From contig CAYWJO010000003.1 in the NCBI GenBank assembly GCA_964458565.1, forward strand, positions 32,001 through 96,000: a stretch of 64,000 bases of DNA, given 5' to 3'. Shown here in pieces: positions 1 to 64,000 of the stretch. Position 1 is the first letter of the stretch. Each line of letters begins with the position of its first letter. The DNA is from an uncultured archaeon. GTDB lineage: Archaea; Asgardarchaeota; Thorarchaeia; Thorarchaeales; Thorarchaeaceae. Made by a program: the position numbers and the translations under genes. The notes beneath the pieces were generated by a model. That model saw nothing but the letters and a program-made list of their open reading frames with translations, ran no database searches and was not told where the DNA came from.

Positions 1-81
1 TCGAAATGTAGTGGTTGACGAATGAATAGGAACAAACATCGTCAACACTATCAGGATGATGATCATGTGGGTTTTTTTCAT
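1..81 (-). CDS. N-terminus of a secreted/membrane protein, runs off the window edge
   Basis: Manual translation from ATG at 81: MKKTHMIIILIVLTMFVPIHSSTTTFR, a basic plus hydrophobic signal peptide; starts 5 nt after the stop of the S8 gene. Confidence 0.6.
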   Translation of the reverse strand, partial: MKKTHMIIILIVLTMFVPIHSSTTTFR

Positions 82-86
82 AGGTA

Positions 87-2813
87 CTACTTCCGTAGTG
101 TTATAGATTTTCGTGGATGAATCATTGATATTCTTTTGCCCATGGATGGAATCTCAGTTATACCACTATCTGAGAACAAGCGACAGATAGGTTCAATGAA
201 AAGCGCAATCAAAGAAGCAACAATTATCGACAACCAAGATTGTGATTCGCCTTCAATAGATAGCGTTCCGAGATTATACTCATCTATACGACCACTTTGA
301 CCGTGGGCTGCAGCAATGACCGCATATTCACCTGGTTCTAGATGACTTATGTCCAGTTCGAATTCGTAGAACCCATCTTCGCCAGCAAGTGATGTATTAT
401 CCCATGAGTTCATAGATGATGAAAATCCAATCGTAACGTCGGATAAGAAATGATAGTTCGCTATAGTAATCGCACCAACAAGAGGTTGTGTGGTATCAGA
501 AACTGTATGTGTTTCTAAATACGCTTCTGTTATGAAGAAATGACCGCCGGTTCCTTTGTCAATAAGCAGTGGTGGAAGCTGAAAATCAGTGAGGGCATCC
601 CCAATTTGAAGCAGTAGACTTGTTCCAGTGGGCGAAAATGCATCAGCCTTCGGAAATGCAATCGTGATGTCTGAGGACTGATTCTCACTTCCAACGTATG
701 AATAATATCCGAGTTCATCATGTATTGCCCAAGATGCGCTCAAATCAGACGTTGGAGAATCAGCATCATAAATTGAAAAACCTAATTCGATGTCGGTCTC
801 AGTTTGGGATATTTGCAAATTCTTCACAAGTGGTCTATAGATGTAGGTAGGATTCTCATGATATCCCATTTCTTGGCCCAACGAATTCAAGACATCGCAG
901 AGTCCATAGCCCCACGAAATATCACATTCTTCATAATGAGAATTATTACCGCCTGCGCCAGCTAAAGTAGCAGTATACTCTAACCACCCTGATGAGTCAT
1001 CGGAAGCTTGCTTCAGAAGAGCGATAACTCCTGCAATGTGAGGAGCAGCCATACTTGTCCCACTCCTAGTAATCCATAATGAACTCAGACTTGATGAAGC
1101 AGCTATTATTGACGTACCAGGTGCAACAATATTTGGTTTCATAACACCATCAATTCTCGGTCCAACCCCAGATGAACTAGAAATTCCAAAGCTGGATTCT
1201 GCATAATTTCCTACACAGATACCTAAATCTGAGGTGCCAGGCGAACTGACGATATTCGTATAATCTATATGGCTAGTGAAAACTAAATCACTTCCACTCC
1301 AACTATTATCCCAAGCATAGCCATCCAGAATAACATCAGCTCCATCAGGGTTAGTGATCTCAATATCCCATGCACCTGAATAGATGAAGTGATCAACAGC
1401 AGATAACTGAATCAATAATCTATGCGTACCCCTTAGGCTTGAGTCAGCAAATATCTCAGCACGTATCGATTGGTAATCGATTGTGAACAAAGAATTTTCA
1501 ATATCCATGAATCGCCCCAAATCGATAGTCTCATCTGTGGGGGAAATCAATCGGATTTCTTCATCAAGATCAATTGATTTCCACAATAGGTTGATGTATG
1601 AATTTGTACTTGGACTGGATGATTGCATATTGATTGATTGGAAACCACCAGAAGGGATAATTGCGCGAGCATGTTTCGGACGCCCACCTAAATTTCCAGA
1701 AGCAACTGTCGAAATTATACCATGCTTAATAAAAGCCTCATTGACCAAGAGTTCTTCAAAATCTGTACCATCCATGTAACCAGCATAATTAGAGAAGGAC
1801 ATATTGATAACATCAGCATCATTTTCGATTGCGAAGTAAATAGCCTCAATAATATCACTTAGTTCTAGTGTGCTCTTAATCGCAATCAAGTCAGCACCAG
1901 GCGCTACTCCCACCATATCAGTGAAATCAGGGTGGCCACCAAGAGCAATTGACGATACATGAGTTCCATGACCATGATAGTCACCATCTCCTTGAGCTAA
2001 AGATGTAAGATTAACACCACGAAAATAAATTGTGTCAGTAAATTGGTCGAGAAAAACACACACCTTTGATTCATCTAGCAGAACTACACTTTCAGAATCC
2101 AGATCGACTATCCCATCGTCATTTTGATCAATTCCTGCAACCCAACGTTCGTTATAATTCGGAGAGAAAACACCGTCATGGTAAATGTCAGTGAACAAAT
2201 ATTCATTCGCTGAGTCAATCTGCGAAGGATTCTGTGCATCTGTATGAGACAGTGGTCCTTCATCCTCATCTGGTTGAAGGTCTCCATCAATATCAGCATA
2301 GTAGAATGACCCATCTTTCAAAACTGAAACAGGGTTTGAGGAATTACGCCAGAATGAGGGGTGCAACCATTCAACGCCAGTATCGATTACTGCAATCCTT
2401 ACTCCGGTACCTAGTATTCTATCATCAGTAAATTGATAATTCCAAACATCATTAGCTCTAATTGTGGAAGTAGATGTGAGTAGTGAGGGATAGAACTTCT
2501 TATCGCCATTTTGAATTCTAATAAGTCCAAGTTCATCTAGCAATGATGCATCAATATCAGCATCAATTCTTGCACTATAGACACGCCCAACATGAATCAC
2601 TTCATCCTGATGGCGCTTAAAATGAACCCCTGATTCCTCTGCAAGTTCTATTTGACTAGGATATAATTCTGTATTAAATAGAAGTACTGATTCTTGGCTA
2701 GTATTAGTTCTTACTGTTGAATACTTAATAGATGGAGTAAAAAGAGAGGACACTAGAGGGGTTGCCAGAACGCTTAGGATTAGGAGAATTTTAATTATGG
2801 CGGCTCGACGCAG
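87..2813 (-). CDS. S8 subtilisin-like serine protease, secreted, with acidic Ca-binding-type insert and C-terminal hydrophobic anchor
   Basis: Triad motifs IDTGV, HGTHV, GTSMAAPH; oxyanion ASGN. Frame is open upstream of the track start (2753) to a CTG at 2813 that adds a signal peptide. Confidence 0.85.
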   Translation of the reverse strand: MRRAAIIKILLILSVLATPLVSSLFTPSIKYSTVRTNTSQESVLLFNTELYPSQIELAEESGVHFKRHQDEVIHVGRVYSARIDADIDASLLDELGLIRIQNGDKKFYPSLLTSTSTIRANDVWNYQFTDDRILGTGVRIAVIDTGVEWLHPSFWRNSSNPVSVLKDGSFYYADIDGDLQPDEDEGPLSHTDAQNPSQIDSANEYLFTDIYHDGVFSPNYNERWVAGIDQNDDGIVDLDSESVVLLDESKVCVFLDQFTDTIYFRGVNLTSLAQGDGDYHGHGTHVSSIALGGHPDFTDMVGVAPGADLIAIKSTLELSDIIEAIYFAIENDADVINMSFSNYAGYMDGTDFEELLVNEAFIKHGIISTVASGNLGGRPKHARAIIPSGGFQSINMQSSSPSTNSYINLLWKSIDLDEEIRLISPTDETIDLGRFMDIENSLFTIDYQSIRAEIFADSSLRGTHRLLIQLSAVDHFIYSGAWDIEITNPDGADVILDGYAWDNSWSGSDLVFTSHIDYTNIVSSPGTSDLGICVGNYAESSFGISSSSGVGPRIDGVMKPNIVAPGTSIIAASSSLSSLWITRSGTSMAAPHIAGVIALLKQASDDSSGWLEYTATLAGAGGNNSHYEECDISWGYGLCDVLNSLGQEMGYHENPTYIYRPLVKNLQISQTETDIELGFSIYDADSPTSDLSASWAIHDELGYYSYVGSENQSSDITIAFPKADAFSPTGTSLLLQIGDALTDFQLPPLLIDKGTGGHFFITEAYLETHTVSDTTQPLVGAITIANYHFLSDVTIGFSSSMNSWDNTSLAGEDGFYEFELDISHLEPGEYAVIAAAHGQSGRIDEYNLGTLSIEGESQSWLSIIVASLIALFIEPICRLFSDSGITEIPSMGKRISMIHPRKSITLRK

Positions 2814-2904
2814 TCTAACTCCACTCCATTACATATCTGCAGTTCGTCTTCATATCAACCTATGCCTTTTATTATCATATGCCAATGGCGAAATCATCTG
2901 AAGT

Positions 2905-4260
2905 CTACTCCTTTGAAATGACATTGACATCATCAAACGCAATATCAGGTCCGATTATTGAAACCAAGATTCTTGTTGTGGATGAAATTTCTTTTACCTG
3001 TTTCAATAAATCGAAGATGTTACCTGATATCATCAATCCTTGTACCGCACCTACCATTTCTCCATTCTCTATGAGTATTGCTGGATTTCCAACAATACTG
3101 AAATCTCCAGATTCAGGATTGGAACTATGTGCACCTTGAACATTACGAATATAGTATCCATAATCGATTTCCTTGATGAGTTCAGATACATCGCGTGTCC
3201 CTGGTTCGATTACTGCTGTGGAGGGAGAAATTTGCACAAGACCTTGTCGCATATTTCGACTAGCATTACCTGTGCTCTTCAAGCCATTCCTGTTAGCCCA
3301 ATATGTATCCCAGATAAAAGATCTAAGCACTCCATTTTCGATGATTGTAGTTTTTTGTCTTGCTACACCCTCATCGTCTGCAATTGATGTGTTTATACCT
3401 CTTGGGTCCGTTCCATCATCATAGATTGTTACAAATTCATTCGCTATTTGTTGACCAATCATATCACCAATTTTTGATTTCCCACGGGTAACATTTTCAC
3501 CACTTATGGAGGGTACTAGCGTAAATTGCATTAGCTGACTATATGCGTTTGGATGAAAGATAACCGGATACTTCCCAGTTTTCCCATTGGCTGTCTTCAT
3601 ACATATCCGTATCATCTCAACATTATCGCGAACCACAGATTGAGTGTCAACCTCAAGCCCACGCTGAATGTCATATGATCCAACACTAGGAGTCATCCCG
3701 GTTTCGGTTTTAGCAACAGACTGAATGACTGTATAACCTGCGGAATTGCGTTCACAGTGTTCAACACCATTGCTGTTAGCGTACGCGGAATAGGTATATC
3801 CCGCACCAGAGGACCCAAATGCAGGGATGATGGAGGGCTCAGCTTTAGTAACTTCACCTAGTAGAGACGTAGTCATCTCTACAATCTTAGCAGAGTCAGC
3901 ACTAACTATGGAACCATCCCAGATTCCATCGATAGCAGCGTACTTGGATGGATAGGGCAATGCAATCCATTCATGATCTTCCGTTGTCGCTCTAGCTGCT
4001 GCAAGTGCCATTTCAACTGCTTCCTCGACTGCTTCTTTTGTGTATAGATTAGTGAATGCAGAACCCATTCTCTTACCTAAATAGAGACGAATAGCTATTT
4101 GGGTCCCTGTGGTCATGTTGACTGAGTTGACTTGACCCATTCGAACAACTGTTTCCAGCTCCGATTCATAAATTGCACGAACCTCTATTGAATCAGCTTC
4201 TCTGTTTTTCCCAAAGGATATAATGTGCTTACATAAATCTAAAAGTTGCTTCTCGTCCAC
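2905..4260 (-). CDS. pmbA: TldE/PmbA family protein
   Basis: DDEGV, STGNA and SGDFS motifs, no HExxxH; follows tldD. Likely start GTG 4260 after AGGAGG (track start 4311). Confidence 0.88.
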   Translation of the reverse strand: MDEKQLLDLCKHIISFGKNREADSIEVRAIYESELETVVRMGQVNSVNMTTGTQIAIRLYLGKRMGSAFTNLYTKEAVEEAVEMALAAARATTEDHEWIALPYPSKYAAIDGIWDGSIVSADSAKIVEMTTSLLGEVTKAEPSIIPAFGSSGAGYTYSAYANSNGVEHCERNSAGYTVIQSVAKTETGMTPSVGSYDIQRGLEVDTQSVVRDNVEMIRICMKTANGKTGKYPVIFHPNAYSQLMQFTLVPSISGENVTRGKSKIGDMIGQQIANEFVTIYDDGTDPRGINTSIADDEGVARQKTTIIENGVLRSFIWDTYWANRNGLKSTGNASRNMRQGLVQISPSTAVIEPGTRDVSELIKEIDYGYYIRNVQGAHSSNPESGDFSIVGNPAILIENGEMVGAVQGLMISGNIFDLLKQVKEISSTTRILVSIIGPDIAFDDVNVISKE

Positions 4261-4273
4261 TTTCTTCTTCCTC

Positions 4274-5662
4274 CTAGCTACTTCCTCCGAAGGTGATACC
4301 ACCTTTGGCAAAACGGACTTTTGGCCCTCCAGAACCTATGAAGGCCTCCTGACCTTTTCCACAACGTCCCACTTCCCATTCAAGATTCTCTTTAGAGATT
4401 CCAGTAATCTTAAACAGTGAATCTGTGGCAATTCCTGAAATCGACATATCGGTCAATGATCTTCCCAGTTCTCCGTTTACAATCTCATAGGCTTCTTGAA
4501 TACCAACTTGAAAACTAGCATTCATTTGTGCTTGTCCAGCGCGGAAATCAGCACAATAGTATCCGAAATCGATTCCTTCAAAGAGTTCTTCATCAGACAT
4601 ATCACCTGGTTCAATGTAGGTGTTTCGCATTCGGATTATGGGAGGATACAAGTAGCTTTCAGCGCGAGCACTTCCAGTCGGACGGTATCCTAATTTCTGA
4701 GCATATTCCCGATTGGTAAGTAATTCGACCAGAACTGAATCTTTGATAATCTCTACTCTGCTCGTAGGAACCCCTTCATCATCGAATTTACTCGTCCCCA
4801 TTAGACCTTCTAGAGTACCATCATCAGTCATATTTACTCCTTCAGCAGCAACAACCTCCCCTACCTTACCATTGAATGCACTATTTACATTCAAATCTGC
4901 TTCTGAGAGATGACCAAGCGCTTCATGAGCTAGAATTCCAATGACACGAGGACCAAAAATACAAGGGTATGAACCTGCTTTTGGCGAAACGCCTTCGAGC
5001 TGCAACGTCACACGCTCAGCTACTTTCTCACCGATATATTCAGGAGTAGCAAATTTATTCATATATTCCCAGCCTTGTTTTGACGAAGCCTCTTCATACC
5101 GTGCTGTAGTCAACCTAGTTCCTTCCTTCCCTGTAGCCCAAGGGTAAACCCAAACAAGGATACCAGATGATTGAAGATTCGTTCCATCAGAGGTTAGGAG
5201 ATATTTTGTAACAGAAGAAGTCCGAATACTCACTGTTACTGCAGTAATTCGTTTATCGTAATTTTGAACATGTTTGGTTAGTTTTGACATATATTCGATT
5301 TTTTCTTCAATAGGAACATGTCTTGGGTCGAGTTCAACATTAGTAGTCAGCTTAGATTCATGCGGTTTTATTTCAACAAGTTCAATCGGTTCTCTGCGAG
5401 TTGCAGCTGCAGCTTTTGCCATTGAACAGGCATCAACAACAGCTTGCTCCATATCAGCTAGGTTTCCTGTTGACACAAATCCCCATGCACCATCAACCAG
5501 AACACGAATAGCAACCCCTCGCTCTATTCGTTGTGTCAAGGCATTGATTCGTCCATCATCCATTTTGATGAATTCGATGAAACCGTCTTCACCTCGAGCT
5601 TCTATGTAACTCGCTCCAGCATTTTGTCCGGCTTCAATTGCAGTCTGTAATTTGTCAATCAA
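4274..5662 (-). CDS. tldD: TldD family metalloprotease
   Basis: HEALGHLSEAD metal motif, FDDEGV, RMRNTY, CGKGQ. Confidence 0.92.
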   Translation of the reverse strand: MIDKLQTAIEAGQNAGASYIEARGEDGFIEFIKMDDGRINALTQRIERGVAIRVLVDGAWGFVSTGNLADMEQAVVDACSMAKAAAATRREPIELVEIKPHESKLTTNVELDPRHVPIEEKIEYMSKLTKHVQNYDKRITAVTVSIRTSSVTKYLLTSDGTNLQSSGILVWVYPWATGKEGTRLTTARYEEASSKQGWEYMNKFATPEYIGEKVAERVTLQLEGVSPKAGSYPCIFGPRVIGILAHEALGHLSEADLNVNSAFNGKVGEVVAAEGVNMTDDGTLEGLMGTSKFDDEGVPTSRVEIIKDSVLVELLTNREYAQKLGYRPTGSARAESYLYPPIIRMRNTYIEPGDMSDEELFEGIDFGYYCADFRAGQAQMNASFQVGIQEAYEIVNGELGRSLTDMSISGIATDSLFKITGISKENLEWEVGRCGKGQEAFIGSGGPKVRFAKGGITFGGSS

Positions 5663-5767
5663 CTATATCTACTCCTAGGAAGCATGTGAATACGGGTAAT
5701 GCGAATTAATAGGCTTTTGTTTTCCTGTATCATATGTTGACCAAAAGGCCAAATACGATTCAGATAC

Positions 5768-7804
5768 ATGACAATCTGCTTGGCTATGAAAGAGATGGAG
5801 ATACCCCCTGAATTTGGTCATCTTCAGAATGACAAAGAAATTCCTTGGGACACGATTCTGAAAACTGCAAAGAAGAAAAGGGAAGAGGGGTCGCCTTATT
5901 TCACATCGATTACAGATATTGCAATTGAACTCGCAACTGATGAAAGTATGAAAGTAAATGGTAATGAGAAACTGATACGACTAGGTGTTGAATCCGCTCT
6001 TGTAAGAGGTCGACTTGCTGAGGCGTTATTCCTCTCAACTGAAATTGAGAGTATTGAGATTCTGAGTTTAAGATCAATGGTACTTTTTGTCTTATCAGAC
6101 ATTGAAGCACTTACAACTACATTGAATCTAATGTCAGAATTAGTTACGGAGCATTCAGCCCCAACAGACAGAGTAAGATTAAGCACCGCTAAGGTATTTC
6201 TAGCTGCAGCAGAACGCGATACAAGTGTTATCACATGTGTTATGGAATTCGATAATCTACTTGAAAACAATCCTGAGCAGATAGAAGAACCAATTATTGA
6301 AACGATGTTCACATTATACGTCGTTGGATCATTGCTTCTTGAGGTAGGTCAATCACAACGCGCATTGCATATAGCAGATACGCTACAAAAGATGGCAAAG
6401 AAAAGAAATCACAGAATGGTAATAGCACTAGTAGAAAATCTTAGAGGAAATATCGCAAATCAGATGGGTGATTTTGAAGATGCTGAAGAACATTACTATC
6501 GCCTGCAAAAAATCAGTCAGGATTTAGAATTTCGATTAGGATTAGGAATGGCACTTAATAATTTAGGTGTCCTTCGATTGAACTCGCTTCGATTGGAAGA
6601 TGCTTTGAAGATGTTTCAAGAAGCGCATAAGCTCCTAGATATGGACCGGGGAAAACTCGTAAGTTTAACCAATATTGGTGAGATTGAAACCGTATTGGGG
6701 ATGTATAATGAGGCCATAATACACCTGAAGGAAGCAGTACGCTTAGAACAAAAAACAAGGAGTGATATTATTGAGGCGTATAGTTGGACCGTCATACTTT
6801 GTTCCCGTCTGGGTAAATTCAAAGATGCAATGAACAACCTGAAAATCTCTGAAGAGATATCAAGGCGATCAGAGAAACCAAAACAGATAGGAGCTCATTT
6901 GCATGCGAAGGGTATCTATCACGCCATGAAGGGAGAACGTTCGGAAGCGGTAGAAGCATTTTCAGCGGCTATTGAAGTTGCTAAAGAGAATAATATTTTC
7001 GAGGTACTAGTCAAGGTCAAGTTGGAGTTCGCTAGATTCTATCTTGAGGAGTATATGAAATCTAAGGAAGCGACGATTCTATCTGATGCCGCTTACCATC
7101 TAAATGACTTAATTCAAATTGCGAAAGAACAAGGACTTCAGTCATTGTATGCTGAAGCGCTTCTATTGAGAAGTGACATCCTTAGGATTGGAAAGAAGGA
7201 ACTCGAAGCTAAGGGAGACCTCGAACGTGTATTGAACATAGCAACTTTTCAAGAAAATACGGTTCTTGAGAAACAAGCAAACCAAAGATTAAGAATGCTC
7301 TCAACATCCGAGAAGGAAAAAGTTCTCGCTCAATCAGAGATGGTAAAATCACTCGATCGTGTTGCTGGATTCAAACCTGCAGGTCAACTAAAGAGTATTC
7401 CATTTCCAACATTGCACACGCTCCTCGCACTGAGTCGAAGGTCGGGTCTTCCAGAATTTGTGCATTCGTTTGGAGATAGTCCTCGTGTTGATAGTTCAAT
7501 TATCAGTGGATTCATCTCTGCAATAGCTTCATTCACAAATGAGTTCATGGGAGACAAAGGTCTCCTAAGGTCGATAAACCATGAGGGATTTGTGTTAATG
7601 ATGGAATATACTGCCTCTCGAATCATTACGTTGGTTGCGAGTGAAGAAACCTTCGAAATCAGATATCGGCTGCATGAATTTGCAGATCAATTTGATATGA
7701 AATATCCACCTGACGAGGATGAGGTAATTGAAACCTCAAAATACGATGGAGCAGAAGAGATAGTAGAAAATTTGTTTGCATTTGCTCTAAAAGGAGAAGA
7801 TTAG
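5768..7804 (+). CDS. TPR-repeat protein with C-terminal longin-like domain
   Basis: TPR signatures (ALNNLG, SLTNIG); C-terminus SGLP..HSF..DSSIISGFISAIASFTNEF..LRSINHEGF is typical of Asgard longin-like domains. Confidence 0.7.
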   Translation: MTICLAMKEMEIPPEFGHLQNDKEIPWDTILKTAKKKREEGSPYFTSITDIAIELATDESMKVNGNEKLIRLGVESALVRGRLAEALFLSTEIESIEILSLRSMVLFVLSDIEALTTTLNLMSELVTEHSAPTDRVRLSTAKVFLAAAERDTSVITCVMEFDNLLENNPEQIEEPIIETMFTLYVVGSLLLEVGQSQRALHIADTLQKMAKKRNHRMVIALVENLRGNIANQMGDFEDAEEHYYRLQKISQDLEFRLGLGMALNNLGVLRLNSLRLEDALKMFQEAHKLLDMDRGKLVSLTNIGEIETVLGMYNEAIIHLKEAVRLEQKTRSDIIEAYSWTVILCSRLGKFKDAMNNLKISEEISRRSEKPKQIGAHLHAKGIYHAMKGERSEAVEAFSAAIEVAKENNIFEVLVKVKLEFARFYLEEYMKSKEATILSDAAYHLNDLIQIAKEQGLQSLYAEALLLRSDILRIGKKELEAKGDLERVLNIATFQENTVLEKQANQRLRMLSTSEKEKVLAQSEMVKSLDRVAGFKPAGQLKSIPFPTLHTLLALSRRSGLPEFVHSFGDSPRVDSSIISGFISAIASFTNEFMGDKGLLRSINHEGFVLMMEYTASRIITLVASEETFEIRYRLHEFADQFDMKYPPDEDEVIETSKYDGAEEIVENLFAFALKGED

Positions 7805-7834
7805 AAGAGCTTCAATATAGAGGAATAATAAGTC

Positions 7835-9499
7835 ATGACAAATCAAGAGGAAATTGAATCGATTTTAAAGAACGGTGAAACCAGGAATACCGAGTTTAAA
7901 CGCAAACTGACAAAGGTAGATCTCAAATCTGATAGAAGACAGAAACTAATAACAAGAATACGCTTCATGACTTGTGAAACCCCATTTGAAGGACTGTTCC
8001 TCGTTGGAATTGAAGACATCAGTGGAAAGGAATGGAAAATATATGGTCTTTCTGAGAAGGAAAGGAAAGAGTCAGAAAAAGTGCTAAATCAAATATGCGA
8101 AGAGGCTGAAGTTGAGATAATTGAGGAGGAGTCAGTCGAAACACCGAAAGGTCTCGTTGGTATTTACTTACTAAAACGCCTTGCAGCTCCAGAAATAAAA
8201 GAAACATGTACTATCAATGTAGCAGGAAGAGTAAATTCAGGAAAATCAACATTGATAGGTTGTATTGTAACCGGCTCAACAGATGATGGGAGTGGCAAGG
8301 CACGAGCATTTCTATTAACACACCCACAGGAGATTACTAGAGGCCAAACCGCAGATATTCATATGACCTTTATGGGATTTCAAAAAAACGGGGATGCGAT
8401 TTATTTAGATAATCCATTAAATAAAAGCGAGGTGGCTCGTGTGTTAGATCAATCACAAAAAATTCTCACTTTTTTTGACGCCCCTGGACATAAGGAATAC
8501 AGCAAAACCATGATTCGGAGTATCTTGGGTGCAGATGCTCAATATGGCTTAGTGTTGGTTCCCGGACCTGAAGGGGCAGCATTAATACGATCCGAAGAAG
8601 AAGTTAGTGGTCTTCGGAGACTAGATGATATTACTAGAGAACACCTCATCCTTATGTCAAGTCGTAGCGTACCCTTTATTGTAGCCATATCTAAAATTGA
8701 TAAAACTAAACCAGATGACCTGGTCCTTGTTTCTTCTGTTCTTAGATCAACACTGAAAGAAATAGGAAGAATTCCTGTAGCTCTCTCAAATGTATCTGAG
8801 ATATCTCCGATAATTCAAGAGATAAGATACGGAACAATTGTTCCAATAATTCGTACATCTGCAACAAAGAGGTCATCACTTGATCTAATGACAGAGTTAT
8901 TCAAACAGTTGCCAATCGATCAGAAATCGGAAGACGTGTCGAAAGCTGCAACTGCATTTGTTGACAAAGTATATCGGGGAATTAGAGGAACTAACGTTGT
9001 AGTCACAGGTACAGTGAGCACAGGAGTATTCAAAGAAGGTCAGAATATACAGATAGGACCAGACTCAACAGGAATGCCTCATGAAGGACGGTTGTTCAGC
9101 ATTGAGATGTTCAAGAAACGTATATCACGTGTTAAAGCAGGCGACCTTTTTGGATTTGACATCAAAGAACTTGAGAAGCACAAGGTAAGAAGAGGTCAAA
9201 TGATTACAGATGTCGACTATGAACTTCCATCAAGTCGAGTGTTTGAAGCAAACATCGTTGTAACAAGACACCCAACCAGAATTTCTGCTGGATATTCTCC
9301 TGTATTGCAGTGCCACACAATACAACAAACCGTAACATTGAAGGAGATATATGATGCAGAGTACTTAAGTGTTGGAGATTTTGCTAGAGTAAAATTAGAG
9401 TTTCTACTCTACCCCGAACCAATTGCAATTGGAGATAAAATCGTACTTCGTGAAGAAAACACAAGAGCTATTGGGACAGTTGTAAGCATTATTGAGTAA
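7835..9499 (+). CDS. Archaeal GTPBP1-like translational GTPase with N-terminal AlbA_2/Schlafen-like domain
   Basis: G1 GRVNSGKST, G2 RGQT, G3 DAPGH, G4 SKID, EF-Tu-like domains II/III; N-terminal GETRNTEFK. Confidence 0.85.
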   Translation: MTNQEEIESILKNGETRNTEFKRKLTKVDLKSDRRQKLITRIRFMTCETPFEGLFLVGIEDISGKEWKIYGLSEKERKESEKVLNQICEEAEVEIIEEESVETPKGLVGIYLLKRLAAPEIKETCTINVAGRVNSGKSTLIGCIVTGSTDDGSGKARAFLLTHPQEITRGQTADIHMTFMGFQKNGDAIYLDNPLNKSEVARVLDQSQKILTFFDAPGHKEYSKTMIRSILGADAQYGLVLVPGPEGAALIRSEEEVSGLRRLDDITREHLILMSSRSVPFIVAISKIDKTKPDDLVLVSSVLRSTLKEIGRIPVALSNVSEISPIIQEIRYGTIVPIIRTSATKRSSLDLMTELFKQLPIDQKSEDVSKAATAFVDKVYRGIRGTNVVVTGTVSTGVFKEGQNIQIGPDSTGMPHEGRLFSIEMFKKRISRVKAGDLFGFDIKELEKHKVRRGQMITDVDYELPSSRVFEANIVVTRHPTRISAGYSPVLQCHTIQQTVTLKEIYDAEYLSVGDFARVKLEFLLYPEPIAIGDKIVLREENTRAIGTVVSIIE

Positions 9500-11207
9500 C
9501 TATACCATCACTCCATTGAAGAATCTCACTAGTAGAAGGCCAAATATCCTCCTGCCGTAGGAATGGCTTTGAAGAATCTATGGTAAGAATATCATGTACG
9601 AATAGACCCATCTCAGCTATAGATTGAATGAGTCTCTTTCTCCAAATAGAATGTGCTGATACAACAGCATGAGAAGCTGAATCGGTATGGAAGATTGTAG
9701 CTTCAATAACGTTATCCACCAAAACCTGTAGAATTTCATCTCTTGTCCCTTTGACATAGAGATTTGGAGATATACCAAGATGACTGAAGTTTGGAAGAAG
9801 AAGGATTGCTTTACGTTCAGCAAGAGACCTAACAATACCAGGTGACCCGATGAGAGTGTTTGATAATATTTCTAATTTACCCTCTAGCAATCGTTCCATC
9901 ACAGCAGACTCAGATTTTGAGAGTTGAACATCTTCGAATTCAATACTAGCTTCATAAGTACGAGTGTTCGGCTTTTGTTTTCCGAATAAATTCAAAACCC
10001 AAGCTTGTATCGATTTACCGTGAGAGATTAGACCAGCAGACTTTGGGAAAATATCTGAAACATCAAGCCAATAGTCTATGGATGTTAGTGGCTCCATATT
10101 TTCTTCCATTAATTCGAAATTGATTATTTTATTTCCCTGTAGCAATTTCACATTGAGCCAGTTAGATGGATTGGGTTCATTAACGATTGTTGCAGATAAA
10201 GTGATTCCAAGAGGGGAGGGATTAACAATAGCTCTAGGAGCTAGATGAATCTTGTTAAGAAGGTGTTTCTTCTTTGACAGTTTATTAGTATTAGAGAGGG
10301 TTTCACAGAATCGGTTGATGAGATGATAGTCATCTTGAACCACTGAAACTTCCAGAGTATTGTGTATAATATCTAGAGCTTTATTCCAAGTATCTATCCC
10401 AGAATCAAGAGAGCCTTCGCTTACAAGATCTAACAACCTTCTAAAACCAGTACCCTCGTACGTTTCTGAGTGGACAACAAAATGGTTCAAAATGGGTATA
10501 AAATCGGGTTTACTAGAATCCCTCCAATTATGGGCCCATTCAATTTTCATTTTTTCATCTTTCAATTGTGCATAAGCAAAACCATTAGCTACACATTGAA
10601 TGAACTCATGAAGGCTTCGTTGTGACTGAGAAGTTTTTTCATTTATATGCACAAGAAATGCTGTACGATTGAGTAATCCATTAGACAACCCACTTCTAAG
10701 TGAGCTTTCCTCAAAGATTATTGTCCCATCCTCATCTAGCTCCATCCCAAAATGTTGACTGTTGCTATCAAGTTTCTGTCGGGTAACATAGATTTCAGGA
10801 AAAGGGGGTTCAGAAATGCCCAACATTCGAGCGGATCTACGAAGTACCTTACTCAGACTTGTCCTTAGCTCTTCAGTAGCCTCCATTCTCAATTCTTCAG
10901 GTGTTGGTGGTTTTTCTTTCTCAAATTTACTCAATAGACGGGATGTTTTTCTTAACTTGGCATATGTTTGATGATCAATGTTCTCCCCCACAATCAATAC
11001 ACCAGATTGAATGAAGAAATACACTCTAACTCGATCTCGACTAATTACTGCAACAATATAAGAAATACCGCTGATTTTTTTGAAGAGTTTCCTAATTGTT
11101 GAAGCCTTAACACGCAGGACTTCGACTAGTTCAGCTCCAGTTTCATTGAACTGGCGCTCTCCAAATGCGGCAATCTCCTTAGGTATAGCTCGAGAACTTT
11201 TTGACAT
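9489..11207 (-). CDS. Hypothetical protein (572 aa)
   Basis: Long ORF with no motif I recognise confidently. Confidence 0.7.
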   Translation of the reverse strand: MSKSSRAIPKEIAAFGERQFNETGAELVEVLRVKASTIRKLFKKISGISYIVAVISRDRVRVYFFIQSGVLIVGENIDHQTYAKLRKTSRLLSKFEKEKPPTPEELRMEATEELRTSLSKVLRRSARMLGISEPPFPEIYVTRQKLDSNSQHFGMELDEDGTIIFEESSLRSGLSNGLLNRTAFLVHINEKTSQSQRSLHEFIQCVANGFAYAQLKDEKMKIEWAHNWRDSSKPDFIPILNHFVVHSETYEGTGFRRLLDLVSEGSLDSGIDTWNKALDIIHNTLEVSVVQDDYHLINRFCETLSNTNKLSKKKHLLNKIHLAPRAIVNPSPLGITLSATIVNEPNPSNWLNVKLLQGNKIINFELMEENMEPLTSIDYWLDVSDIFPKSAGLISHGKSIQAWVLNLFGKQKPNTRTYEASIEFEDVQLSKSESAVMERLLEGKLEILSNTLIGSPGIVRSLAERKAILLLPNFSHLGISPNLYVKGTRDEILQVLVDNVIEATIFHTDSASHAVVSAHSIWRKRLIQSIAEMGLFVHDILTIDSSKPFLRQEDIWPSTSEILQWSDGIVTQ

Positions 11208-11287
11208 TCAATTCGCCCGTCGTCGCTCCGTATTTTCCCTGAATAAACCTTGGGGAGAACAGTAGAAGTCATCACGAATTCAATACT

Positions 11288-11749
11288 TCAAGCAGGTACT
11301 TCATCATAGGTGGGTAAAAGAATATCGCGAATTGGAGAAGTATTCATTACCACATCAAGGACCTCGTCTTCTTTCATCAACATGCAACCCAAGAATTCAT
11401 ACTCAAATTTATCTAGGCGGATGTTGACACCACGTCTGGGGACCTGGGTTAAGAGTAGTACAATTTTAAATTCCCCACGAGGTAATTGATTCAGAATACC
11501 TCGCTTCATATCAGGCTCGAGCTCATCTTCCAGCTGCCGGGTCATCACACCACGTTCCATGAAATTATACCTAATTCGTTCAAAATCACCACTCGCACTC
11601 TTCTTGGGTCGAATGAAGGAAATTGAATATCCTAATCTTTTTAGAGAATTATAACCAATCATGGTCCTGAATAGTGGTGGACTTAGGATATCTAACTCAA
11701 CTTTCCTGAGTTCAACGATATCACCATTTCGTCTTACTTTGAGGTTCAC
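11288..11749 (-). CDS. Hypothetical protein
   Basis: 153-aa ORF co-oriented with its neighbours. Confidence 0.65.
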   Translation of the reverse strand: MNLKVRRNGDIVELRKVELDILSPPLFRTMIGYNSLKRLGYSISFIRPKKSASGDFERIRYNFMERGVMTRQLEDELEPDMKRGILNQLPRGEFKIVLLLTQVPRRGVNIRLDKFEYEFLGCMLMKEDEVLDVVMNTSPIRDILLPTYDEVPA

Positions 11750-11817
11750 TTGCTACACTTCCATATGATGGTCCCACAGAAAATGTTTCTCGTTACCGTG
11801 AAAAGGCTTCTAGAAAA

Positions 11818-12321
11818 TCAATCCGCGATTGCGCCCTCTCTTTTAAGAAAAGCAATCTTTACATCAATTCCAGGACCATATCCACCAAGCCCAGATGCAG
11901 ACACAACTCTATGACAAGGAATCACTGGTGCAAGTCGGTTCTTTGCCATTACGTTGCCAACAAATCTAGCGGCATTGGGAAAACCAGCCTTTCTTGCGAG
12001 TTCTCCATAGGAGATTGTGGTCCCCTTCGGAATTTTCATAGCAGTTTTCATAACACGCAGCTGCTTCTCGCTCATATCAGAAAGATCCAATGCAATAGAC
12101 TGAATATCTGTATCTTCTTGACCAATATAGATTTGATACACCTTCTCAAGTATAGAGATATCATGAAAATTTGATGATAATGGTAAGTCAGAACCACCTA
12201 TGTTGGAAATAACAGCAGATTTCGAAGCTCCAGGGAGTGCTGTAGAATACAGACCCTTCTCTGTAAAAACACCAGCAACAAATTGCCCATTTCTTTCAAT
12301 TATAGCAAGTCGTTTTTTCAA
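11818..12321 (-). CDS. ogt: Methylated-DNA--protein-cysteine methyltransferase
   Basis: IPKGTTISYGELA, AARFVG and active-site PCHRVV. Confidence 0.93.
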   Translation of the reverse strand: MKKRLAIIERNGQFVAGVFTEKGLYSTALPGASKSAVISNIGGSDLPLSSNFHDISILEKVYQIYIGQEDTDIQSIALDLSDMSEKQLRVMKTAMKIPKGTTISYGELARKAGFPNAARFVGNVMAKNRLAPVIPCHRVVSASGLGGYGPGIDVKIAFLKREGAIAD

Positions 12322-12325
12322 AATC

Positions 12326-13198
12326 TTAACAACACCTTTTAATTACGAAGGCAAGGATTGAACTAAGTTCAGCGTCACTCTTCTTTGATCCAGCTTGAGA
12401 CCAGCCACCATCTTTGTTTTGATTTTGGGCAATCAACCCCAATCCTTGGTTTAGAACTTCTACTTCCTTATCAGATTGAGGTTTTCCCACTGCAGTTAAA
12501 TCCACCATGTCGAGATACGAATTGGCATCAATAGATTCCTTAAGATGATGGAATAAAGCGGCTCTCCCATTTACGTAAACCTTCTTGTCTAAATCAACGC
12601 CTGCAGCTCTTAAGGCAGGGAGTATGTTCCCGGTTGCGAGAGGATCAGAAATTTGCTGATCCTTATAATCAGGCCAGTGACCATCTTCATGCTGAGAGTA
12701 GAGGAGAAAATCTCGCGCACGCCAAATTCTTGATTCATCTTCATACTTTGCCAAACACAGGGCTTCAAGTGCTTTCCCAGTAAGCCATGTCACGCTTTTA
12801 CCAACAGGATACCAATCCCGCCCAGTGGTTCCACCCCACTTATCCTCTATATATGGGTCAACATTCAATGCCTCAGCGAATCCACCATCTGCTTTTTGTC
12901 TGGATATAAGGAACATTATCATTTTTTCAACAAAATCCGGTTTGGTCTCTTTCAGGGTAATTATTAGGGGAAGAAGCTCTGATGTGTCTTTTACAGAACT
13001 GGGATTTCCTTGTGTGAGATTGAATGGAACTCCACCATCTGGATTGAGTAAAGTTGCTAATTCCTTTAGTACAGCCTCTGTTTCTTTCTTGGCTCCATTA
13101 TATCCTGCAGAAATTAATCGAAGCCTGCCAGCAATATCACCATTCTCCATCACAAAACTCTCGATGTCATAATTCAGACTAATCTTTTCCACATCCAC
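12326..13198 (-). CDS. Prenyltransferase/squalene-oxidase repeat protein
   Basis: Repeated QxxDGGW-type motifs (LNPDGG, QKADGGF, QHEDGHW, QNKDGGW). Confidence 0.75.
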   Translation of the reverse strand: MDVEKISLNYDIESFVMENGDIAGRLRLISAGYNGAKKETEAVLKELATLLNPDGGVPFNLTQGNPSSVKDTSELLPLIITLKETKPDFVEKMIMFLISRQKADGGFAEALNVDPYIEDKWGGTTGRDWYPVGKSVTWLTGKALEALCLAKYEDESRIWRARDFLLYSQHEDGHWPDYKDQQISDPLATGNILPALRAAGVDLDKKVYVNGRAALFHHLKESIDANSYLDMVDLTAVGKPQSDKEVEVLNQGLGLIAQNQNKDGGWSQAGSKKSDAELSSILAFVIKRCC

Positions 13199-13323
13199 AT
13201 TTCATCCTTCCAGATTCAGTTAATTGTCCATTTGGACTTGGTATCTACGAAGAAAACAATGCAATTTTAGCCCCGACTTTACATTATTACATAATGTCAA
13301 CTGAGGACTTAAAGCTTGTTCCA

Positions 13324-13587
13324 TCAATCCTCAGACTCATAATATTCAAGGATAGCCTTCTGACGTTCCCGTTTCTCATCCTCGGTAAGCTCATCATATT
13401 TTTTGCTATCATCTTCAACTACAACAATCTTTTCTCGAGGCGAGTGTTTGATTCTGTATTCAACTTTATACTCAGGATCGGTTGAAGCTCTTTTTTCATA
13501 ACCACATTCTCTACAGACTAGTTTTGGTTTCTTGCCTTGTTCGCGTTTTGGAAGCATTAAGGCACCACATTTTTCGCAGAACTCCAA
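13324..13587 (-). CDS. TFS/RpoM-like protein with only the N-terminal Zn ribbon
   Basis: FCEKCGALMLPK...LVCRECGYEK; likely TTG start at 13587. The longer track ORF to 13845 overlaps the opposite gene. Confidence 0.75.
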   Translation of the reverse strand: MEFCEKCGALMLPKREQGKKPKLVCRECGYEKRASTDPEYKVEYRIKHSPREKIVVVEDDSKKYDELTEDEKRERQKAILEYYESED

Positions 13588-13725
13588 TTTAATACCACCC
13601 TGAGCTGTTACAGTCTTCGGTTGCGCGTATGATTCTAATTTAAGGTTGACGATAGCGCATTCTGAACCTAAAGAAAGATTTATTGCGCACTGGTTAAGGC
13701 CGCAGGTCAATTGGATGGTTACAGT

Positions 13726-15057
13726 ATGGTACGTATCATTCCGTTTCGCGCTTACAGGTACAATAAGGATAAGGTGGGAGAGGTCTCGAAAGTTGTTGCA
13801 CCTCCTTATGATATCATAAAAGGGAAAAAAGTTGATAATTTTCAATCAAGATCCAAATACAATATAGCATGGATCATCAAGAATAAACCAACTGACGATG
13901 ACAGCCCTACAGATAATCAATATACTAGAGCCAAAAATCTACTGAATACTTGGATAGATGAGAATGCACTTGTACAGGATGAGAATGAGTCATTCTATGT
14001 GTACGGTCAAAACTTCATAATTGATGGCAAGGAATTATTCCGTTTTGGTTTCATCGGATTAATAGAACTAGAAGAATTTGCGACAGGCATTGAGCAGAAA
14101 GATACCTTTACGGGAGTTCTGCAACACGAAGAAACTCTTCCTAAAGACATTCAGGACCGTCTGAATTTATGCCGACAGTGCATGGCGCAGTTTGGTCAGA
14201 TCTTTGTTATATATCCTGATGCGGAAGGAGAAGTAGATACAATACTTCAAGGTAATATGAATAAGAAATCAATAATTGATGTGACAGATGATGATGGCGT
14301 TCGTCACAGAATCTGGGCAATTGATGATGAGATTGATACAAAAAAGATTACTGACGCAATGCTAAGTAAATATGTCATTATCGCAGATGGCCATCATAGA
14401 TACAAGACAGCATTAGCACTACAGGAGGAAAATCCTGAATTAGAGAGAGCAAGATATCGAATGTTGACTTTTGTCAACATCAAAAACAGTGGGCTCGTAG
14501 TTCTTCCAACACATAGATTGGTTCAGAATATTGACAAATTCTCACCGAAAATGGTACTTGAGGGAGTGAGTAAATACTTTGATGTCTTACACTATTCATC
14601 AGAGGATGAAATGTTCAAACAGATGAACATTTGTTATCAAAAGGGTGAACATGCATTTGGGCTTTTCATGAATGATGATACTTACTATGTATTGATACTA
14701 AAAGATGTTGACATAATCCACAAATTAATTCCAGAAAAATCGAAGGAACTAAGACAGCTTGATGTTACTATCCTTCATTCATTAATTCTGGACAAAGTTC
14801 TCGGAATTGATAAGGAGAAACTTGCTCAGGGAACAATGAGCGGAGGAGGATATGTTATTTACATTAAAGGAATAGGAGATGCTGTAGAAGAGGCTATCAA
14901 TTCGGTAAAAAATGATGCACAAGCCGTATTTTTCATGAATCCAACACGAGTTGAAGAAGTAGAAGCAGTATCAAACAATTTTGAGTGTATGCCTCAAAAA
15001 AGTACGTTCTTCCACCCAAAGATTTGGAGTGGATTTACCATTAATAAATTAAAGTAG
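13726..15057 (+). CDS. DUF1015 family protein (ParB/Srx-like motif)
   Basis: VVAPPYD, HEET, IADGHHRY, PTHR and MPQKSTFFHPK motifs; directly upstream of serC. Confidence 0.85.
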   Translation: MVRIIPFRAYRYNKDKVGEVSKVVAPPYDIIKGKKVDNFQSRSKYNIAWIIKNKPTDDDSPTDNQYTRAKNLLNTWIDENALVQDENESFYVYGQNFIIDGKELFRFGFIGLIELEEFATGIEQKDTFTGVLQHEETLPKDIQDRLNLCRQCMAQFGQIFVIYPDAEGEVDTILQGNMNKKSIIDVTDDDGVRHRIWAIDDEIDTKKITDAMLSKYVIIADGHHRYKTALALQEENPELERARYRMLTFVNIKNSGLVVLPTHRLVQNIDKFSPKMVLEGVSKYFDVLHYSSEDEMFKQMNICYQKGEHAFGLFMNDDTYYVLILKDVDIIHKLIPEKSKELRQLDVTILHSLILDKVLGIDKEKLAQGTMSGGGYVIYIKGIGDAVEEAINSVKNDAQAVFFMNPTRVEEVEAVSNNFECMPQKSTFFHPKIWSGFTINKLK

Positions 15058-15061
15058 ATAG

Positions 15062-16156
15062 GTGACTAATATGACAAAAAGAGTGTACAATTTCTATCCG
15101 GGACCAGCAACTCTGCCTCTTCCTGTTTTGGAAAAAGCTAGAGATGAGTTCTTGGATTTTATGGGAACTGGAATATCTGTCGTTGAGATTTCTCACAGAA
15201 CAAAGGAATGGCAGTCCGTAATGGATGATGCAACAAATTTAGTTCACGAAATGATGAAGTTACCCACTGAATACAAAATATTATGGTTGATGGGAGGAGC
15301 TTCAACACAATTTTACATGGTTCCAGCAAATATCTCAGTTAAGGGAAAACCAATGGAATATGTGGATACAGGTACATGGTCAACTAATGCTATCAAAGAA
15401 GCAAAGCTTTATGGTGATGTCAAAGTTGTGGCGAGCTCTAAGGAAGATAATTTTAGTTTCATCCCGAAAGATATTCGATTCAGTGAAGATGCAGCATATG
15501 CACACATAACTGGAAATAACACGATTTACGGAACCGAATATCACGAATGGCCAAAAGTACCTGAAGATGTCCCACTTGTAGTCGACATGTCGTCGAATTT
15601 AATGGATCGTGTAATTGACAATACACAATTCGGAGTAATTTATGCAGGTGCTCAGAAAAATCTTGGTCCAGCTGGTGTCACGTTGGTTGCAGTAAGAGAA
15701 GATTTACTAAAACGTATACCTGAAAACATACCTACTATGATGAAGTGGACAACTCACGTTCAAAAAGGTTCGATGTTCAACACACCATCGGTATTTGCAA
15801 TATATATCAGTAAACTCTCATTGGAGTATTTGAAGGAAACTGGAGGAGTACCTGCTATGGAGAAGAAAAATAGAGAGAAAGCCAAACTTCTCTATGATAC
15901 CATAGATAATTCAAATGGCTTCTATAAAGGGCATGCAAGAAAAGACTCCAGGTCTCTGATGAATGTCACTTTTACCATGCCATCCCCAGAGCTTGAAGAC
16001 AAGTGTGTTGAAGAAGCCCTAAAAAGGAACCTTGTTGGACTCAAAGGTCACAGATCTGTGGGAGGCATGAGAGCCTCTTTATACAATGCGATGTCTTTGG
16101 ATGGTGTCAAAGAATTGACTAAGTTCTTGACCGAGTTCAGGGAAGAACATCAATAG
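15062..16156 (+). CDS. serC: Phosphoserine aminotransferase
   Basis: NFYPGPATLP, DMSS, PLP lysine in AGAQKNLGPAG, GHRSVGGMRASLYNA. Confidence 0.95.
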   Translation: MTNMTKRVYNFYPGPATLPLPVLEKARDEFLDFMGTGISVVEISHRTKEWQSVMDDATNLVHEMMKLPTEYKILWLMGGASTQFYMVPANISVKGKPMEYVDTGTWSTNAIKEAKLYGDVKVVASSKEDNFSFIPKDIRFSEDAAYAHITGNNTIYGTEYHEWPKVPEDVPLVVDMSSNLMDRVIDNTQFGVIYAGAQKNLGPAGVTLVAVREDLLKRIPENIPTMMKWTTHVQKGSMFNTPSVFAIYISKLSLEYLKETGGVPAMEKKNREKAKLLYDTIDNSNGFYKGHARKDSRSLMNVTFTMPSPELEDKCVEEALKRNLVGLKGHRSVGGMRASLYNAMSLDGVKELTKFLTEFREEHQ

Positions 16157-16164
16157 AAACATCT

Positions 16165-16186
16165 TGAGGAGCGGGATGGCTCCTCA
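16165..16186. terminator. Hairpin between convergent genes
   Basis: TGAGGAGC-gggatg-GCTCCTCA perfect 8-bp stem followed by T-rich sequence. Confidence 0.5.
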
Positions 16187-16537
16187 TTTCTTTGTTTTAC
16201 GTTTCTTAGAAAATTTATCTACTGATGCTTGCATCTCACGCTCCAACTGTGGAAGTGATGAGTCATCTATGACTCCACGATATGTGCGATGCATAGAATT
16301 ATCCTGAACAGTAACATCAACATTACGCATTCCATGTTCTTCGAAAAATGATTTGAGAGCAGAAGCTATTGGAATCAAGACACCACCAGGCAATCTTCGA
16401 GCCAGATATTCGGGGCAACAGGAAACATCAAGAGATACTATTGTATTTTCAAAATCTACAAAGATTTCTACGGAGATTTTCTTTCTTGATGTTAGACCTT
16501 GTTTCATGGTAAGGTCAAATGCGCCCAATTGTTTCAA
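16184..16537 (-). CDS. Hypothetical protein
   Basis: 117-aa ORF with an SCC motif and basic C-terminus. Confidence 0.6.
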   Translation of the reverse strand: MKQLGAFDLTMKQGLTSRKKISVEIFVDFENTIVSLDVSCCPEYLARRLPGGVLIPIASALKSFFEEHGMRNVDVTVQDNSMHRTYRGVIDDSSLPQLEREMQASVDKFSKKRKTKK

Positions 16538-16597
16538 GATAACTCACTCTTTGCTGTGCAATTACAACAGAAAAACCTTGTCAGCAGGGTATTCGTT

Positions 16598-16634
16598 AAA
16601 AAAAAAGAGATGAGGGGTATAAAAATCCCCTCAT
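16598..16634 (-). terminator. Hairpin plus T-tract after the second S8 gene
   Basis: ATGAGGGG...CCCCTCAT stem (16610-16634) followed on the minus strand by a T9 run. Confidence 0.55.
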
Positions 16635-19378
16635 GATCTTCTTCGATTTACACAGACTGCAAGAATAATGATACTCAATACTATCATTAACAAAGCTGCA
16701 AGTAACAAATAATCCGGACCTTCAGATATAGTACCTGTAGTCGACGTTTCAGTCGTTGACGAAGTACTGCTTGTAGATGTGTGAGGTAGGGTTGATGGTG
16801 CTGTTGTGGTTATGACGGTCGTTGTTGTTGTCCCCGATGGAGTTGTTTCACTTGGAGTACTTGTTGATGTTGTGCCAGAAGGCGTAGTAGATGTTACTAA
16901 TGCCGCAACAGTATAGTTGTATTCATCACTATAATTGGAATTTCCTAAAGTATCATTTGCAAAGAATTTGTAATGAATCACAGTACCTGCAGGATGATCA
17001 GGGATAATTCCAATGTACACATCATCTGAAACGATGTACAATGTACTCGTATTGAACCAACCTGTAGTGTTCATGAATGACAAAAGCACTGTATCAATCC
17101 CAGAGGGATCGTTAACTGTGATGTTAACTAATACAATGAATCTATCAAACGGAACTGCAGGATCAGTTATCGGAATTCCAAAAGTGGGACCTGATGTATC
17201 AAGAAGAATGTCTTCATAAGCAGCGGTGACATTGAGTTTGCCATAACCCCAGATATTGTTAGGAACATTACCTGTAAAGGCGTCATTATTAGATGTGCGG
17301 GTTATGATGTCCATCATCTGAGAACCTGATGTAGGATCATATTGTAGCAATAATGCAGCAGCTCCAGCTACATGCGGACCAGAAGCGCTTGTACCACTAA
17401 AAAGTCGATACCCCCCAAATTTTCTTGTGAAATCTAAGAGGTCCTCAGCATTGAACCATGACTCCCAGACGGAGGCATTTGTATAATCGGAAATAATATC
17501 ATATCCTCCAGGAGCACTAATACTCAATTTGGGACTTTCGTCGATTCTGGGACCTCTTGATGAAAAGCCTGCTATATCGTAAAGAGTGTCTGGACCGTTC
17601 CAAATTGAGTGCAGAAGATCTCTGGTTCGATAGCTAGCAACACTAATTGCCTGAGTTGCAGTTGAAGGCCATGTTATTTCATAATCATCTGAAACGTCCG
17701 TTTTCCAGATAGCGCCACCAGTCCATGAACTTTTATCATCTGAAATATATGCATGGAAAGTTGTTGGAAGAGGACTGGTCACATCTACTGAGTACCACGG
17801 AGCTACCACTGTTTGTGGCAATGTCCCACTTATGCGAATTGCAAGCATACTCGTACTGCTATTGGAAATAGATGTAAATGATTCAACAAGTATTCCTCCA
17901 CCCACCCATATTATCATAGGCTCGACAAACCAATTCCACATTCCTATTCCTGGATGGAGATAGACAGTTTGAATGGGACCAGCAAGCCACAGAGTCACAC
18001 TGAAATTGCACGATTGGAAATCCGTATCATTGATTGATAATATGGTGATGTAAACGGTTTCAATATCCTCTACAATGTATTCTCCTTCTGCCGGTGGACC
18101 TCCGGGTGGAGGTATACTAAAGTCAACGCTATATTGGGAATCTGCGATTGTGTTGAACAATGCATGTTTGTCCTTGCCACCAAGATTACCGCTTGGTGCA
18201 ATAACAGGAATCCCTTGGGCCACAATCCAGTCAATCAACACCTCAGTACTTGAGCTTCCATCAAGAAATTGGTATGTCCAAGAACCAATCTCAACAAGGA
18301 TGACGCCTGCACCGTAATTGTAAGCCCATAGAAGACCTTCTTGAACAGTCAGATACGAACCCGGTTGACCTAGAACTTTTATCATCATCAATTCTGCACC
18401 CGGAGCAACGCCAACATATTTACGATGGCCTAGCTGACCACCAAGTAAGATACCTGAAACTGCTGTTCCATGACCATCAGTATCTTCATGAGTGCATATT
18501 GTGAAATTCTGGCTACGCTCCCAAACAGTCAATGTTCCAGTTATCTTTTCTACAATATAACGTGTCTTCGGAGTTGATAAGCGAATAACAGTTTCATTCA
18601 CATCTAATGCATCATTCTGATTAGTATCATTGACTACGAAAAATGGTTCACCTATGTCGGGAATGCCATTAAGATTAACAGACTCGGTCCATATCCAGTC
18701 AAGAGAAGCATTGAAAGTACCATCCTGATCCATATCAATGAAAGTCACCATTTCATCACTAGTTGAGGCATGATCACCATTCAAGTCAATATAATCAGTG
18801 ATATTTTCTAATATCTCATCGCCATCATCGGTCCAGTTATAAGAAGGACCATCAGCAAACCAAAGGTCTGGATGAGTCCAATCTACACCAGAATCAAGGT
18901 CAGCGATTAATAATCCCTCACCAGTTAATGGTTTTCCTATTGTATCTAATTGATTCTGGACATAGTCAGCATCGATTTCTGGAATCGATACGTCTCTTGG
19001 TGATTCAAGATGTTCCGCAGATGTCTGTGGGCTGATTGCATCCAAGACTCCTGCCTTGAGAAGTTCATCCAACCCATCAGGAGAACCACGGAGTAAGTAG
19101 TAGTCACCAAAGTTGCTGTCTGATGCTGAACCAAAACTAAACTCAATTTCTAGCGAGTTTAAGATATTGAGAATGTTATAGTCAAGTGGTGTAGAGAATT
19201 TAACAACAACCGGAATCTCATCGCCAAATTGCTCTGTTAATGAATGGAAATTGATATTGGTAATGGGTTTATTTCGCATTTCATCAACTATTCGATCATC
19301 ACCATTTTCATCTATTGGATATACTGGAATGAATATCAATACTAGAATCAGTAGCGTGCATGCTAAGGATTTTCTCAC
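16631..19378 (-). CDS. S8 subtilisin-like serine protease, membrane-anchored, with Thr/Ser-rich stalk
   Basis: Signal peptide; LDSGV, HGTAV, GTSASGPHVAG; Thr-rich linker; C-terminal TM plus RRRS. Confidence 0.88.
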   Translation of the reverse strand: MRKSLACTLLILVLIFIPVYPIDENGDDRIVDEMRNKPITNINFHSLTEQFGDEIPVVVKFSTPLDYNILNILNSLEIEFSFGSASDSNFGDYYLLRGSPDGLDELLKAGVLDAISPQTSAEHLESPRDVSIPEIDADYVQNQLDTIGKPLTGEGLLIADLDSGVDWTHPDLWFADGPSYNWTDDGDEILENITDYIDLNGDHASTSDEMVTFIDMDQDGTFNASLDWIWTESVNLNGIPDIGEPFFVVNDTNQNDALDVNETVIRLSTPKTRYIVEKITGTLTVWERSQNFTICTHEDTDGHGTAVSGILLGGQLGHRKYVGVAPGAELMMIKVLGQPGSYLTVQEGLLWAYNYGAGVILVEIGSWTYQFLDGSSSTEVLIDWIVAQGIPVIAPSGNLGGKDKHALFNTIADSQYSVDFSIPPPGGPPAEGEYIVEDIETVYITILSINDTDFQSCNFSVTLWLAGPIQTVYLHPGIGMWNWFVEPMIIWVGGGILVESFTSISNSSTSMLAIRISGTLPQTVVAPWYSVDVTSPLPTTFHAYISDDKSSWTGGAIWKTDVSDDYEITWPSTATQAISVASYRTRDLLHSIWNGPDTLYDIAGFSSRGPRIDESPKLSISAPGGYDIISDYTNASVWESWFNAEDLLDFTRKFGGYRLFSGTSASGPHVAGAAALLLQYDPTSGSQMMDIITRTSNNDAFTGNVPNNIWGYGKLNVTAAYEDILLDTSGPTFGIPITDPAVPFDRFIVLVNITVNDPSGIDTVLLSFMNTTGWFNTSTLYIVSDDVYIGIIPDHPAGTVIHYKFFANDTLGNSNYSDEYNYTVAALVTSTTPSGTTSTSTPSETTPSGTTTTTVITTTAPSTLPHTSTSSTSSTTETSTTGTISEGPDYLLLAALLMIVLSIIILAVCVNRRRS

Positions 19379-19466
19379 TTCAATCTCCTCCTAATCGATA
19401 GGTGCGAACCGAGTCATAGACCCTAACGATTATTGACATATAATATCTGCATTTTATCTTTATAAC

Positions 19467-20900
19467 TTATTCAGATTCCGTTTTTTCTCGGTCCTCACTC
19501 GAACCTACATTAACAGAATTCATTTTATTCGCATCGCCAACTAACCCGAAACTACCGGGATAGTCACTAGGAGTTGGGAACAATCCAGGACTTTCATCAT
19601 CGCGAGAAATTTTCTGACCCTCATATAATGACGTTCCTCCTGCAACAAGATATGAAATGCAGATACAAATTACTAGAGGAATTACCAAGTCAAAGGATAG
19701 GCTCATCTCTAGCATCATGATTATTGTAGCTACGGGAGTGTTTGTATTTGCAGCCAGAACTGCCCCCATACCTAAAACAACAAATGCAGGTTGGAGGGTG
19801 GGATCAACAATCTCTGCAAACATAGCTCCCAAGCACGCACCTACGAAAAGGGAAGATGCAAGAACTCCACCCGAAACTCTACCAGCTACAACAAACGATG
19901 TTCCAAACAGCTTACCTAACATTAAGACAAGAAGTAGTAGGAGTGGAATACCATTTGTGGCAATGATGTTGATTGCTTCATACCCTAGACCAGCGACGGT
20001 GAGATGAGGGTCTGCATCTGTCCCAAGCACAAGAAGTACAAGAAAAATCATGACACATGCTAGAAGAGAGCCAATAATTGGATCGGCCCAATCAGGTAGA
20101 TGAACTTTGAAGATATTTCGAGTAAACATTAGTGATACTGCAAAGATTATCGAAACCAAACCAGCAATGAATCCAAAGATAATGAGCATTGGAAGAACTT
20201 CAATTGAGAAGACAAATGTTGCAGGAAATGTGAAGAGCGGTTGAACACCGGTGGTTATAGAGAAGATAACTAAGTAGACAATGAAAGATGTAATTGAAGC
20301 AAGAACAGTCGGAACAAAATAACCAAGACGCGCATCGCGTTTGTATGGTGCTTCTGTTGCAAAAAGAGCACCTCCCAAAGGAGCTTGATATATTCCTGCT
20401 GTTGCTGCCGCTGACCCCATCATCAGGAACACACCAAGATGGGGAGTGTCTTGATAACCAAACCAACGAGCAATAGTATGACCTAAAGATGCACCAATCA
20501 AGACAGCAGGACCTTCACGTCCAACCGGACAACCACTACCAATTGATACTGAGGTCGCTAATAGTTTAGTAACAGCAGTTCGATCATGTAACTCACCCGG
20601 AGAATGAGTCATCTCGATTGCCTTCGAAATACCACTTCCCTCCACCTCTCTAATCCCAAAATAAATGAGAGCTCCTGAGAAGAATCCTCCAATAAGAGGT
20701 GCGAGAAAAACAGGAATTCCAGAGAATAGCAGAATTGAACCATCTATTAGGAGTTTGAAAGCAACCATGAAAAGTCCACAAATTAAACCAATTAGTATTG
20801 AAGCTGGTACATAGAGTCGATAGAAATGTGAGAAATGTGAGAAATGGAATATCTCCCGTAGGGGAACAGGCGAGTTCCTTTCAGCTTTCCTTGATGTCAT
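19467..20900 (-). CDS. ClC family chloride channel / Cl-/H+ antiporter
   Basis: GSGI, GREGP (gating Glu), SGGV and SLYE motifs; multiple TM segments. Confidence 0.9.
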   Translation of the reverse strand: MTSRKAERNSPVPLREIFHFSHFSHFYRLYVPASILIGLICGLFMVAFKLLIDGSILLFSGIPVFLAPLIGGFFSGALIYFGIREVEGSGISKAIEMTHSPGELHDRTAVTKLLATSVSIGSGCPVGREGPAVLIGASLGHTIARWFGYQDTPHLGVFLMMGSAAATAGIYQAPLGGALFATEAPYKRDARLGYFVPTVLASITSFIVYLVIFSITTGVQPLFTFPATFVFSIEVLPMLIIFGFIAGLVSIIFAVSLMFTRNIFKVHLPDWADPIIGSLLACVMIFLVLLVLGTDADPHLTVAGLGYEAINIIATNGIPLLLLLVLMLGKLFGTSFVVAGRVSGGVLASSLFVGACLGAMFAEIVDPTLQPAFVVLGMGAVLAANTNTPVATIIMMLEMSLSFDLVIPLVICICISYLVAGGTSLYEGQKISRDDESPGLFPTPSDYPGSFGLVGDANKMNSVNVGSSEDREKTESE

Positions 20901-21003
20901 AGTTGGTCCTCAATTTGTGCAATATTATTGGGAACATGCACCCTAAAGAAAGTATATCATATACATCAGATTTATCATTGACATCTAACTAAACTAAGTG
21001 TGA

Positions 21004-21483
21004 TTGGAATTGTCGCATGATGAGAGTTCTTCCAAAGGAAAGAAGTCCCTCTCTCTGGAAGAAGTGCAAGAAAGATTGGATGAGATATCTAGCAGACTTG
21101 CTCGCGTTGAAACTCTCATTGAGCGAATTGGACCTGGTTTTGAAGAAGTAAAAGATTCTGCAAGAGTTGTCAGAGAAGGATTTGAATTCTACGATAGCAT
21201 GGTGAAGTTGATGGGCAAATTTACTAAAGCTGAACGTCTTGAATCCAGATTTGGGGATTTGAAAAAAGATGACATCAGCTGGAGGATAATCCAGATACTT
21301 GATAATTCAAGACCACTCAATATTAGTCAACTAACTGCTGCTGTTAGATCCGAACGAGGTACCGCATCCAGACGTATAATCAGAGAGAGAGTAAATGATT
21401 TAGTCAAGAGAGGAGTTCTCATTGTTATTGATGATGAGGATGACAGAGCGCGCTACTTTACATTAGAAAAAGAAAACAAGTGA
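21004..21483 (+). CDS. Coiled-coil plus winged-HTH putative regulator
   Basis: N-terminal heptads; C-terminal LNISQLT..SRRIIRERVNDLVKRGVL wHTH pattern. Confidence 0.65.
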   Translation: MELSHDESSSKGKKSLSLEEVQERLDEISSRLARVETLIERIGPGFEEVKDSARVVREGFEFYDSMVKLMGKFTKAERLESRFGDLKKDDISWRIIQILDNSRPLNISQLTAAVRSERGTASRRIIRERVNDLVKRGVLIVIDDEDDRARYFTLEKENK

Positions 21484-21550
21484 TTTCGATTGATTGTGAA
21501 AGAAACTCTTATCAGAGTGTTATTCACAAACATTCTTTGGAGTTTGAAAT

Positions 21551-23080
21551 ATGGCATCATCTTCTAGTAGAATTCTAATGGCTGGGATTGTAATTGTAAT
21601 TATATTTGTAGGAGTAGGGTTTACTCTTTTCTTCTTGATGATGAATCAAACACCTACAACAACAACGACTACTACTGCACCAAAAACCAGCACAACCCCA
21701 ACAACCACTTGGCCAACATCTACTACAACAACTTACACTTCAACGTTCAATACAACAACTCAAACGACTACAATTCCAACTCGGACCCTTACAATATTAA
21801 CCAGATATGACGTGGCTGTCCGATCTGTTTTTGAAACAGCATTCTTGAGTAGTGATTTCGCGGTAACGAATCATATTACGAGTATTAATTGGAACTCCGC
21901 ATCTAGTGCTTTTTGGAATGATATAATAATGTCAGGTGCTGTGGATGTTTGCTGGGGTGGAGGTGAAACTCTTTATAACCAGTTATCGCTTGAAAATCTT
22001 CTTCTAACCCTAGAAGGTCCAACGATTAACAGTATTGTGAGTCGAATCAACAATAGCTCACTGGAATATCTTCTTCATTATGATGATGATTCCCTGAAAT
22101 GGATTGGGTCTAGTATTACGTCATTCGGAATTACAATAAATGAAGACTACTTAGACACCTATTCACTTCCTACACCTGTAAATTGGACTGATTTGGGAAA
22201 TGCGACATACGGTAGTTACCTACCGTCCGTACTAACAATAGGAATGGCTAATGCACCTGCTTCCACGTCTAACCTGCAAATATATCAAATAATATTACAG
22301 AGCCAAGGCTGGGATGCAGGATGGGAACTTCTCACAAGAATAGCGGGTAGTTCCAACATATACGGAGGCTCCGTTGAAAGTCAATCAGCGTGTGAAAATG
22401 GTGATGTTGGTGTTTCAATGTCCATTGATTTCTATGGCTACCTTTCACAATTCAGTAATCCGGATTGCCGATACATAATACCATCAGATGGAGCCTATAT
22501 TGAAAGCGAACCTATAGCAATTGCCAACGAGACATCTAATATGGACCTTGCTCTTGGTTTCATTGACTTCGTGATGTCACCTCTTGGCCAATCATTATGG
22601 TTGGATGATAATATTCGTCGCCTTCCCTCAATGCAAGAAGCCTTTGAAGAACCATTAGGATTGGTAGCTCCAGACATGTACTCAGCATATAATAATACCA
22701 TTGGAAAAACACCCATGGAATTCAACATTACACAGAGTGTTGAGCTTCAAGACTCTGTCAGGTACTACTTTGAGTCGGTTTTAACAAATGCTCATGATGA
22801 ATTGGTGCAATGTTGGAATGCTATGATCCAAGCCTATTACGATCTGGATATTACAAAAGAGGAATTCGAATATTTTGCAGGACTCATGGGAGCACCAGTA
22901 ACAATTCAAGACCCCTATTCTCTGAGTAATCGAGTTTTTGATATGGATTACGCGATTGAAATTAATAGTGACTTGAGTTATGACAGCAGCTATAGAAATC
23001 AAGTAATGACTGCATGGACTAATGCTGCAATGTTGCAGTACGCTGATGTCTATTCGCAAATTCAAGCGTGGATAGCCTAA
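21551..23080 (+). CDS. ABC transporter substrate-binding protein (Fe3+/thiamine-like family), N-terminally anchored
   Basis: N-terminal TM, Thr-rich linker, DVCWGGG, PVNWTDL, IDFYG, FIDFVMSPLGQ. Confidence 0.8.
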   Translation: MASSSSRILMAGIVIVIIFVGVGFTLFFLMMNQTPTTTTTTTAPKTSTTPTTTWPTSTTTTYTSTFNTTTQTTTIPTRTLTILTRYDVAVRSVFETAFLSSDFAVTNHITSINWNSASSAFWNDIIMSGAVDVCWGGGETLYNQLSLENLLLTLEGPTINSIVSRINNSSLEYLLHYDDDSLKWIGSSITSFGITINEDYLDTYSLPTPVNWTDLGNATYGSYLPSVLTIGMANAPASTSNLQIYQIILQSQGWDAGWELLTRIAGSSNIYGGSVESQSACENGDVGVSMSIDFYGYLSQFSNPDCRYIIPSDGAYIESEPIAIANETSNMDLALGFIDFVMSPLGQSLWLDDNIRRLPSMQEAFEEPLGLVAPDMYSAYNNTIGKTPMEFNITQSVELQDSVRYYFESVLTNAHDELVQCWNAMIQAYYDLDITKEEFEYFAGLMGAPVTIQDPYSLSNRVFDMDYAIEINSDLSYDSSYRNQVMTAWTNAAMLQYADVYSQIQAWIA

Positions 23081-23167
23081 AAAAATAGTGGAGAAATGGT
23101 GTGGTCACTTTTACCCACTATTTCTATATCTAGTGACCAGCCAATATACTACTTGGTGAACCTTATT

Positions 23168-23554
23168 TTGAATGAAGAATATGATGATCGTGAAAAGCGT
23201 AAGAGGAAATCAACCTCAGACGATGCGGATGAGCTCAGAGCAATTGCAGAAGCATTGCCGGATCTATTTGGTGCCATCAATGAATCGATTCCGAAGTTGA
23301 TAACAGGACTCATCGGTAGTATATACAGTCCCGAAGCAGCAGGTAACATGGGTGCGGCTGTAGGCAAGTTCTATAGAGAACTTATTGATCAGGGTATTCC
23401 AGAAGATGCCGCTCTCGATATGACAAAGAAATTCGTTGGAGCATTAGATTTCAGTAAGATTATGAGTCTGGTAAGTAGCGAAATTGATACCGAACGCTCA
23501 TCAAAACGTCGGAAAAAATCCGATGATTACGACGAGGAGTTCGATGACGAGTAA
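23168..23554 (+). CDS. Hypothetical helical protein
   Basis: Likely TTG start at 23168 after GGTGA (track start 23096 lies in a hairpin); motif FYRELIDQGIPEDAA. Confidence 0.7.
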   Translation: MNEEYDDREKRKRKSTSDDADELRAIAEALPDLFGAINESIPKLITGLIGSIYSPEAAGNMGAAVGKFYRELIDQGIPEDAALDMTKKFVGALDFSKIMSLVSSEIDTERSSKRRKKSDDYDEEFDDE

Positions 23555-23814
23555 TGTCAGGACGAGCAATTGCCTCAATTGTTTGGACATCACTTACTGG
23601 AGGCACTAAGCTAGCTATCAAGGTATTTTGGCATCTGAATAGAGGAAAGAGTATGGTCAAGAACGGAGCGAAACATTTTCGTGGAGAACTGGTTGATGCC
23701 GGGATACCTGAAGAGACAGCTGAAGCTATCACCTATGCATTTACGAACCCGGGATTAGAAATGCTAAAAATCAGAAACATGATTAAGATGGTGAGAGAGA
23801 TAACACAAGAATAA
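23554..23814 (+). CDS. Hypothetical protein related to the upstream ORF
   Basis: TAATG overlap with the upstream stop; motif FRGELVDAGIPEETA. Confidence 0.65.
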   Translation: MSGRAIASIVWTSLTGGTKLAIKVFWHLNRGKSMVKNGAKHFRGELVDAGIPEETAEAITYAFTNPGLEMLKIRNMIKMVREITQE

Positions 23815-23860
23815 CTCCTCACCACTCATCCAAGCAGATTATTCTAGCATTGCTTTGAAG

Positions 23861-24328
23861 CTATTTTGCTACAATCACCGAACGATTTGAACCAAGAACA
23901 ACACGTTCAGTTGTAGAACCAGTTCCAGCACGCTTTCCGGTAGTTTTGGTTCCAAGAATTATCATGTCAACTTCTCTTTCATCAGCAATCTTAATGATAC
24001 GCTCAGCAGGGAGACCATGCTCGAGTATGGTTTCAACTTCAACATCATAATCTTTGGATGCAACATGATATCCTTCTAGAAGGATTTTACCCTTCTCCTC
24101 AAATTTCGCAAGCACAACCTCAGGATCAGTGTCAGCCATCAATGCAAATTGCTTTACTGTTGGAGTTGGTACAACATGCATTATGTATACCTTACTTCCT
24201 GTTAGCTCAGCAATTTCAAAAGCTACAGAAGTTGCTTTTGCTGAACTCTCACTTCCATCTACAGCTAACAGGAGTGTTTTTGCTCTGCAAAAGATTCTAT
24301 CAGGTTCACAGTAGAGAATCTCGTTCAT
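23861..24328 (-). CDS. Universal stress protein
   Basis: LLAVDGSESS, GLPAERII, DMIILG, GSTTERVV. Confidence 0.9.
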   Translation of the reverse strand: MNEILYCEPDRIFCRAKTLLLAVDGSESSAKATSVAFEIAELTGSKVYIMHVVPTPTVKQFALMADTDPEVVLAKFEEKGKILLEGYHVASKDYDVEVETILEHGLPAERIIKIADEREVDMIILGTKTTGKRAGTGSTTERVVLGSNRSVIVAK

Positions 24329-24438
24329 ATCTCAAACTTATTGAATTCTACTCTCAAATATATTGTCATTACGCAAAAAATGTCAGAGCTGACCTGCACT
24401 AAAGTTTAACAGGGGATTGCGATATATAATTCTAAGAG

Positions 24439-25836
24439 GTGTGTGTCTTGGCACGCGTGGATTTATTAGATTATTACGAAAAAGAAAATTATCCCAGTCA
24501 TAAGGGAGCAATTGCAGGACTACTCGTAGTCTTCGGCGCTTTCATTGTTCTGGGTATGTATTCATTATGGAATCTCTGGTTGGCTTATGAAACGCAAATT
24601 ATGACAATAATTAGTAGTCTTAATCTTCCTTCATTCCTAACTGATAACTTCTTGGGAATCTTTCTCGTATTAGGAGCGTTAATCCTACTAAGCCTCTTGA
24701 TGGCATTCGGTGCCTCAGCAGCTGCTCGTAGGCTTGGAGGAACCCTAATCTATATTGGTGCAGGATTGATGAATCTACTTACATGGGGAATCGTACTGAT
24801 TGCAGTATTTTCAGGAGTGCCTATTCTTCAAGCTTGGCCAATAATGATTCCAGGTATCTTTACTCTGTTCATGACACTTCTCTTGTTCACGGTTTTCAAG
24901 GATAGAGTAAGAAGAGCCGGAGAAATCATTAAGCTGACAGGACAGGTTTGTCTTGATGAAAAAGGTGTATTCGTCCCACCACTTTTCACAATGCTTTTCA
25001 CTCTGTTATCAGCCATGATGTTTGGAGCTATAATAGTTTGGTTTGCTCCGCATGTCGCTGATGTGGTGTTTCTAGGAGCAGAGGCAACAACCGAGGATCT
25101 CCTATTCGGTGGGCTTGGAATTGTAGTCTATCTATTCGTTACTATATTCTTCTATAATTTCGCATATGCCACAACATCAGGAGTGGTCTACATCTATATG
25201 CGCGGCAAAGACCCAAGTCTTGGTGATGGAGTCAAAGCTTCATTGAACGTTATCGGTGGTTTGATTGTTCTTAGTATTGCAAGTGTGATTGTAGCGATAA
25301 TACGCATGGTCATTAGAGCAGTATCGAGAGAAGCAGGACCTGGAGGACGAGCAATTGGAGGAGTAGCTGATGGTGTGATAGGATGGGTTTGGGCTCTGAT
25401 TAACTACTTCACAATTCCAGCAATGGTTGGTGAGAATCTAGGAGCTAAGGACGGCATCAAGAGGAGTGCATCACTAGTAAAGAATAACTTTGTGGATGTC
25501 CTGGTCAAGGAAACCGCAGTGCGATGGGGCTTTACTGCACTATCTCTAATGATGTTCCTAGGGTTTGCCCTTGGAGGATTTCTCATCGGGTGGATGATTC
25601 CGTTTAGCTTTGTTGGTAATGACCCATTACTCTCAGGTTTGGTGTTGGCAATCGTATTCATTATTTTTGCATCAATACCAAGCGCACTAGTCATGAGAAC
25701 GTTTGACATGGTATACATCACCCTACTCTATGTCTTCATCAGAAAGAAGGAGGGTGACTTCACCAAGACTGCAATTCCAGCATCCATGAGTAGTGAACTC
25801 GAGAGTGCCTACAGAACTGCTCAAAGAGGAAAATAA
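24439..25836 (+). CDS. Multi-pass membrane protein, SLC44/CTL (Pns1)-like
   Basis: About 10 TM segments; RVRRAGEIIKLTGQV..P, LINYFTIPAMVGENLGAKDGIKRSASLVKNN and FDMVYITL resemble CTL family blocks. Confidence 0.55.
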   Translation: MCVLARVDLLDYYEKENYPSHKGAIAGLLVVFGAFIVLGMYSLWNLWLAYETQIMTIISSLNLPSFLTDNFLGIFLVLGALILLSLLMAFGASAAARRLGGTLIYIGAGLMNLLTWGIVLIAVFSGVPILQAWPIMIPGIFTLFMTLLLFTVFKDRVRRAGEIIKLTGQVCLDEKGVFVPPLFTMLFTLLSAMMFGAIIVWFAPHVADVVFLGAEATTEDLLFGGLGIVVYLFVTIFFYNFAYATTSGVVYIYMRGKDPSLGDGVKASLNVIGGLIVLSIASVIVAIIRMVIRAVSREAGPGGRAIGGVADGVIGWVWALINYFTIPAMVGENLGAKDGIKRSASLVKNNFVDVLVKETAVRWGFTALSLMMFLGFALGGFLIGWMIPFSFVGNDPLLSGLVLAIVFIIFASIPSALVMRTFDMVYITLLYVFIRKKEGDFTKTAIPASMSSELESAYRTAQRGK

Positions 25837-25845
25837 TCAAAAATT

Positions 25846-25880
25846 AGTGGTGGAAATGATCCACCACTTTTCTCTTTTTT
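25846..25880 (+). terminator. Hairpin plus T-tract terminator
   Basis: AGTGGTGGA-aatga-TCCACCACT followed by TTTCTCTTTTTT. Confidence 0.65.
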
Positions 25881-25973
25881 TATCTTCATTTCAAAGAGTG
25901 ACTGGATAATTTCTTTCTTAAGTGACGATATCATGTCGGGAACTTGTAGAAATTCCATTATGGATGGTTAAAG

Positions 25974-26990
25974 ATGGAACCCAAGAAGGCAGCGGCAAAC
26001 GCTCTAGAAGCGGTGCTTGAAGCAAAACCTGGTGAATCGATTTTAATCATAACTGATGACGTCCAGAAGGAAGTTGGTCAAGCCTTTGCAGATGGAGCAT
26101 TGGAACTCGGTCTCTGGACAAGGTTAATTGTACTCAATACCAAAGCTGATGAACAAAGGACAGAAATTCCCCTTCATCTTCAAGAGATGATAAATTCGCC
26201 AAATCAACCTGAGATATTCATCAATACACTGAGAGGACATGCAGAGGAAACACCATTTAGAATCAAACTGATAAATTTAGAAACAAGAAAGGGGAGATCA
26301 AGACTCGGACATTGCCCAGGAATTACATTAGATATGATGACTGAAGGTGCTCTTTCACTCACCAGGGAAGAGAACACAGATATGCAGAATTTTGCTCGCT
26401 CCCTTTTAGCAATTCTTCAAGATGCTACAGAAGTACATGTCAAAGCACAAGCAGGTTCAGATTTTACTTTGGGAGTTAAAGGACGGACATGGTTCAGCGA
26501 CACTTACATCAATTGGAAGGACATGAAGTGGATGAATCTACCAACCGGAGAAGTATTGGTTGGACCGATAGAAACCTCAATGAATGGGATACTTGTGAGT
26601 GACCTGGCAGTCGGAGGAATTGGACCTCTGAAACATCCCGTGAGTGTAGAAGTGAAAGATGGTAAAGTTCAGAGAATCGGGACTGAAGACAAAGAAGCAC
26701 TCAGAATCATAGAAGAAGCACAAGCTACAGACACTATGGCAAAACATGTAGGAGAATTTGCTTTCGGTTTGAATCCGAAAGCCCGGATTGTTGAGGAATT
26801 CCTTGAGTCTGAGAAGGTAGGAAGTGCAATTCATGTAGCATTTGGTAATAACATGGACTACCCCGGAGTAGTTGCAAACAACTCCGCAAACCATCAGGAT
26901 TTCTTGGTTGACAAACCAACAGTCACAATAACATATTCGGATGGACGTACAAGAGTTGTGATGGAGAATGGGAAACTCATTATTGATTAG
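25974..26990 (+). CDS. M29-like (AmpS/aminopeptidase T) aminopeptidase
   Basis: NLPTGEV, GEFAFGLNP, EKVGSAIHVAFG, NHQD. Confidence 0.85.
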   Translation: MEPKKAAANALEAVLEAKPGESILIITDDVQKEVGQAFADGALELGLWTRLIVLNTKADEQRTEIPLHLQEMINSPNQPEIFINTLRGHAEETPFRIKLINLETRKGRSRLGHCPGITLDMMTEGALSLTREENTDMQNFARSLLAILQDATEVHVKAQAGSDFTLGVKGRTWFSDTYINWKDMKWMNLPTGEVLVGPIETSMNGILVSDLAVGGIGPLKHPVSVEVKDGKVQRIGTEDKEALRIIEEAQATDTMAKHVGEFAFGLNPKARIVEEFLESEKVGSAIHVAFGNNMDYPGVVANNSANHQDFLVDKPTVTITYSDGRTRVVMENGKLIID

Positions 26991-27618
26991 AAGAGTTCTC
27001 ATAATTCAAGAGGTCTCTACGTAATGCAGCTGCAGTTGATCTAGCTATTCGTATAGGCTCAGGAATCCGGCCTTCAAGAGTAAACGCATTTACAAGTCGT
27101 AATCCCTCTTTATTCGTGATTCCTGTGCAGTTGAGGTATAATGAATAACCATTATCGAGTTCCACTTTCTGACGCTCACCATTCCGATTGATGGCTTCTT
27201 CACGTTCTCTCCAATCATCAGGGAAATATTCTCTTACATACTTCTCTAAACCTTCAGAATCATAATATGAAACACTAATTATGGGAATGGCTGTTTCTTC
27301 GAACAATCTTCTGTTATCAATGATATTGAACCATGATATGATACCACCACCTAGCATCCAGAATCTGATATCATCACGCTTCATTCTTATGAACATAGAA
27401 AGGATTTCGTCTGTTGCATCAACACCACCTATAGTTGGCCTGCAATATCCAAAACCATCAATACGAAAATCCCCACGCATCACTACACCTACAACATTGC
27501 TCCAATTATCATCTCGATGAAAACTCTCAGCCACGCCAAGCATACGAACGCCTTTCTTCCATTGCGTGTTTTTTCTTGGTCCAGGGACCTTATCAGATGT
27601 TAGTTTTACGGACGCCAT
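26980..27618 (-). CDS. DUF99/UPF0215 endonuclease V-like protein
   Basis: LGVAESF, GVVMRGD, GGVDATD, WFNIID, GRIPEPIRIA. Confidence 0.82.
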   Translation of the reverse strand: MASVKLTSDKVPGPRKNTQWKKGVRMLGVAESFHRDDNWSNVVGVVMRGDFRIDGFGYCRPTIGGVDATDEILSMFIRMKRDDIRFWMLGGGIISWFNIIDNRRLFEETAIPIISVSYYDSEGLEKYVREYFPDDWREREEAINRNGERQKVELDNGYSLYLNCTGITNKEGLRLVNAFTLEGRIPEPIRIARSTAAALRRDLLNYENSSNQ

Positions 27619-27662
27619 TTATATTCCACAATCAACTTGTACGTTTTCAGATAAAAGGCATG

Positions 27663-28886
27663 TCACAACCATTCAAAAGCATCATTCCAAGTTACACTCG
27701 ACGCTGAATAAGGATTGAGATATATAGTCTTGAAGAACTCAACTTCTTTGCCCTTTGCTTTAGCTTTATCAAATGTTGGTTTTACAAATTGCGTACGACC
27801 TATATAGTAAGTAAAGATGTAAGGTGCCCAAAAGTTTAGACTTCCATCTGGATTCATTGGACGCATGAAAGCAATCGAATTCTTGGCATCATCTTCTGGC
27901 CTTATTTGTTTCTCAGCAATGTAACTTATCGTTTCCTCAATTGTGAAATTATCTCGATTCATGAAGAGAGCTGCATTGATAGACACCATCCTAGCTAGCT
28001 TATACAAGACATCCACAGCTTTTGTTGAAGGATCAGTATCTTTTAGTCCAAGAAATTCCTTGGCTGTATCGGCAGTACCTTCGGATATAACACATCGACC
28101 TGTGTGAAGTGGTACCACTGTTAAATCAAGCAAGTCATTATCCAGATAGGCTTTTTCTCTCCATAGATTCGAAACATGATGTTCGTATTCATGGTAGATA
28201 ACAGCAAGAAGGTTATGTTTATTCATGGGCCGATCAATGTTGAACTCATTCACAGAACGAAATCCCCCTTGATAGTAGTTGTATCCACTCCAAGGTTCAT
28301 CACGGACAGTGCGATACTCGACTCCATTATCAGTAACTTCAGTACCCATGTACTTGTAGATGTTCTCTCTAAACTGATTAGCAACTTCTTTTGATTTGGG
28401 TTGCAGCTGATTCAGAATCACATCTTTCAAAGCTTCACCCCTCACCTCTCCTTCAGCCCTGAATCTAGTAATTCTATCTTCAAGAGACCCATCCATATAG
28501 GACAGTGCCTCATCAACCTCAATATGTGCATCCTCAATTTCCTTCTCTGAGAATTCTTGAAGTTTGATACTAAATAGATTTTCAACAAGTTCAGTATATG
28601 GAATTTCCTCACCACTCAACCAGTCGACGACAACCTTAATGGAATTTACCTCACCGATTATACACTTTTTACGAAGCTCTGGTGTAACTTCATCTAGATC
28701 ATCAATCAAGGACGAAAGATTTCTTGATATTTCTTCAGCAGGTAGTCCAGTTGCTTGCTTCTCTGGAGATAAATCATCAGGTCCAAAATACGCATCAACT
28801 AGTGGGATTCCAGTTACTTTTTTGGTGAAGTTACTTGCTTCTCCACAGAGTCTTACGTATCGCTCTAAGGTGTCCATTGAAATCAA
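27663..28886 (-). CDS. Zincin-like (HExxH) metallopeptidase, DUF885-like
   Basis: HEYEHH with downstream ISEG third-ligand motif; VDAYFGP N-terminus; YIFTYYIG. Confidence 0.65.
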   Translation of the reverse strand: MISMDTLERYVRLCGEASNFTKKVTGIPLVDAYFGPDDLSPEKQATGLPAEEISRNLSSLIDDLDEVTPELRKKCIIGEVNSIKVVVDWLSGEEIPYTELVENLFSIKLQEFSEKEIEDAHIEVDEALSYMDGSLEDRITRFRAEGEVRGEALKDVILNQLQPKSKEVANQFRENIYKYMGTEVTDNGVEYRTVRDEPWSGYNYYQGGFRSVNEFNIDRPMNKHNLLAVIYHEYEHHVSNLWREKAYLDNDLLDLTVVPLHTGRCVISEGTADTAKEFLGLKDTDPSTKAVDVLYKLARMVSINAALFMNRDNFTIEETISYIAEKQIRPEDDAKNSIAFMRPMNPDGSLNFWAPYIFTYYIGRTQFVKPTFDKAKAKGKEVEFFKTIYLNPYSASSVTWNDAFEWL

Positions 28887-28936
28887 TAATTCAATCAGAG
28901 GTCATCTATTTAACATCTATTGAAGACAAAATCAAA

Positions 28937-29692
28937 CTAAGCTCGAATACTGAATGTTGCCCATTTATTCTCAGTCCCATCCTTATTACACAAAGTGAAT
29001 GTAGCATCTTCCCTTGTCAACTCGATTCTTGTATGAAGCTGGGATGTTGCACCTCGAATTCGTCTTGATAGCAGGGTTCCAGTTGTGCAGAATATTATAT
29101 CATTGAGACGCCAAATCCACGGGACGTGACGATGGCCACTCAAAACAAGAGAGCATCCTGAATCATCAAGAACTCCCAAAACATCACCGGCATCTTCGAG
29201 AACATTGTGTTCTCGCCCTGTATGAGGGACCGGTAGGAGATGATGATGTAATGCAAGAATACGAATCTTGTCCTTAGCCCTACCAAATAGGTCCTTGATT
29301 TGAGGATATCTTTCACGACCTAGGTGACCAGCATCATTGTCAGGCTCAGCGGTGTCAGCACCATATAGAACGATGCTCTCATCTTCGAATATCTTGAAAC
29401 GTTCGCCAAATAGTTTCTCGAAATGAATAGAACCATAATTTCGCTCATCATGGTTACCAGGAATTATGACTGTTGGGAGATTGAATCCGTCAATACCCCT
29501 CTGGAAGTATTCGTACTCGTCCTTTAATCCTTCACTTGTCAAATCGCCGGTAATTACTAAGAGAGGTGAAATACAATCACTAGCTGTTTTTTCAATCTTG
29601 TCCAGAATATCACGGAAGTCCTCAATCGTGACACCGTATTCTCCAACATGAATATCACTCATATGAAAAATAGTTTTCACGATTTTGCCCAA
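28937..29692 (-). CDS. Calcineurin-like metallophosphoesterase (Icc/CpdA type)
   Basis: SDIH, TGDL, PGNHD, HHH and SGHRH motifs. Confidence 0.9.
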   Translation of the reverse strand: MGKIVKTIFHMSDIHVGEYGVTIEDFRDILDKIEKTASDCISPLLVITGDLTSEGLKDEYEYFQRGIDGFNLPTVIIPGNHDERNYGSIHFEKLFGERFKIFEDESIVLYGADTAEPDNDAGHLGRERYPQIKDLFGRAKDKIRILALHHHLLPVPHTGREHNVLEDAGDVLGVLDDSGCSLVLSGHRHVPWIWRLNDIIFCTTGTLLSRRIRGATSQLHTRIELTREDATFTLCNKDGTENKWATFSIRA

Positions 29693-31870
29693 CTATCTTC
29701 CGCCTCCGGACACACAGGCACTATGACATGCACTGTGACAAGCAGAGTGACATACGCAAGCACTATGGCATGCACTATGGCAAGCTGAATGGCAAGCATC
29801 GTGTGATACACAGGCACTATGACATGCATCATGGGATACACATCTACTTGTTCCTTCGATGATTGGTTTCAAAGGTTCACTGATAATCTGACCTACTCCA
29901 TTTACTACATCACCAATAGTGTTGGTAACATTGCCAATAATCTGGGATGTAGTAGAGGCTATGTCACCGACGGCACGACCAACACCATCCACGGCATGGC
30001 CTGTTGCAGTGGAAAGATCCTGAAACCACTGTGGAATCTGGGGCGTACCGAAAGATGGTCCAGGGTCTCTAAAGACCCGACCGATATCACGATCATGCCT
30101 TGGGTGCATATAGATCCAATACCAAGCCCACCCATATGTACGATATGGTCTGGTGAAGTAGTACTCTGTGCGACCGTCAACAGTGGGATTGGATGCCAAT
30201 TCGTCCCATGCACCATCAACCATCTCTTCATGATGTTCTTTGGTTGCCTCGAAATCAGCATCCCAGGATTTCTCTTGCACCTTATTGGCTATCTCTTCAA
30301 TCATGTCTTCAAGTAATTCTGGGTCTAGTTCATCGTCCTTTATTGCATCAACAAGCAGTTGCTCATAGTATGTGAGTTCTTCAAGTTTGATTCCGGTATC
30401 TGAAAGTTTCAAGGGATCAGTAGAGATGACCCGTACAGTACCTTTTTTCACACAGGACATGAGTATCATAGAAACTAATTTTTGTCTGCTCGTGTTCACG
30501 AAAAATGCAGATTCAACGGGGTCTAAATCTGCAACTGTACCTGGAGTCCCGTAAGTTTCAATCCCAATCTCAGGACTTGTATATCCTGTCGTTGTATCGG
30601 TTTTTTCCCATTTTGCACCATATGGATTGACTACACGTTTGTAGGTGGTATAAATCAATGCGAGTAACAGACTCCCACCGATTCCAAAGACAATGAGGAG
30701 AGTCAAAGTATCAGCATCAATCAGAGGTGGAATGAACTCAGTCACATAAATATCGACAGTAAAACCGATCCAATCACTGAAATTGAGATTCGAAGCGGAG
30801 ATGACAACTCCAATTGGGATTATCTCAGGTACATTTGCTGGAAGAATCATGAATTCCAATTCTCTTGACTCTCCTGCGATTAAATCACCGATGTTTGTTG
30901 GATCAGAACCAGAAAGGAGTGTAAGGTTCTCTGGAATAGTCAGGTCTACAACAACATCTTCAAGGGTATCATCTCCAAAATTGAAGACATTGAATGATAG
31001 TATGAATTCTTCATCTGCATATGCATTGATTTGATAGCTTGAAATTGAATATCCGATAACGCCAGGTTCAATGAAAGGTGCGTAAAATGTCCAATTAGTG
31101 TAATGCCAAACACGAAAGTGGTCGTACGCGTCAAGGGAATTATGTGCGAGAACAACTGTGAAGTATCGAGGACTTGCTCCGGAATTGAAGGGATAGGCGA
31201 GTAATTCTTCATAATCGTATTCAACTTGTACAGTGTGTGGTTGATTCCAGATGCCTCTCTCTGTGTCTTCAACATATCCAGCGTATGCTGCACCTGAAGC
31301 ATTTATACCATGGTCGAGTGAAATCCATGAGGGATCCATCTCAATTGGATAGATTACTTGAACCTGCTCATAATCAATAGGGTGATCCCATTCAACAGGA
31401 GCCCAATTGAAGACTCCCAAATCACCATAAGTTGTACTTGTTGTTTTCACTATTATCCGTTCTGTGCTGAAGTATCCGAATACTACCTGAACAGTATCAC
31501 CGGTTTGCGCCCTATCGGGGTCATCCATAACATAAGGCTCAGACCAATCTAGGTAAAACCCACCGCCGTATGGATCGCGATCCAGAGTTTTACGGTTTCC
31601 ATCAACGATTGCATATGCTCTACTCGTATCATATTGGTAATTCTCCTGAATACCCTCGATAAAGAGACCTCCCATTGAACCACTCGTTACGGTAAGTGTA
31701 ATCCAATATGTGACATTGATTCGACCATTTGGCATGACGACAACGTCAACATACACACTTTCAAGATCATATGCAAGATCCTGACTCAGAACAGGATTAG
31801 CATATGTACACGGAATCAATGTCAAGAGAAAGACGAACGCAATTACAGTTTTCATGTGTAGATATCTCAT
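29693..31870 (-). CDS. DUF2207-like single-pass membrane protein with Ig-like domain and C-terminal Cys/His repeat; candidate radical-SAM substrate
   Basis: Signal peptide; YDLESVYVDVVVMPNGRINVTY; CARDB-like domain; TM; LDPVESA..SCVKKG..LTYYEQLL; tail CVSHDACHSA...CVSGGGR. Confidence 0.75.
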   Translation of the reverse strand: MRYLHMKTVIAFVFLLTLIPCTYANPVLSQDLAYDLESVYVDVVVMPNGRINVTYWITLTVTSGSMGGLFIEGIQENYQYDTSRAYAIVDGNRKTLDRDPYGGGFYLDWSEPYVMDDPDRAQTGDTVQVVFGYFSTERIIVKTTSTTYGDLGVFNWAPVEWDHPIDYEQVQVIYPIEMDPSWISLDHGINASGAAYAGYVEDTERGIWNQPHTVQVEYDYEELLAYPFNSGASPRYFTVVLAHNSLDAYDHFRVWHYTNWTFYAPFIEPGVIGYSISSYQINAYADEEFILSFNVFNFGDDTLEDVVVDLTIPENLTLLSGSDPTNIGDLIAGESRELEFMILPANVPEIIPIGVVISASNLNFSDWIGFTVDIYVTEFIPPLIDADTLTLLIVFGIGGSLLLALIYTTYKRVVNPYGAKWEKTDTTTGYTSPEIGIETYGTPGTVADLDPVESAFFVNTSRQKLVSMILMSCVKKGTVRVISTDPLKLSDTGIKLEELTYYEQLLVDAIKDDELDPELLEDMIEEIANKVQEKSWDADFEATKEHHEEMVDGAWDELASNPTVDGRTEYYFTRPYRTYGWAWYWIYMHPRHDRDIGRVFRDPGPSFGTPQIPQWFQDLSTATGHAVDGVGRAVGDIASTTSQIIGNVTNTIGDVVNGVGQIISEPLKPIIEGTSRCVSHDACHSACVSHDACHSACHSACHSACVCHSACHSACHSACVSGGGR
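29696..29842 (-). repeat. Coding repeat: 7x CHSA and 2x CVSHDA (11 Cys, 9 His in 49 aa)
   Basis: Read directly from the translation; units use varied synonymous codons. Confidence 0.95.
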
Positions 31871-31937
31871 TACTTCACTCCCTATCTATATCACATCATT
31901 CTGTAGATAAGAATCTCAGATGATATGGCTTGATTGC

Positions 31938-32333
31938 TTAATCACCACGTCTTGCTCTCAGAATGTCAGCCTGTGCAATTGTCAAATTAGATAGGTCGGC
32001 TTTAGCCTCAGCCCAATCTACAAGATCAGGAAATTCTTGAATCATCCCACCCCAAATGAGATGATAGACACGCTTCAGAATTGTTCGAGGGTCGGATTCT
32101 TTGCCAACGTATTCGAAGAAACATTTGATTGAAGCGGGAGACTGATCAGTCATCTGTTCTGGGATTTCTGTTCCAAATCCAGCAAATGCTACTTCTAATT
32201 CTTTAAGAACGTCCATGCGTTCACGTATACCTGATGCTATGACAGGCAAATCAATATCATACGCAGAGAAACTCATTACGAGCTTCTTGTCAGTGATTTT
32301 TCCAAAAGGTAGAGTAAGTTCTCCTGTGCTCAT
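31938..32333 (-). CDS. Hypothetical protein
   Basis: Likely ATG at 32333 after GAGG; lies between the repeat-tail gene and the radical SAM gene. Confidence 0.7.
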   Translation of the reverse strand: MSTGELTLPFGKITDKKLVMSFSAYDIDLPVIASGIRERMDVLKELEVAFAGFGTEIPEQMTDQSPASIKCFFEYVGKESDPRTILKRVYHLIWGGMIQEFPDLVDWAEAKADLSNLTIAQADILRARRGD

Positions 32334-32445
32334 GTTATCTCGCCTCAAGATTATGCTATCAATTTCTTCTCCTGTTGATTGATAAGCCTTTCAGGTGGTG
32401 TAATAACAAATACTAATCCTTAAGACATCAGGTCGAAAACACAGA

Positions 32446-33873
32446 ATGACGATGTATCCTCTAAATTACGACTATACATTAGACGATCTTAAGTGGATAC
32501 CAAAATTTATTGAAGAAGTCAAAGACTACTTCTTTGCTCGACCTGAAGACAACCTTCTCATTTTACGTCCGAACAAAGTCATGCATCTTAATGAAACCGG
32601 AATGAGGATGCTAAAGTTATTACTGGATGGTAATTCTCTAGAGGCTGTTGTCGATTATTTCATCAAAAACCACCGAGCCGACCAGCAAACTGTTCTCAAT
32701 GACATTGCTGCGTTTGTTAATGATTTGAGAAACATGGTTTCAGGAAATCAAAATATCTATTCATATCAAACAGCCAAAATTATGCCCTTTGGTGAGAAAC
32801 CAATAAATTACCCAGTTTTGAGTGAAATCGCTTTGACTTATCGATGCAACAACAAATGCCGATTTTGCTATGCATACTCACCATATCGGGAATCCAATGA
32901 GATGAGTACTGAACAGGTCAAGAGAATCATCGATATCATTGTTGATGATGCGCATGTTCCTAGTCTCTCGTTTACCGGAGGTGAGCCCACTCTCAGGCAT
33001 GATCTTTTTGAACTGATAGAATATGGTCGTTCCAAGGGATTGCGAGTCAACCTGATAACCAATGGACGTAAATGTAGTGATTCGAATTATATACAGCGTT
33101 TGGTCGATGCAGGGTTGAACAGTGCCCAAGTCTCAATTGAAGGGCCTGATGCTCTTACACATGATGCAATAGTAGAGATACCTGGTGCATTTGACCAAAC
33201 GGTTCAAGGTATTAGGAATCTTCGACAAACCGACATCTATACGCATTGTAACACTACAATTTGTAAACCAAATGTCGATAAACTTGAAGAACTAGTTGAT
33301 TTTCACGCAGATGAGCTTGGATTATCATACTTCAGTATGAACATGGTCATCTACACAGGAACTGCTGCTAAGCTGCGAGATGAAATGGAAATAACCTTCT
33401 CGGAAATTGGAAGCATTGTAAGACGAGTAAAGAAACGAGCTAATAAGAAGGGGATCCAATTTGTATGGTACGCCCCAACACCAACATGTCTATTCAATCC
33501 CATAGCACATGGACTTGGAGCAAAACAGTGTGCAGCCTGTGATGGACTCTTATCTGTTGATGCAGAAGGCGGTCTCCTCCCGTGTTCTTCATTTAGCGAA
33601 CCCGTAGGAAATCTACTAGAAGAAGGATTTGAAAAAGTTTGGAACAACAGAGCTGCTAAATTCTGGAGAAGTAAATCATATGCACCAGAAGGATGCCAGC
33701 AGTGCAAAGAATTCGATTACTGCTACGGAGCTTGTCCGTTATACTGGGATGTTCATGGATTTGATGAGATTAAAAGTTACTGGCCTGAAAAGAGTCGAGT
33801 TGTATCAAAAATTGATCAAATGCGGCTAAATCTTCGAAGAAGAATCAAAGGTGATCAACACGGGATTACTTAG
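32446..33873 (+). CDS. PqqD/RRE-radical SAM-SPASM peptide maturase
   Basis: N-terminal RRE-like LNETG..LKLLLDG.SL..VV..F..DIAAFVNDL; CNNKCRFC; FTGGEP; SPASM cysteines CAAC..LLPC..CQQC..YCYGACP. Confidence 0.9.
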   Translation: MTMYPLNYDYTLDDLKWIPKFIEEVKDYFFARPEDNLLILRPNKVMHLNETGMRMLKLLLDGNSLEAVVDYFIKNHRADQQTVLNDIAAFVNDLRNMVSGNQNIYSYQTAKIMPFGEKPINYPVLSEIALTYRCNNKCRFCYAYSPYRESNEMSTEQVKRIIDIIVDDAHVPSLSFTGGEPTLRHDLFELIEYGRSKGLRVNLITNGRKCSDSNYIQRLVDAGLNSAQVSIEGPDALTHDAIVEIPGAFDQTVQGIRNLRQTDIYTHCNTTICKPNVDKLEELVDFHADELGLSYFSMNMVIYTGTAAKLRDEMEITFSEIGSIVRRVKKRANKKGIQFVWYAPTPTCLFNPIAHGLGAKQCAACDGLLSVDAEGGLLPCSSFSEPVGNLLEEGFEKVWNNRAAKFWRSKSYAPEGCQQCKEFDYCYGACPLYWDVHGFDEIKSYWPEKSRVVSKIDQMRLNLRRRIKGDQHGIT

Positions 33874-33918
33874 TAGCATCATGTGAAACTTAATATCACA
33901 AACCAATATTCCAACTCT

Positions 33919-35058
33919 ATGCAATTTTCTGACCTTATCACTCCTACTGCTGTTATTGACTTTTCAAGACTTCTAACTAACATTGAAAGAATGGCAGCAC
34001 GAGCAGAATCCTTTGGAGTTGGGTTAAGACCTCACATAAAAACTCACAAATGTCCAAGAATTGCGACTCTACAAACAGGCAAAGGCACGAACGGAATATT
34101 AACGTCAACCATCGGAGAAACAATTGCATTTGTAGGTAGCGGTTTCAGGGATATTATTTATGCAACTCCAATAACACCTGATAAGGTACCTGCAGCAGTG
34201 GAACTCAGCACTAAATCTAAACTGAGAGTCCTGGTTGACAATGAGATGATTTTACATCATCTTGAGAGAGAGTGCAAATCGAAGAAGCAAGAGATTGAGG
34301 TCCTGATTAAGATTGACTGTAATTATCATCGATCTGGAGTAAATCCCAATCATCCATCATCTTTGGAACTAGCAAAATCAATTCGGGATTGCAATCACAT
34401 TGCATATGCAGGAGTATTAACACACGCGGGTCATGCATACAATGCGAGGTCTGCTGAAGAAGTAGGTGCGATAGCTGAAGAGGAACAAGATGCAGTCCTT
34501 CAATTTGTAGAAAAGTTGGAGGGAAATGATATTGAGAGCGAAATTGTGAGCATAGGCTCTACTCCGACAGTTATGAACACAAATGGATTCAAAAAAGGGA
34601 TAACTGAGATTGGACCCGGCAACTATGTCTTCTTTGATTACACACAAGTAGCACTCGAGTCTTGTTCAGTTAATGATTGCGCGCTCTCGGTTTTTGCAAA
34701 GGTTGTAAGCTCATATTCTGATAGAATCATAGTTGATGCCGGAGCAACAGCTCTATCAAAAGACAACGGACCAACGCACATAGATCTGGATTGTGGATAC
34801 GGAAAAGTCTTCTCGGATTACCAAATGGGCGAACTTGCTGAGGACACCAAGATTACATCACTCTCCCAAGAACTTGGAAAAATTGAGATTGGACCTGATT
34901 CACCATTAAGGGGAAAAAGACCTGGTGACTACATCAGGATACTACCCAATCACAGTTGTCTGGTGTCGAACTTATTTGACAAGTTCTTCATTTCAAGTGA
35001 TGAAACAATCACTGATCAATGGTCCATCAATTGGGACAGGTTTTCGACAATCCTTTAA
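33919..35058 (+). CDS. Fold-type III PLP enzyme (D-threonine aldolase / D-serine dehydratase-like)
   Basis: RPHIKTHK, HAGHAY, SIGSTPT, GNYVFFD, PNHSC; likely ATG at 33919. Confidence 0.85.
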   Translation: MQFSDLITPTAVIDFSRLLTNIERMAARAESFGVGLRPHIKTHKCPRIATLQTGKGTNGILTSTIGETIAFVGSGFRDIIYATPITPDKVPAAVELSTKSKLRVLVDNEMILHHLERECKSKKQEIEVLIKIDCNYHRSGVNPNHPSSLELAKSIRDCNHIAYAGVLTHAGHAYNARSAEEVGAIAEEEQDAVLQFVEKLEGNDIESEIVSIGSTPTVMNTNGFKKGITEIGPGNYVFFDYTQVALESCSVNDCALSVFAKVVSSYSDRIIVDAGATALSKDNGPTHIDLDCGYGKVFSDYQMGELAEDTKITSLSQELGKIEIGPDSPLRGKRPGDYIRILPNHSCLVSNLFDKFFISSDETITDQWSINWDRFSTIL

Positions 35059-35066
35059 TCATTAGA

Positions 35067-35813
35067 TTAAGGGGCTCTCAGACGATTTGTGATGAGATGT
35101 CCACAATAGGGACAAGTCTCTTCTTCACCAGGCAAAACTGGATTATCGAGCTTTCCTCCGCAATTCGGACATGAGGTTACAGCTTTCGTCAGCTGTTCAA
35201 CAGCCTCTTTCGTATAGATGACCTTTGAGTTCTCATCAATTACACCTCTGAATCGTCCTTCTCGAGAAAGCTCCTTCATAGCATCTACAATCTGTTCTTC
35301 ATTCGCTTCGGTGACCTTGCTGATTTGTTCAAAGGTCATGCGTCTCTGTGCTAACAATAGATGCAATAGACTTTCTTTCAATGTCACAGCACGAGGACTA
35401 ACGATTTCATAGGCACTGCGATCTAAGTAAACCAATGGGAATTGACGAGTCGCAAGTTTTTCTGCTGCGTCAGCTACAGACTCTGAATCTACTCCTAGTT
35501 CTCTAGCCGCGTCGTCTACGCTAATTCGTCCCTCCTTTTGCACAAGGGGAATCAAATCACCAGCAATATCACCAACACGCGCTTCCTTACCACCAGAAGA
35601 TATCAACCAAAGTGCAATTGCGATTTCAGGCAATGCTAGAAGACCCCAAGAAATAATTCCAGAAGTGATTAATGTGGTTGTATCACCACCAACATTCATT
35701 GTGGCCTGATACACAATATATGACATTGCTATTCCAACAATGAATAGAAAGACTCCAATTAGCTGCTTCAAACGTCCGCTCAATAGGCTTGACTCCATCA
35801 AAATTAGGTACAA
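35067..35813 (-). CDS. Membrane protein with wHTH/PCI-like domains and C-terminal Zn ribbon
   Basis: Two N-terminal TMs; LSREGRFRGVIDENSKVIY is PCI-like; CPNC...CPYC. Confidence 0.65.
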   Translation of the reverse strand: MYLILMESSLLSGRLKQLIGVFLFIVGIAMSYIVYQATMNVGGDTTTLITSGIISWGLLALPEIAIALWLISSGGKEARVGDIAGDLIPLVQKEGRISVDDAARELGVDSESVADAAEKLATRQFPLVYLDRSAYEIVSPRAVTLKESLLHLLLAQRRMTFEQISKVTEANEEQIVDAMKELSREGRFRGVIDENSKVIYTKEAVEQLTKAVTSCPNCGGKLDNPVLPGEEETCPYCGHLITNRLRAP

Positions 35814-35962
35814 AAATCCAATTATAGCTTGTGCAGGAACGAGAAATTCCTAAAATTCATCAAAAAATGGGCTCATTTACTCAAGGGTCTAAACGACAGA
35901 ATGAATTATATATAGAGACGTTCCAAAACGAAATACAGACCCATAAGGACGTGAAAGACTCA

Positions 35963-36379
35963 TTGTCAATAGATCGAGAAGGGGCGACGAGTGCGATAAT
36001 CCTACATTTCGAATCGGGAAAAGCTGTTGAATTTCCAACAGAGTTCGTGACAGACATAGGCGAAAAGGCTGCTCTGACAATATTACACCACAAGGATCGG
36101 GTAGTAAAACTTTTCCCTGTAACGAGTGATGATATATATCTTCTAAGGATAGAGATTAGCGACCTATCACGTAATTTCCTGAAGCAGCTCAACTTCGCGT
36201 TCAATGATGCCAAACTATCTGACATCATCTTCACAACTGGTGTCTGTCTTCGTGGCGAACGCTGTTATTATGAGTGCTACTTCGTACCTGATCAGCTAGT
36301 GATAGCTCTGAAAGAACTAGAAGAGAGTCTGAAGAAAATTAATGGCGTATCGAGAGTTGTCCTCAAGAAAGTTGAGTAA
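35963..36379 (+). CDS. Small protein with putative C-terminal ACT-like domain (paralogue 1)
   Basis: TTG start at 35963 gives 138 aa, the same length as paralogue 2; ends LKKINGVSRVVL. Confidence 0.7.
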   Translation: MSIDREGATSAIILHFESGKAVEFPTEFVTDIGEKAALTILHHKDRVVKLFPVTSDDIYLLRIEISDLSRNFLKQLNFAFNDAKLSDIIFTTGVCLRGERCYYECYFVPDQLVIALKELEESLKKINGVSRVVLKKVE

Positions 36380-36483
36380 CAACTCTGGTTTCCCTATTTC
36401 GAATGGGCATGTACTCTAGCACAGAAGAGTTTATAGTGCATTTACGAATATTATTGAGATGTATATTTCAGGAAGTGTGATGC

Positions 36484-36900
36484 TTGACAACAGATAGAGA
36501 TGGCGCAACAAGCGCGACAATCATGAATTTTGTACCTGGAAAACCAACTGAATTCCCACCCCAGTTTGTGTCAGAATTTGGAGATAAAGAAGGATTGATG
36601 ATATATCATCACAAGGATAGAGTTGTCAAAATATTTCCGATTCACACAGATGATGTCTATCTTCTTCGTGTTGAGATTAGCGACCTATCACGTAATTTCC
36701 TAAAGCAGCTCAACTTCGCGTTCAATGATGCCAAACTATCTGACATCATCTTCACAACCGGTGTTTGCCTTCGTGGAGAACGTTGTTATTATGAGTGTTA
36801 CTTTGTACCTGATCAATTAGCTGTTTCTCTGAAAGAACTAGAAGGTAGCTTGACAAAGATTAGCGGCGTATCGAGAGTTGTCCTTCGAAAGGTAGAATGA
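36484..36900 (+). CDS. Small protein with putative C-terminal ACT-like domain (paralogue 2)
   Basis: C-terminal half nearly identical to paralogue 1, including TGVCLRGERCYYECYF. Confidence 0.75.
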   Translation: MTTDRDGATSATIMNFVPGKPTEFPPQFVSEFGDKEGLMIYHHKDRVVKIFPIHTDDVYLLRVEISDLSRNFLKQLNFAFNDAKLSDIIFTTGVCLRGERCYYECYFVPDQLAVSLKELEGSLTKISGVSRVVLRKVE

Positions 36901-36972
36901 AATCCTCATTCCATAGCAATTTTACCAAAAAATAGGGAAATATTCTAAATAGTGAATCCACTTAATTTTATG

Positions 36973-37011
36973 AAAAAAAGGCCCTCAGAACGATATTGCA
37001 TATTCTGAGGG
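36973..37011 (-). terminator. Hairpin plus T-tract ending the RIO operon
   Basis: CCCTCAGAA...TTCTGAGGG 9-bp stem followed by T7 on the minus strand. Confidence 0.65.
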
Positions 37012-37118
37012 TTAGGAGTATTCACAATGGAAATCCATCCATTGATAGACAATTGATTATATTTCAAATCACATATTCTTTGTAATATTTTCACGCTCCT
37101 TTTGTAGTCAAATGGTGA

Positions 37119-37262
37119 TTAAGCGCCTAATCTGAGACCAAGCGCTTCGTACTCACCATAGAGGAACTCTGTAAGTTCCTTACTGTGTTTCATGTTTCTC
37201 TGCAATTTCTCCTTCTTTATACAACATTTTGTCCTTTCAATCTCTTTAGCTGTTTTTATCAC
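37119..37262 (-). CDS. Small 47-aa ORF coupled to RIO kinase 2 (absent from the ORF track)
   Basis: GGAGGTGA RBS, GTGA start/stop overlap; MIKTAKEIERTKCCIKKEKLQRNMKHSKELTEFLYGEYEALGLRLGA. Confidence 0.55.
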   Translation of the reverse strand: MIKTAKEIERTKCCIKKEKLQRNMKHSKELTEFLYGEYEALGLRLGA

Positions 37263-38095
37263 AGCAGTTCACCTCCTTCCCGCATCATCTCGCGGTAGTG
37301 TTTCTTATTCGCAGGAATGTACTCAGACAGAAACACATCAACGATGTGTTCTGAATCGCGGTACACCCCATATTCTTCAAAATATCCCAAGACATTCTGA
37401 ATATCTCGTCTTAGCAGTGCTTCAACCATAGGCATATCAGAAAATGGGCCAACCTCATATGCTTGAGGGACGTCAATAATCCAAGGTCGCTCCTGCCACC
37501 AGAGGATATTGTATCTACTCAAGTCCCCGTGTACGTAGTGTGCATCTCTGTACATGATGAGGTAATCATCTAGAATCTGATCAAGAACTTTCTCTGGTTC
37601 CTCAAGTTTTACGTCTTTCAACTGAGGAGCTGGTATAGTACCATCACCTATGAACCGCATCGTTAGCATATTTGCAACACGACCAATAGGTGTTGGTGAG
37701 TGCATGCCAACCTTGAAACAATTCATTAGAATGTCATATTCAGCCATTGCTAGGTCCTCCATCATGTTTAGAACACAATAAGTCCGCTTGCTTGATGCTT
37801 GGGTCATGTATCCTTTCTTCTTTGAGAGCTGGTGTGAGGACTGATAGAGTCTATACACTTTCAAGATGATAGGATGATTCCTCCAAGTAGCGAGAAAGAT
37901 TGAAGCTTCTTTTCCTGAACTCATCTGGTATAGTACATCAGTTGCAAGCCCGAATGTTACTGCATCCTCCTTTACGGAATCGAATGTGATTTCTTGAATG
38001 ACAGATCCTTTGGTGGTTGAATCACTCTTTAGTGTCTTGACCTTACGTGACACTGACCCACCTTTCTGTGGTTGGAACTTCTCCACTCTACTCAT
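37259..38095 (-). CDS. RIO1-family atypical Ser/Thr kinase (copy 2)
   Basis: SGKEASIF, HGDLSRYNIL, IIDVPQ; likely ATG at 38095 after GGGAGG. Confidence 0.9.
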   Translation of the reverse strand: MSRVEKFQPQKGGSVSRKVKTLKSDSTTKGSVIQEITFDSVKEDAVTFGLATDVLYQMSSGKEASIFLATWRNHPIILKVYRLYQSSHQLSKKKGYMTQASSKRTYCVLNMMEDLAMAEYDILMNCFKVGMHSPTPIGRVANMLTMRFIGDGTIPAPQLKDVKLEEPEKVLDQILDDYLIMYRDAHYVHGDLSRYNILWWQERPWIIDVPQAYEVGPFSDMPMVEALLRRDIQNVLGYFEEYGVYRDSEHIVDVFLSEYIPANKKHYREMMREGGELL

Positions 38096-38891
38096 GGACA
38101 AACCCTCCCACTTGCTCATCATAGTGTTCAAGATTGGATGGTGTATATTCAGAGAGGAAAATTTCCACAATCTCATCAAGGTCCCGTCTAATCCCATATG
38201 ATTTGAAATCCATCAATACGTTTCTAATATCACGTCGAAGTAGTTGAGTCACATGCTTCATGTCAGCCCATGCATTCACACGATATGCTTGAGGAACATC
38301 AATAATCCATGGTCGCTCCTGCCACCATAGAATATTGTATCCACTCAGGTCACCGTGAACCCAATGAGCATCCCGATACATGAGGAGATAATCATCTAGA
38401 ATCTGATCAAGTACTGACTCCGGATTCTTGAGATCAACATCTCTAAGCTGAGGAGCAGGTAATCCATTCTCACCAATCAAACGCATCGTTAGATAGTTGC
38501 CAACTCGCCCAATGGGAGTTGGCACATGTACACCTGCTTTGAAGCACTCCATCAGTATGTCAAATTCCCTTGCTGCCAACATTGCCATCTTACCAGGGGC
38601 ATAGAACCCTTTCCCTTTTTGCGCCTGTGCGGTTGTCCAAAACCTGTAGGCTTTCAGTAAGATAGGATGTTCCATCCAGCGAGCAATGAAGATAGACGCT
38701 TCCTTTCCAGCTTTTGCTTGATAGATTACATCTGTAGCAAGCATAAACTCTATTGCATCAGTCTTAACATCCTCAAAGGTGATTTCACTGATATCCACTG
38801 CTTTACCCCAACGATCACCTCTGCTTGCATCTCGCTTATGAGAGAGCGCGGAAGCTTTCCTTGGGTTGAATTTCTCTACAACACCACCCAT
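38088..38891 (-). CDS. RIO1-family atypical Ser/Thr kinase (copy 1)
   Basis: AGKEASIF, HGDLSGYNIL, IIDVPQ; likely ATG at 38891 after GGAGG. Confidence 0.9.
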   Translation of the reverse strand: MGGVVEKFNPRKASALSHKRDASRGDRWGKAVDISEITFEDVKTDAIEFMLATDVIYQAKAGKEASIFIARWMEHPILLKAYRFWTTAQAQKGKGFYAPGKMAMLAAREFDILMECFKAGVHVPTPIGRVGNYLTMRLIGENGLPAPQLRDVDLKNPESVLDQILDDYLLMYRDAHWVHGDLSGYNILWWQERPWIIDVPQAYRVNAWADMKHVTQLLRRDIRNVLMDFKSYGIRRDLDEIVEIFLSEYTPSNLEHYDEQVGGFVHE

Positions 38892-39109
38892 TATGCACAA
38901 CCTCCATGGTTATTGGTATGGTGTCGGTATTGGTTTTGTATCTGCAATTTTTTTGTTCACTCTCATTGACCAAGTTGCACATGTCCTACGTTAATAGCTC
39001 AATAAACCAAGTAGAAGCAGATACTACACACGTGTGGAGCGAAATCTACGTTCCTTCAGGCATGACATGCGTGACTGACTGAAGTGCACACAGAATCAGA
39101 AATGGGCAA

Positions 39110-39169
39110 CTAAGCCCATACACCACAGGTGCAGAAATCTACTACAAATTCAAGTTTGTTAACAATCAT
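39110..39169 (-). CDS. Putative 19-aa leader peptide (uORF) of the RIO operon
   Basis: GGAGGTG RBS at 39180-39186; MIVNKLEFVVDFCTCGVWA; stop lies in the loop of hairpin ATGGGC-TTAGTT-GCCCAT. Confidence 0.55.
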   Translation of the reverse strand: MIVNKLEFVVDFCTCGVWA

Positions 39170-39224
39170 ATACTATCTACACCTCCAAATGTGGTTCATG
39201 TGATTCTTCAGCCAGATTAACTTG

Positions 39225-39232
39225 CATATAAA
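39225..39232 (-). promoter_or_regulatory. Candidate TATA box for the leader/RIO transcript
   Basis: TTTATATG about 55 nt upstream of the uORF ATG. Confidence 0.4.
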
Positions 39233-39365
39233 GATTCGCCACAGCGCCTGTTCGGTTTTTTGCATTTTTTCAAATTGAACCTATTCAGCATTACAGTGCA
39301 TCCCATATGAAGAGATGGATTTGTGAGTTAGAACAGGCAGAAAAGCCAATTAATCTGAAAGGCAA

Positions 39366-41030
39366 CTAGGCTAACGCAGCTCCACACTCTGGACAGAATT
39401 TCGAGGCTGTACCAATGTCCGCCTTGCATGCAGGGCATCGACCAACAAGGGTCGTGAACATAGGAACTAACGAATCTCTCACTCCTTCAACGAGAAGTTG
39501 GCGTGTCCAAATCACATCTATTCCTTTTTTGAATAGCTTCATTGATTCAGGATTCTGGAAAGAATTACCAGCGAGAAGCACTTTTTCATACGATGTTTTG
39601 AACGCTGGATTATCCTTCAATAATTTCTTGACAGTTTTTTGTAACATAGAATCAAGCTCAGCATCGAGCGGCTGATATTCATATGGTAAAGACAAACGAT
39701 CTTCTGGTATTATGATAGGAGGTATAATTAGAGGGGGTCCTTTGTTGTAGGTAACAACATATGTCTTAATGTTTAACTGAGTCAGAGGTGCTAGACCCTT
39801 TATCGCATCATTTTCCAAAGTCAGATAACGAATGCGTTCGAGTTCCTTTCTTAGATCATCAACTCTGACACCTACTACTTTTTCCATCTTTGTTACGGAT
39901 TCTGTAACAGCTTTCTTCAATTTCTCAAACTCGATCTTCCTCTGCGTGATTTCTTCATTCAAATCAGAGAGGGCAGTAAGATGTTCAGCTATTTGCTCTT
40001 CGGTAGATACTTCTTCTTGACGAATATTATCGTCAAGATCATTATCAAGATCTATTGCTTGTTGGAGAGAGTTCTCTGCCAAATCATCCATACTATTGGT
40101 GACATCATCAAAACGAGACTGAATATCTCGAAGGTCCTCCACAAGTAATCTGTATCGCTCAACTGCGGTTTGGATGTCCATTTCGCCTTCTGCGAGATCA
40201 GTTCTTAGAATTTTGGTCTGTTCGATAGCTTCAGAGAAGAAACGCTCGATATCAACAAGCTCCCTACCGAATTTGGTTACAATGGTTTTTTCATCTTTCC
40301 TTCTTCGGTCTCGTAGTCTGTATGTCTTATCTGAAAGGCGATCCTTTAATCGGTCAACTTTTGCATCGGTATTTGTTTGCTGGACTTGATATCGTTTCTC
40401 AAGTCGACTGATTTCAGATGAAATCACGTTATCTAAGATACGTAGTTGGTCAGTTAGACGGTCATGCGCTATTGTTTGCAATTCCTCTATGTTACTTAGT
40501 CGGTTTTGCGCATCTTCTACAATGCATTGAAACTCCTCACTTGTGGATAAGGAACTTTGAGAATCTATCTTCATCTCAGGTATATTCAATTCTATGTTAG
40601 GTTCTATTTGCGTATAGCAGCTCGCAAGGCGAACGAAAATCTCAGGCTCTCTGAGATTATGAATGTGATGCTCCTTCTGCTCAATATCATTTACCAGAGG
40701 AAGCGCCTTAGCAACAGCATCAGGAATGTCCTCAGAATTCATGATTTCCTTGGTGAGAATGCGCCTTATTGGACCAAGCGCTTTGCTTTCACTGACTGAT
40801 ATTTTGGTGGAGTCATCTCCAATACTGGAGAGTACAATGGATCTTGAATCTGACACTTGAATAATCCAGAAGGGAAATGAAACGGCCGTAAGATGCGTGA
40901 TTTTTGCTTTCCCCTTTCTATTGGACTCAGCTAGAATGAAGGCCATCGCAAGTCCTATTTCATCAGACTCAAGTTCAAACTCTTTACCTTTCTGTCGATA
41001 GACAAATTCGAGAGCGATGCGTCGGACCAT
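39366..41030 (-). CDS. Long coiled-coil protein with C-terminal Zn ribbon
   Basis: Extended central heptad region; CPAC...FCPECG. Confidence 0.75.
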   Translation of the reverse strand: MVRRIALEFVYRQKGKEFELESDEIGLAMAFILAESNRKGKAKITHLTAVSFPFWIIQVSDSRSIVLSSIGDDSTKISVSESKALGPIRRILTKEIMNSEDIPDAVAKALPLVNDIEQKEHHIHNLREPEIFVRLASCYTQIEPNIELNIPEMKIDSQSSLSTSEEFQCIVEDAQNRLSNIEELQTIAHDRLTDQLRILDNVISSEISRLEKRYQVQQTNTDAKVDRLKDRLSDKTYRLRDRRRKDEKTIVTKFGRELVDIERFFSEAIEQTKILRTDLAEGEMDIQTAVERYRLLVEDLRDIQSRFDDVTNSMDDLAENSLQQAIDLDNDLDDNIRQEEVSTEEQIAEHLTALSDLNEEITQRKIEFEKLKKAVTESVTKMEKVVGVRVDDLRKELERIRYLTLENDAIKGLAPLTQLNIKTYVVTYNKGPPLIIPPIIIPEDRLSLPYEYQPLDAELDSMLQKTVKKLLKDNPAFKTSYEKVLLAGNSFQNPESMKLFKKGIDVIWTRQLLVEGVRDSLVPMFTTLVGRCPACKADIGTASKFCPECGAALA

Positions 41031-41230
41031 TATGAAATCACCTTAGAATGAAAACATCGAGATTCTAGGGTTAATTACGTTTGTTGTGCTATCCTCCCAA
41101 GGAGAACAAGATTCCTGCAGACAGGGAAGGATTTATCTTATCATTTCTGAGCGGTGTTACGATTTCTATTTGAGATTTAGAATGAAACTCATACACGAAA
41201 TTGAATCAATTACACCAGAGGAGGACGCAA

Positions 41231-42934
41231 ATGGCAAATCCAATGAACCCACTCATAGTACAATCAGATAAATCAGTCCTATTGGAAGTTGACAACCCAA
41301 GGTATGAAGAAGCGCGAGATTCTCTAGCAAGATTTGCTGAGCTCGTAAAGAGCCCAGAGTACGTCCATACCTATCGTGTTACTCCACTCAGTCTCTGGAA
41401 TGCAGCAGCTCTTGGAATTACAGCTAGAGAAGTTATTGATTCATTGGAAGAATTTGCCAAATATCCAATCCCTAGTAATATCTCAAGAGAGATTATTGAT
41501 TATATGACTAGGTTCGGTCAGATCACTCTGCTCAAGGAAGGATCTGATTTGATACTTGAATGCGACAATGAAGACCTAGCCTCTGAAATTTGGCAAAGCA
41601 AGAAAGTAAGAGAGCATCTTCAAGAACGAATTGATGAGAGGACATTCCTCGTTGAACCAGGTGAGAGGGGTTTTCTGAAACATGCATTAATAGAGATTGG
41701 ACACCCAGTCGAAGACCTTGCGGGTTACGTCGAGGGAGAACACTTACCCTTTGAGCTACGTGAAACAACTCTTGAAGGAAGACCATTCGCTCTGAGGAAA
41801 TATCAGGATGAGTCAGTCGCAACATTTCATGCAGGAGGCGGTGTGAAAGGTGGGTCGGGGGTTGTTGTTTTACCCTGCGGCGCAGGAAAGACGATGGTCG
41901 GAATTGGAGTGATGTACAAACTACAGACATCCACTGTCATCCTCTGTCCTAACACAGTTGCAGTGCGACAGTGGATTCATGAGATTCTTGATAAGACAAC
42001 GATTACTCCCGATCAAATTGGGGAGTATACTGGAGATTCAAAGAATGTCAGACCAATCACCGTTGCTACGTATCAAATTCTGACCTGGCGAAGATCAAAA
42101 GACGATCAGTTTGAGCATTTTGGTATCTTTGAAGAGAGAAACTGGGGATTGATTATTTACGATGAAGTGCATCTTCTACCAGCACCAGTGTTCAGAGCTA
42201 CAGCGAATATACAAGCTACAAGAAGACTAGGTCTGACGGCTACACTTGTTCGAGAGGATGAAAGGGAAGAGGATGTCTTCAGCCTTATAGGTCCCAAAAG
42301 ATTCGATATGCCTTGGAAGTTACTTGAGGATAAAGGGTGGATTGCCACAGCTATATGTTATGAGATTCGTGTAGAACTACCCGATAATATGAGAAGAAAA
42401 TATGCTCTTGCAGAAGATCGGAAGAAGTACAGAATTGCAGCTGAAAATCCAAAGAAGCTAGAGATAATCGAAACTCTTCTGAATTATCATGAAGCGGATA
42501 ATATTCTGGTAATTGGCATGTATATAGATCAGTTGCAGATAATCGCTGAGAAAATCAATGTACCTCTAATTACTGGCAAGACCAATAATGCTGAACGTCA
42601 ACGGCTCTATGAAGAGTTCCGAGAAGGCAGGATAAAGGTCCTCGTTGTATCCAAGGTTGCCAACTTTGCTCTAGACCTTCCTGATGCAAATGTAGCGATT
42701 CAAGTATCGGGTACATTTGGTTCACGTCAAGAAGAAGCACAACGACTTGGTAGAATTCTAAGACCGAAAACCGATGGAAGTTTTGCTAGATTCTATTCAG
42801 TGATCACAAAAGACACTAGAGATATGGATTTTGCAGCTAAACGACAGCTCTTCCTCACTGAACAAGGGTATCAGTATGTAATAGCTTCTGATGAGGAATA
42901 CATCTGGGAACGGGCACCTGAGAGTTTCTTCTAG
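41231..42934 (+). CDS. xpb: XPB/Rad25 DNA helicase with N-terminal (Helicase_C_3-type) domain
   Basis: LPCGAGKT, DEVH, GLTATLVRED (RED motif), QEEAQRLGRILR; N-terminal PLIVQSDKSVLLE domain. Confidence 0.93.
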   Translation: MANPMNPLIVQSDKSVLLEVDNPRYEEARDSLARFAELVKSPEYVHTYRVTPLSLWNAAALGITAREVIDSLEEFAKYPIPSNISREIIDYMTRFGQITLLKEGSDLILECDNEDLASEIWQSKKVREHLQERIDERTFLVEPGERGFLKHALIEIGHPVEDLAGYVEGEHLPFELRETTLEGRPFALRKYQDESVATFHAGGGVKGGSGVVVLPCGAGKTMVGIGVMYKLQTSTVILCPNTVAVRQWIHEILDKTTITPDQIGEYTGDSKNVRPITVATYQILTWRRSKDDQFEHFGIFEERNWGLIIYDEVHLLPAPVFRATANIQATRRLGLTATLVREDEREEDVFSLIGPKRFDMPWKLLEDKGWIATAICYEIRVELPDNMRRKYALAEDRKKYRIAAENPKKLEIIETLLNYHEADNILVIGMYIDQLQIIAEKINVPLITGKTNNAERQRLYEEFREGRIKVLVVSKVANFALDLPDANVAIQVSGTFGSRQEEAQRLGRILRPKTDGSFARFYSVITKDTRDMDFAAKRQLFLTEQGYQYVIASDEEYIWERAPESFF

Positions 42935-43956
42935 ATATTATGCAGTGGTTGATTTAGAAGATGAATCTTAGAATTTAGATATTCATTCATTTGACTAACC
43001 ACTTGCTTACTTGATAAGAATGATTCTACAATATTATGTTCTATCTGTATTAGACGCTCAACAGTCCAAGTAATGATAAAGAAGAGAGCAAGATTGCACA
43101 TATTCGAAAAATCAGATTCATCAATACCCAAAAGCATTGACTTCAAAACAGAAATTTGTTTTGATGTTTGTTCTGATTCCATCAAAATGTAAGCAAGGTC
43201 ATAGAGGGAATTTCCGAGTGCACACTCTTCGAAATCAAGAAATGTTATTTTATTACCTGAGAAAACGATGTTTCCCAGTTGAAAATCCCCATGCATCAAA
43301 TTCAAAGGCCAAGGGTTGGATACCTCTAGTAATGGATGCAATTTACAAGCAGCTGCATCCAATTTTTGTATTGCAGATTTAAGGACATCTGATATTGGAG
43401 GAAACTCAGATGTTGTAATGCCTAAGAAATCAATAACTGAGTCTAGAAATGTGGATGCCGAATAGAAAGAACGTATATTCATCGGTCGAATTTTAGATAA
43501 CTGTGTTCTACTACTGATTAGAACATCAAGCTCTGCTTTAGATAGTTCGGAAAGATTGGAATATTGATGTCCTTGGGCATATTTGTAAATTGCAAATGGA
43601 GTTTCCAGGTTATCACATATACGACCAAAGAAAATCGGTTCTGTAGAGAAACCAAAACGGAAAACTTCGTCTGCAATTGAGAAAGCATACTCATAGGGAT
43701 TTGTAGAAAATTCCCGCATTACAGCAGGGAGTTTCACAACAAAATCGGAGGAATCATTTGATGCAAGGAGATTGATACTTGTCCAACCTCCAATGGAAAT
43801 TGGTTGTATCTTGATTTCTGCTATTTTACCACGTATGGATTCGTTAATCAATTCGTTGTATTTTTCGATAGGTTTGTTTCGAATGCTATCAATTTTATTG
43901 TAATTCAAGGTAGTCTTCCAAAGATTCCAAAGCACTTTAAGGATAATGCAAGTCAC
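42931..43956 (-). CDS. Aminoglycoside phosphotransferase / choline kinase-like protein
   Basis: GGWTSIN, VVKL, HGDFQLGNI, FLDFEE, YDLAY; start uncertain. Confidence 0.75.
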   Translation of the reverse strand: MTCIILKVLWNLWKTTLNYNKIDSIRNKPIEKYNELINESIRGKIAEIKIQPISIGGWTSINLLASNDSSDFVVKLPAVMREFSTNPYEYAFSIADEVFRFGFSTEPIFFGRICDNLETPFAIYKYAQGHQYSNLSELSKAELDVLISSRTQLSKIRPMNIRSFYSASTFLDSVIDFLGITTSEFPPISDVLKSAIQKLDAAACKLHPLLEVSNPWPLNLMHGDFQLGNIVFSGNKITFLDFEECALGNSLYDLAYILMESEQTSKQISVLKSMLLGIDESDFSNMCNLALFFIITWTVERLIQIEHNIVESFLSSKQVVSQMNEYLNSKIHLLNQPLHNI

Positions 43957-43964
43957 AATATCTT

Positions 43965-44252
43965 ATGAATGGAAAACATGTCTTGCTGATTCTTGCACAT
44001 CTATTTAGAAAAAAGGGAGGGAGTATAGCAATTGATAATGCCGTAGAGTATCTCTCTTTTCGGTGCAGGTATGGAACACCCAGCAATATACGGAGACTCT
44101 TATTTTTAGGACTTCAGAATGAAATGATCTCAAAAGATAATGATTTGATAAACGCGGAATTTCTGTATGATAAACAAGAGATATCGCCAAACATCATACA
44201 AATACTGCATGAGAAAGTCTTTCTCGATAAGAATGTGGAAGAGTTACTTTAA
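43965..44252 (+). CDS. Small hypothetical protein (DUF2240-like)
   Basis: LAHLFRKKG...YLSFRCRYGTP pattern. Confidence 0.5.
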   Translation: MNGKHVLLILAHLFRKKGGSIAIDNAVEYLSFRCRYGTPSNIRRLLFLGLQNEMISKDNDLINAEFLYDKQEISPNIIQILHEKVFLDKNVEELL

Positions 44253-45376
44253 TTCTTGTCTATGGATACAATATTTCCTATTGATGCCAACAAGGCACTC
44301 AGTTGTATGAAAGGATTTCTTGTCTGGGTGATTCTAAAATCAATCTCTGCGATGCGATCCAGCAGTTGCTGTGTTTTTTCAGATGACAACGGTCTCAAAA
44401 GAATATCCTGTTGAATTGCCACAATCAGTTCATCAGAGGAGTGTCCACCAATAGTCAATAATGTTCTCATATCATCACGCGCTTTCAAGTACGCCCCCTT
44501 GATAGCAGCTGAAACGATGTTTCTTACACTCTCTTTGAAACTATCTCTTGTACTTTCATAGACAATGTCTTCAGTTATAACCTTCTTTCTAGCTGCGGAT
44601 ATCTGTAGAAGACCTAATGCATATCTCGCATCCCCAGAAGATTCTCTGGATAGAGCTTGGAGAGCTGCAACCTCAACCTCAACACTCTCTTTTTTCGCAA
44701 CTTCGATTATCAAGTTCTGAATTGCTTGATCATCCAAAGCAGGAAATCGTAAGACTAGGCTTCTTGAAATCACGGCTGGACTCCAGCCAGATACAGAATT
44801 TGTAATTAAGATAAAACGGCATGATTGGTTGTACAGTTCCATTGTTCTACGAAGTGCTTGCTGCATGTTGTTATCAAGTGCATCGGCTTCATCAAGAACA
44901 AGTAATTTCACACTTTCATCAGCTACAGTAATTGTAGATGCAAACAGTCTGATAGCAGTCTGCAAAAGCTGACTCTTATTCGGGTCTCTGCTGTGACCTT
45001 TGGCCTTCAATTCCGACTTTGCTTCATTATATACAACTGACATATATTCGTCTAGTTCGTCTCTTTCAGAACGAGAGAGTTTTGCAAGCTGTTGAACTGT
45101 ACGCTTTGCATCAGATATTGAGATATCACGAAGATCACATATATTTAGTAACTTGAAATTTGAATTATATGCAGAACCAAGGAACTCTCGTGAAAAGAGC
45201 TTAGCAGCTGCAGTCTTTCCTGTTCCTGGAGGTCCATAGAGAATCATATTAGGGCAAGTTTTTGATTTGACAAAGTTGGACAATTGGGAGATTGCTTTTT
45301 CTTGACCCTTGAAATCTGACCATTTTGTTGGGCGGTATTTCACACTCCAGAGAGCAGGTTCCACTATATTCACCAT
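44249..45376 (-). CDS. rfcS: Replication factor C small subunit-like protein with helical insertion
   Basis: WSVKYRP, GPPGTGKT, LDEAD, QQALRRTME, GDAR. Confidence 0.85.
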   Translation of the reverse strand: MVNIVEPALWSVKYRPTKWSDFKGQEKAISQLSNFVKSKTCPNMILYGPPGTGKTAAAKLFSREFLGSAYNSNFKLLNICDLRDISISDAKRTVQQLAKLSRSERDELDEYMSVVYNEAKSELKAKGHSRDPNKSQLLQTAIRLFASTITVADESVKLLVLDEADALDNNMQQALRRTMELYNQSCRFILITNSVSGWSPAVISRSLVLRFPALDDQAIQNLIIEVAKKESVEVEVAALQALSRESSGDARYALGLLQISAARKKVITEDIVYESTRDSFKESVRNIVSAAIKGAYLKARDDMRTLLTIGGHSSDELIVAIQQDILLRPLSSEKTQQLLDRIAEIDFRITQTRNPFIQLSALLASIGNIVSIDKN

Positions 45377-45518
45377 CTCTAAAATTAATTAATAGCTCAG
45401 GCTGATAAGCTTGTTCCTAAATTATACGACATACCTTGTGGTACACTACCGCAATTGTCTTATACGATGAATCTAGCGACGCTTGTTTATTGAAGGCGTT
45501 TCTTGGAGCAGGATAGAG

Positions 45519-47237
45519 ATGTCAACCGATACTCTTGATAAAGAACTTGAGCACATGTTTAGAGAAGACCTGTTGGTTGCCTGTCAATATTGGGACATAG
45601 ATGTTAGCACAAGCAAATCAGGAACGCAGCTCACAGAGCTTCTATCAAAGAGGATGAAAGATAAAAAAGCTCGCGAAACCATTTTTGCTACTTTTACACC
45701 GGGAGAGAAGGATCTTCTAGGTATGCTGACCTTGAATGGTGGTGCTTTATCATATGATAGACTTAAACCATACAGGAAGATATACAGCTATGGACAATTG
45801 AATCAGACAGAACGAGATTTGAGAAAGAAAGGACTGATCATAAGACGAATGCAGTCAAGGTTGACTGAATTTGGAAGAGAAGTTGCTGAATTCAAAATTA
45901 TTGATTTTTTCGTACCACATCTTCGTGAATATTTCACAAGAAAACCTGAACCGAATCCAGAACCTCCAAGAAAAATCAGAAAATATGTGAATGAGCGAGA
46001 TTCACTACTTGTTGACATGCTTTTGCTAGTTTCATATCTTGCTAAGAATGAAGTAAATATGACAAGTAGTTGGGAGTTTCCAAAAAGAGAGATTGATCAT
46101 ATCAAGGAAGCAATGTCAGAACCAAGTGAGGAAAGATTCGAACTCGTTCAGAAATTCGCTAGAAAAGCTGGAGTCTACACAATTGTCGAAGAAGACAGAG
46201 TCGTTCCATCAAAGATTGATAATCTATTTGCCGGAAAGCGAGATCAAGTGGTCAAGCGAATCCTTCTTACTCAATTGGGACGAACCCGTGCAATATGGGC
46301 GACACCAGACCAACCAACTGAATACACACTCAATTTGTCAATCTGTCGTCTAAGAGAAAGTAATCAAGAAGAGTGGATAGATATTGAACAGATGAGAGAC
46401 TGGATTAGAACCGAACTCTTCATTGAAAATGAGCCATTGAAATGGATTCAAGTTGATGATGAACGGGTAAGAATGGCATTAGAAACCCCATTACTTCTAG
46501 GACTTATTGAAGGTGCATTCAAGGGTAAGAAGTTGTTAGCAGTTAAACTTACAGATATTGGGGAGGTAGTCCTAGCCAAATCGGAGTTATCAGGTGTTTC
46601 GCATCAAGACACCTTCTTTGTACAACCTAATTTCGAATTAACAGTATTTACGAGTGAGATGGACTATTCTAAACTCTACAAATTGATGCTTTTCACAAGC
46701 CCAGTCAAGACTGATGTCGTTAGTACATTTCGAATAACAGACAAATCCATCTTTCAAGCAATAGAGATTGGACTCAGAGAAAGTGATATACTCACCTTCC
46801 TAGAAAAAGAAAGTAGCAAACCTGTACCCGCCAATGTTGTGAGGTCCATTAATGATTGGACATCACAGACTACCTTCGCCACATTATCGAATGTTCAATT
46901 ATTTGAAACCGAAACCGAAAAAGACATGGAAAATCTCCTGTTGATACCAGACTTCTGTAAATATGTTGAGAGACGAATAGGACCGACAGCTGTCGTTTTG
47001 TCGGGAGAGCCTGAAGCAATAACTGAAAATTTGAGAGATCACAAGATCAATATCAAAGAAGTTGGGCAGAAGGCATTAGAGAGTGAATCTCCCCCTAGTA
47101 CGGTAATAACAGATCAGGTTTTACTCGTAGGTGAGGATATCGGAGATATTCCTGAAGCATGTGTTGGTTGTCCCGCAGTCCATTCGTGTAACAGGGTAGT
47201 ACGAAGAAAGGCTGAAGCGAAAAGAGGAACTGCATAA
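45519..47237 (+). CDS. Helicase-associated (XPB-NTD / p52-Tfb2 clutch-like) domain protein
   Basis: FVQPNFEL...FRITDKSIFQAIEIGL...ILTFLE..S..PVPANVVRSINDW; C-terminal CVGC..C. Confidence 0.78.
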   Translation: MSTDTLDKELEHMFREDLLVACQYWDIDVSTSKSGTQLTELLSKRMKDKKARETIFATFTPGEKDLLGMLTLNGGALSYDRLKPYRKIYSYGQLNQTERDLRKKGLIIRRMQSRLTEFGREVAEFKIIDFFVPHLREYFTRKPEPNPEPPRKIRKYVNERDSLLVDMLLLVSYLAKNEVNMTSSWEFPKREIDHIKEAMSEPSEERFELVQKFARKAGVYTIVEEDRVVPSKIDNLFAGKRDQVVKRILLTQLGRTRAIWATPDQPTEYTLNLSICRLRESNQEEWIDIEQMRDWIRTELFIENEPLKWIQVDDERVRMALETPLLLGLIEGAFKGKKLLAVKLTDIGEVVLAKSELSGVSHQDTFFVQPNFELTVFTSEMDYSKLYKLMLFTSPVKTDVVSTFRITDKSIFQAIEIGLRESDILTFLEKESSKPVPANVVRSINDWTSQTTFATLSNVQLFETETEKDMENLLLIPDFCKYVERRIGPTAVVLSGEPEAITENLRDHKINIKEVGQKALESESPPSTVITDQVLLVGEDIGDIPEACVGCPAVHSCNRVVRRKAEAKRGTA

Positions 47238-48277
47238 TGTCAAATTCTCTACTTCCTGAGAGATTAGTAGGTCAGTTTTTTGGTGTGGGAAGTCTTGGGG
47301 AAAAAGACCCAGAAACACCAATAGAATACATCAAAAAACTTCCAATTCCGTATGCATTTCAAGTGACATATCTTCATGAAGAAGATATGATTAGGCAATT
47401 CGGATATCTGATTGATGGATTCGAAGAGGAAGGAGATTTTCTGATAGACATCGATCTTCACGAGTATAGATCGATAACGGAATCAAGCGATGGTTTCTTG
47501 CCAGATATGAATCATGCGCACAGCTTCTATTTGCTAATAGACGGAACAGCATATCAATATTTCAAGACTCAACAGACGGCACCAATTACGATGTGTTATA
47601 GTACAAGAGCTAGGGATGGAAAACAGCATCTGACTCGAACTATGTTCCATCTGTATGTGAGTCTGATGAAACGAATCGCCAAGGGGCAAATAGAGCATAT
47701 GCAGAGTTCCTGTGAAAATATTATTCTTTGTCAGGATGACCCTGCACTTGGTCTAGTATTAGAGAAAATGGGACGAGATGAAGTTCCTGATTTGACTCTC
47801 AAAGACATCGTTAAAACAACTGATACAATTTATCCTAAGGAAGTGATTCCCGCATATCATTACTGTGATGATTGGCGGAAACTGGATATTGATGGAGTAC
47901 ATACACTTTGGGACGCCCCAGCCAAAATCGCTCATATCGATCTTGTTAATTATCCACCAATAATAGAGATAGAGCAAGCTGAAAAACTTAATCGATTTCT
48001 TGAAACAGGAGGAGCATTAGCTCTGGGAGTTCTACCAAATGTAGATGATAGTTACTCTGAATCAGTTGCATCAACTTTAGAAAGAAATCTCATGAATGCA
48101 ATCAATTCATTCCAGCAAAGTGGAGTTAGTATCGAACTTCTGAATCGTAACTCCTTGGTATCAACACAATGCGGTCTTTCACGTGCAAGTATAAAACTAA
48201 CACGAGAAATTCACGAAACGCTTCTTGGGTCCCGAAAAATCTTCGAACGTGTAATGGAGAATGCAGGTGCGTCCTAA
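47237..48277 (+). CDS. Cobalamin-independent methionine synthase-like / URO-D fold protein
   Basis: GVGSL, DDPAL, HYC, LALGVLP, STQCGL. Confidence 0.65.
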   Translation: MSNSLLPERLVGQFFGVGSLGEKDPETPIEYIKKLPIPYAFQVTYLHEEDMIRQFGYLIDGFEEEGDFLIDIDLHEYRSITESSDGFLPDMNHAHSFYLLIDGTAYQYFKTQQTAPITMCYSTRARDGKQHLTRTMFHLYVSLMKRIAKGQIEHMQSSCENIILCQDDPALGLVLEKMGRDEVPDLTLKDIVKTTDTIYPKEVIPAYHYCDDWRKLDIDGVHTLWDAPAKIAHIDLVNYPPIIEIEQAEKLNRFLETGGALALGVLPNVDDSYSESVASTLERNLMNAINSFQQSGVSIELLNRNSLVSTQCGLSRASIKLTREIHETLLGSRKIFERVMENAGAS

Positions 48278-48348
48278 ACGATAATTATCTATTCCAAGAA
48301 GATATGCTTAAGTGCGTGTTACTTTGAGATGCGTTCAGTTTCAACAAG

Positions 48349-49209
48349 GTGTTTACCATGGGAGAAGCCGAATCAGAACCCGGTGCTGTAATGGAATTCA
48401 TCCAAGACTATCGCTTCAAGATGCTCATTCCTGAGCTACTTGTTGTATTTGCCCTGTGGTATCTAGTTCCAGAATCATTAACTCAAAATGTCTATGATTT
48501 AGTGCTTGGAGATCTACTTGGACCATTAACATTCATACTTCAGCCACTATTTTTCTTGCCGAGTGGTGTGCTTGCGTTTATTACTGCATTCGTTTTACAT
48601 GGCATCTATCCTTTAGATAACTATCACGAAGGGAAGATACCAGATTTACCAAAAGCTGCAGTAATAATGATTGCAATTTCATTCATCCTACTTCCTCTTC
48701 TTGTTCTTATGCAAATGATTGGTTACTATATGACGGAAGCTACTGAATACATTAGTAGAAATCCATTATGGGAGAGAGTGGAAAGTGTTGGAGATCTATT
48801 CTTCTATGCAGGAGCGGTTTTCTTTGTGGGTCTGCAATGGTGGCTCCTAATACCGGTATTCTTCCTTAGCCAAGCAGTTGATGGAATTCATAAAATAGCT
48901 CATCATGAAACAGCACACGAAGGAATTACGGCATTTTTCTATTTCCTTTGGCCAATAACAATGCCCCTTTTCTTCGATCCAATTGAGATCATGGCGATGG
49001 CAGCTCTCTCAATACCTGCATTTGCATTTTATAGTTACATCAGGCCATACTATACATATGTGACAGCAGTGCACACATTATCATTCGCGTTGCTTGTTCT
49101 TGGCACTATGATAATTGCAATGGCAGGTATATCCATGCCTTTACTAAAATATTGGGTACCTGGAGCAATTCCTGGAGGAAGACCTCCTGTTCCGGCTCCT
49201 AGGTGGTGA
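48349..49209 (+). CDS. Hypothetical multi-pass membrane protein
   Basis: About 7 hydrophobic segments. Confidence 0.7.
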   Translation: MFTMGEAESEPGAVMEFIQDYRFKMLIPELLVVFALWYLVPESLTQNVYDLVLGDLLGPLTFILQPLFFLPSGVLAFITAFVLHGIYPLDNYHEGKIPDLPKAAVIMIAISFILLPLLVLMQMIGYYMTEATEYISRNPLWERVESVGDLFFYAGAVFFVGLQWWLLIPVFFLSQAVDGIHKIAHHETAHEGITAFFYFLWPITMPLFFDPIEIMAMAALSIPAFAFYSYIRPYYTYVTAVHTLSFALLVLGTMIIAMAGISMPLLKYWVPGAIPGGRPPVPAPRW

Positions 49210-49210
49210 G

Positions 49211-49546
49211 GTGGTTAAAATGAGTAATTGGACAAATAAATGGGTCATAATGCTTTTGTTGGGAATTATAATTCAGACTGTTATCTATCCGGCAATTTTC
49301 ATCATGGGCACTTTTGTAGGTTCACCTTCATACGATTACATGTTTAGTGTGTTCCTAATTGGAATGGTATCCATCATAATACAAATCATCGGCTTTGCAG
49401 TAATTATGAATCAGACAAAGGATACAGATCCAGCTCTATATAGCCAGGGTCGACCATTCCGCCATAAACTTCGTGAGGAAGACGAAGTCCCAGCCACAAG
49501 AAAACCAACCTTTGACGGCACCGACCAGTCAGTTTACGAGGAATAG
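49211..49546 (+). CDS. Hypothetical membrane protein (2 TM)
   Basis: Two TMs and a charged tail; abuts the previous gene. Confidence 0.65.
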   Translation: MVKMSNWTNKWVIMLLLGIIIQTVIYPAIFIMGTFVGSPSYDYMFSVFLIGMVSIIIQIIGFAVIMNQTKDTDPALYSQGRPFRHKLREEDEVPATRKPTFDGTDQSVYEE

Positions 49547-49604
49547 CAGTAGATTTTCAGAGGAGGTTTCAATTGATCTCCTCTAAATCACTCAAGTGAT
49601 ATTA

Positions 49605-50576
49605 CTATGTTGCCTTTTCATAATAAGATGTGAGCTTTCCAGCAATCATAGCTCCCAATTTTTGAAAATCAGTAGTAGAAATACTTGGAACGCTACTTGT
49701 CCTTGATGGAATTTTGAATCTGGCTACCATAACTGTTACATCGTCATCCATGGAATATTCTATTATTGCAGGATATCTTGTACCAATTTTGAGAGTTTCT
49801 TCTCTCTTTTCAACTACAGGACCTTTATAGATTGTACCAACCAAGTATGGATAGGCAAAACCTGAGTGAGAAACCTGAACCTGAACTGCAACAGCTTCAG
49901 GCAAATCTTTGACAAATATCTTCCATTCTGCATTAAGCAGTGTTAACATACCTTTTCGTTCGCCTAGTTCAACATTCACACCAGCTCGAAGATAGGGAAT
50001 GTTTGAGAGTGCGCGAGCATATTCATAGTTATCACCCATTTCGGGGGCTTTGAAGAATTCATCGGAATCGATGGTCACAGATCTGAATCCAATTAAAAAT
50101 CCTGCAAAACCTATGAGCCCATGAAACAAAGGTACTGTAAGTATTGTGTCAAGAGTATATCCAAACATAGGTCCAACAATTTCTTGATAGAAGACTGAGA
50201 AGAGTGCTAAAATCATCAGTATAGGAAGATAGCAAAAACAACATGCACTTTGGTCGCCTGGTTTAGCGAATAGGCCGCCATAAGCTTTTTTGTACTTTTC
50301 AAGAATTGTATCGTATTCCCCAAAGGTGACCCATCTCTTTGATGAGGCCCATTTCCCAGGAATGTAATTAATTGATTTCTTTGATCCGATTCCGAAGATA
50401 ATCGAAAGAATAGCGATGATAAATGAATTACGTGCATATACATCGATTATCACGCTGGGATTTCCAGGATCTGTAATCATAATGTAGAGCCCGTATCCAA
50501 TCAATGAAAGAAGAACTGCCCCGAATAATGCACCAATAGTCCGGCTATGACCATAATCGATAATCTCATCGTCCAT
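49605..50576 (-). CDS. Unknown 4-TM membrane protein (paralogue A)
   Basis: Shares architecture and W...Y...Y..L motif with the two adjacent ORFs. Confidence 0.75.
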   Translation of the reverse strand: MDDEIIDYGHSRTIGALFGAVLLSLIGYGLYIMITDPGNPSVIIDVYARNSFIIAILSIIFGIGSKKSINYIPGKWASSKRWVTFGEYDTILEKYKKAYGGLFAKPGDQSACCFCYLPILMILALFSVFYQEIVGPMFGYTLDTILTVPLFHGLIGFAGFLIGFRSVTIDSDEFFKAPEMGDNYEYARALSNIPYLRAGVNVELGERKGMLTLLNAEWKIFVKDLPEAVAVQVQVSHSGFAYPYLVGTIYKGPVVEKREETLKIGTRYPAIIEYSMDDDVTVMVARFKIPSRTSSVPSISTTDFQKLGAMIAGKLTSYYEKAT

Positions 50577-50627
50577 ATCTCATCCTCACTCTCTGATGAA
50601 CTTTATCTAAAATAAGCGCATCGCCTC

Positions 50628-51554
50628 TCATTCATCGCGGATATCAATCCCAAGTTCATTTAGCAGATCAATAAGTAGTGGATCTGAACCCTTGATTTCA
50701 ATGTATTTTTGGTATGTCGAAATCATGAGATTCCGAATTGCTTGGTCTAATTCTAGTGGATCCGTGGATAATATATTAACATCTATCTTCTCATGTGTCA
50801 TTGACAGTTCTGATATCAGAGATGTGAGTCGAAATGAACCATCAAGCACAAATTGTATCTTCGCAACCCCTTCAATTCCTTCAAGTCGTATCGTTGGCCG
50901 TATTTTTGTAAGCGTGTAATACCCACTAGCTTCTTTGATTTGCATCCCTACACCCGCGTATGCGATGCCATCAATGTCCAAACTCAAAGAGATGAATTTG
51001 CGCATCTTTCTTGGTGGAACAAGCTCTGAATGAATACTCGATGTGCTGTGAAATAGTTTGAATGAGAATCTAGAGAGAAGCAAACCGTATAGAATAACTA
51101 GAAAACCATATACATATGGAGCAGAACCAATTGTGAATATTGATTGTGCCATGAGTAAGGGAATCAGGTTTGTTGAAGTAAGAATAACTGTGAATAATAT
51201 GAAATCGCTGAAATCAAACCATGATATTAGATGTGAATAATTCTTTAGATAATCTTCGTATATTCGTTCATATTCTTCGATACTAATCTCTTGCTCTTTG
51301 AGATTCCAGTGAACTTCATGAATAACAACCTGTTGCTTCATATACCAAGATATGACCAGTAAGGGTAAGGAGAGGATTCCAAGAACTGTTACCGAGGTCG
51401 CGATCCACCCAATTGGGTCAGAGTGCGCACTTGCTAGATGTTCCCAACCTGTAGAAAATGCAATGAGAGACCACAAGAGAATGATAACAAACTGAAGGAT
51501 ATTGAAGGGAATCATCGATTTTACTGTGATCGGCTCATCAGTCATCAGTTTCAC
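50628..51554 (-). CDS. Unknown 4-TM membrane protein (paralogue B)
   Basis: Same architecture as paralogue A; GTGA overlap with paralogue C. Confidence 0.75.
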   Translation of the reverse strand: MKLMTDEPITVKSMIPFNILQFVIILLWSLIAFSTGWEHLASAHSDPIGWIATSVTVLGILSLPLLVISWYMKQQVVIHEVHWNLKEQEISIEEYERIYEDYLKNYSHLISWFDFSDFILFTVILTSTNLIPLLMAQSIFTIGSAPYVYGFLVILYGLLLSRFSFKLFHSTSSIHSELVPPRKMRKFISLSLDIDGIAYAGVGMQIKEASGYYTLTKIRPTIRLEGIEGVAKIQFVLDGSFRLTSLISELSMTHEKIDVNILSTDPLELDQAIRNLMISTYQKYIEIKGSDPLLIDLLNELGIDIRDE

Positions 51555-52555
51555 TCTAGCTTTGCATTAAGCTGGTTCAATATATCAGCAATTGCACTAT
51601 CTCGTTCATGCGTCTTAAACCATTCACGATAAAGGATGGCGACAGCATTCTTGGTTAATAGATCGATATCTCTTACTCCATATTCCTCTATATTTGATTG
51701 GACCGGGAATTTTACATAGTAACCCTCATTATCGTCCCCCACATACTTTCGAAACATTCGATCTCTAGCTACCCACCACCATACTATTTGCGGGGTCTCA
51801 TCAAATGAATGTAGTCGACACAGAATGCTATCAATAGCTCGCAGTTCATGGGTCCATGTTTCAATATACGCACTTTCACTAAGTCCACTTAATCGAAGGA
51901 AGATTCGTGGATTATCATACACTCTGTACGCTCCAATCTCAGCCTTATCAAGGATGACTCGAGCAGTTTCTACACCAGGAATTTTTGATTGTTTTCTACA
52001 TAACCAAACAGCTTCTCGGATCAGAGGGACTTTGAAATCATCAGATGCTGCGTTTGATGTAGCTAACATCCCTAGAAGCGTTGAAAGGATGAAGAGTAAG
52101 GAAAGTGAGAATGCGAAGATGGGAGTAACGAGGGGAATAAATTGAGTGTCAATTTGTATCGCATAGAGTGGCAAGGTAATCTGACCAAGAAGGATAAGCA
52201 GCGGAGCATAAAAGAGCCAAAAATAACCATTCGGAGCTAATCTCACATATTCACGAAGGTACCTGCGTTCCAGTTTTGAAACTTCTTCGATATCCATCTG
52301 AAACGGTTTGTATTCCCAATCGGGTGCGTGATAGATAATCTGGCCCTTTGCGTGGCTACCGATTATAATTCCAACAAAAGCGATGATTAATGGGAGTCCC
52401 AAGTATATTGTCAAAATCAGAAAGATGTTATCGGAATTACTTGGAAAAATCCAATCTGACATCAAATATCCAATGGGTATCAGAGTAGCGGTAAGTATGA
52501 AACTAAGAATCTTGTGAATTTTAATGGATTTGTATATTACTGGCTCCACCATCAT
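51551..52555 (-). CDS. Unknown 4-TM membrane protein (paralogue C)
   Basis: Likely ATG at 52555; the track extension to 52759 overlaps bcp on the opposite strand. Confidence 0.75.
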   Translation of the reverse strand: MMVEPVIYKSIKIHKILSFILTATLIPIGYLMSDWIFPSNSDNIFLILTIYLGLPLIIAFVGIIIGSHAKGQIIYHAPDWEYKPFQMDIEEVSKLERRYLREYVRLAPNGYFWLFYAPLLILLGQITLPLYAIQIDTQFIPLVTPIFAFSLSLLFILSTLLGMLATSNAASDDFKVPLIREAVWLCRKQSKIPGVETARVILDKAEIGAYRVYDNPRIFLRLSGLSESAYIETWTHELRAIDSILCRLHSFDETPQIVWWWVARDRMFRKYVGDDNEGYYVKFPVQSNIEEYGVRDIDLLTKNAVAILYREWFKTHERDSAIADILNQLNAKLE

Positions 52556-52694
52556 CTTGTATCGCTCACATTTCTGGATTGGCACACGCTCTTTAAGGAT
52601 TGCTGAGAGAACTAAGATTGAAACGACCCCAATCTTTATTAACAAATTTTCCAATATTAAATTCACAATTGTTAATAATTTTGGAGAGATATTA

Positions 52695-53180
52695 GTGATA
52701 AAAATTGGAGATAAAGCACCAGATTTCAAGACAATTACAGAGAATGGAGAGAAATTCAAACTCAGTGACTATCGAGGCAAGAAAGTCCTCCTTTATTGGT
52801 ATGTGAAAGATAACACAACCGGATGCCAAGCTCAGTCATGTTCACTCCGTGATAACTACAAAGTTTTTGTTGACAATGATACTGTGGTTTTTGGTATTGC
52901 ACCAGGAACTCAGAAAACACATCAATCATTCAAAGAAAAGAATAATCTTCCCTTCCCTCTTTTGATGGATGAAAACAATGAGATTGCTAAACTCTATGAT
53001 ATATGGCAGAAAAAGAAGATGTATGGCAAGGAATACATGGGAATTGAGAGAACGACATTTCTGATCGACGAAAAGGGAAAAATAGCGAAAATCATTGGCA
53101 ATCATCCAGATGGTGAAGAGAAGGTCCAGACCAAGGAACATGCTGAACAAGTCATCAGGGTCTGGGGTTTGAAACTATAG
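52695..53180 (+). CDS. bcp: BCP/PrxQ peroxiredoxin (copy 1)
   Basis: IGDKAPDF, KDNTTGCQAQSC, ERTTFLID; likely GTG start at 52695. Confidence 0.88.
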   Translation: MIKIGDKAPDFKTITENGEKFKLSDYRGKKVLLYWYVKDNTTGCQAQSCSLRDNYKVFVDNDTVVFGIAPGTQKTHQSFKEKNNLPFPLLMDENNEIAKLYDIWQKKKMYGKEYMGIERTTFLIDEKGKIAKIIGNHPDGEEKVQTKEHAEQVIRVWGLKL

Positions 53181-53190
53181 AGGGATTTTT

Positions 53191-53664
53191 ATGCTGAAGA
53201 TAGGAGATGTAGCACCGGACTTCGAAACATCCGATGAGTCTGGTACTACCTTCAAGCTGAGCAATCACAAGGGATCGAAAATTGTTTTGTATTTCTATCC
53301 CAAGGATTTTACACCCGGGTGCACTGCAGAAGCATGTTCGATAAGAGATAGTTATCATCTCTTCGAGGGGTCAGGGATTCCAATCTATGGCATCTCTGGA
53401 GGGTCTGCTGAAACACACATGAAGTTTCGAAAGAAATACAATCTTCCATTTCCAATTCTAATGGATGAGGATCTAGAAATAGCCAAATTATATGACGCCT
53501 ACAGTAAACTTGACCTCATTGGAATGGGAGTCAAACGTGTTACTTACCTTATCGACGAAACCGGAAAAATCGAAGCCATCTTTGGTGGTTCAGAAGGTTT
53601 AGATAAGGTTCGTTCGAGTGAGCACGCAGATCAAATCTTGGGTCATTGGGGCTTACAAATCTGA
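53191..53664 (+). CDS. bcp: BCP/PrxQ peroxiredoxin (copy 2)
   Basis: FYPKDFTPGCTAEAC, KRVTYLID. Confidence 0.92.
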   Translation: MLKIGDVAPDFETSDESGTTFKLSNHKGSKIVLYFYPKDFTPGCTAEACSIRDSYHLFEGSGIPIYGISGGSAETHMKFRKKYNLPFPILMDEDLEIAKLYDAYSKLDLIGMGVKRVTYLIDETGKIEAIFGGSEGLDKVRSSEHADQILGHWGLQI

Positions 53665-54393
53665 TTGGCGTATAGATTTTCCAACACTACTGAGGTAAAT
53701 CACACTCTCATTGACTCCATCGAGATCAAGTAGCTGATTGAGTTCATCATCATATATGGCTCCAATCTGACAGCTTCCTAGACCAAGTGCTTCTGATGCT
53801 AATGCAAGATTTTGAGCTATATGTCCTGCATCTAGGAAAACATATCGATAAGCTCGTTGGAGGTATTTCCATTTCGACCGTGGGAATAGAGCACTCCATA
53901 TGAAAACAACAGCAGCTCGCTGAGCAATAGATTGATCGAGAGCACCTGCTTTCACTTCTAATGAATAATCACCTTCTTTCAACAATTCAAGTTCATGTCT
54001 TTTAACTGGATAGTGGTACAGACCTGCATCGATTCCAGAAACGCGATTGACAAGTAGATAGGTTTCAATAGGATACAAAGCTCCAGCTGAGGGTGCAGCA
54101 CGAAGCTGATAGTCTGATATGACTCCTGTTACGCCCTGTGTTGCCCATATGAGTTGAGAGAGTTCATTCTTCGAGATCTCATCAGTGCTATAGGCACGTA
54201 CACTCCTTCTCTGGGCTATCATATCCCACAGTCGAGGTCCAGAATCAGTTGTAGGTGGAGGAAGAGTTACTTTTAGTGATGAAGGATATTCCTTATAGAC
54301 AGGAGGTTTCGTATCCCAATCTAGCTGATGAGCAGGAAGTTTTCCACGTACATATTTGGTCCCAAGAAAGAAGTCATCACCGAGTTTCGACAT
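53653..54393 (-). CDS. SagB/ThcOx-type nitroreductase-fold dehydrogenase
   Basis: RRSVR, RAAPSAGALYP, DAGHIAQN. Confidence 0.88.
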   Translation of the reverse strand: MSKLGDDFFLGTKYVRGKLPAHQLDWDTKPPVYKEYPSSLKVTLPPPTTDSGPRLWDMIAQRRSVRAYSTDEISKNELSQLIWATQGVTGVISDYQLRAAPSAGALYPIETYLLVNRVSGIDAGLYHYPVKRHELELLKEGDYSLEVKAGALDQSIAQRAAVVFIWSALFPRSKWKYLQRAYRYVFLDAGHIAQNLALASEALGLGSCQIGAIYDDELNQLLDLDGVNESVIYLSSVGKSIRQSDL

Positions 54394-54515
54394 AACTGAA
54401 CGTATTCGGGAATTCCTTTATGAATACAAGGACATAGGAGATTTATTGGAAACATACAACCTTTGACCACAAGGCATACACTTTAATCATAGCACATTCC
54501 GACCGATGCATGCGT

Positions 54516-54534
54516 GACGGGGATATATCCCGTC
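54516..54534. promoter_or_regulatory. Near-perfect palindrome upstream of the malic enzyme gene
   Basis: GACG-G-GGATATATCC-CGTC, 28 nt before the ATG. Confidence 0.4.
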
Positions 54535-54562
54535 CTTCTATTAGATGTAGGGGCTCATAATA

Positions 54563-55924
54563 ATGCCTGAAGAGAAACTCTCTGTTGAAGAACTCAAGAA
54601 GAAGGCTGAGAAGCCTGGAAAAGATGCAATGATTTTACACCCATTCTATAAGGGAAAAATCATGAGCATAGGAAAGGCTCCTGTCCGTAGTTTTGATGAT
54701 TTTGCAATCTGGTATACACCTGGTGTTGCCAAACCATGTCTTGCAATAAAGGATGATGAAGAAGCTGCTTACGAATACACAAACAAAGGAAACATGGTAG
54801 CAGTAGTAAGCGACGGAACTCGTGTATTGGGACTTGGTGACATCGGACCATATGGAGCAGGACCGGTGATGGAGGGGAAAGCGATCCTCTTCAAATACCT
54901 GGGTGGTGTTGATGCATGGCCTATCTGTCTTGAAACGAAAGACGCTGAGAAGATTATTGAAACAGTGAAGCTCATTCAACCAAGCTTTGGAGGAATAAAT
55001 CTCGAAGATATCTCGAAGCCAAAGTGTTACGAGGTACTTGAAAGACTGAGGAAAGACCCAGAGGTTAAAATTCCTGTTTGGCACGATGACGCTCAAGGTA
55101 CAGCTACAGTTGTTTTAGCTGGTGTGCTTGGAGGATTGAATGTTGTCAAGAAGGACATTGAGAACATCAGAGTGGCCTTACTTGGGGTAGGTTCAGCAAA
55201 CACACGAACTGCATACCTTCTCTTTGCAGCAGGTGTTAATCCAAAGAACGTAGTAATGGTTGATAGCAAGGGAGCTATCTATGCCGATCGCGAAGATATC
55301 GTTAAGGACAAGGATTATGACACCTTCAAGTACGATCTCGCTCAAAAGACAAACCCTGATAGAATGAATGGAGACCTCGGCGAAGTTATCGATGGCATGG
55401 ATGTCCTGATTTCAGCTTCTCGACCAGTTCCAGGTGCAATTAAGAAAGAATGGGTTGCCAAAATGGCCACTGATTCAATCGTTTATGCGTGTGCCAATCC
55501 ACTTCCTGAGATCTGGCCTTGGGATGCTATAGAAGCAGGTGCCAGAATTGTGGGAACCGGTAGAAGTGATTTTGATAACCAAATCAACAATTCACTTGGT
55601 TTCCCAGGTATCTTTAGAGGTACACTTGATGTGAGAGCCAGAACAATCACTGATGAGATGTGTGTCGCAGCTGCCCAAGCTCTGGCAGATCTTGGCGCTA
55701 GAGAGGCAAGCGACAAGAAGGTAATTCCAACTATGGATCAGTGGGAGCTCTATCCGCTTGAAGCTACAGCTGTGGGTATGAAAGCTATGGAGCAAGGTAT
55801 CGCGCGAGTGCAATGGGAAGAAAAGGAGCTGTATAAGCATGCAGAAGACGTTATTCGTACAGCAAGAGCTGCTTCTGAAATGCTGTACAGAGAAGGTCAC
55901 ATCCCGAAAGCACCTCCGACCTGA
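54563..55924 (+). CDS. NAD(P)-dependent malic enzyme
   Basis: YTPGVA, DGTRVLGLGDIG, PVMEGKA, INLEDI, HDDAQGTA, NQINNSLGFPGIFRG. Confidence 0.95.
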   Translation: MPEEKLSVEELKKKAEKPGKDAMILHPFYKGKIMSIGKAPVRSFDDFAIWYTPGVAKPCLAIKDDEEAAYEYTNKGNMVAVVSDGTRVLGLGDIGPYGAGPVMEGKAILFKYLGGVDAWPICLETKDAEKIIETVKLIQPSFGGINLEDISKPKCYEVLERLRKDPEVKIPVWHDDAQGTATVVLAGVLGGLNVVKKDIENIRVALLGVGSANTRTAYLLFAAGVNPKNVVMVDSKGAIYADREDIVKDKDYDTFKYDLAQKTNPDRMNGDLGEVIDGMDVLISASRPVPGAIKKEWVAKMATDSIVYACANPLPEIWPWDAIEAGARIVGTGRSDFDNQINNSLGFPGIFRGTLDVRARTITDEMCVAAAQALADLGAREASDKKVIPTMDQWELYPLEATAVGMKAMEQGIARVQWEEKELYKHAEDVIRTARAASEMLYREGHIPKAPPT

Positions 55925-56163
55925 TTGAAAACGAATGGGCCTAACCAGCCCAATCTCTCTTTTTAGTGTTGACTTCAAAATTAAATAGTCTGAAGATTAT
56001 TTTGTCGCAATAGATCTCAGATAGTTTTAGTTACAGATTCCATTTCTGAACCAATCGTTTCTGGGAATGAGTCTTTGGTTTTGATAGCTGTGAATATCGG
56101 AATCAGATTCAAACTATCATCTATTGGATTGAAGATTCTTTGAAGGGGTGTTGACCTTGAGGT

Positions 56164-58146
56164 TCAGTGAAGTCTACGCCAGAAGTAAAGGGTCCCGAGC
56201 CCTACAGGAATGAGTGTAAATAAGATTAACATTATAATAGTGTTGATCTTCGGATTGTGGTCAGGTCCATCGGGTTCTAGATCTATATCATTGTCTGGAA
56301 CCAACGGATCCAAACCCTCTTGGAGCTCTAGCAGGTCTCGTAGTCCATCTTGATCCGTATCATCGTTCAACGCATTCATTCCGAGCTGGTACTCCATAAA
56401 ATCTGGCACACCATCATAATCTCCATCAACAGACCGTGGATCCGAACCATACAGATATTCCTGGATGTTTGTCAGATTGTCACCATCAAGATCAAGTGCT
56501 GAATCATTCAGTAGAGGATTTGTCTGGAATACCACTTCCCACTCATCTAGCATAGAATCCATATCTGTATCATTCAATCCTGGGTGAGTTCCAATCCGAA
56601 TCTCTCGCTGGTTCAGGAGACCATCTGCATCTTTGTCCTCTCGAGCATCACGACGAAGGGGTTCAAGCCCATAGAGGACTTCATTGTTATCGCTCATACC
56701 ATCTCGATCGGTGTCAGGATGAAACATGTCAGTATCATAAGCGAGTTCATCCATATCGCTCAAACCGTCATGATCCCAGTCAAGAGGAGGGTCAGGATCG
56801 GGCCAATGGTATTGTTGAGAGTCGAGTATACCGTTTCCATCTGTATCAGAATTATAGAAGAGGTCCAATTCTAGTTTCACAGTCTCATTCCCTGAGTTTC
56901 TTGCATAGATTGCAATTTCTCCAATTCCGGTTGCATTCTCTGCAGTCAATGAAAAGTTATCGTCCTCAATAAGAGTCAGGGGAATCACTGGCGAGCTGGA
57001 ATGTGTTATTCTAACAAGAATGCTTTCGTTTTTCGATACTGTACCATTTATTGTAAGTGTTTGTGAAATTGATAACACTGCGCGAAGGTAATCAAACTCA
57101 TTGGGTTGAAGAGTGACATACATTTTCTGATGTGTCGGTTCACCGTTACCCTGCATTGCGAGATATACAGCTGTAGCTGCCCCAGCTTTTGCAGCAATTA
57201 GAGCTTGGGTGTAATTATAATCAGCACTGCCAAGTGCATCTTGAGGTGGAAATTCAGGATCAGGTACCTGACCTTGATGAACATGAACAGCAGGAATTCC
57301 TGCAGCCCAATACTTCCAGTGGTCAGATTGAGTGTAAGCCTCATAAACAGAAGTAGCGATATTTAGTCCACTCTTCTTCATGAAGCTGACAAAGATGTCA
57401 CCAAGATACTTGGACCGTTGGTAATTTAGACCTTCATCTATTTTATAGTCTACGTGTATCCTATCGGACTCGTCTTGGTTGGAGTCATAGAATAGAAGGT
57501 CAGCGAAATTATAATTAGCAATAACATCAATGCCTTGCGAATCAAAATAATCAACAATCTCCACAGATCCCCACATTGCCCGTAGACCTGTCAGAGCATC
57601 AAGTATCACCCAACTCCCTTGGTAAAAGCAATAGTAAATGTCAATCGGTAACCTGAACTGCGATACAGCTTCAGCAATTGTTGTCACAACTCCACATCCT
57701 ATTGAATTAGAGTTAATTTGAGGACCTATGCTTTCTCTAGTATCTAAATTTGCTCCGAAGACAATTGCTCTGCTGTCGTTTCCATATCCTGGCTGATATG
57801 CAACTATAGATTCATGGTTACCAAAATATGCTGCAGTTAGACCCATTCCTTCAAGCTGTTCAATAAGATAATCTCCAGCCGCATAATAATCTGAGCTTGG
57901 ACCATACCGATTAGGGAAGGAAGCCACCATGCTGAACGGAGTAAGCAAATCTCCAATGTCAATTGAATCCCATGCGATATCCCACCAGTTGAGATTGTTC
58001 AACGATGAATAATTGATATTTGTTCCACCAGTTCCCCCACCATTGTCATCAGTATCAGGGGGAAAAATTGATGGATATAGCAACCAGAGTGCTCCTGATG
58101 CGACAACAATAATTAAAGCAATTGCAGCTAACCTTCGTCGATTCAT
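56164..58146 (-). CDS. M28-peptidase-like domain plus thrombospondin type-3-like Asp repeats, hydrophobic segment at both ends (paralogue 1)
   Basis: VFGANLDT, SDHW; repeated DxDxDGL.D..E...G.DP. Confidence 0.75.
   Translation of the reverse strand: MNRRRLAAIALIIVVASGALWLLYPSIFPPDTDDNGGGTGGTNINYSSLNNLNWWDIAWDSIDIGDLLTPFSMVASFPNRYGPSSDYYAAGDYLIEQLEGMGLTAAYFGNHESIVAYQPGYGNDSRAIVFGANLDTRESIGPQINSNSIGCGVVTTIAEAVSQFRLPIDIYYCFYQGSWVILDALTGLRAMWGSVEIVDYFDSQGIDVIANYNFADLLFYDSNQDESDRIHVDYKIDEGLNYQRSKYLGDIFVSFMKKSGLNIATSVYEAYTQSDHWKYWAAGIPAVHVHQGQVPDPEFPPQDALGSADYNYTQALIAAKAGAATAVYLAMQGNGEPTHQKMYVTLQPNEFDYLRAVLSISQTLTINGTVSKNESILVRITHSSSPVIPLTLIEDDNFSLTAENATGIGEIAIYARNSGNETVKLELDLFYNSDTDGNGILDSQQYHWPDPDPPLDWDHDGLSDMDELAYDTDMFHPDTDRDGMSDNNEVLYGLEPLRRDAREDKDADGLLNQREIRIGTHPGLNDTDMDSMLDEWEVVFQTNPLLNDSALDLDGDNLTNIQEYLYGSDPRSVDGDYDGVPDFMEYQLGMNALNDDTDQDGLRDLLELQEGLDPLVPDNDIDLEPDGPDHNPKINTIIMLILFTLIPVGLGTLYFWRRLH
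56344..56799. repeat. 456-bp direct repeat, copy 1
   Basis: Identical by eye to 58451-58906 (offset 2107). Confidence 0.92.
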
Positions 58147-58267
58147 TTGAAAGAGTCCTCAATGGTGGTTTTCGCTAAGAATGTCCGATAGTGACTCACA
58201 TAAATATGCGCCGAAAGGAGCACAAGTTTCATTGATAATACTTCCTTTTTTCCAAGCAAAAATTCTT

Positions 58268-60277
58268 CTATTGTCGAACACGGCGCCAGAAAATAAAGGT
58301 GCCAATACTCACAGGTACTAACGAAACCAGAACCAGAACTAGTAGTGTATTGACTCTTGGATTATGATCAAATCCATCGATTTCGAAATCAATGTCAGAA
58401 TCCGCAACTAGAGGGTCTAACCCTTCCTGTAATTCGATAAGGTCTCTTAATCCATCTTGATCCGTATCATCGTTCAACGCATTCATTCCGAGCTGGTACT
58501 CCATAAAATCTGGCACACCATCATAATCTCCATCAACAGACCGTGGATCCGAACCATACAGATATTCCTGGATGTTTGTCAGATTGTCACCATCAAGATC
58601 AAGTGCTGAATCATTCAGTAGAGGATTTGTCTGGAATACCACTTCCCACTCATCTAGCATAGAATCCATATCTGTATCATTCAATCCTGGGTGAGTTCCA
58701 ATCCGAATCTCTCGCTGGTTCAGGAGACCATCTGCATCTTTGTCCTCTCGAGCATCACGACGAAGGGGTTCAAGCCCATAGAGGACTTCATTGTTATCGC
58801 TCATACCATCTCGATCGGTGTCAGGATGAAACATGTCAGTATCATAAGCGAGTTCATCCATATCGCTCAAACCGTCATGATCCCAGTCAAGAGGAGGGTC
58901 AGGATCAGGCCAATGATATTGCTCAGAGTCGGATATTCCATTTCCATCAAGATCAGATTCGTAGAAGACATTAAGTCTAAGTTGTACAGCATCATTACCC
59001 TGATTGATCACTTTAATCAGAAGAGGACCTAGTGTTACGTTGATTGAGCTACCAAGTGTGAAGTTTATGTCCGTGATCAATGTTGAGTTAAGAATCATGG
59101 TTCCGGATTGGGAAATCTGTACATACACACTCTGGTTATCTGAAACAATTCCCTCTAATCTCAACCGCTGGGGAATCGATGTTACCATACGGAGAATCTC
59201 AACATCTCCAGCGTCCATATCATAATACATCTTTTGTCGAGAGATTTCACCATTACCTTTCATACCCAGATAAACTGCAGTTGCAGCAGCTGCCTTTGCA
59301 GCGATGATAGCTTGAGTATAGTTATAGTTGGGGGTACCAAATGAATCTACGACCGTGAAATCTTCATCACGTATCTGTCCCTCATGTATATACAACGCAG
59401 GATATCCAGAGTCCCAGAACTTCCAATGATCAGATTGTGAGAACTCGTTTTGAACTGCAGTAGCTATATTCAGACCGGATTTTTTCATAAAAGATACAAA
59501 GATGTCAGCGATGTATTTTGTCTCATAGTAACCATGTGTGGCAAGGTTTCGATAATCTACATGAATTCTATCCTCTTCGTTCTGTAGCGGATCTCTAAAC
59601 AACATCTCAGCAAAATTAAAGGACGCAATAACGTCTATCTGCTCCTCCTGAAAATAAGTCGTGATTTCTTCTGCACCCCATAATCCTCGGATGATATTAT
59701 TGAAGTCGGCACCTTCTATAACCCAGCTACCTTGATAGAAACAATAGTAGACATCAACAGGTAATCTGAATTGTGAGATTGAAGATGCTATTGCTGTCAC
59801 AACACTGCATCCAATCGCATTCCGATTGATTTGAGGACCACCTGACTGCTGTGTATCTATATGAGCTCCAAAGACAATGGCTCTGCTATCATTAGCATAA
59901 CCAGGTTGAAATGCAACAACAGATTCGTAATTACCAAAGTAAGATACTATCAGACCCATTCCTTGTAAGCGGTCAATAAGATATTCACTAGATTCATAAA
60001 AATCAGAAGATAGACCATAACGATTAGGATAGGCTGCAACTGCCACAAGGGGATCAAATATATCACCATATTCGATGAAGTCCCAAGCCATATCCCACCA
60101 ATTGAGATTATTAAGATCAGAATAGTTCACAGTTCGCTCATTTTCATTTTCACTGTCTTTATCGAGGTCATCAGATAGTAGATTTGGATAGAATACCCAG
60201 AATGTTGCTGTAGACACTATAACAACGATTGCGACGATGGAAAACAATCTTCGACGGTTCAATATACTAGACCTCAA
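58268..60277 (-). CDS. M28-peptidase-like domain plus thrombospondin type-3-like Asp repeats (paralogue 2)
   Basis: VFGAHIDT, SDHW; same repeat block as paralogue 1. Confidence 0.75.
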   Translation of the reverse strand: MRSSILNRRRLFSIVAIVVIVSTATFWVFYPNLLSDDLDKDSENENERTVNYSDLNNLNWWDMAWDFIEYGDIFDPLVAVAAYPNRYGLSSDFYESSEYLIDRLQGMGLIVSYFGNYESVVAFQPGYANDSRAIVFGAHIDTQQSGGPQINRNAIGCSVVTAIASSISQFRLPVDVYYCFYQGSWVIEGADFNNIIRGLWGAEEITTYFQEEQIDVIASFNFAEMLFRDPLQNEEDRIHVDYRNLATHGYYETKYIADIFVSFMKKSGLNIATAVQNEFSQSDHWKFWDSGYPALYIHEGQIRDEDFTVVDSFGTPNYNYTQAIIAAKAAAATAVYLGMKGNGEISRQKMYYDMDAGDVEILRMVTSIPQRLRLEGIVSDNQSVYVQISQSGTMILNSTLITDINFTLGSSINVTLGPLLIKVINQGNDAVQLRLNVFYESDLDGNGISDSEQYHWPDPDPPLDWDHDGLSDMDELAYDTDMFHPDTDRDGMSDNNEVLYGLEPLRRDAREDKDADGLLNQREIRIGTHPGLNDTDMDSMLDEWEVVFQTNPLLNDSALDLDGDNLTNIQEYLYGSDPRSVDGDYDGVPDFMEYQLGMNALNDDTDQDGLRDLIELQEGLDPLVADSDIDFEIDGFDHNPRVNTLLVLVLVSLVPVSIGTFIFWRRVRQ
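58451..58906. repeat. 456-bp direct repeat, copy 2
   Basis: Identical by eye to 56344-56799. Confidence 0.92.
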
Positions 60278-60448
60278 CTTTCAGTGGAAATGAATCAGAT
60301 TGGTCAGGAATTGCATAAATATGAGCTGAACAGCGTAACATTACAAAATCACTAATTCTAGGAATGTGAAAAAAAGTGCGACTTGGCCAAGTTAATAAAG
60401 AATAATGCAAGTTGAATAATATTCTACGACAATGCACCTGAACACGGA

Positions 60449-61570
60449 GTGAAACCAATGCTAGAAGACAAATGTGTACGATGTGGATCTTGTGTGAAAT
60501 TTTGCCCGATGTTCGATGCGATCGGAGAGGAGCAATATTCGCCGAGAGGAAAAATATACCTTCTTCAAGTGATGGATTTAATTGAGGACGACGAGGAATT
60601 GGCTAAGGAATTCAGGAAAGTTCTCTTTGAATGTACCATGTGTGGTCGATGCTCAGAGATTTGCGCATCTGATGTGGATTTATTGAGGATTTGGCATGAA
60701 CAGAGATTGAAGGCATTTGAAACCGCTCCGGATGAATTTGAATACCTTGAATCATTAAGAAATTCTATTGCCAATGTTAGAAACATCTATGGACTTCCTA
60801 TGGATGATAGGGCAATATATTGGGCGGATGAGATCGAGCAGGATATTCCAGAAATTGAAGATAAAATATACGAGAGAGGGAAGACCGCAGATGTTGCAGT
60901 CTTTCTCGGTTGCTTAATGTCTTTCAGAAGCACTCAGATTGATGTAGTAAGGACAATGATTCAGGGATTAGAGAGGGCAGGAATCAATTATCTTGTCATG
61001 GGAGCTGAAGAATTCTGCTGTGGGCATCCATTAGATCTTATGGGAGATGAGAAAGGGGCTGAGGAACTTAGAGAACATAACAAGGGAATCCTGAAGGATA
61101 TGGGTGCGAAGAAGGTTGTTACGGCATGCCCGGGATGTCTATATCAATTGAAGAACAATCACAAAGTTGAAGGCATTGAAGCCCTCCATCATACTCAACT
61201 ATTTGATCGTCATTATGAGAGCCTACCTACTCTTACATTATCAGATGATTTCGTGTATCATGATCCGTGCGAACTTCATCGATTATGTGACGTCAAAGTC
61301 GAACCTCGTTCTCTACTAGCAAAAATGGGAGTTAATTATAGAGACCTAGAAGTTAGTTGTTGTGGAGGTGGTGGACTTCTTCGAATGACAGACCCAGAAG
61401 TCAGTGACAAGATAATTGAACTTCGCAAACAAAAGGAAAGGCTTGCAAATACAACTGTGATAACTGCATGTCCAGCTTGCAGAGAACAACTCCTCAATGC
61501 AGAGATTGCCACTGTCGACATCTCAGAACTCCTAGAGTACAATCTTCGAACTGAGGAGGAAAATACATGA
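60449..61570 (+). CDS. Fe-S oxidoreductase with CCG domains (GlcF/HdrD-like)
   Basis: Two CxxCxxCxxxC motifs; FCCG, TACPGC, YHDPC, SCCGGGG. Confidence 0.9.
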   Translation: MKPMLEDKCVRCGSCVKFCPMFDAIGEEQYSPRGKIYLLQVMDLIEDDEELAKEFRKVLFECTMCGRCSEICASDVDLLRIWHEQRLKAFETAPDEFEYLESLRNSIANVRNIYGLPMDDRAIYWADEIEQDIPEIEDKIYERGKTADVAVFLGCLMSFRSTQIDVVRTMIQGLERAGINYLVMGAEEFCCGHPLDLMGDEKGAEELREHNKGILKDMGAKKVVTACPGCLYQLKNNHKVEGIEALHHTQLFDRHYESLPTLTLSDDFVYHDPCELHRLCDVKVEPRSLLAKMGVNYRDLEVSCCGGGGLLRMTDPEVSDKIIELRKQKERLANTTVITACPACREQLLNAEIATVDISELLEYNLRTEEENT

Positions 61571-62907
61571 AACTGAAAGACATAGCAGCAGCTGCTAATG
61601 CCTCGATGTATCATAGACCGGACTTCAAGAAAATTAAGGGAGCATTTTATCCTCGAAATGAAGATGAACTAGCTGAGGCTGTAAAAAGAGCTAGAGAGGG
61701 GGGGTATGAAATCACACCAAAGGGTGGAGGCTCAGGACTAAGCGCAGGATGTACTGGAGGCAATGCAGAACGGGTAATTGTGAGTAGTCTAAAAATGGAC
61801 AAAGTATTATCAATCTCATTGGAAGAAGGTCATGCTGATGTCCAAGCGGGAATTACACCAGTTCAGTTAAACGATATACTCGCAACCATGAGTATGAAAT
61901 TTCTAGTAACACCAAGTAGCAGAGATATCGCTACTATCGGTGGACTTATGGGAACTGATGGAGGTGGGAACGATACATGGGCAAATGGGACAATGCGGGA
62001 TAATACCCTTCATGCAAAGGTAATTCTATACGATGGTACAAAGTTGAAAGTCGGATGGGATGGAGTCGAGTGTGAAAATGAAGTCCTTGAAGCGGCATTG
62101 AACAAGAAGGGGATGAACCTTAATGACTTAGCAAGTTCGCATGGAACAATAGGTTTTGTTTCAGAGCTCAGGGTCAAGATTAAGCCACTTCCAAGGAAGA
62201 GACTCTTGGGGGGATTAGCAGAATATGAGAATGCTAATGTCCTTGGAGAGGTATTGACTACGATGATAGAAGAGAAATGTCCTATCACTTATGGTGAGGC
62301 GATTGTCGAAGCACATCCTGATGTGAGGGGTGATCTCAAACCACCACTACTAATTCTGGAATTTCCGTTCGACTATTCGTGTGATTTGAGAGAAATCACT
62401 CATTTTGAACCATTGACAAAGACAGAACTTAATCGAATGAAGGAGATACGACTCAAACTTCCAAAGCGGAATCCGAAGGATGGAGTTCAAGTGGCTCTCT
62501 TTGAAGGGTATGGATTCCATGGAGAAAATTTATTGAATATGCAAGAAGGGATCTCAGAGATAAATTCACTATTGCAGCAACATGATTTTGTACCCTTCGC
62601 AAAGTCAGGTCATGCCCCTAGCAAATGGTACTTGGGAGATAATCATCCTGCATATGGAATAGTCATGCACTCCAGAGAGATCCGTCCGCAGAACAAATCG
62701 GGAGTGGAAATTTACAAAACTGTTGAAGCATTAGTCGCAAAATGTCAAGAGCTCGGTATCACTCCTAAACCTGAACACAAATGGCCTTTTGCGGATGAGG
62801 TCAAGAAGGCAAGGCTACAAGAACTTCGTATGATTCTAGGTGAAAGAATGAACTCATTTATTTTTGAACCCAATTGTGCTTCGGAAACCCTTGCATCCAT
62901 GGTTTAG
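61567..62907 (+). CDS. FAD-binding oxidoreductase (GlcD/D-lactate dehydrogenase-like)
   Basis: PKGGGSGLS, QAGI, ATIGG, SHGTIG, EH near the C-terminus; ATGA overlap with the Fe-S gene. Confidence 0.82.
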   Translation: MKLKDIAAAANASMYHRPDFKKIKGAFYPRNEDELAEAVKRAREGGYEITPKGGGSGLSAGCTGGNAERVIVSSLKMDKVLSISLEEGHADVQAGITPVQLNDILATMSMKFLVTPSSRDIATIGGLMGTDGGGNDTWANGTMRDNTLHAKVILYDGTKLKVGWDGVECENEVLEAALNKKGMNLNDLASSHGTIGFVSELRVKIKPLPRKRLLGGLAEYENANVLGEVLTTMIEEKCPITYGEAIVEAHPDVRGDLKPPLLILEFPFDYSCDLREITHFEPLTKTELNRMKEIRLKLPKRNPKDGVQVALFEGYGFHGENLLNMQEGISEINSLLQQHDFVPFAKSGHAPSKWYLGDNHPAYGIVMHSREIRPQNKSGVEIYKTVEALVAKCQELGITPKPEHKWPFADEVKKARLQELRMILGERMNSFIFEPNCASETLASMV

Positions 62908-62927
62908 TGTGCAAGCATGGTTGTGTT

Positions 62928-63482
62928 TCAATAATAAGTCCGTTTTGGCTTGGATAAGTTATGTTTCCGGACCTTTCTCCCAAAGATAAGTCCTGCAGTA
63001 GTAGCAATCAAGCCTCCCAATACGCCAGGGATAATTATTGGTAGAGTATCTGGACCGACACCACCCGCCATACTTGCACCAACAAACGCAATAACAATCG
63101 CAAGCGGACCTAGAAGGCCGCAATAGCAAGCAGCTTCATATTCCCCGGTTTTTTGAGAATATATGTCATGCCCATATGCATCCTTTGCATAGATTGGAAC
63201 CATGGTTCCTCTGTAAGCAAATATCGCTGCAGCTATAAAGAAGACTCCGAATACACCACCAATTAAAGCGAGAATGCTGTTTTGATAGAACATGAGAGAT
63301 ATGCCAACTTCAGCGAAGCCAATTATTCCCGCTATCCCAAATAAATTTCCAGCAGTTCGAGATGTTACACCCAATACTAATGCCTCCTTAATTACGAATA
63401 GCAATTGTGTCAGTAGCAGAGCCTTGATATCTACTTTATCATTTTTATTTTGTGTGAAGATTGGAAGAATACTTTCAGTCAT
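62928..63482 (-). CDS. Hypothetical membrane protein
   Basis: 4-5 hydrophobic segments. Confidence 0.65.
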   Translation of the reverse strand: MTESILPIFTQNKNDKVDIKALLLTQLLFVIKEALVLGVTSRTAGNLFGIAGIIGFAEVGISLMFYQNSILALIGGVFGVFFIAAAIFAYRGTMVPIYAKDAYGHDIYSQKTGEYEAACYCGLLGPLAIVIAFVGASMAGGVGPDTLPIIIPGVLGGLIATTAGLIFGRKVRKHNLSKPKRTYY

Positions 63483-63524
63483 CCCTCTCTGTAGGTGCTT
63501 AAATACCCTTTACGAGACAAAAAG

Positions 63525-64000
63525 ATGATAGAAATGGTTAAGCCGCACCGCAGTCCGAAAGGACTCTTTGACCCTTACTATGTACCAGAGAATATCCTAC
63601 ACAGGGATAGAGAACTCGATCAGATTGAAGGAGTCTATTCTGACTCTTATGAGAGCGAATACGGTGTGAACTGTCTTGTTCACGGAATATCTGGAGTGGG
63701 GGCTACTGTGTTTTCAAGGTATTTTCTGACAAAGATAGTACCTCAGCAATTTGAAGCTCATACAATCTATGTGGACGCAAAGAGAAAAAGTCCTACTGAG
63801 ATTGTGAGCGAGCTGAATGATAAGATTCACAGGTTGGCAAACAGACCTATTACCGTAGCATTCGATCTTGATGTTCTTTGGATGCAATTCAAGAGAACCG
63901 CCAGTGATACTTCCAAGAGGACTGTATTTGTTCTTGATAATGTTAATGAGAACAACGAGGAAATCTACACGAAGGTAGCACAACTCTCTAAGGAGATCAA
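63525..64000 (+). CDS. Cdc6/Orc1-like AAA+ protein with degenerate Walker motifs, truncated by the window edge (absent from the ORF track)
   Basis: Manual translation: LFDPYYVPENILHRDRELDQI...LVHGISGVGAT...IYVDA...VFVLDNV; frame open to 64000. Confidence 0.78.
   Translation, partial: MIEMVKPHRSPKGLFDPYYVPENILHRDRELDQIEGVYSDSYESEYGVNCLVHGISGVGATVFSRYFLTKIVPQQFEAHTIYVDAKRKSPTEIVSELNDKIHRLANRPITVAFDLDVLWMQFKRTASDTSKRTVFVLDNVNENNEEIYTKVAQLSKEI

Follow-up and report, generated by a model that had tools for sequence, protein, structure and literature searches.

Cys-every-fourth-residue repeats occur in the TIGR04117/PF27846 and ACGX (TIGR04340/04341) systems, where they are predicted targets of radical SAM (rSAM)/SPASM enzymes. 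Judging from model length, both families are short, soluble peptides of about 100 aa, and to our knowledge, neither has been characterized experimentally. In the locus studied here, unlike in these peptides, the repeat forms the C terminus of a 725-aa membrane protein (P0001).

The cross-links of QhpC, a subunit of quinohemoprotein amine dehydrogenase, are Cys thioethers. According to PMC7876137, an rSAM enzyme, QhpD, forms several intra-protein cross-links in this subunit, which is no natural-product peptide. QhpC differs from P0001 in that it is small and secreted, in the service of its cross-links to a quinone cofactor, and in having neither a repeat tail nor a membrane anchor. The sactipeptide and ranthipeptide maturases SkfB, AlbA, CteB, PapB, and StsB, a class marked by the formation of S-C(alpha) or S-C(beta/gamma) thioethers, resemble the enzyme of the present locus (P0002) in their N-terminal RRE, rSAM core, and SPASM/twitch clusters, and the cores on which they act are Cys-rich (PMC10288494). 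Their substrates, however, are short, exported peptides, and P0002 scores far below the NCBIfam cut-offs for StsB (97 versus 625) and PapB (87.5 versus 340).

In Methanococcus voltae, the SPASM rSAM enzyme CrpC installs thioethers on CrpA, a Cys-rich archaeal protein of 28.8 kDa; the substrate is engaged over more than a short leader, and a related third protein enhances the modification (PMC13692751). An archaeal RRE-rSAM-SPASM enzyme acting on the Cys-rich repeat region of a whole, adjacently encoded protein (PMC13692751) is what we propose here as well, but CrpA is soluble and carries 17-residue repeats with C-x-x-Q/D motifs (PMC13692751), whereas P0001 is a membrane protein. CrpC was assigned to TIGR04463 (PMC13692751), which is not among the best 25 of the 86 NCBIfam matches of P0002. 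Neither membrane proteins nor Asgard archaea are mentioned in PMC13692751, and its Cys filter (at least 5% for proteins of more than 250 aa) would exclude P0001 (1.8% Cys). Literature searches on the tail string, on DUF2207 with rSAM, and on Asgard RiPPs returned nothing on the P0001/P0002 cassette, and an exact-sequence look-up of four locus proteins found none in the collection searched. We propose, as the reading that the evidence favors by a small measure, that P0002 covalently modifies the cytoplasmic tail of P0001, probably with thioether cross-links.

Components of the locus

The window, that is, the whole stretch of 64,000 nucleotides that was analyzed, contains the features listed below. 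Homologues are named Thorarchaeota, in agreement with an initial annotation that had assigned the DNA to a probable Asgard archaeon.

27663..28886, minus strand: HExxH-motif protein P0004, 407 aa; neighbor, non-core (by distribution)
28937..29692, minus strand: metallophosphoesterase P0005; neighbor, non-core (Pfam Metallophos)
29693..31870, minus strand: single-pass membrane protein P0001, 725 aa, with signal peptide, beta-rich ectodomain, transmembrane helix, cytoplasmic domain, linker, and Cys/His tail (translation, AF2 model, homologues)
29696..29842, minus strand: 49-residue Cys/His tail, P0001 residues 677-725, proposed substrate (inter-locus identity)
30185..30589, minus strand: P0001 juxtamembrane cytoplasmic domain, residues about 428-562 (conservation, AF2)
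30641..30715, minus strand: P0001 transmembrane helix, residues 386-410 (Kyte-Doolittle peak 2.39; AF2 helix 386-414)
30731..31783, minus strand: P0001 ectodomain, residues about 30-380 (AF2 pLDDT 80-95)
31938..32348, minus strand: conserved 136-aa protein P0006, likely start ATG at 32333 (conservation)
32446..33873, plus strand: PqqD/RRE + radical SAM + SPASM enzyme P0002, 475 aa (Pfam domains)
about 32560-32730, plus strand: P0002 RRE (Pfam PqqD match)
32845-32868, plus strand: P0002 CX3CX2C motif (sequence motif)
about 33487-33735, plus strand: P0002 SPASM cysteines (Pfam SPASM, alignment)
33883..35058, plus strand: PLP enzyme P0003, D-serine-dehydratase/alanine-racemase-N type; neighbor, non-core (Pfam match)

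The PqqD/RRE-like N terminus, CxxxCxxC motif, and SPASM cysteines that had been noticed in P0002 correspond to Pfam matches above cut-offs: residues 39 to 95 match PqqD (PF05402; 35.3 bits, cut-off 23.4), residues 130 to 286 match Radical_SAM (PF04055; 91.1 bits, cut-off 29.5), and residues 362 to 421 match SPASM (PF13186; 30.5 bits, cut-off 21.5). All three Cys of the C134-x3-C138-x2-C141 motif are invariant among 22 homologues. The SPASM region has Cys at positions 348, 362, 365, 380, 417, 420, 426, and 430; in the same 22 homologues, C362, C380, C417, C420, C426, and C430 are invariant and C348 is nearly so, C365 being seen in P0002. Taking a C-terminal PF13186 match plus about seven Cys that would ligate two auxiliary 4Fe-4S clusters as the mark of SPASM enzymes, we place P0002 by its sequence in the SPASM subfamily of the radical SAM superfamily, as a maturase of the RRE (PqqD-like) fused type, with cluster binding predicted. 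Its gene is present in one copy in the genome. SkfB and PqqE are among the solved structures nearest to P0002 by sequence (SkfB in PDB, E 4e-17). Among the best 25 of its 86 NCBIfam matches, P0002 stays below the cut-off of every family; the top partial scores came from AhbD/NirJ-type tetrapyrrole enzymes (152 and 147 bits, cut-off 500), and the ACGX enzyme TIGR04340 reached 96.3 bits (cut-off 400). Since no curated family cut-off is reached, the reaction cannot be read from homology.

Translation of P0001 gave exactly the 725-aa protein and the Cys/His string at its end that had been reported. Its hydrophobic segments are confined to residues 3 to 28 and 386 to 410, in keeping with the single transmembrane helix first described, and K+R residues number 0 before this helix and 4 after it, so that the tail is predicted to be cytoplasmic. 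In the AF2 model, an Ost1/ribophorin-I-like beta-sandwich (residues 30 to 265) is followed by an MG/Ig-like domain (residues 271 to 379). Fold comparison of the ectodomain with VIA-align gave Z 16.4 for 6ezn_A (rmsd 3.3 Å over 189 residues), Z 14 to 15 for human RPN1, and Z of about 12 for MG domains.

A P0001 profile recovered 513 cluster representatives at E<=0.001 from 1.84 billion proteins. The part common to this superfamily is the domain of residues 428 to 562, modeled as helices plus a hairpin (AF2 pLDDT 57-88). For most of the 150 relatives listed, the best match falls on this domain (profile positions about 410 to 560), as do the matches of distant Asgard sequences, and it may serve as a docking or leader-like module. 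The label "DUF2207-like" given initially to P0001 finds no backing in Pfam: neither DUF2207 (PF09972) nor DUF2207_C (PF20990) matched it even at E<=10, and 11 of its relatives had no match to either at E<=0.1 or E<=0.01. Atlas feature scores of 0.82 to 0.88 to clusters carrying DUF2207/DUF2207_C, with shape matches of TM 0.25 to 0.37, were treated only as leads to a distant kinship in architecture or fold.

Conservation of the Cys/His tail

The last 49 residues hold 11 of the 13 Cys of P0001, together with 9 His. The Cys are spaced by 6, 4, 6, 4, 4, 4, 2, 4, 4, and 4 residues, and the terminus reads VSGGGR. Among 30 Thorarchaeal loci, the tail is 99.7% identical at the amino acid level versus 79.5% at the nucleotide level, with 46% identity at third codon positions, while the 50 codons upstream of it show 72% amino acid identity and the proteins are otherwise 55 to 62% identical. 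These comparisons show that every residue of the tail is under extreme purifying selection. Tail codons differ between loci and include Ser AGY/TCN switches, a diversity that rules out recent slippage or gene conversion behind the identity. Of 400 Asgard genomes, 63 contain the back-translated pattern (CHxA)2CH, each at one locus, and none contains the pattern reversed as a control, so the tail pattern is not due to chance. This genome carries one (CHxA)n-type tail only.

The relatives of P0001 normally end in (Cys-Ala)n...GGGR and not in the plain Gly/Ser tail that had been assumed to be the norm. Nor is the system particular to this genome: (CHxA)n tails constitute a sizeable subfamily (34 among the 150 best cluster representatives), and in precomputed tables, PF27846 ("rSAM target Cxxx repeat") marks the tails of some relatives, including P0031. 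Residues 640 to 725 of P0001 gave no match to TIGR04117 even at E<=10 (cut-off 50), and the tails of relatives scored weakly, at 13 to 27 bits and thus below this cut-off.

We defined the cassette family by the common cytoplasmic domain, a C-terminal Cys repeat ending in GG-x-[R/H/W], and a neighboring PqqD-rSAM-SPASM gene of one enzyme family. All of these are found at the P0001/P0002 locus, which is, on these features, a local variant of a widespread, uncharacterized cassette of a Cys-repeat-tailed membrane protein and an rSAM enzyme. The (Cys-Ala)n...GGGR form, which is undescribed in print, has hosts in Asgard, Thermoplasmatota, Chloroflexota, Planctomycetota, and others. It shares with the Thorarchaeal form the single-pass superfamily, the common cytoplasmic domain, a W/Y-rich segment, the GG-x-[R/H/W] terminus, and an adjacent enzyme of the same family (31 to 37% identity). 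However, its tails alternate Cys and Ala, whereas P0001 has Cys at every fourth residue with His-Ser/Asp-Ala in between; P0002 falls in a separate enzyme clade, and the Thorarchaeal loci differ further in transcribing the enzyme gene divergently from the tail gene, not downstream of it, and in having an additional gene of 136 aa. The two repeat types are joined in a hybrid tail in genome G130.

Because metals are classically bound by Cys/His and Cys-x-Cys repeats, the invariance of the tail alone fits metal binding equally well. The tail could be an unmodified metal- or iron-sulfur-binding module (sensor, store, or electron relay), with the enzyme linked to it otherwise, e.g., by loading or building a tail-held cluster or cofactor. 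The 11 Cys and 9 His within 49 residues, with their Cys-His dyads, the Cys-x-Cys runs of (CA)n relatives, and a residue-level invariance that suits ligand geometry all speak for such a module, and CrpABC is up-regulated on pyrite and thought to bind metals (PMC13692751). We nevertheless regard it as unlikely: the (CA)n tails, which are far more common, go with the same enzyme family yet have no His, the PqqD-type recognition domain is a mark of polypeptide-acting enzymes, and the cassette includes no conserved metal transporter or chaperone. Metal binding and cross-linking are compatible, since a tail that has been cross-linked could still bind metal. A heme-c-like CX3CH reading of CHSACH was discarded, because the tail is predicted to be cytoplasmic and because His is lacking in the (CA)n relatives, whose enzymes belong to the same family.

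Linkage of tail and enzyme across archaea and bacteria

The initial annotation had asked whether the tail gene and the rSAM enzyme co-occur in other genomes. They do so not only within Thorarchaeia but also in bacteria and five further Asgard families, in varied gene orders. Among the 86 genomes of family f1, tail gene, enzyme, and P0006 follow one pattern of presence and absence from genus to genus (P0001 homologues in 61/85 genomes, enzyme in 62/85, P0006 in 55/85; cassette in 1/3 genomes of genus g5, 1/7 of g8, and 3/4 of g9); many of the counted genomes are close kin, and such tallies therefore overstate independence. Two apparent cases of a tail gene without enzyme, G368 and G391, were explained by a scaffold gap and a contig end.

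Outside f1, (ACHx)n...ACVSGG tails of five Asgard families and of uncultured bacteria are paired with enzymes 42 to 49% identical to P0002. In the Asgard genomes G127, G123, G080, G001, and G130, the enzyme lies within 0.1 to 4 kb of the tail gene, and these enzymes are the closest full-length matches of P0002 outside the family (42 to 49% identical). On uncultured bacterial and other contigs with such tails, an rSAM/SPASM gene directly follows or overlaps the tail gene in four of five informative look-ups, and the one enzyme compared is 46.5% identical to P0002. For (CA)n...GGGR tails, an enzyme is encoded within 700 bp downstream in 81 of 109 testable genes; the subtype without a downstream enzyme has an upstream rSAM gene wherever the upstream DNA sufficed, except at L141. 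The pair is kept together in at least four gene orders. In the enzyme tree, clades follow tail types, and CHxA-linked enzymes form one clade (SH-like support 100) nested among (CA)n-tail-linked enzymes. The linkage of enzyme and tail is conserved and co-diversifying across archaea and bacteria, and the Cys-repeat tail is, in the sequences compared, the only partner kept in all lineages.

The claim that no small precursor ORF lies beside the enzyme held in that the gaps of the locus, 67 and 97 bp between genes and 10 bp between P0002 and P0003, are too short to leave room for a hidden small precursor gene near the enzyme, but the conserved 136-aa ORF between the two genes had gone unmentioned. 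One outcome named as fatal to the first interpretation, a separate short precursor conserved beside enzyme homologues, was not seen; no conserved short Cys-rich precursor adjoins them. The 136-aa protein, P0006, is 63 to 82% identical among the 55 of 85 family genomes that have it and is encoded adjacently in all of them, with the enzyme set apart from it and the tail gene in G313. Its AF2 model has an alpha/beta fold (mean pLDDT 80) with no counterpart in PDB at E<=0.001, and it has no Pfam or NCBIfam match. Neither P0001 nor the third proteins of the G127/G123 and bacterial cassettes are similar to it, and it was not detected in the other loci searched with it, L031 to L038. By these comparisons, P0006 is a Thorarchaeia-specific third component.

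The real substrate of the enzyme could lie elsewhere, in P0006, an unannotated peptide, or a small molecule, with the tail protein only a partner or regulator. P0006 sits between both genes and tracks them exactly in Thorarchaeia, and the best partial family scores of P0002 are to tetrapyrrole-modifying SPASM enzymes. Against this, P0006 is undetected in L031 to L038 and without detectable kinship to the third proteins of bacterial cassettes, it is a well-folded domain whose single Cys is not conserved, the intergenic gaps would not fit a peptide gene, and it is the tail that accompanies the enzyme in all lineages, with enzyme clades following tail types. We therefore consider a different substrate improbable.

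Tail modification is favored because P0002 combines the full set of three modules typical of rSAM/SPASM maturases that modify peptides; because the tail is invariant (99.7%) despite 46% third-position identity; because tail gene, enzyme, and P0006 share presence and absence in f1; because the pair persists outside f1 and in bacteria in at least four gene orders; because CHxA-linked enzymes form one group nested among (CA)n-linked ones; and because CrpA/CrpC offers a precedent for SPASM rSAM thioethers on an archaeal Cys-rich protein. Besides the metal-ligand character of the repeat, the failure of P0002 to reach any NCBIfam cut-off, a 4.8-kb CHxA contig (P0049) with no rSAM gene adjoining the tail gene, and the separation in G313, where about 5.5 kb lie between the enzyme and the other two genes, count against it. 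Co-folding of P0002 with P0001 residues 570 to 725, three 4Fe-4S clusters, and SAM scored 0.01 against a mark of 0.32, which weighs neither for nor against docking; the fragment left out domain 428-562, a possible docking site.

Putative tail modification and neighboring genes

We infer the substrate status of the tail, the chemistry, the docking place of the enzyme, and the role of the product. P0001 would sit in the membrane with its beta-rich ectodomain outside, and about 310 C-terminal residues, tail included, would face the cytoplasm. P0002 would dock on this cytoplasmic part via its N-terminal PqqD-type recognition domain, and its SAM-derived radicals would act on the tail cysteines in succession, with the two SPASM clusters serving to handle substrate thiol and electrons. 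The most likely product would be a series of intramolecular thioethers, of the sactionine or ranthionine type, to neighboring residues; the full-size membrane protein would keep its tail, now covalently cross-linked, and no peptide would be released. P0006 could act as a Thorarchaeia-specific helper.

The cassette probably acts on the tail of the whole membrane protein rather than on a small peptide. Alternatively, the tail could be a membrane-tethered precursor that, once modified, is cleaved to yield a free peptide and hence a true RiPP; the large protein would then be its leader and scaffold. The architecture is leader-and-core-like, an HExxH protein is encoded downstream in many Thorarchaeal loci, and a Peptidase_M50B gene lies before the tail gene in one bacterial cassette, seen on a single contig that occurs in three copies. 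The distribution of the HExxH protein differs from that of the cassette, however; no exporter is conserved and the tail is cytoplasmic by prediction; a conserved folded cytoplasmic domain plus transmembrane helix far exceeds the needs of a leader; and no cleavage motif is evident beyond the conserved ...EGTSR before the first Cys. Release of the tail is, in our judgment, quite unlikely.

If the tail is indeed modified in place, the cassette would represent a widespread, uncharacterized post-translational modification introduced directly into a membrane protein of full size, with Asgard archaea and many uncultured anaerobes as hosts, and RiPP-type chemistry would reach cell-resident proteins, beyond small secreted peptides. 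The Thorarchaeal (ACHx)n form is useful for the mechanism because it makes visible which features survive a change of repeat: the Ala-Cys steps, the terminal C-V/A-S-GG-x-R/H, and the cytoplasmic domain are kept, while the Cys spacing and the residues between cysteines are lost. Going further, it is conceivable, if rather doubtful, that RiPP-type radical chemistry in cis matures a family of single-pass membrane proteins across Archaea and Bacteria. Their Cys repeat in the cytoplasm would become a thioether-laddered module that is needed for function and might bind metal or be redox-active. Enzyme clade and tail alphabet, (CA)n or (ACHx)n, would then have co-evolved, and in Thorarchaeia, the chemistry would take place on a protein with the ectodomain fold of the eukaryotic OST subunit Ost1/ribophorin I.

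The locus range first given, 27663 to 35058, is too wide, as it includes three non-core genes, those for the PLP enzyme, the metallophosphoesterase, and the HExxH protein, which were excluded as core parts by their distributions. P0003 is present in cassette-less genomes, and a search at E<=1e-40 did not recover it from genera g9 and g16, some of whose members carry the cassette. A match to P0005 is absent beside the tail gene in about a dozen of 29 Thorarchaeal loci, some of them with full 1.5-kb flanks. P0004 is missing from the cassette-bearing genomes G321, G322, G385, and G386; it occurs in the cassette-less genomes G320, G323, G325, G326, and G395 and lies on other contigs in several genomes.

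Layout of the locus and architecture of its two main proteins

The locus has two divergent transcription units, which meet at 31871-32445, and its genes are as follows:

27663-28886, - strand: 407-aa protein with an HExxH motif
28937-29692, - strand: metallophosphoesterase
29693-31870, - strand: 725-aa membrane protein (P0001)
31938-32348, - strand: 136-aa ORF (P0006)
32446-33873, + strand: 475-aa enzyme (P0002; PqqD, radical SAM [rSAM], and SPASM)
33883-35058, + strand: PLP enzyme, starting 10 bp past the enzyme gene

Translation of 29693-31870 gave the C terminus of P0001 exactly as reported in the initial annotation, and its last 49 residues hold 11 of the 13 cysteines of the protein plus nine histidines. 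Hydrophobic segments occur only at residues 3 to 28 and 386 to 410, and the transmembrane (TM) segment is preceded by no Lys/Arg within 15 residues and followed by four within 15. The AF2 model shows a beta ectodomain (33-377) confidently, then one TM helix, a cytoplasmic domain (451-560) with moderate confidence, and a C-terminal region with low confidence. Together, these features predict that the tail is cytoplasmic and would be accessible to an oxygen-sensitive cytoplasmic enzyme. The cytoplasmic domain, at residues ~428 to 562, is the core that members of the protein family conserve. The protein had also been labeled DUF2207-like. We treat this kinship as unproven, because Pfam DUF2207 and DUF2207_C gave no match in P0001 even at E<=10 and the only pointers were weak language-model and shape leads.

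The best solved-structure match of the first ectodomain (residues 30-265, within 30731-31783, - strand) was the membrane-proximal lumenal domain of Ost1/ribophorin I, a eukaryotic oligosaccharyltransferase subunit (yeast 6ezn_A, Z 16.4, rmsd 3.3 A over 189 residues; human RPN1, Z 14-15). The next group, the ERAP1/LTA4H N-domains, scored at ~Z 12, and Pfam Ribophorin_I did not match the ectodomain. This likeness may be relevant to the Asgard "ribophorin" homologues that have been reported and to the nature of DUF2207-type proteins.

P0002 carries a PqqD-type recognition domain at residues 39 to 95 (35.3 bits; cut-off, 23.4) and the radical SAM core motif C134-x3-C138-x2-C141, and its SPASM-domain cluster cysteines are invariant across the 22 homologues compared. 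It fell below the cut-off of every NCBIfam model, the best partial scores being those of AhbD (152 bits) and NirJ2 (147 bits), both with a cut-off of 500; the enzyme models for ACGX, StsB, and PapB likewise scored it far below threshold. By sequence, its nearest solved structures are BlsE, SkfB, and PqqE.

Conservation of the tail and of its gene neighborhood in Thorarchaeia

Among 85 genomes from the same family, 61 encode a P0001 homologue, with 55 to 62% overall identity; the homologues in public records carry the name Thorarchaeota. Across 30 loci, identity in the 49-residue tail was 99.7% for amino acids, 79.5% for nucleotides, and 46% at third positions, compared to 72% (amino acids) and 67.6% (nucleotides) in the 50 codons upstream. 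Every tail residue, also in the irregular units CVSHDA and CVC, is under very strong purifying selection. Origin as a young slippage repeat was ruled out by codon diversity and by the Ser codons, which alternate between AGY and TCN among these loci. The back-translated (CHxA)2CH pattern occurred at one locus each in 63 of 400 Asgard genomes, while its reversed control had no match in the same 400. Most of the public homologues (P0007-P0013) are truncated by contig ends ahead of the tail, and adapter-derived residues form the end of one of them. The public protein records returned thus mostly lack the tail, which is intact in most of the representative genomes searched.

The enzyme gene diverges from the 136-aa gene, with the tail gene beyond the latter, in all 28 related loci whose flank reached that side, and all three follow a single pattern of presence and absence by genus (for example, g5, 1/3; g8, 1/7; g9, 3/4). 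All three are absent from 19 family genomes, of which seven have a completeness of 90% or more. The tail gene seemed to lack its enzyme in two genomes, but a gap in the scaffold accounts for one and the end of a contig for the other. In one near-complete Thorarchaeal genome (G313:C1:757357-767330), the enzyme gene is separated by ~5.5 kb from the other two, so the cassette has been split by an insertion there.

Three neighbors were left out of the system because of their distribution: the PLP enzyme occurs without the cassette and is absent from some cassette-bearing genomes, the HExxH protein is present in cassette-free genomes and missing from some with the cassette, and the phosphoesterase had no match beside the tail gene at about a dozen loci.

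Related cassettes in other Asgard archaea and in bacteria

P0001-like proteins occur in five genomes from five other Asgard families (G127, G123, G080, G001, and G130), whose tails include ...ACHNACHAACHGACVSGGH. Each genome has an enzyme 42 to 49% identical to P0002 within 0.1 to 4 kb, and no full-length P0002 match outside the family is closer. The G130 tail is a hybrid of the Cys/His (CHxA) and (CA)n repeat types, read in part owing to a stretch of N in L035 (G130:C1) that translates to X; the G130 enzyme, too, was read over part of its length. Searched with a profile, 1.84 billion cluster representatives yielded 513 relatives of P0001; among the best 150, 34 had (ACHx)n...ACVSGG-type tails and 40 had (CA)n-type tails, the remainder being mostly truncated proteins. 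Gene context was read for five CHxA-type proteins having downstream DNA. An rSAM/SPASM gene directly follows or overlaps the tail gene in four, where the third gene usually encodes a 290- to 420-aa protein of no known family; on the fifth, a 4.8-kb contig, no rSAM gene was found. One of these cassettes is bacterial, since a sigma-54 activator adjoins it, and the bacterial CHxA-linked enzyme compared is 46.5% identical to P0002. From the Asgard and bacterial contexts, tail gene and enzyme stay together in at least four gene orders.

The 290- to 420-aa component of CHxA-type cassettes outside Thorarchaeia (L031:7829-8884, -; L032:2132-3121, +; L195:5217-6191, +; L197:9152-10024, +; L201:9422-10678, +) matched no Pfam or NCBIfam family; the three copies read are hydrophobic and resemble membrane proteins. 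Identity is 33% between the G127 and G123 copies and 27% (E 5e-20) between those of L195 and L197. By tblastn it is absent from Thorarchaeia, which have the 136-aa protein instead.

Heimdall-, Hod-, and Loki-type Asgard lineages harbor 500- to 640-aa relatives with a C-terminal Cys-repeat ending, and an enzyme 31 to 37% identical to P0002 lies 50 to 220 bp past the tail gene. Scanning 185,579 species' genomes for the exact C-terminal pattern plus stop yielded at least 120 loci, those listed including Chloroflexota, Planctomycetota, Acidobacteriota, Methanomassiliicoccales, Thermoplasmatota, and Heimdallarchaeota. Downstream DNA of 500 bp or more was available for 109 of the tail genes listed, and 81 of these had a same-strand enzyme within the first 700 bp.

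Enzyme downstream of the tail gene, by tail ending (matches listed)
Most numerous (CA)n subtype: 70/77
(CA)5-6 GGGR: 11/11
Subtype shifted by one repeat unit: 0/20

In the shifted subtype, one or two rSAM genes lie upstream in six loci with enough upstream DNA; L141 has none upstream. Such loci represent a second cassette layout tied to the one-unit repeat shift. The upstream genes of bacterial loci L080, L113, L119, L124, L128, and L159 are ~40% and ~25% identical to reference enzymes. Relatives of 516 to 550 aa (P0059, P0061, P0062, P0069, P0071, P0082, P0087, P0090, and P0092) carry a third type of tail, ...C[AV]CAC[AV]SCAC[AV]CAC[AV]SCACACA[GS]GGA[GR].

Of the 140 enzymes placed on a FastTree, 11 are CHxA linked, and these formed a single group (support, 100) nested with (CA)n-linked ones in a 51-row set (support, 96). 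Given this nesting and the hybrid G130 tail, the window locus is a derived variant of the larger (CA)n cassette, in which enzyme and tail changed together.

The tail cysteines as candidate enzyme targets

SPASM enzymes are known to form thioethers from cysteines, and repeats with a Cys at every fourth position have previously been predicted to be rSAM targets (TIGR04117, PF27846, and the ACGX system). TIGR04117 did not match P0001 and scored 13 to 27 bits on its relatives (cut-off, 50); PF27846 was seen only in precomputed matches on relatives. New relative to published work are the Cys/His tail form of P0001 in Asgard archaea, whose CHxA subfamily is widespread, and a putative substrate type, a cytoplasmic tail borne by a large single-pass membrane protein.

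Both repeat types contain Ala-Cys steps and end in C-[A/V]-x-GG-x-[R/H/W], while Cys spacing and His residues differ, which argues for Cys, and perhaps Ala, as the residues that would react. A purely metal-binding tail seems unlikely to us, and metal binding would be compatible with a cross-linked tail. We favor processive modification of the tail, because the Cys-repeat tail is the only enzyme partner common to every lineage, the 67- and 97-bp gaps at the window locus leave no room for a short Cys-rich ORF, P0002 has a polypeptide-recognition domain, and there is a precedent in CrpA/CrpC, where a SPASM enzyme makes thioethers on a 28.8-kDa archaeal protein (PMC13692751). P0002 would thus modify the tail cysteines processively on the intact membrane protein, a reading toward which we lean slightly. 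Release of the tail as a peptide is improbable, and we give equally little credence to another enzyme substrate, such as the co-occurring 136-aa protein. CrpC has been placed in TIGR04463 (PMC13692751), whereas that family is not among the matches listed for P0002. In the favored processive modification, residues ~428 to 562 of P0001 may serve as a docking module for the enzyme, as was proposed for the CrpA N-terminal domain and CrpC (PMC13692751).

Follow-up and report, generated by a model that had tools for sequence, protein, structure and literature searches.

Membrane protein P0001 of an uncultured archaeon ends in a cysteine- and histidine-rich tail that repeats the unit H-x-A-C, and relatives with such tails are present in Asgard archaea and in more than 20 bacterial phyla. 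The tail follows a strict repeat grammar, is under extreme purifying selection and is genetically coupled to an enzyme with RRE, radical SAM and SPASM domains. With moderate confidence, we favor the reading that this co-inherited enzyme has its substrate (‘core peptide’) built into the protein as the tail, which it modifies in cis, as part of the protein that carries it. The analysis concerns one 64 000-nucleotide stretch of DNA, referred to here as the window, together with the homologs of its genes in other genomes.

Sequence grammar and conservation of the tail

On the minus strand of the window, positions 29693-29842 hold the stop codon and the final 49 codons of a 725-residue open reading frame. 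The tail itself (29696..29842, minus strand; residues 677-725) reads C-VSHDA-C-HSA-C-VSHDA-C-HSA-C-HSA-C-HSA-C-V-C-HSA-C-HSA-C-HSA-C-VSGGGR, with nine H-[S/D]-A-C units and a CVSGGGR end. A first, sequence-only reading of the window had claimed that every histidine sits in H-x-A, that the cysteines are mostly four residues apart and that the CHSA units use diversified codons, and each of these claims was borne out in the translated tail. All nine histidines lie in H-x-A (seven in HSA and two in HDA), with a cysteine directly after each of them. The spacings of the 11 cysteines are 6, 4, 6, 4, 4, 4, 2, 4, 4 and 4, so that 7 of 10 are four residues. The three codon sets quoted in that reading are all present, and the seven CHSA units have six distinct 12-nucleotide codings that share 9 of 12 bases on average. 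TRF detected a 12-nucleotide periodicity in the tail DNA, in arrays matching at only 78-80%. The 49 residues of the tail include 11 Cys, 9 His and 2 Asp, as compared with just two cysteines among the 673 residues counted outside it. The repeat grammar is far beyond chance.

Homologs of P0001 are present in 63 of 87 Thorarchaeia genomes, which by the names of the matches are Thorarchaeota, i.e. Asgard archaea. In the last 51 residues of the protein, 46 positions are invariant across 33 Thorarchaeia genomes, yet every codon position of the tail shows two to six synonymous codons in the same genomes, with serine alternating between AGY and TCN. Outside the near-invariant tail, identity among Thorarchaeia is 46-62%. 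The number of repeats within Thorarchaeia tails is constant. Because the peptide is invariant and its synonymous codons are varied, selection acts on the exact peptide, with the repeat number fixed in Thorarchaeia. This gives strong support to the proposal, made from the sequence alone, that the codon diversity reflects protein-level selection, and on the saturation of synonymous sites under an invariant peptide in these 33 genomes we reject both slippage and a neutrally evolving repeat.

Among 1.84 billion representative proteins, a profile search picked out 708 relatives of P0001, whose C-termini belong to four classes: (C-H-x-A)n followed by a C-V-S-G-G-x-x end; C-A-C-A-C-A-C-A-G-C-A-C-A-C-A-G-G-G-R, which is the commonest; a C-V/C-A variant; and hybrids such as P0065. 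Ala-Cys and a Gly-Gly end are common to all classes in the alignment. In the sister class of (Cys-Ala)n-GGGR tails, the cysteines are two residues apart and histidine is absent; these tails (CACACACAGCACACAGGGR) contain zero aromatic residues. Among 29 representatives sampled without bias, 193 of about 213 histidines occur in H-x-A.

Bacterial tails were collected with a DNA pattern for CHDACHxACH, which gave at least 120 matching stretches. The genomes concerned belong to more than 20 bacterial phyla, and one of them is that of a cultured carrier of the cassette, the isolate Desulfobulbus alkaliphilus DSM 24258. In all 79 bacterial loci with a tail open reading frame, that frame encodes a P0001 homolog. 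Together with other Asgard archaea these loci provided 77 non-identical tails of the CHxA class, a sample whose bacterial part is biased toward such tails since the pattern fixes about two units in each; 601 of 617 histidines are within H-x-A-C, x is serine in 69% and aspartate in 20%, and 598 of 644 cysteine spacings are four residues. Homologous tails therefore retain both H-x-A and the cysteine spacing; their loss in homologs was what the sequence-only reading had named as grounds for refutation, so this outcome is in its favor. The comparison of repeat number among relatives that the sequence-only reading had proposed gives 3-10 units (median 8) in these 77 tails and, as noted above, a constant number in Thorarchaeia. 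Where the spacing is five or six, the extra residues precede the histidine (C-VS-HDA-C, C-YV-HTA-C, C-FT-HSA-C). Since insertions sit between cysteine and histidine, the conserved unit is H-x-A-C; the grammar first described as H-x-A thus stands with this correction, and with the addition that histidine is dispensable family-wide, as seen in the sister class. No CX3D motif occurs in the bacterial CHxA-class tails.

The membrane protein, its partner enzyme and their gene cassette

The P0001 gene (29693..31870, minus strand), delimited by its open reading frame and homologs, encodes a predicted single-pass membrane protein. In the AlphaFold2 (AF2) model, an N-terminal signal or anchor helix precedes an extracytoplasmic beta-sandwich ectodomain (residues ~31-377; 30740..31780, minus strand; pLDDT 84-96), which is followed by a single transmembrane helix (residues 386-414; 30629..30715, minus strand) predicted from the model and the sequence. 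Lysine and arginine come directly after this helix, so the positive-inside rule predicts a cytoplasmic location for the C-terminal part. This part contains a winged-helix-like globular domain (residues ~445-565; 30176..30538, minus strand), modeled with pLDDT 90-97 from a 90-sequence alignment; no other part of the family is conserved as widely, and the domain aligns across both tail classes. Between this domain and the tail, positions 29843..30175 (minus strand) encode an aromatic cluster and then a segment of small residues with an 11-residue period, running to EPLKP..TSR, a motif that is nearly invariant in Thorarchaeia just upstream of the tail. AF2 gives this region helices at low confidence, and it is a possible recognition (‘leader-like’) region. 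The tail has no confident structure with either a 19-sequence or a 90-sequence alignment, its pLDDT being 46-53 even with the latter.

Fold and family searches gave few leads. The best Foldseek matches of the ectodomain are ribophorin I/Ost1, at low TM-scores of 0.19-0.29, and the cytoplasmic part had no significant Foldseek match. A Vps74/GOLPH3 fold for the cytoplasmic part was considered and rejected, its VIA-align Z of 6.1 being too weak for naming a fold. P0001 and 10 distant relatives matched no Pfam or NCBIfam family. A look-alike search of the ESM Atlas paired P0001, at 0.95, with a cluster named DUF2207, and the arrangement of ectodomain, membrane span, cytoplasmic domain and low-complexity C-terminal tail is also that of DUF2207; Pfam DUF2207 and DUF2207_C matched none of these 11 proteins. 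We treat a DUF2207-like identity only as a lead. Typical DUF2207 tails are glycine-rich, and we know of no radical SAM partner for typical DUF2207 proteins.

Divergent from P0001 lies the gene for P0002 (32446..33873, plus strand), in which Pfam identifies Radical_SAM (1.2e-25), PqqD (1.5e-8) and SPASM (4.4e-7) domains. The PqqD segment at ~32560-32730 corresponds to an RRE at residues 39-95 (35.3 bits versus a cut-off of 23.4); the radical SAM core at ~32833-33303 includes the CxxxCxxC motif as CNNKCRFC, and the SPASM segment at ~33529-33732 (all plus strand) is full, with eight C-terminal cysteines in the enzyme. In the single bacterial enzyme scanned, Pfam did not detect PqqD at E ≤ 1e-3. 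P0002 is under every NCBIfam cut-off, with 87.5 bits for the PapB family (cut-off 340), 97.3 for the StsB family (625), 51.6 for TIGR04463, the CrpC family (525), 96.3 for rSAM_ACGX (400) and 101.5 for HxsC (267.9), the tail motif here being H-x-A and not H-x-S. Its best partial NCBIfam matches are the haem-pathway enzymes AhbD and NirJ2. On these scores P0002 is assigned to an enzyme clade distinct from the PapB, StsB, CrpC, ACGX and Hxs families. The tail alone matched no NCBIfam model at E ≤ 10 and none of the metallothionein families. Membership in TIGR04117 (Syntroph_Cxxx) was rejected, with nothing at the tail and the sole match in the genome located elsewhere at 12.8 bits (cut-off 50).

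Between the P0001 and P0002 genes is an open reading frame for P0003 (31938..32348, minus strand), a conserved 136-residue protein whose position is kept in Thorarchaeia and to which open reading frames in eight bacterial loci are similar; an ESM Atlas look-up of P0003 found nothing informative. On the other side of P0001 is a metallophosphoesterase gene (28937..29692, minus strand), also kept in position in Thorarchaeia, whose TTG start abuts the P0001 stop. The glycine codons of the tail are GGA-biased in the 33 Thorarchaeia genomes, and this would fit a ribosome-binding site for the metallophosphoesterase gene. In 44 bacterial loci, a gene for a membrane protein of ~320 residues is third, after the enzyme. 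No further cysteine-rich or repeat open reading frame is conserved in the cassette loci that we compared.

Tail gene and enzyme are consistently found together. Across the 87 Thorarchaeia genomes, 13 of 16 genus tallies are identical for the two genes, and whenever both are on one contig they are divergent neighbors with the 136-residue gene between them. Of 400 Asgard genomes, 132 carry the tail family and 131 carry the enzyme, and the tallies by family match (29/31, 11/22 in the same genomes, and 4/4; 0 versus 0 in about 20 families). The enzyme adjoins the tail gene in 14 of 21 non-Thorarchaeial Asgard loci; for the other seven, all five genomes tested have it elsewhere in the genome, and in two Asgard families it is located away from the tail gene. 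In bacteria, 74 of the 79 loci, which come from more than 20 phyla, have the enzyme gene on the strand of the tail gene, either immediately downstream of it or overlapping it; of the other five loci, three run off the end of the sequence that was retrieved. In a tree of 74 enzymes, those linked to CHxA tails are split from those linked to (Cys-Ala)n tails with support of 100, the two groups being ~34% identical. The CHxA enzymes of Asgard archaea cluster with their bacterial counterparts apart from Asgard (Cys-Ala)n enzymes, following tail class over taxonomy. Co-inheritance of neighboring genes alone yields congruent trees; as these genes are linked, the enzyme tree shows two cassette types and not independent co-evolution. 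Co-occurrence, adjacency and the agreement of the tree with tail class nonetheless lend strong support to the association of the tail with a SPASM enzyme, another suggestion of the sequence-only reading.

Comparison with known maturation systems

Among the closest known systems is the CrpA/CrpC system of Methanococcus voltae (Dieter et al. 2026; PMC13692751), where the RRE-radical SAM-SPASM enzyme CrpC puts thioethers on the C-terminal cysteine-rich repeats of a 28.8-kDa archaeal protein. Both systems are archaeal and pair an enzyme of this architecture with a full-size protein bearing C-terminal cysteine-rich repeats, and each cluster also has a gene for a small companion protein (here the 136-residue P0003). 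CrpA differs in having 17-residue repeats with C-x-x-Q/D and is described without a membrane anchor; its thioethers form in short motifs, for example ACAGM and CAVD, with the cysteine before the acceptor (PMC13692751). The present case, known from sequence alone, has the four-residue H-x-A-C on a single-pass membrane protein, and the enzyme family is a different one.

Ranthipeptide and sactipeptide systems (PapB/PapA freyrasin, CteB/SCIFF and StsB/StsA) likewise combine an RRE and SPASM enzyme with a repeated cysteine motif, but their substrates are small leader-bearing peptides and P0002 scores far under the corresponding model cut-offs. PapB forms six Cys-to-Asp thioethers in CX3D motifs, and the substrate cysteine binds an auxiliary cluster in PapB and Tte1186 (PMC10177961); the P0001 tail has two CX3D motifs of its own (C-V-S-H-D). 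The StsA core is CxCxC...GxGxG (PMC10288494), which the CACACAGGGR of the sister class resembles. At the first position of the six-residue profile in PMC10288494, the only one read, a tyrosine directly follows CxxxCxxC in P0002 as in StsB (Y113), whereas CteB has phenylalanine there. HaaB makes a His-C2 to Ala-C-beta link on HAA (PMC11499958). The motif of HaaA is also repeated, with histidine first and alanine third; differences are that here a cysteine always follows the motif, that the substrate would be a protein tail and that a sister class without histidine exists. Finally, Syntroph_Cxxx (TIGR04117), ACGX (TIGR04340) and His-Xaa-Ser (HxsC) are in-silico systems in which short cysteine or histidine repeats accompany a SPASM enzyme, but their targets are small peptides, and our tail and enzyme reach no cut-off among them.

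Overall, the system appears to resemble RiPP or Crp-type maturation while differing, as judged from sequence comparison, in enzyme clade, in its four-residue grammar and in its putative membrane-protein substrate. A full-text literature search found no paper on an H-x-A-C tail with its enzyme system.

Proposed modification of the tail and its alternatives

Under the reading we favor, the membrane protein would set its C-terminal part in the cytoplasm, where the enzyme would dock on the region upstream of the tail and proceed along successive H-x-A-C units, taking a hydrogen atom from a neighboring residue and forming a small ring per unit. This would yield a rigid C-terminus with multiple cross-links, possibly able to bind metal, which stays part of the full-size protein. 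The enzyme's action on the tail, the bond type and the topology are proposed by inference. A cysteine thioether is the most likely bond by analogy, because Ala-Cys is the sole element common with the His-less (Cys-Ala)n class and because the SPASM architecture and the published PapB and CrpC systems point to it. An HaaB-type link from His-C2 to Ala-C-beta would be the main alternative in the CHxA class. The sequence-only reading had named thioethers, His-to-Ala crosslinks and metal binding; precedents for both crosslinks are real, while the present comparisons do not discriminate among thioether, His-Ala link, both, or metal.

Modification in cis is supported by an invariant tail with saturated synonymous change on a protein otherwise 46-62% identical, and by the peptide-maturase architecture of P0002 (PqqD/RRE, CxxxCxxC and SPASM). 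It is further supported because tail gene and enzyme co-occur and adjoin in both Asgard archaea and bacteria, and because the cassette has no other conserved cysteine-rich or repeat open reading frame. The copy number of 3-10 resembles repeat-motif RiPP cores, AF2 gives the tail no confident fold, and the division of the enzyme tree between the two tail classes agrees with this reading but is not independent proof of it. Several observations count against modification: P0002 is under the cut-off of all curated maturase families, with AhbD and NirJ2 nearest; the enzyme is non-adjacent in two Asgard families; PqqD was missed by Pfam in one bacterial enzyme; and the exact invariance of 46 residues exceeds that of usual repeat-core substrates.

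Cysteine, histidine and aspartate are moreover classic metal ligands, and strings of C-x-C or C-x3-C are metallothionein-like. This speaks for a different explanation, which we consider rather unlikely, namely an unmodified metal- or Fe-S-binding, metallothionein-like tail on a membrane sensor or handler, with the enzyme serving another substrate or using the tail only for docking, cluster or sulfur donation, or electron transfer. Such a role would suit the 11 Cys, nine His and two Asp of the tail, the typical C-x-C string formed by C-A-C-A-C in the sister class, and the sampled lineages, all of which look anaerobic. The authors of the CrpA/CrpC study suggest that their system may itself bind metals (PMC13692751). 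However, the invariant non-ligand serine, alanine and valine are seldom kept in metal-binding tails, no metallothionein family matched, no compact fold is predicted by AF2, and it would be left unexplained why the tail is so strictly coupled, by genome and by position, to a maturase-type enzyme with an RRE, in a cassette that conserves no alternative substrate gene. Much less still can be said for a repeat that lacks any specific role as protein and is only a linker of low complexity or a feature of the DNA (a slippage array or the ribosome-binding site of the following gene). The GGA-biased terminal glycine codons immediately ahead of the next start and the 12-nucleotide periodicity found by TRF are what it would predict, but the peptide is invariant at saturated synonymous sites and its grammar is the same in bacteria and archaea despite differing downstream genes, making this explanation extremely improbable.

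The remaining alternatives concern which bond is made. A triceptide-type three-residue ring from His-C2 to Ala-C-beta could form in each H-x-A, leaving the cysteine free for a metal or for an auxiliary cluster of the enzyme. H-x-A holds 9 of 9 histidines here and H-x-A-C 601 of 617 in the pattern-biased sample of relatives, insertions precede the histidine and never fall inside H-x-A-C, and HaaB makes this exact bond on an HAA motif (PMC11499958). Against this, cysteine is as invariant as histidine, and the sister class, with an enzyme ~34% identical, has no aromatic residue, so the His-Ala ring is not the shared chemistry of the family; we regard it as improbable for the tail. About equally improbable in our view is that each H-x-A-C has two modifications or roles, combining a His-Ala ring with either a cysteine thioether or a free cysteine thiolate. 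If this were true, the cytoplasmic end of a membrane receptor would become a metal or redox cofactor that is part of the protein itself, rigid and cross-linked many times over. Whole membrane proteins would then carry a new class of post-translational modification, conserved in Asgard archaea as well as in more than 20 phyla of bacteria.

Almost all that is known of radical SAM/SPASM maturases comes from small secreted peptides, and the first biochemical case we found of thioether crosslinks on a large cysteine-rich protein substrate dates from 2026. The family described here adds a precise and very widely conserved putative substrate grammar, H-x-A-C in 3-10 copies with a C-V-S-G-G end on a full-size membrane protein, which has an enzyme clade of its own and a sister class that lacks histidine. 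The system could reveal new cross-link chemistry as well as the role of a DUF2207-like receptor family that is common in anaerobes.

Interrupted, truncated and atypical tail-gene records

Three homologs of the gene for the H-[S/D]-A-C tail depart from the usual form. In one locus (L022, on G047:C156), an in-frame TAG lies within the amphipathic segment that precedes the tail, at a position occupied by E or Q in relatives; the tail reading frame downstream of it is unbroken, and the corresponding NCBI protein, P0004, stops at this codon. This stop codon may reflect a nonsense mutation of recent origin, an error in sequencing, or read-through. A homolog from an ENA metagenome, P0005, has a C-terminal end reading ...LSLIHI, which is a translated Nextera adapter; the record is thus cut by the adapter and does not represent a truly tail-less protein. 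At the third locus (L036, G058:C1:1231855-1234195), the tail protein is 780 aa long with an N-terminal part unlike the others, and no enzyme gene was found nearby or elsewhere in the genome (E<=1e-60). Runs of masked N and paralogous genes for membrane proteins at this locus suggest a possible rearrangement or assembly error.

Fold matches of the tail protein domains

The best Foldseek matches to the modeled ectodomain of the tail protein P0001 (window 30740-31780, minus strand) are ribophorin I/Ost1 of the eukaryotic oligosaccharyltransferase, with an E-value of 5e-9 yet TM-scores of just 0.19-0.29. Since the P0001 family is also bacterial, this likeness is not a eukaryote-specific signature. 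For the cytoplasmic winged-helix-like domain (window 30176-30538, minus strand), Vps74/GOLPH3 gives the best structural alignment (Z 6.1 over about 143 residues, with an rmsd of 4.5), ahead of the next rows at Z 4.4 but too weak for a fold assignment.

Additional genes beside the tail and enzyme

A second radical-SAM-like paralog adjoins the (Cys-Ala)n tail gene in two genomes, at L035:2-1231 (minus strand) in G001 and at G230:C572:2480-3700. The G001 paralog is without the CxxxCxxC motif (ITYRNNNSPIFSH), which makes it a 'pseudo-rSAM' and possibly a non-catalytic partner. A third conserved cassette gene lies 3' of the enzyme gene at L123:~5400-6426 (plus strand) and at 43 other bacterial loci. 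Its product, a membrane protein roughly 320 aa long, matches nothing in Pfam or NCBIfam, and the gene is not present in the window.

The Gly codons of Thorarchaeia tails are strongly GGA-biased (29/33 and 17/33; window 29693-29710), and make a GGAGG-like sequence just 5' of the TTG start (29692) of the metallophosphoesterase gene abutting the tail gene, which is consistent with a ribosome-binding site overlapping the end of the tail. Downstream of the metallophosphoesterase gene, window 27663-28886 (minus strand) encodes a 407-aa protein with an HEYEH motif and no Pfam match. Its place behind the metallophosphoesterase gene is kept in Thorarchaeia (48% identical in G073), and the protein may have a peptidase activity directed at the tail/enzyme system.
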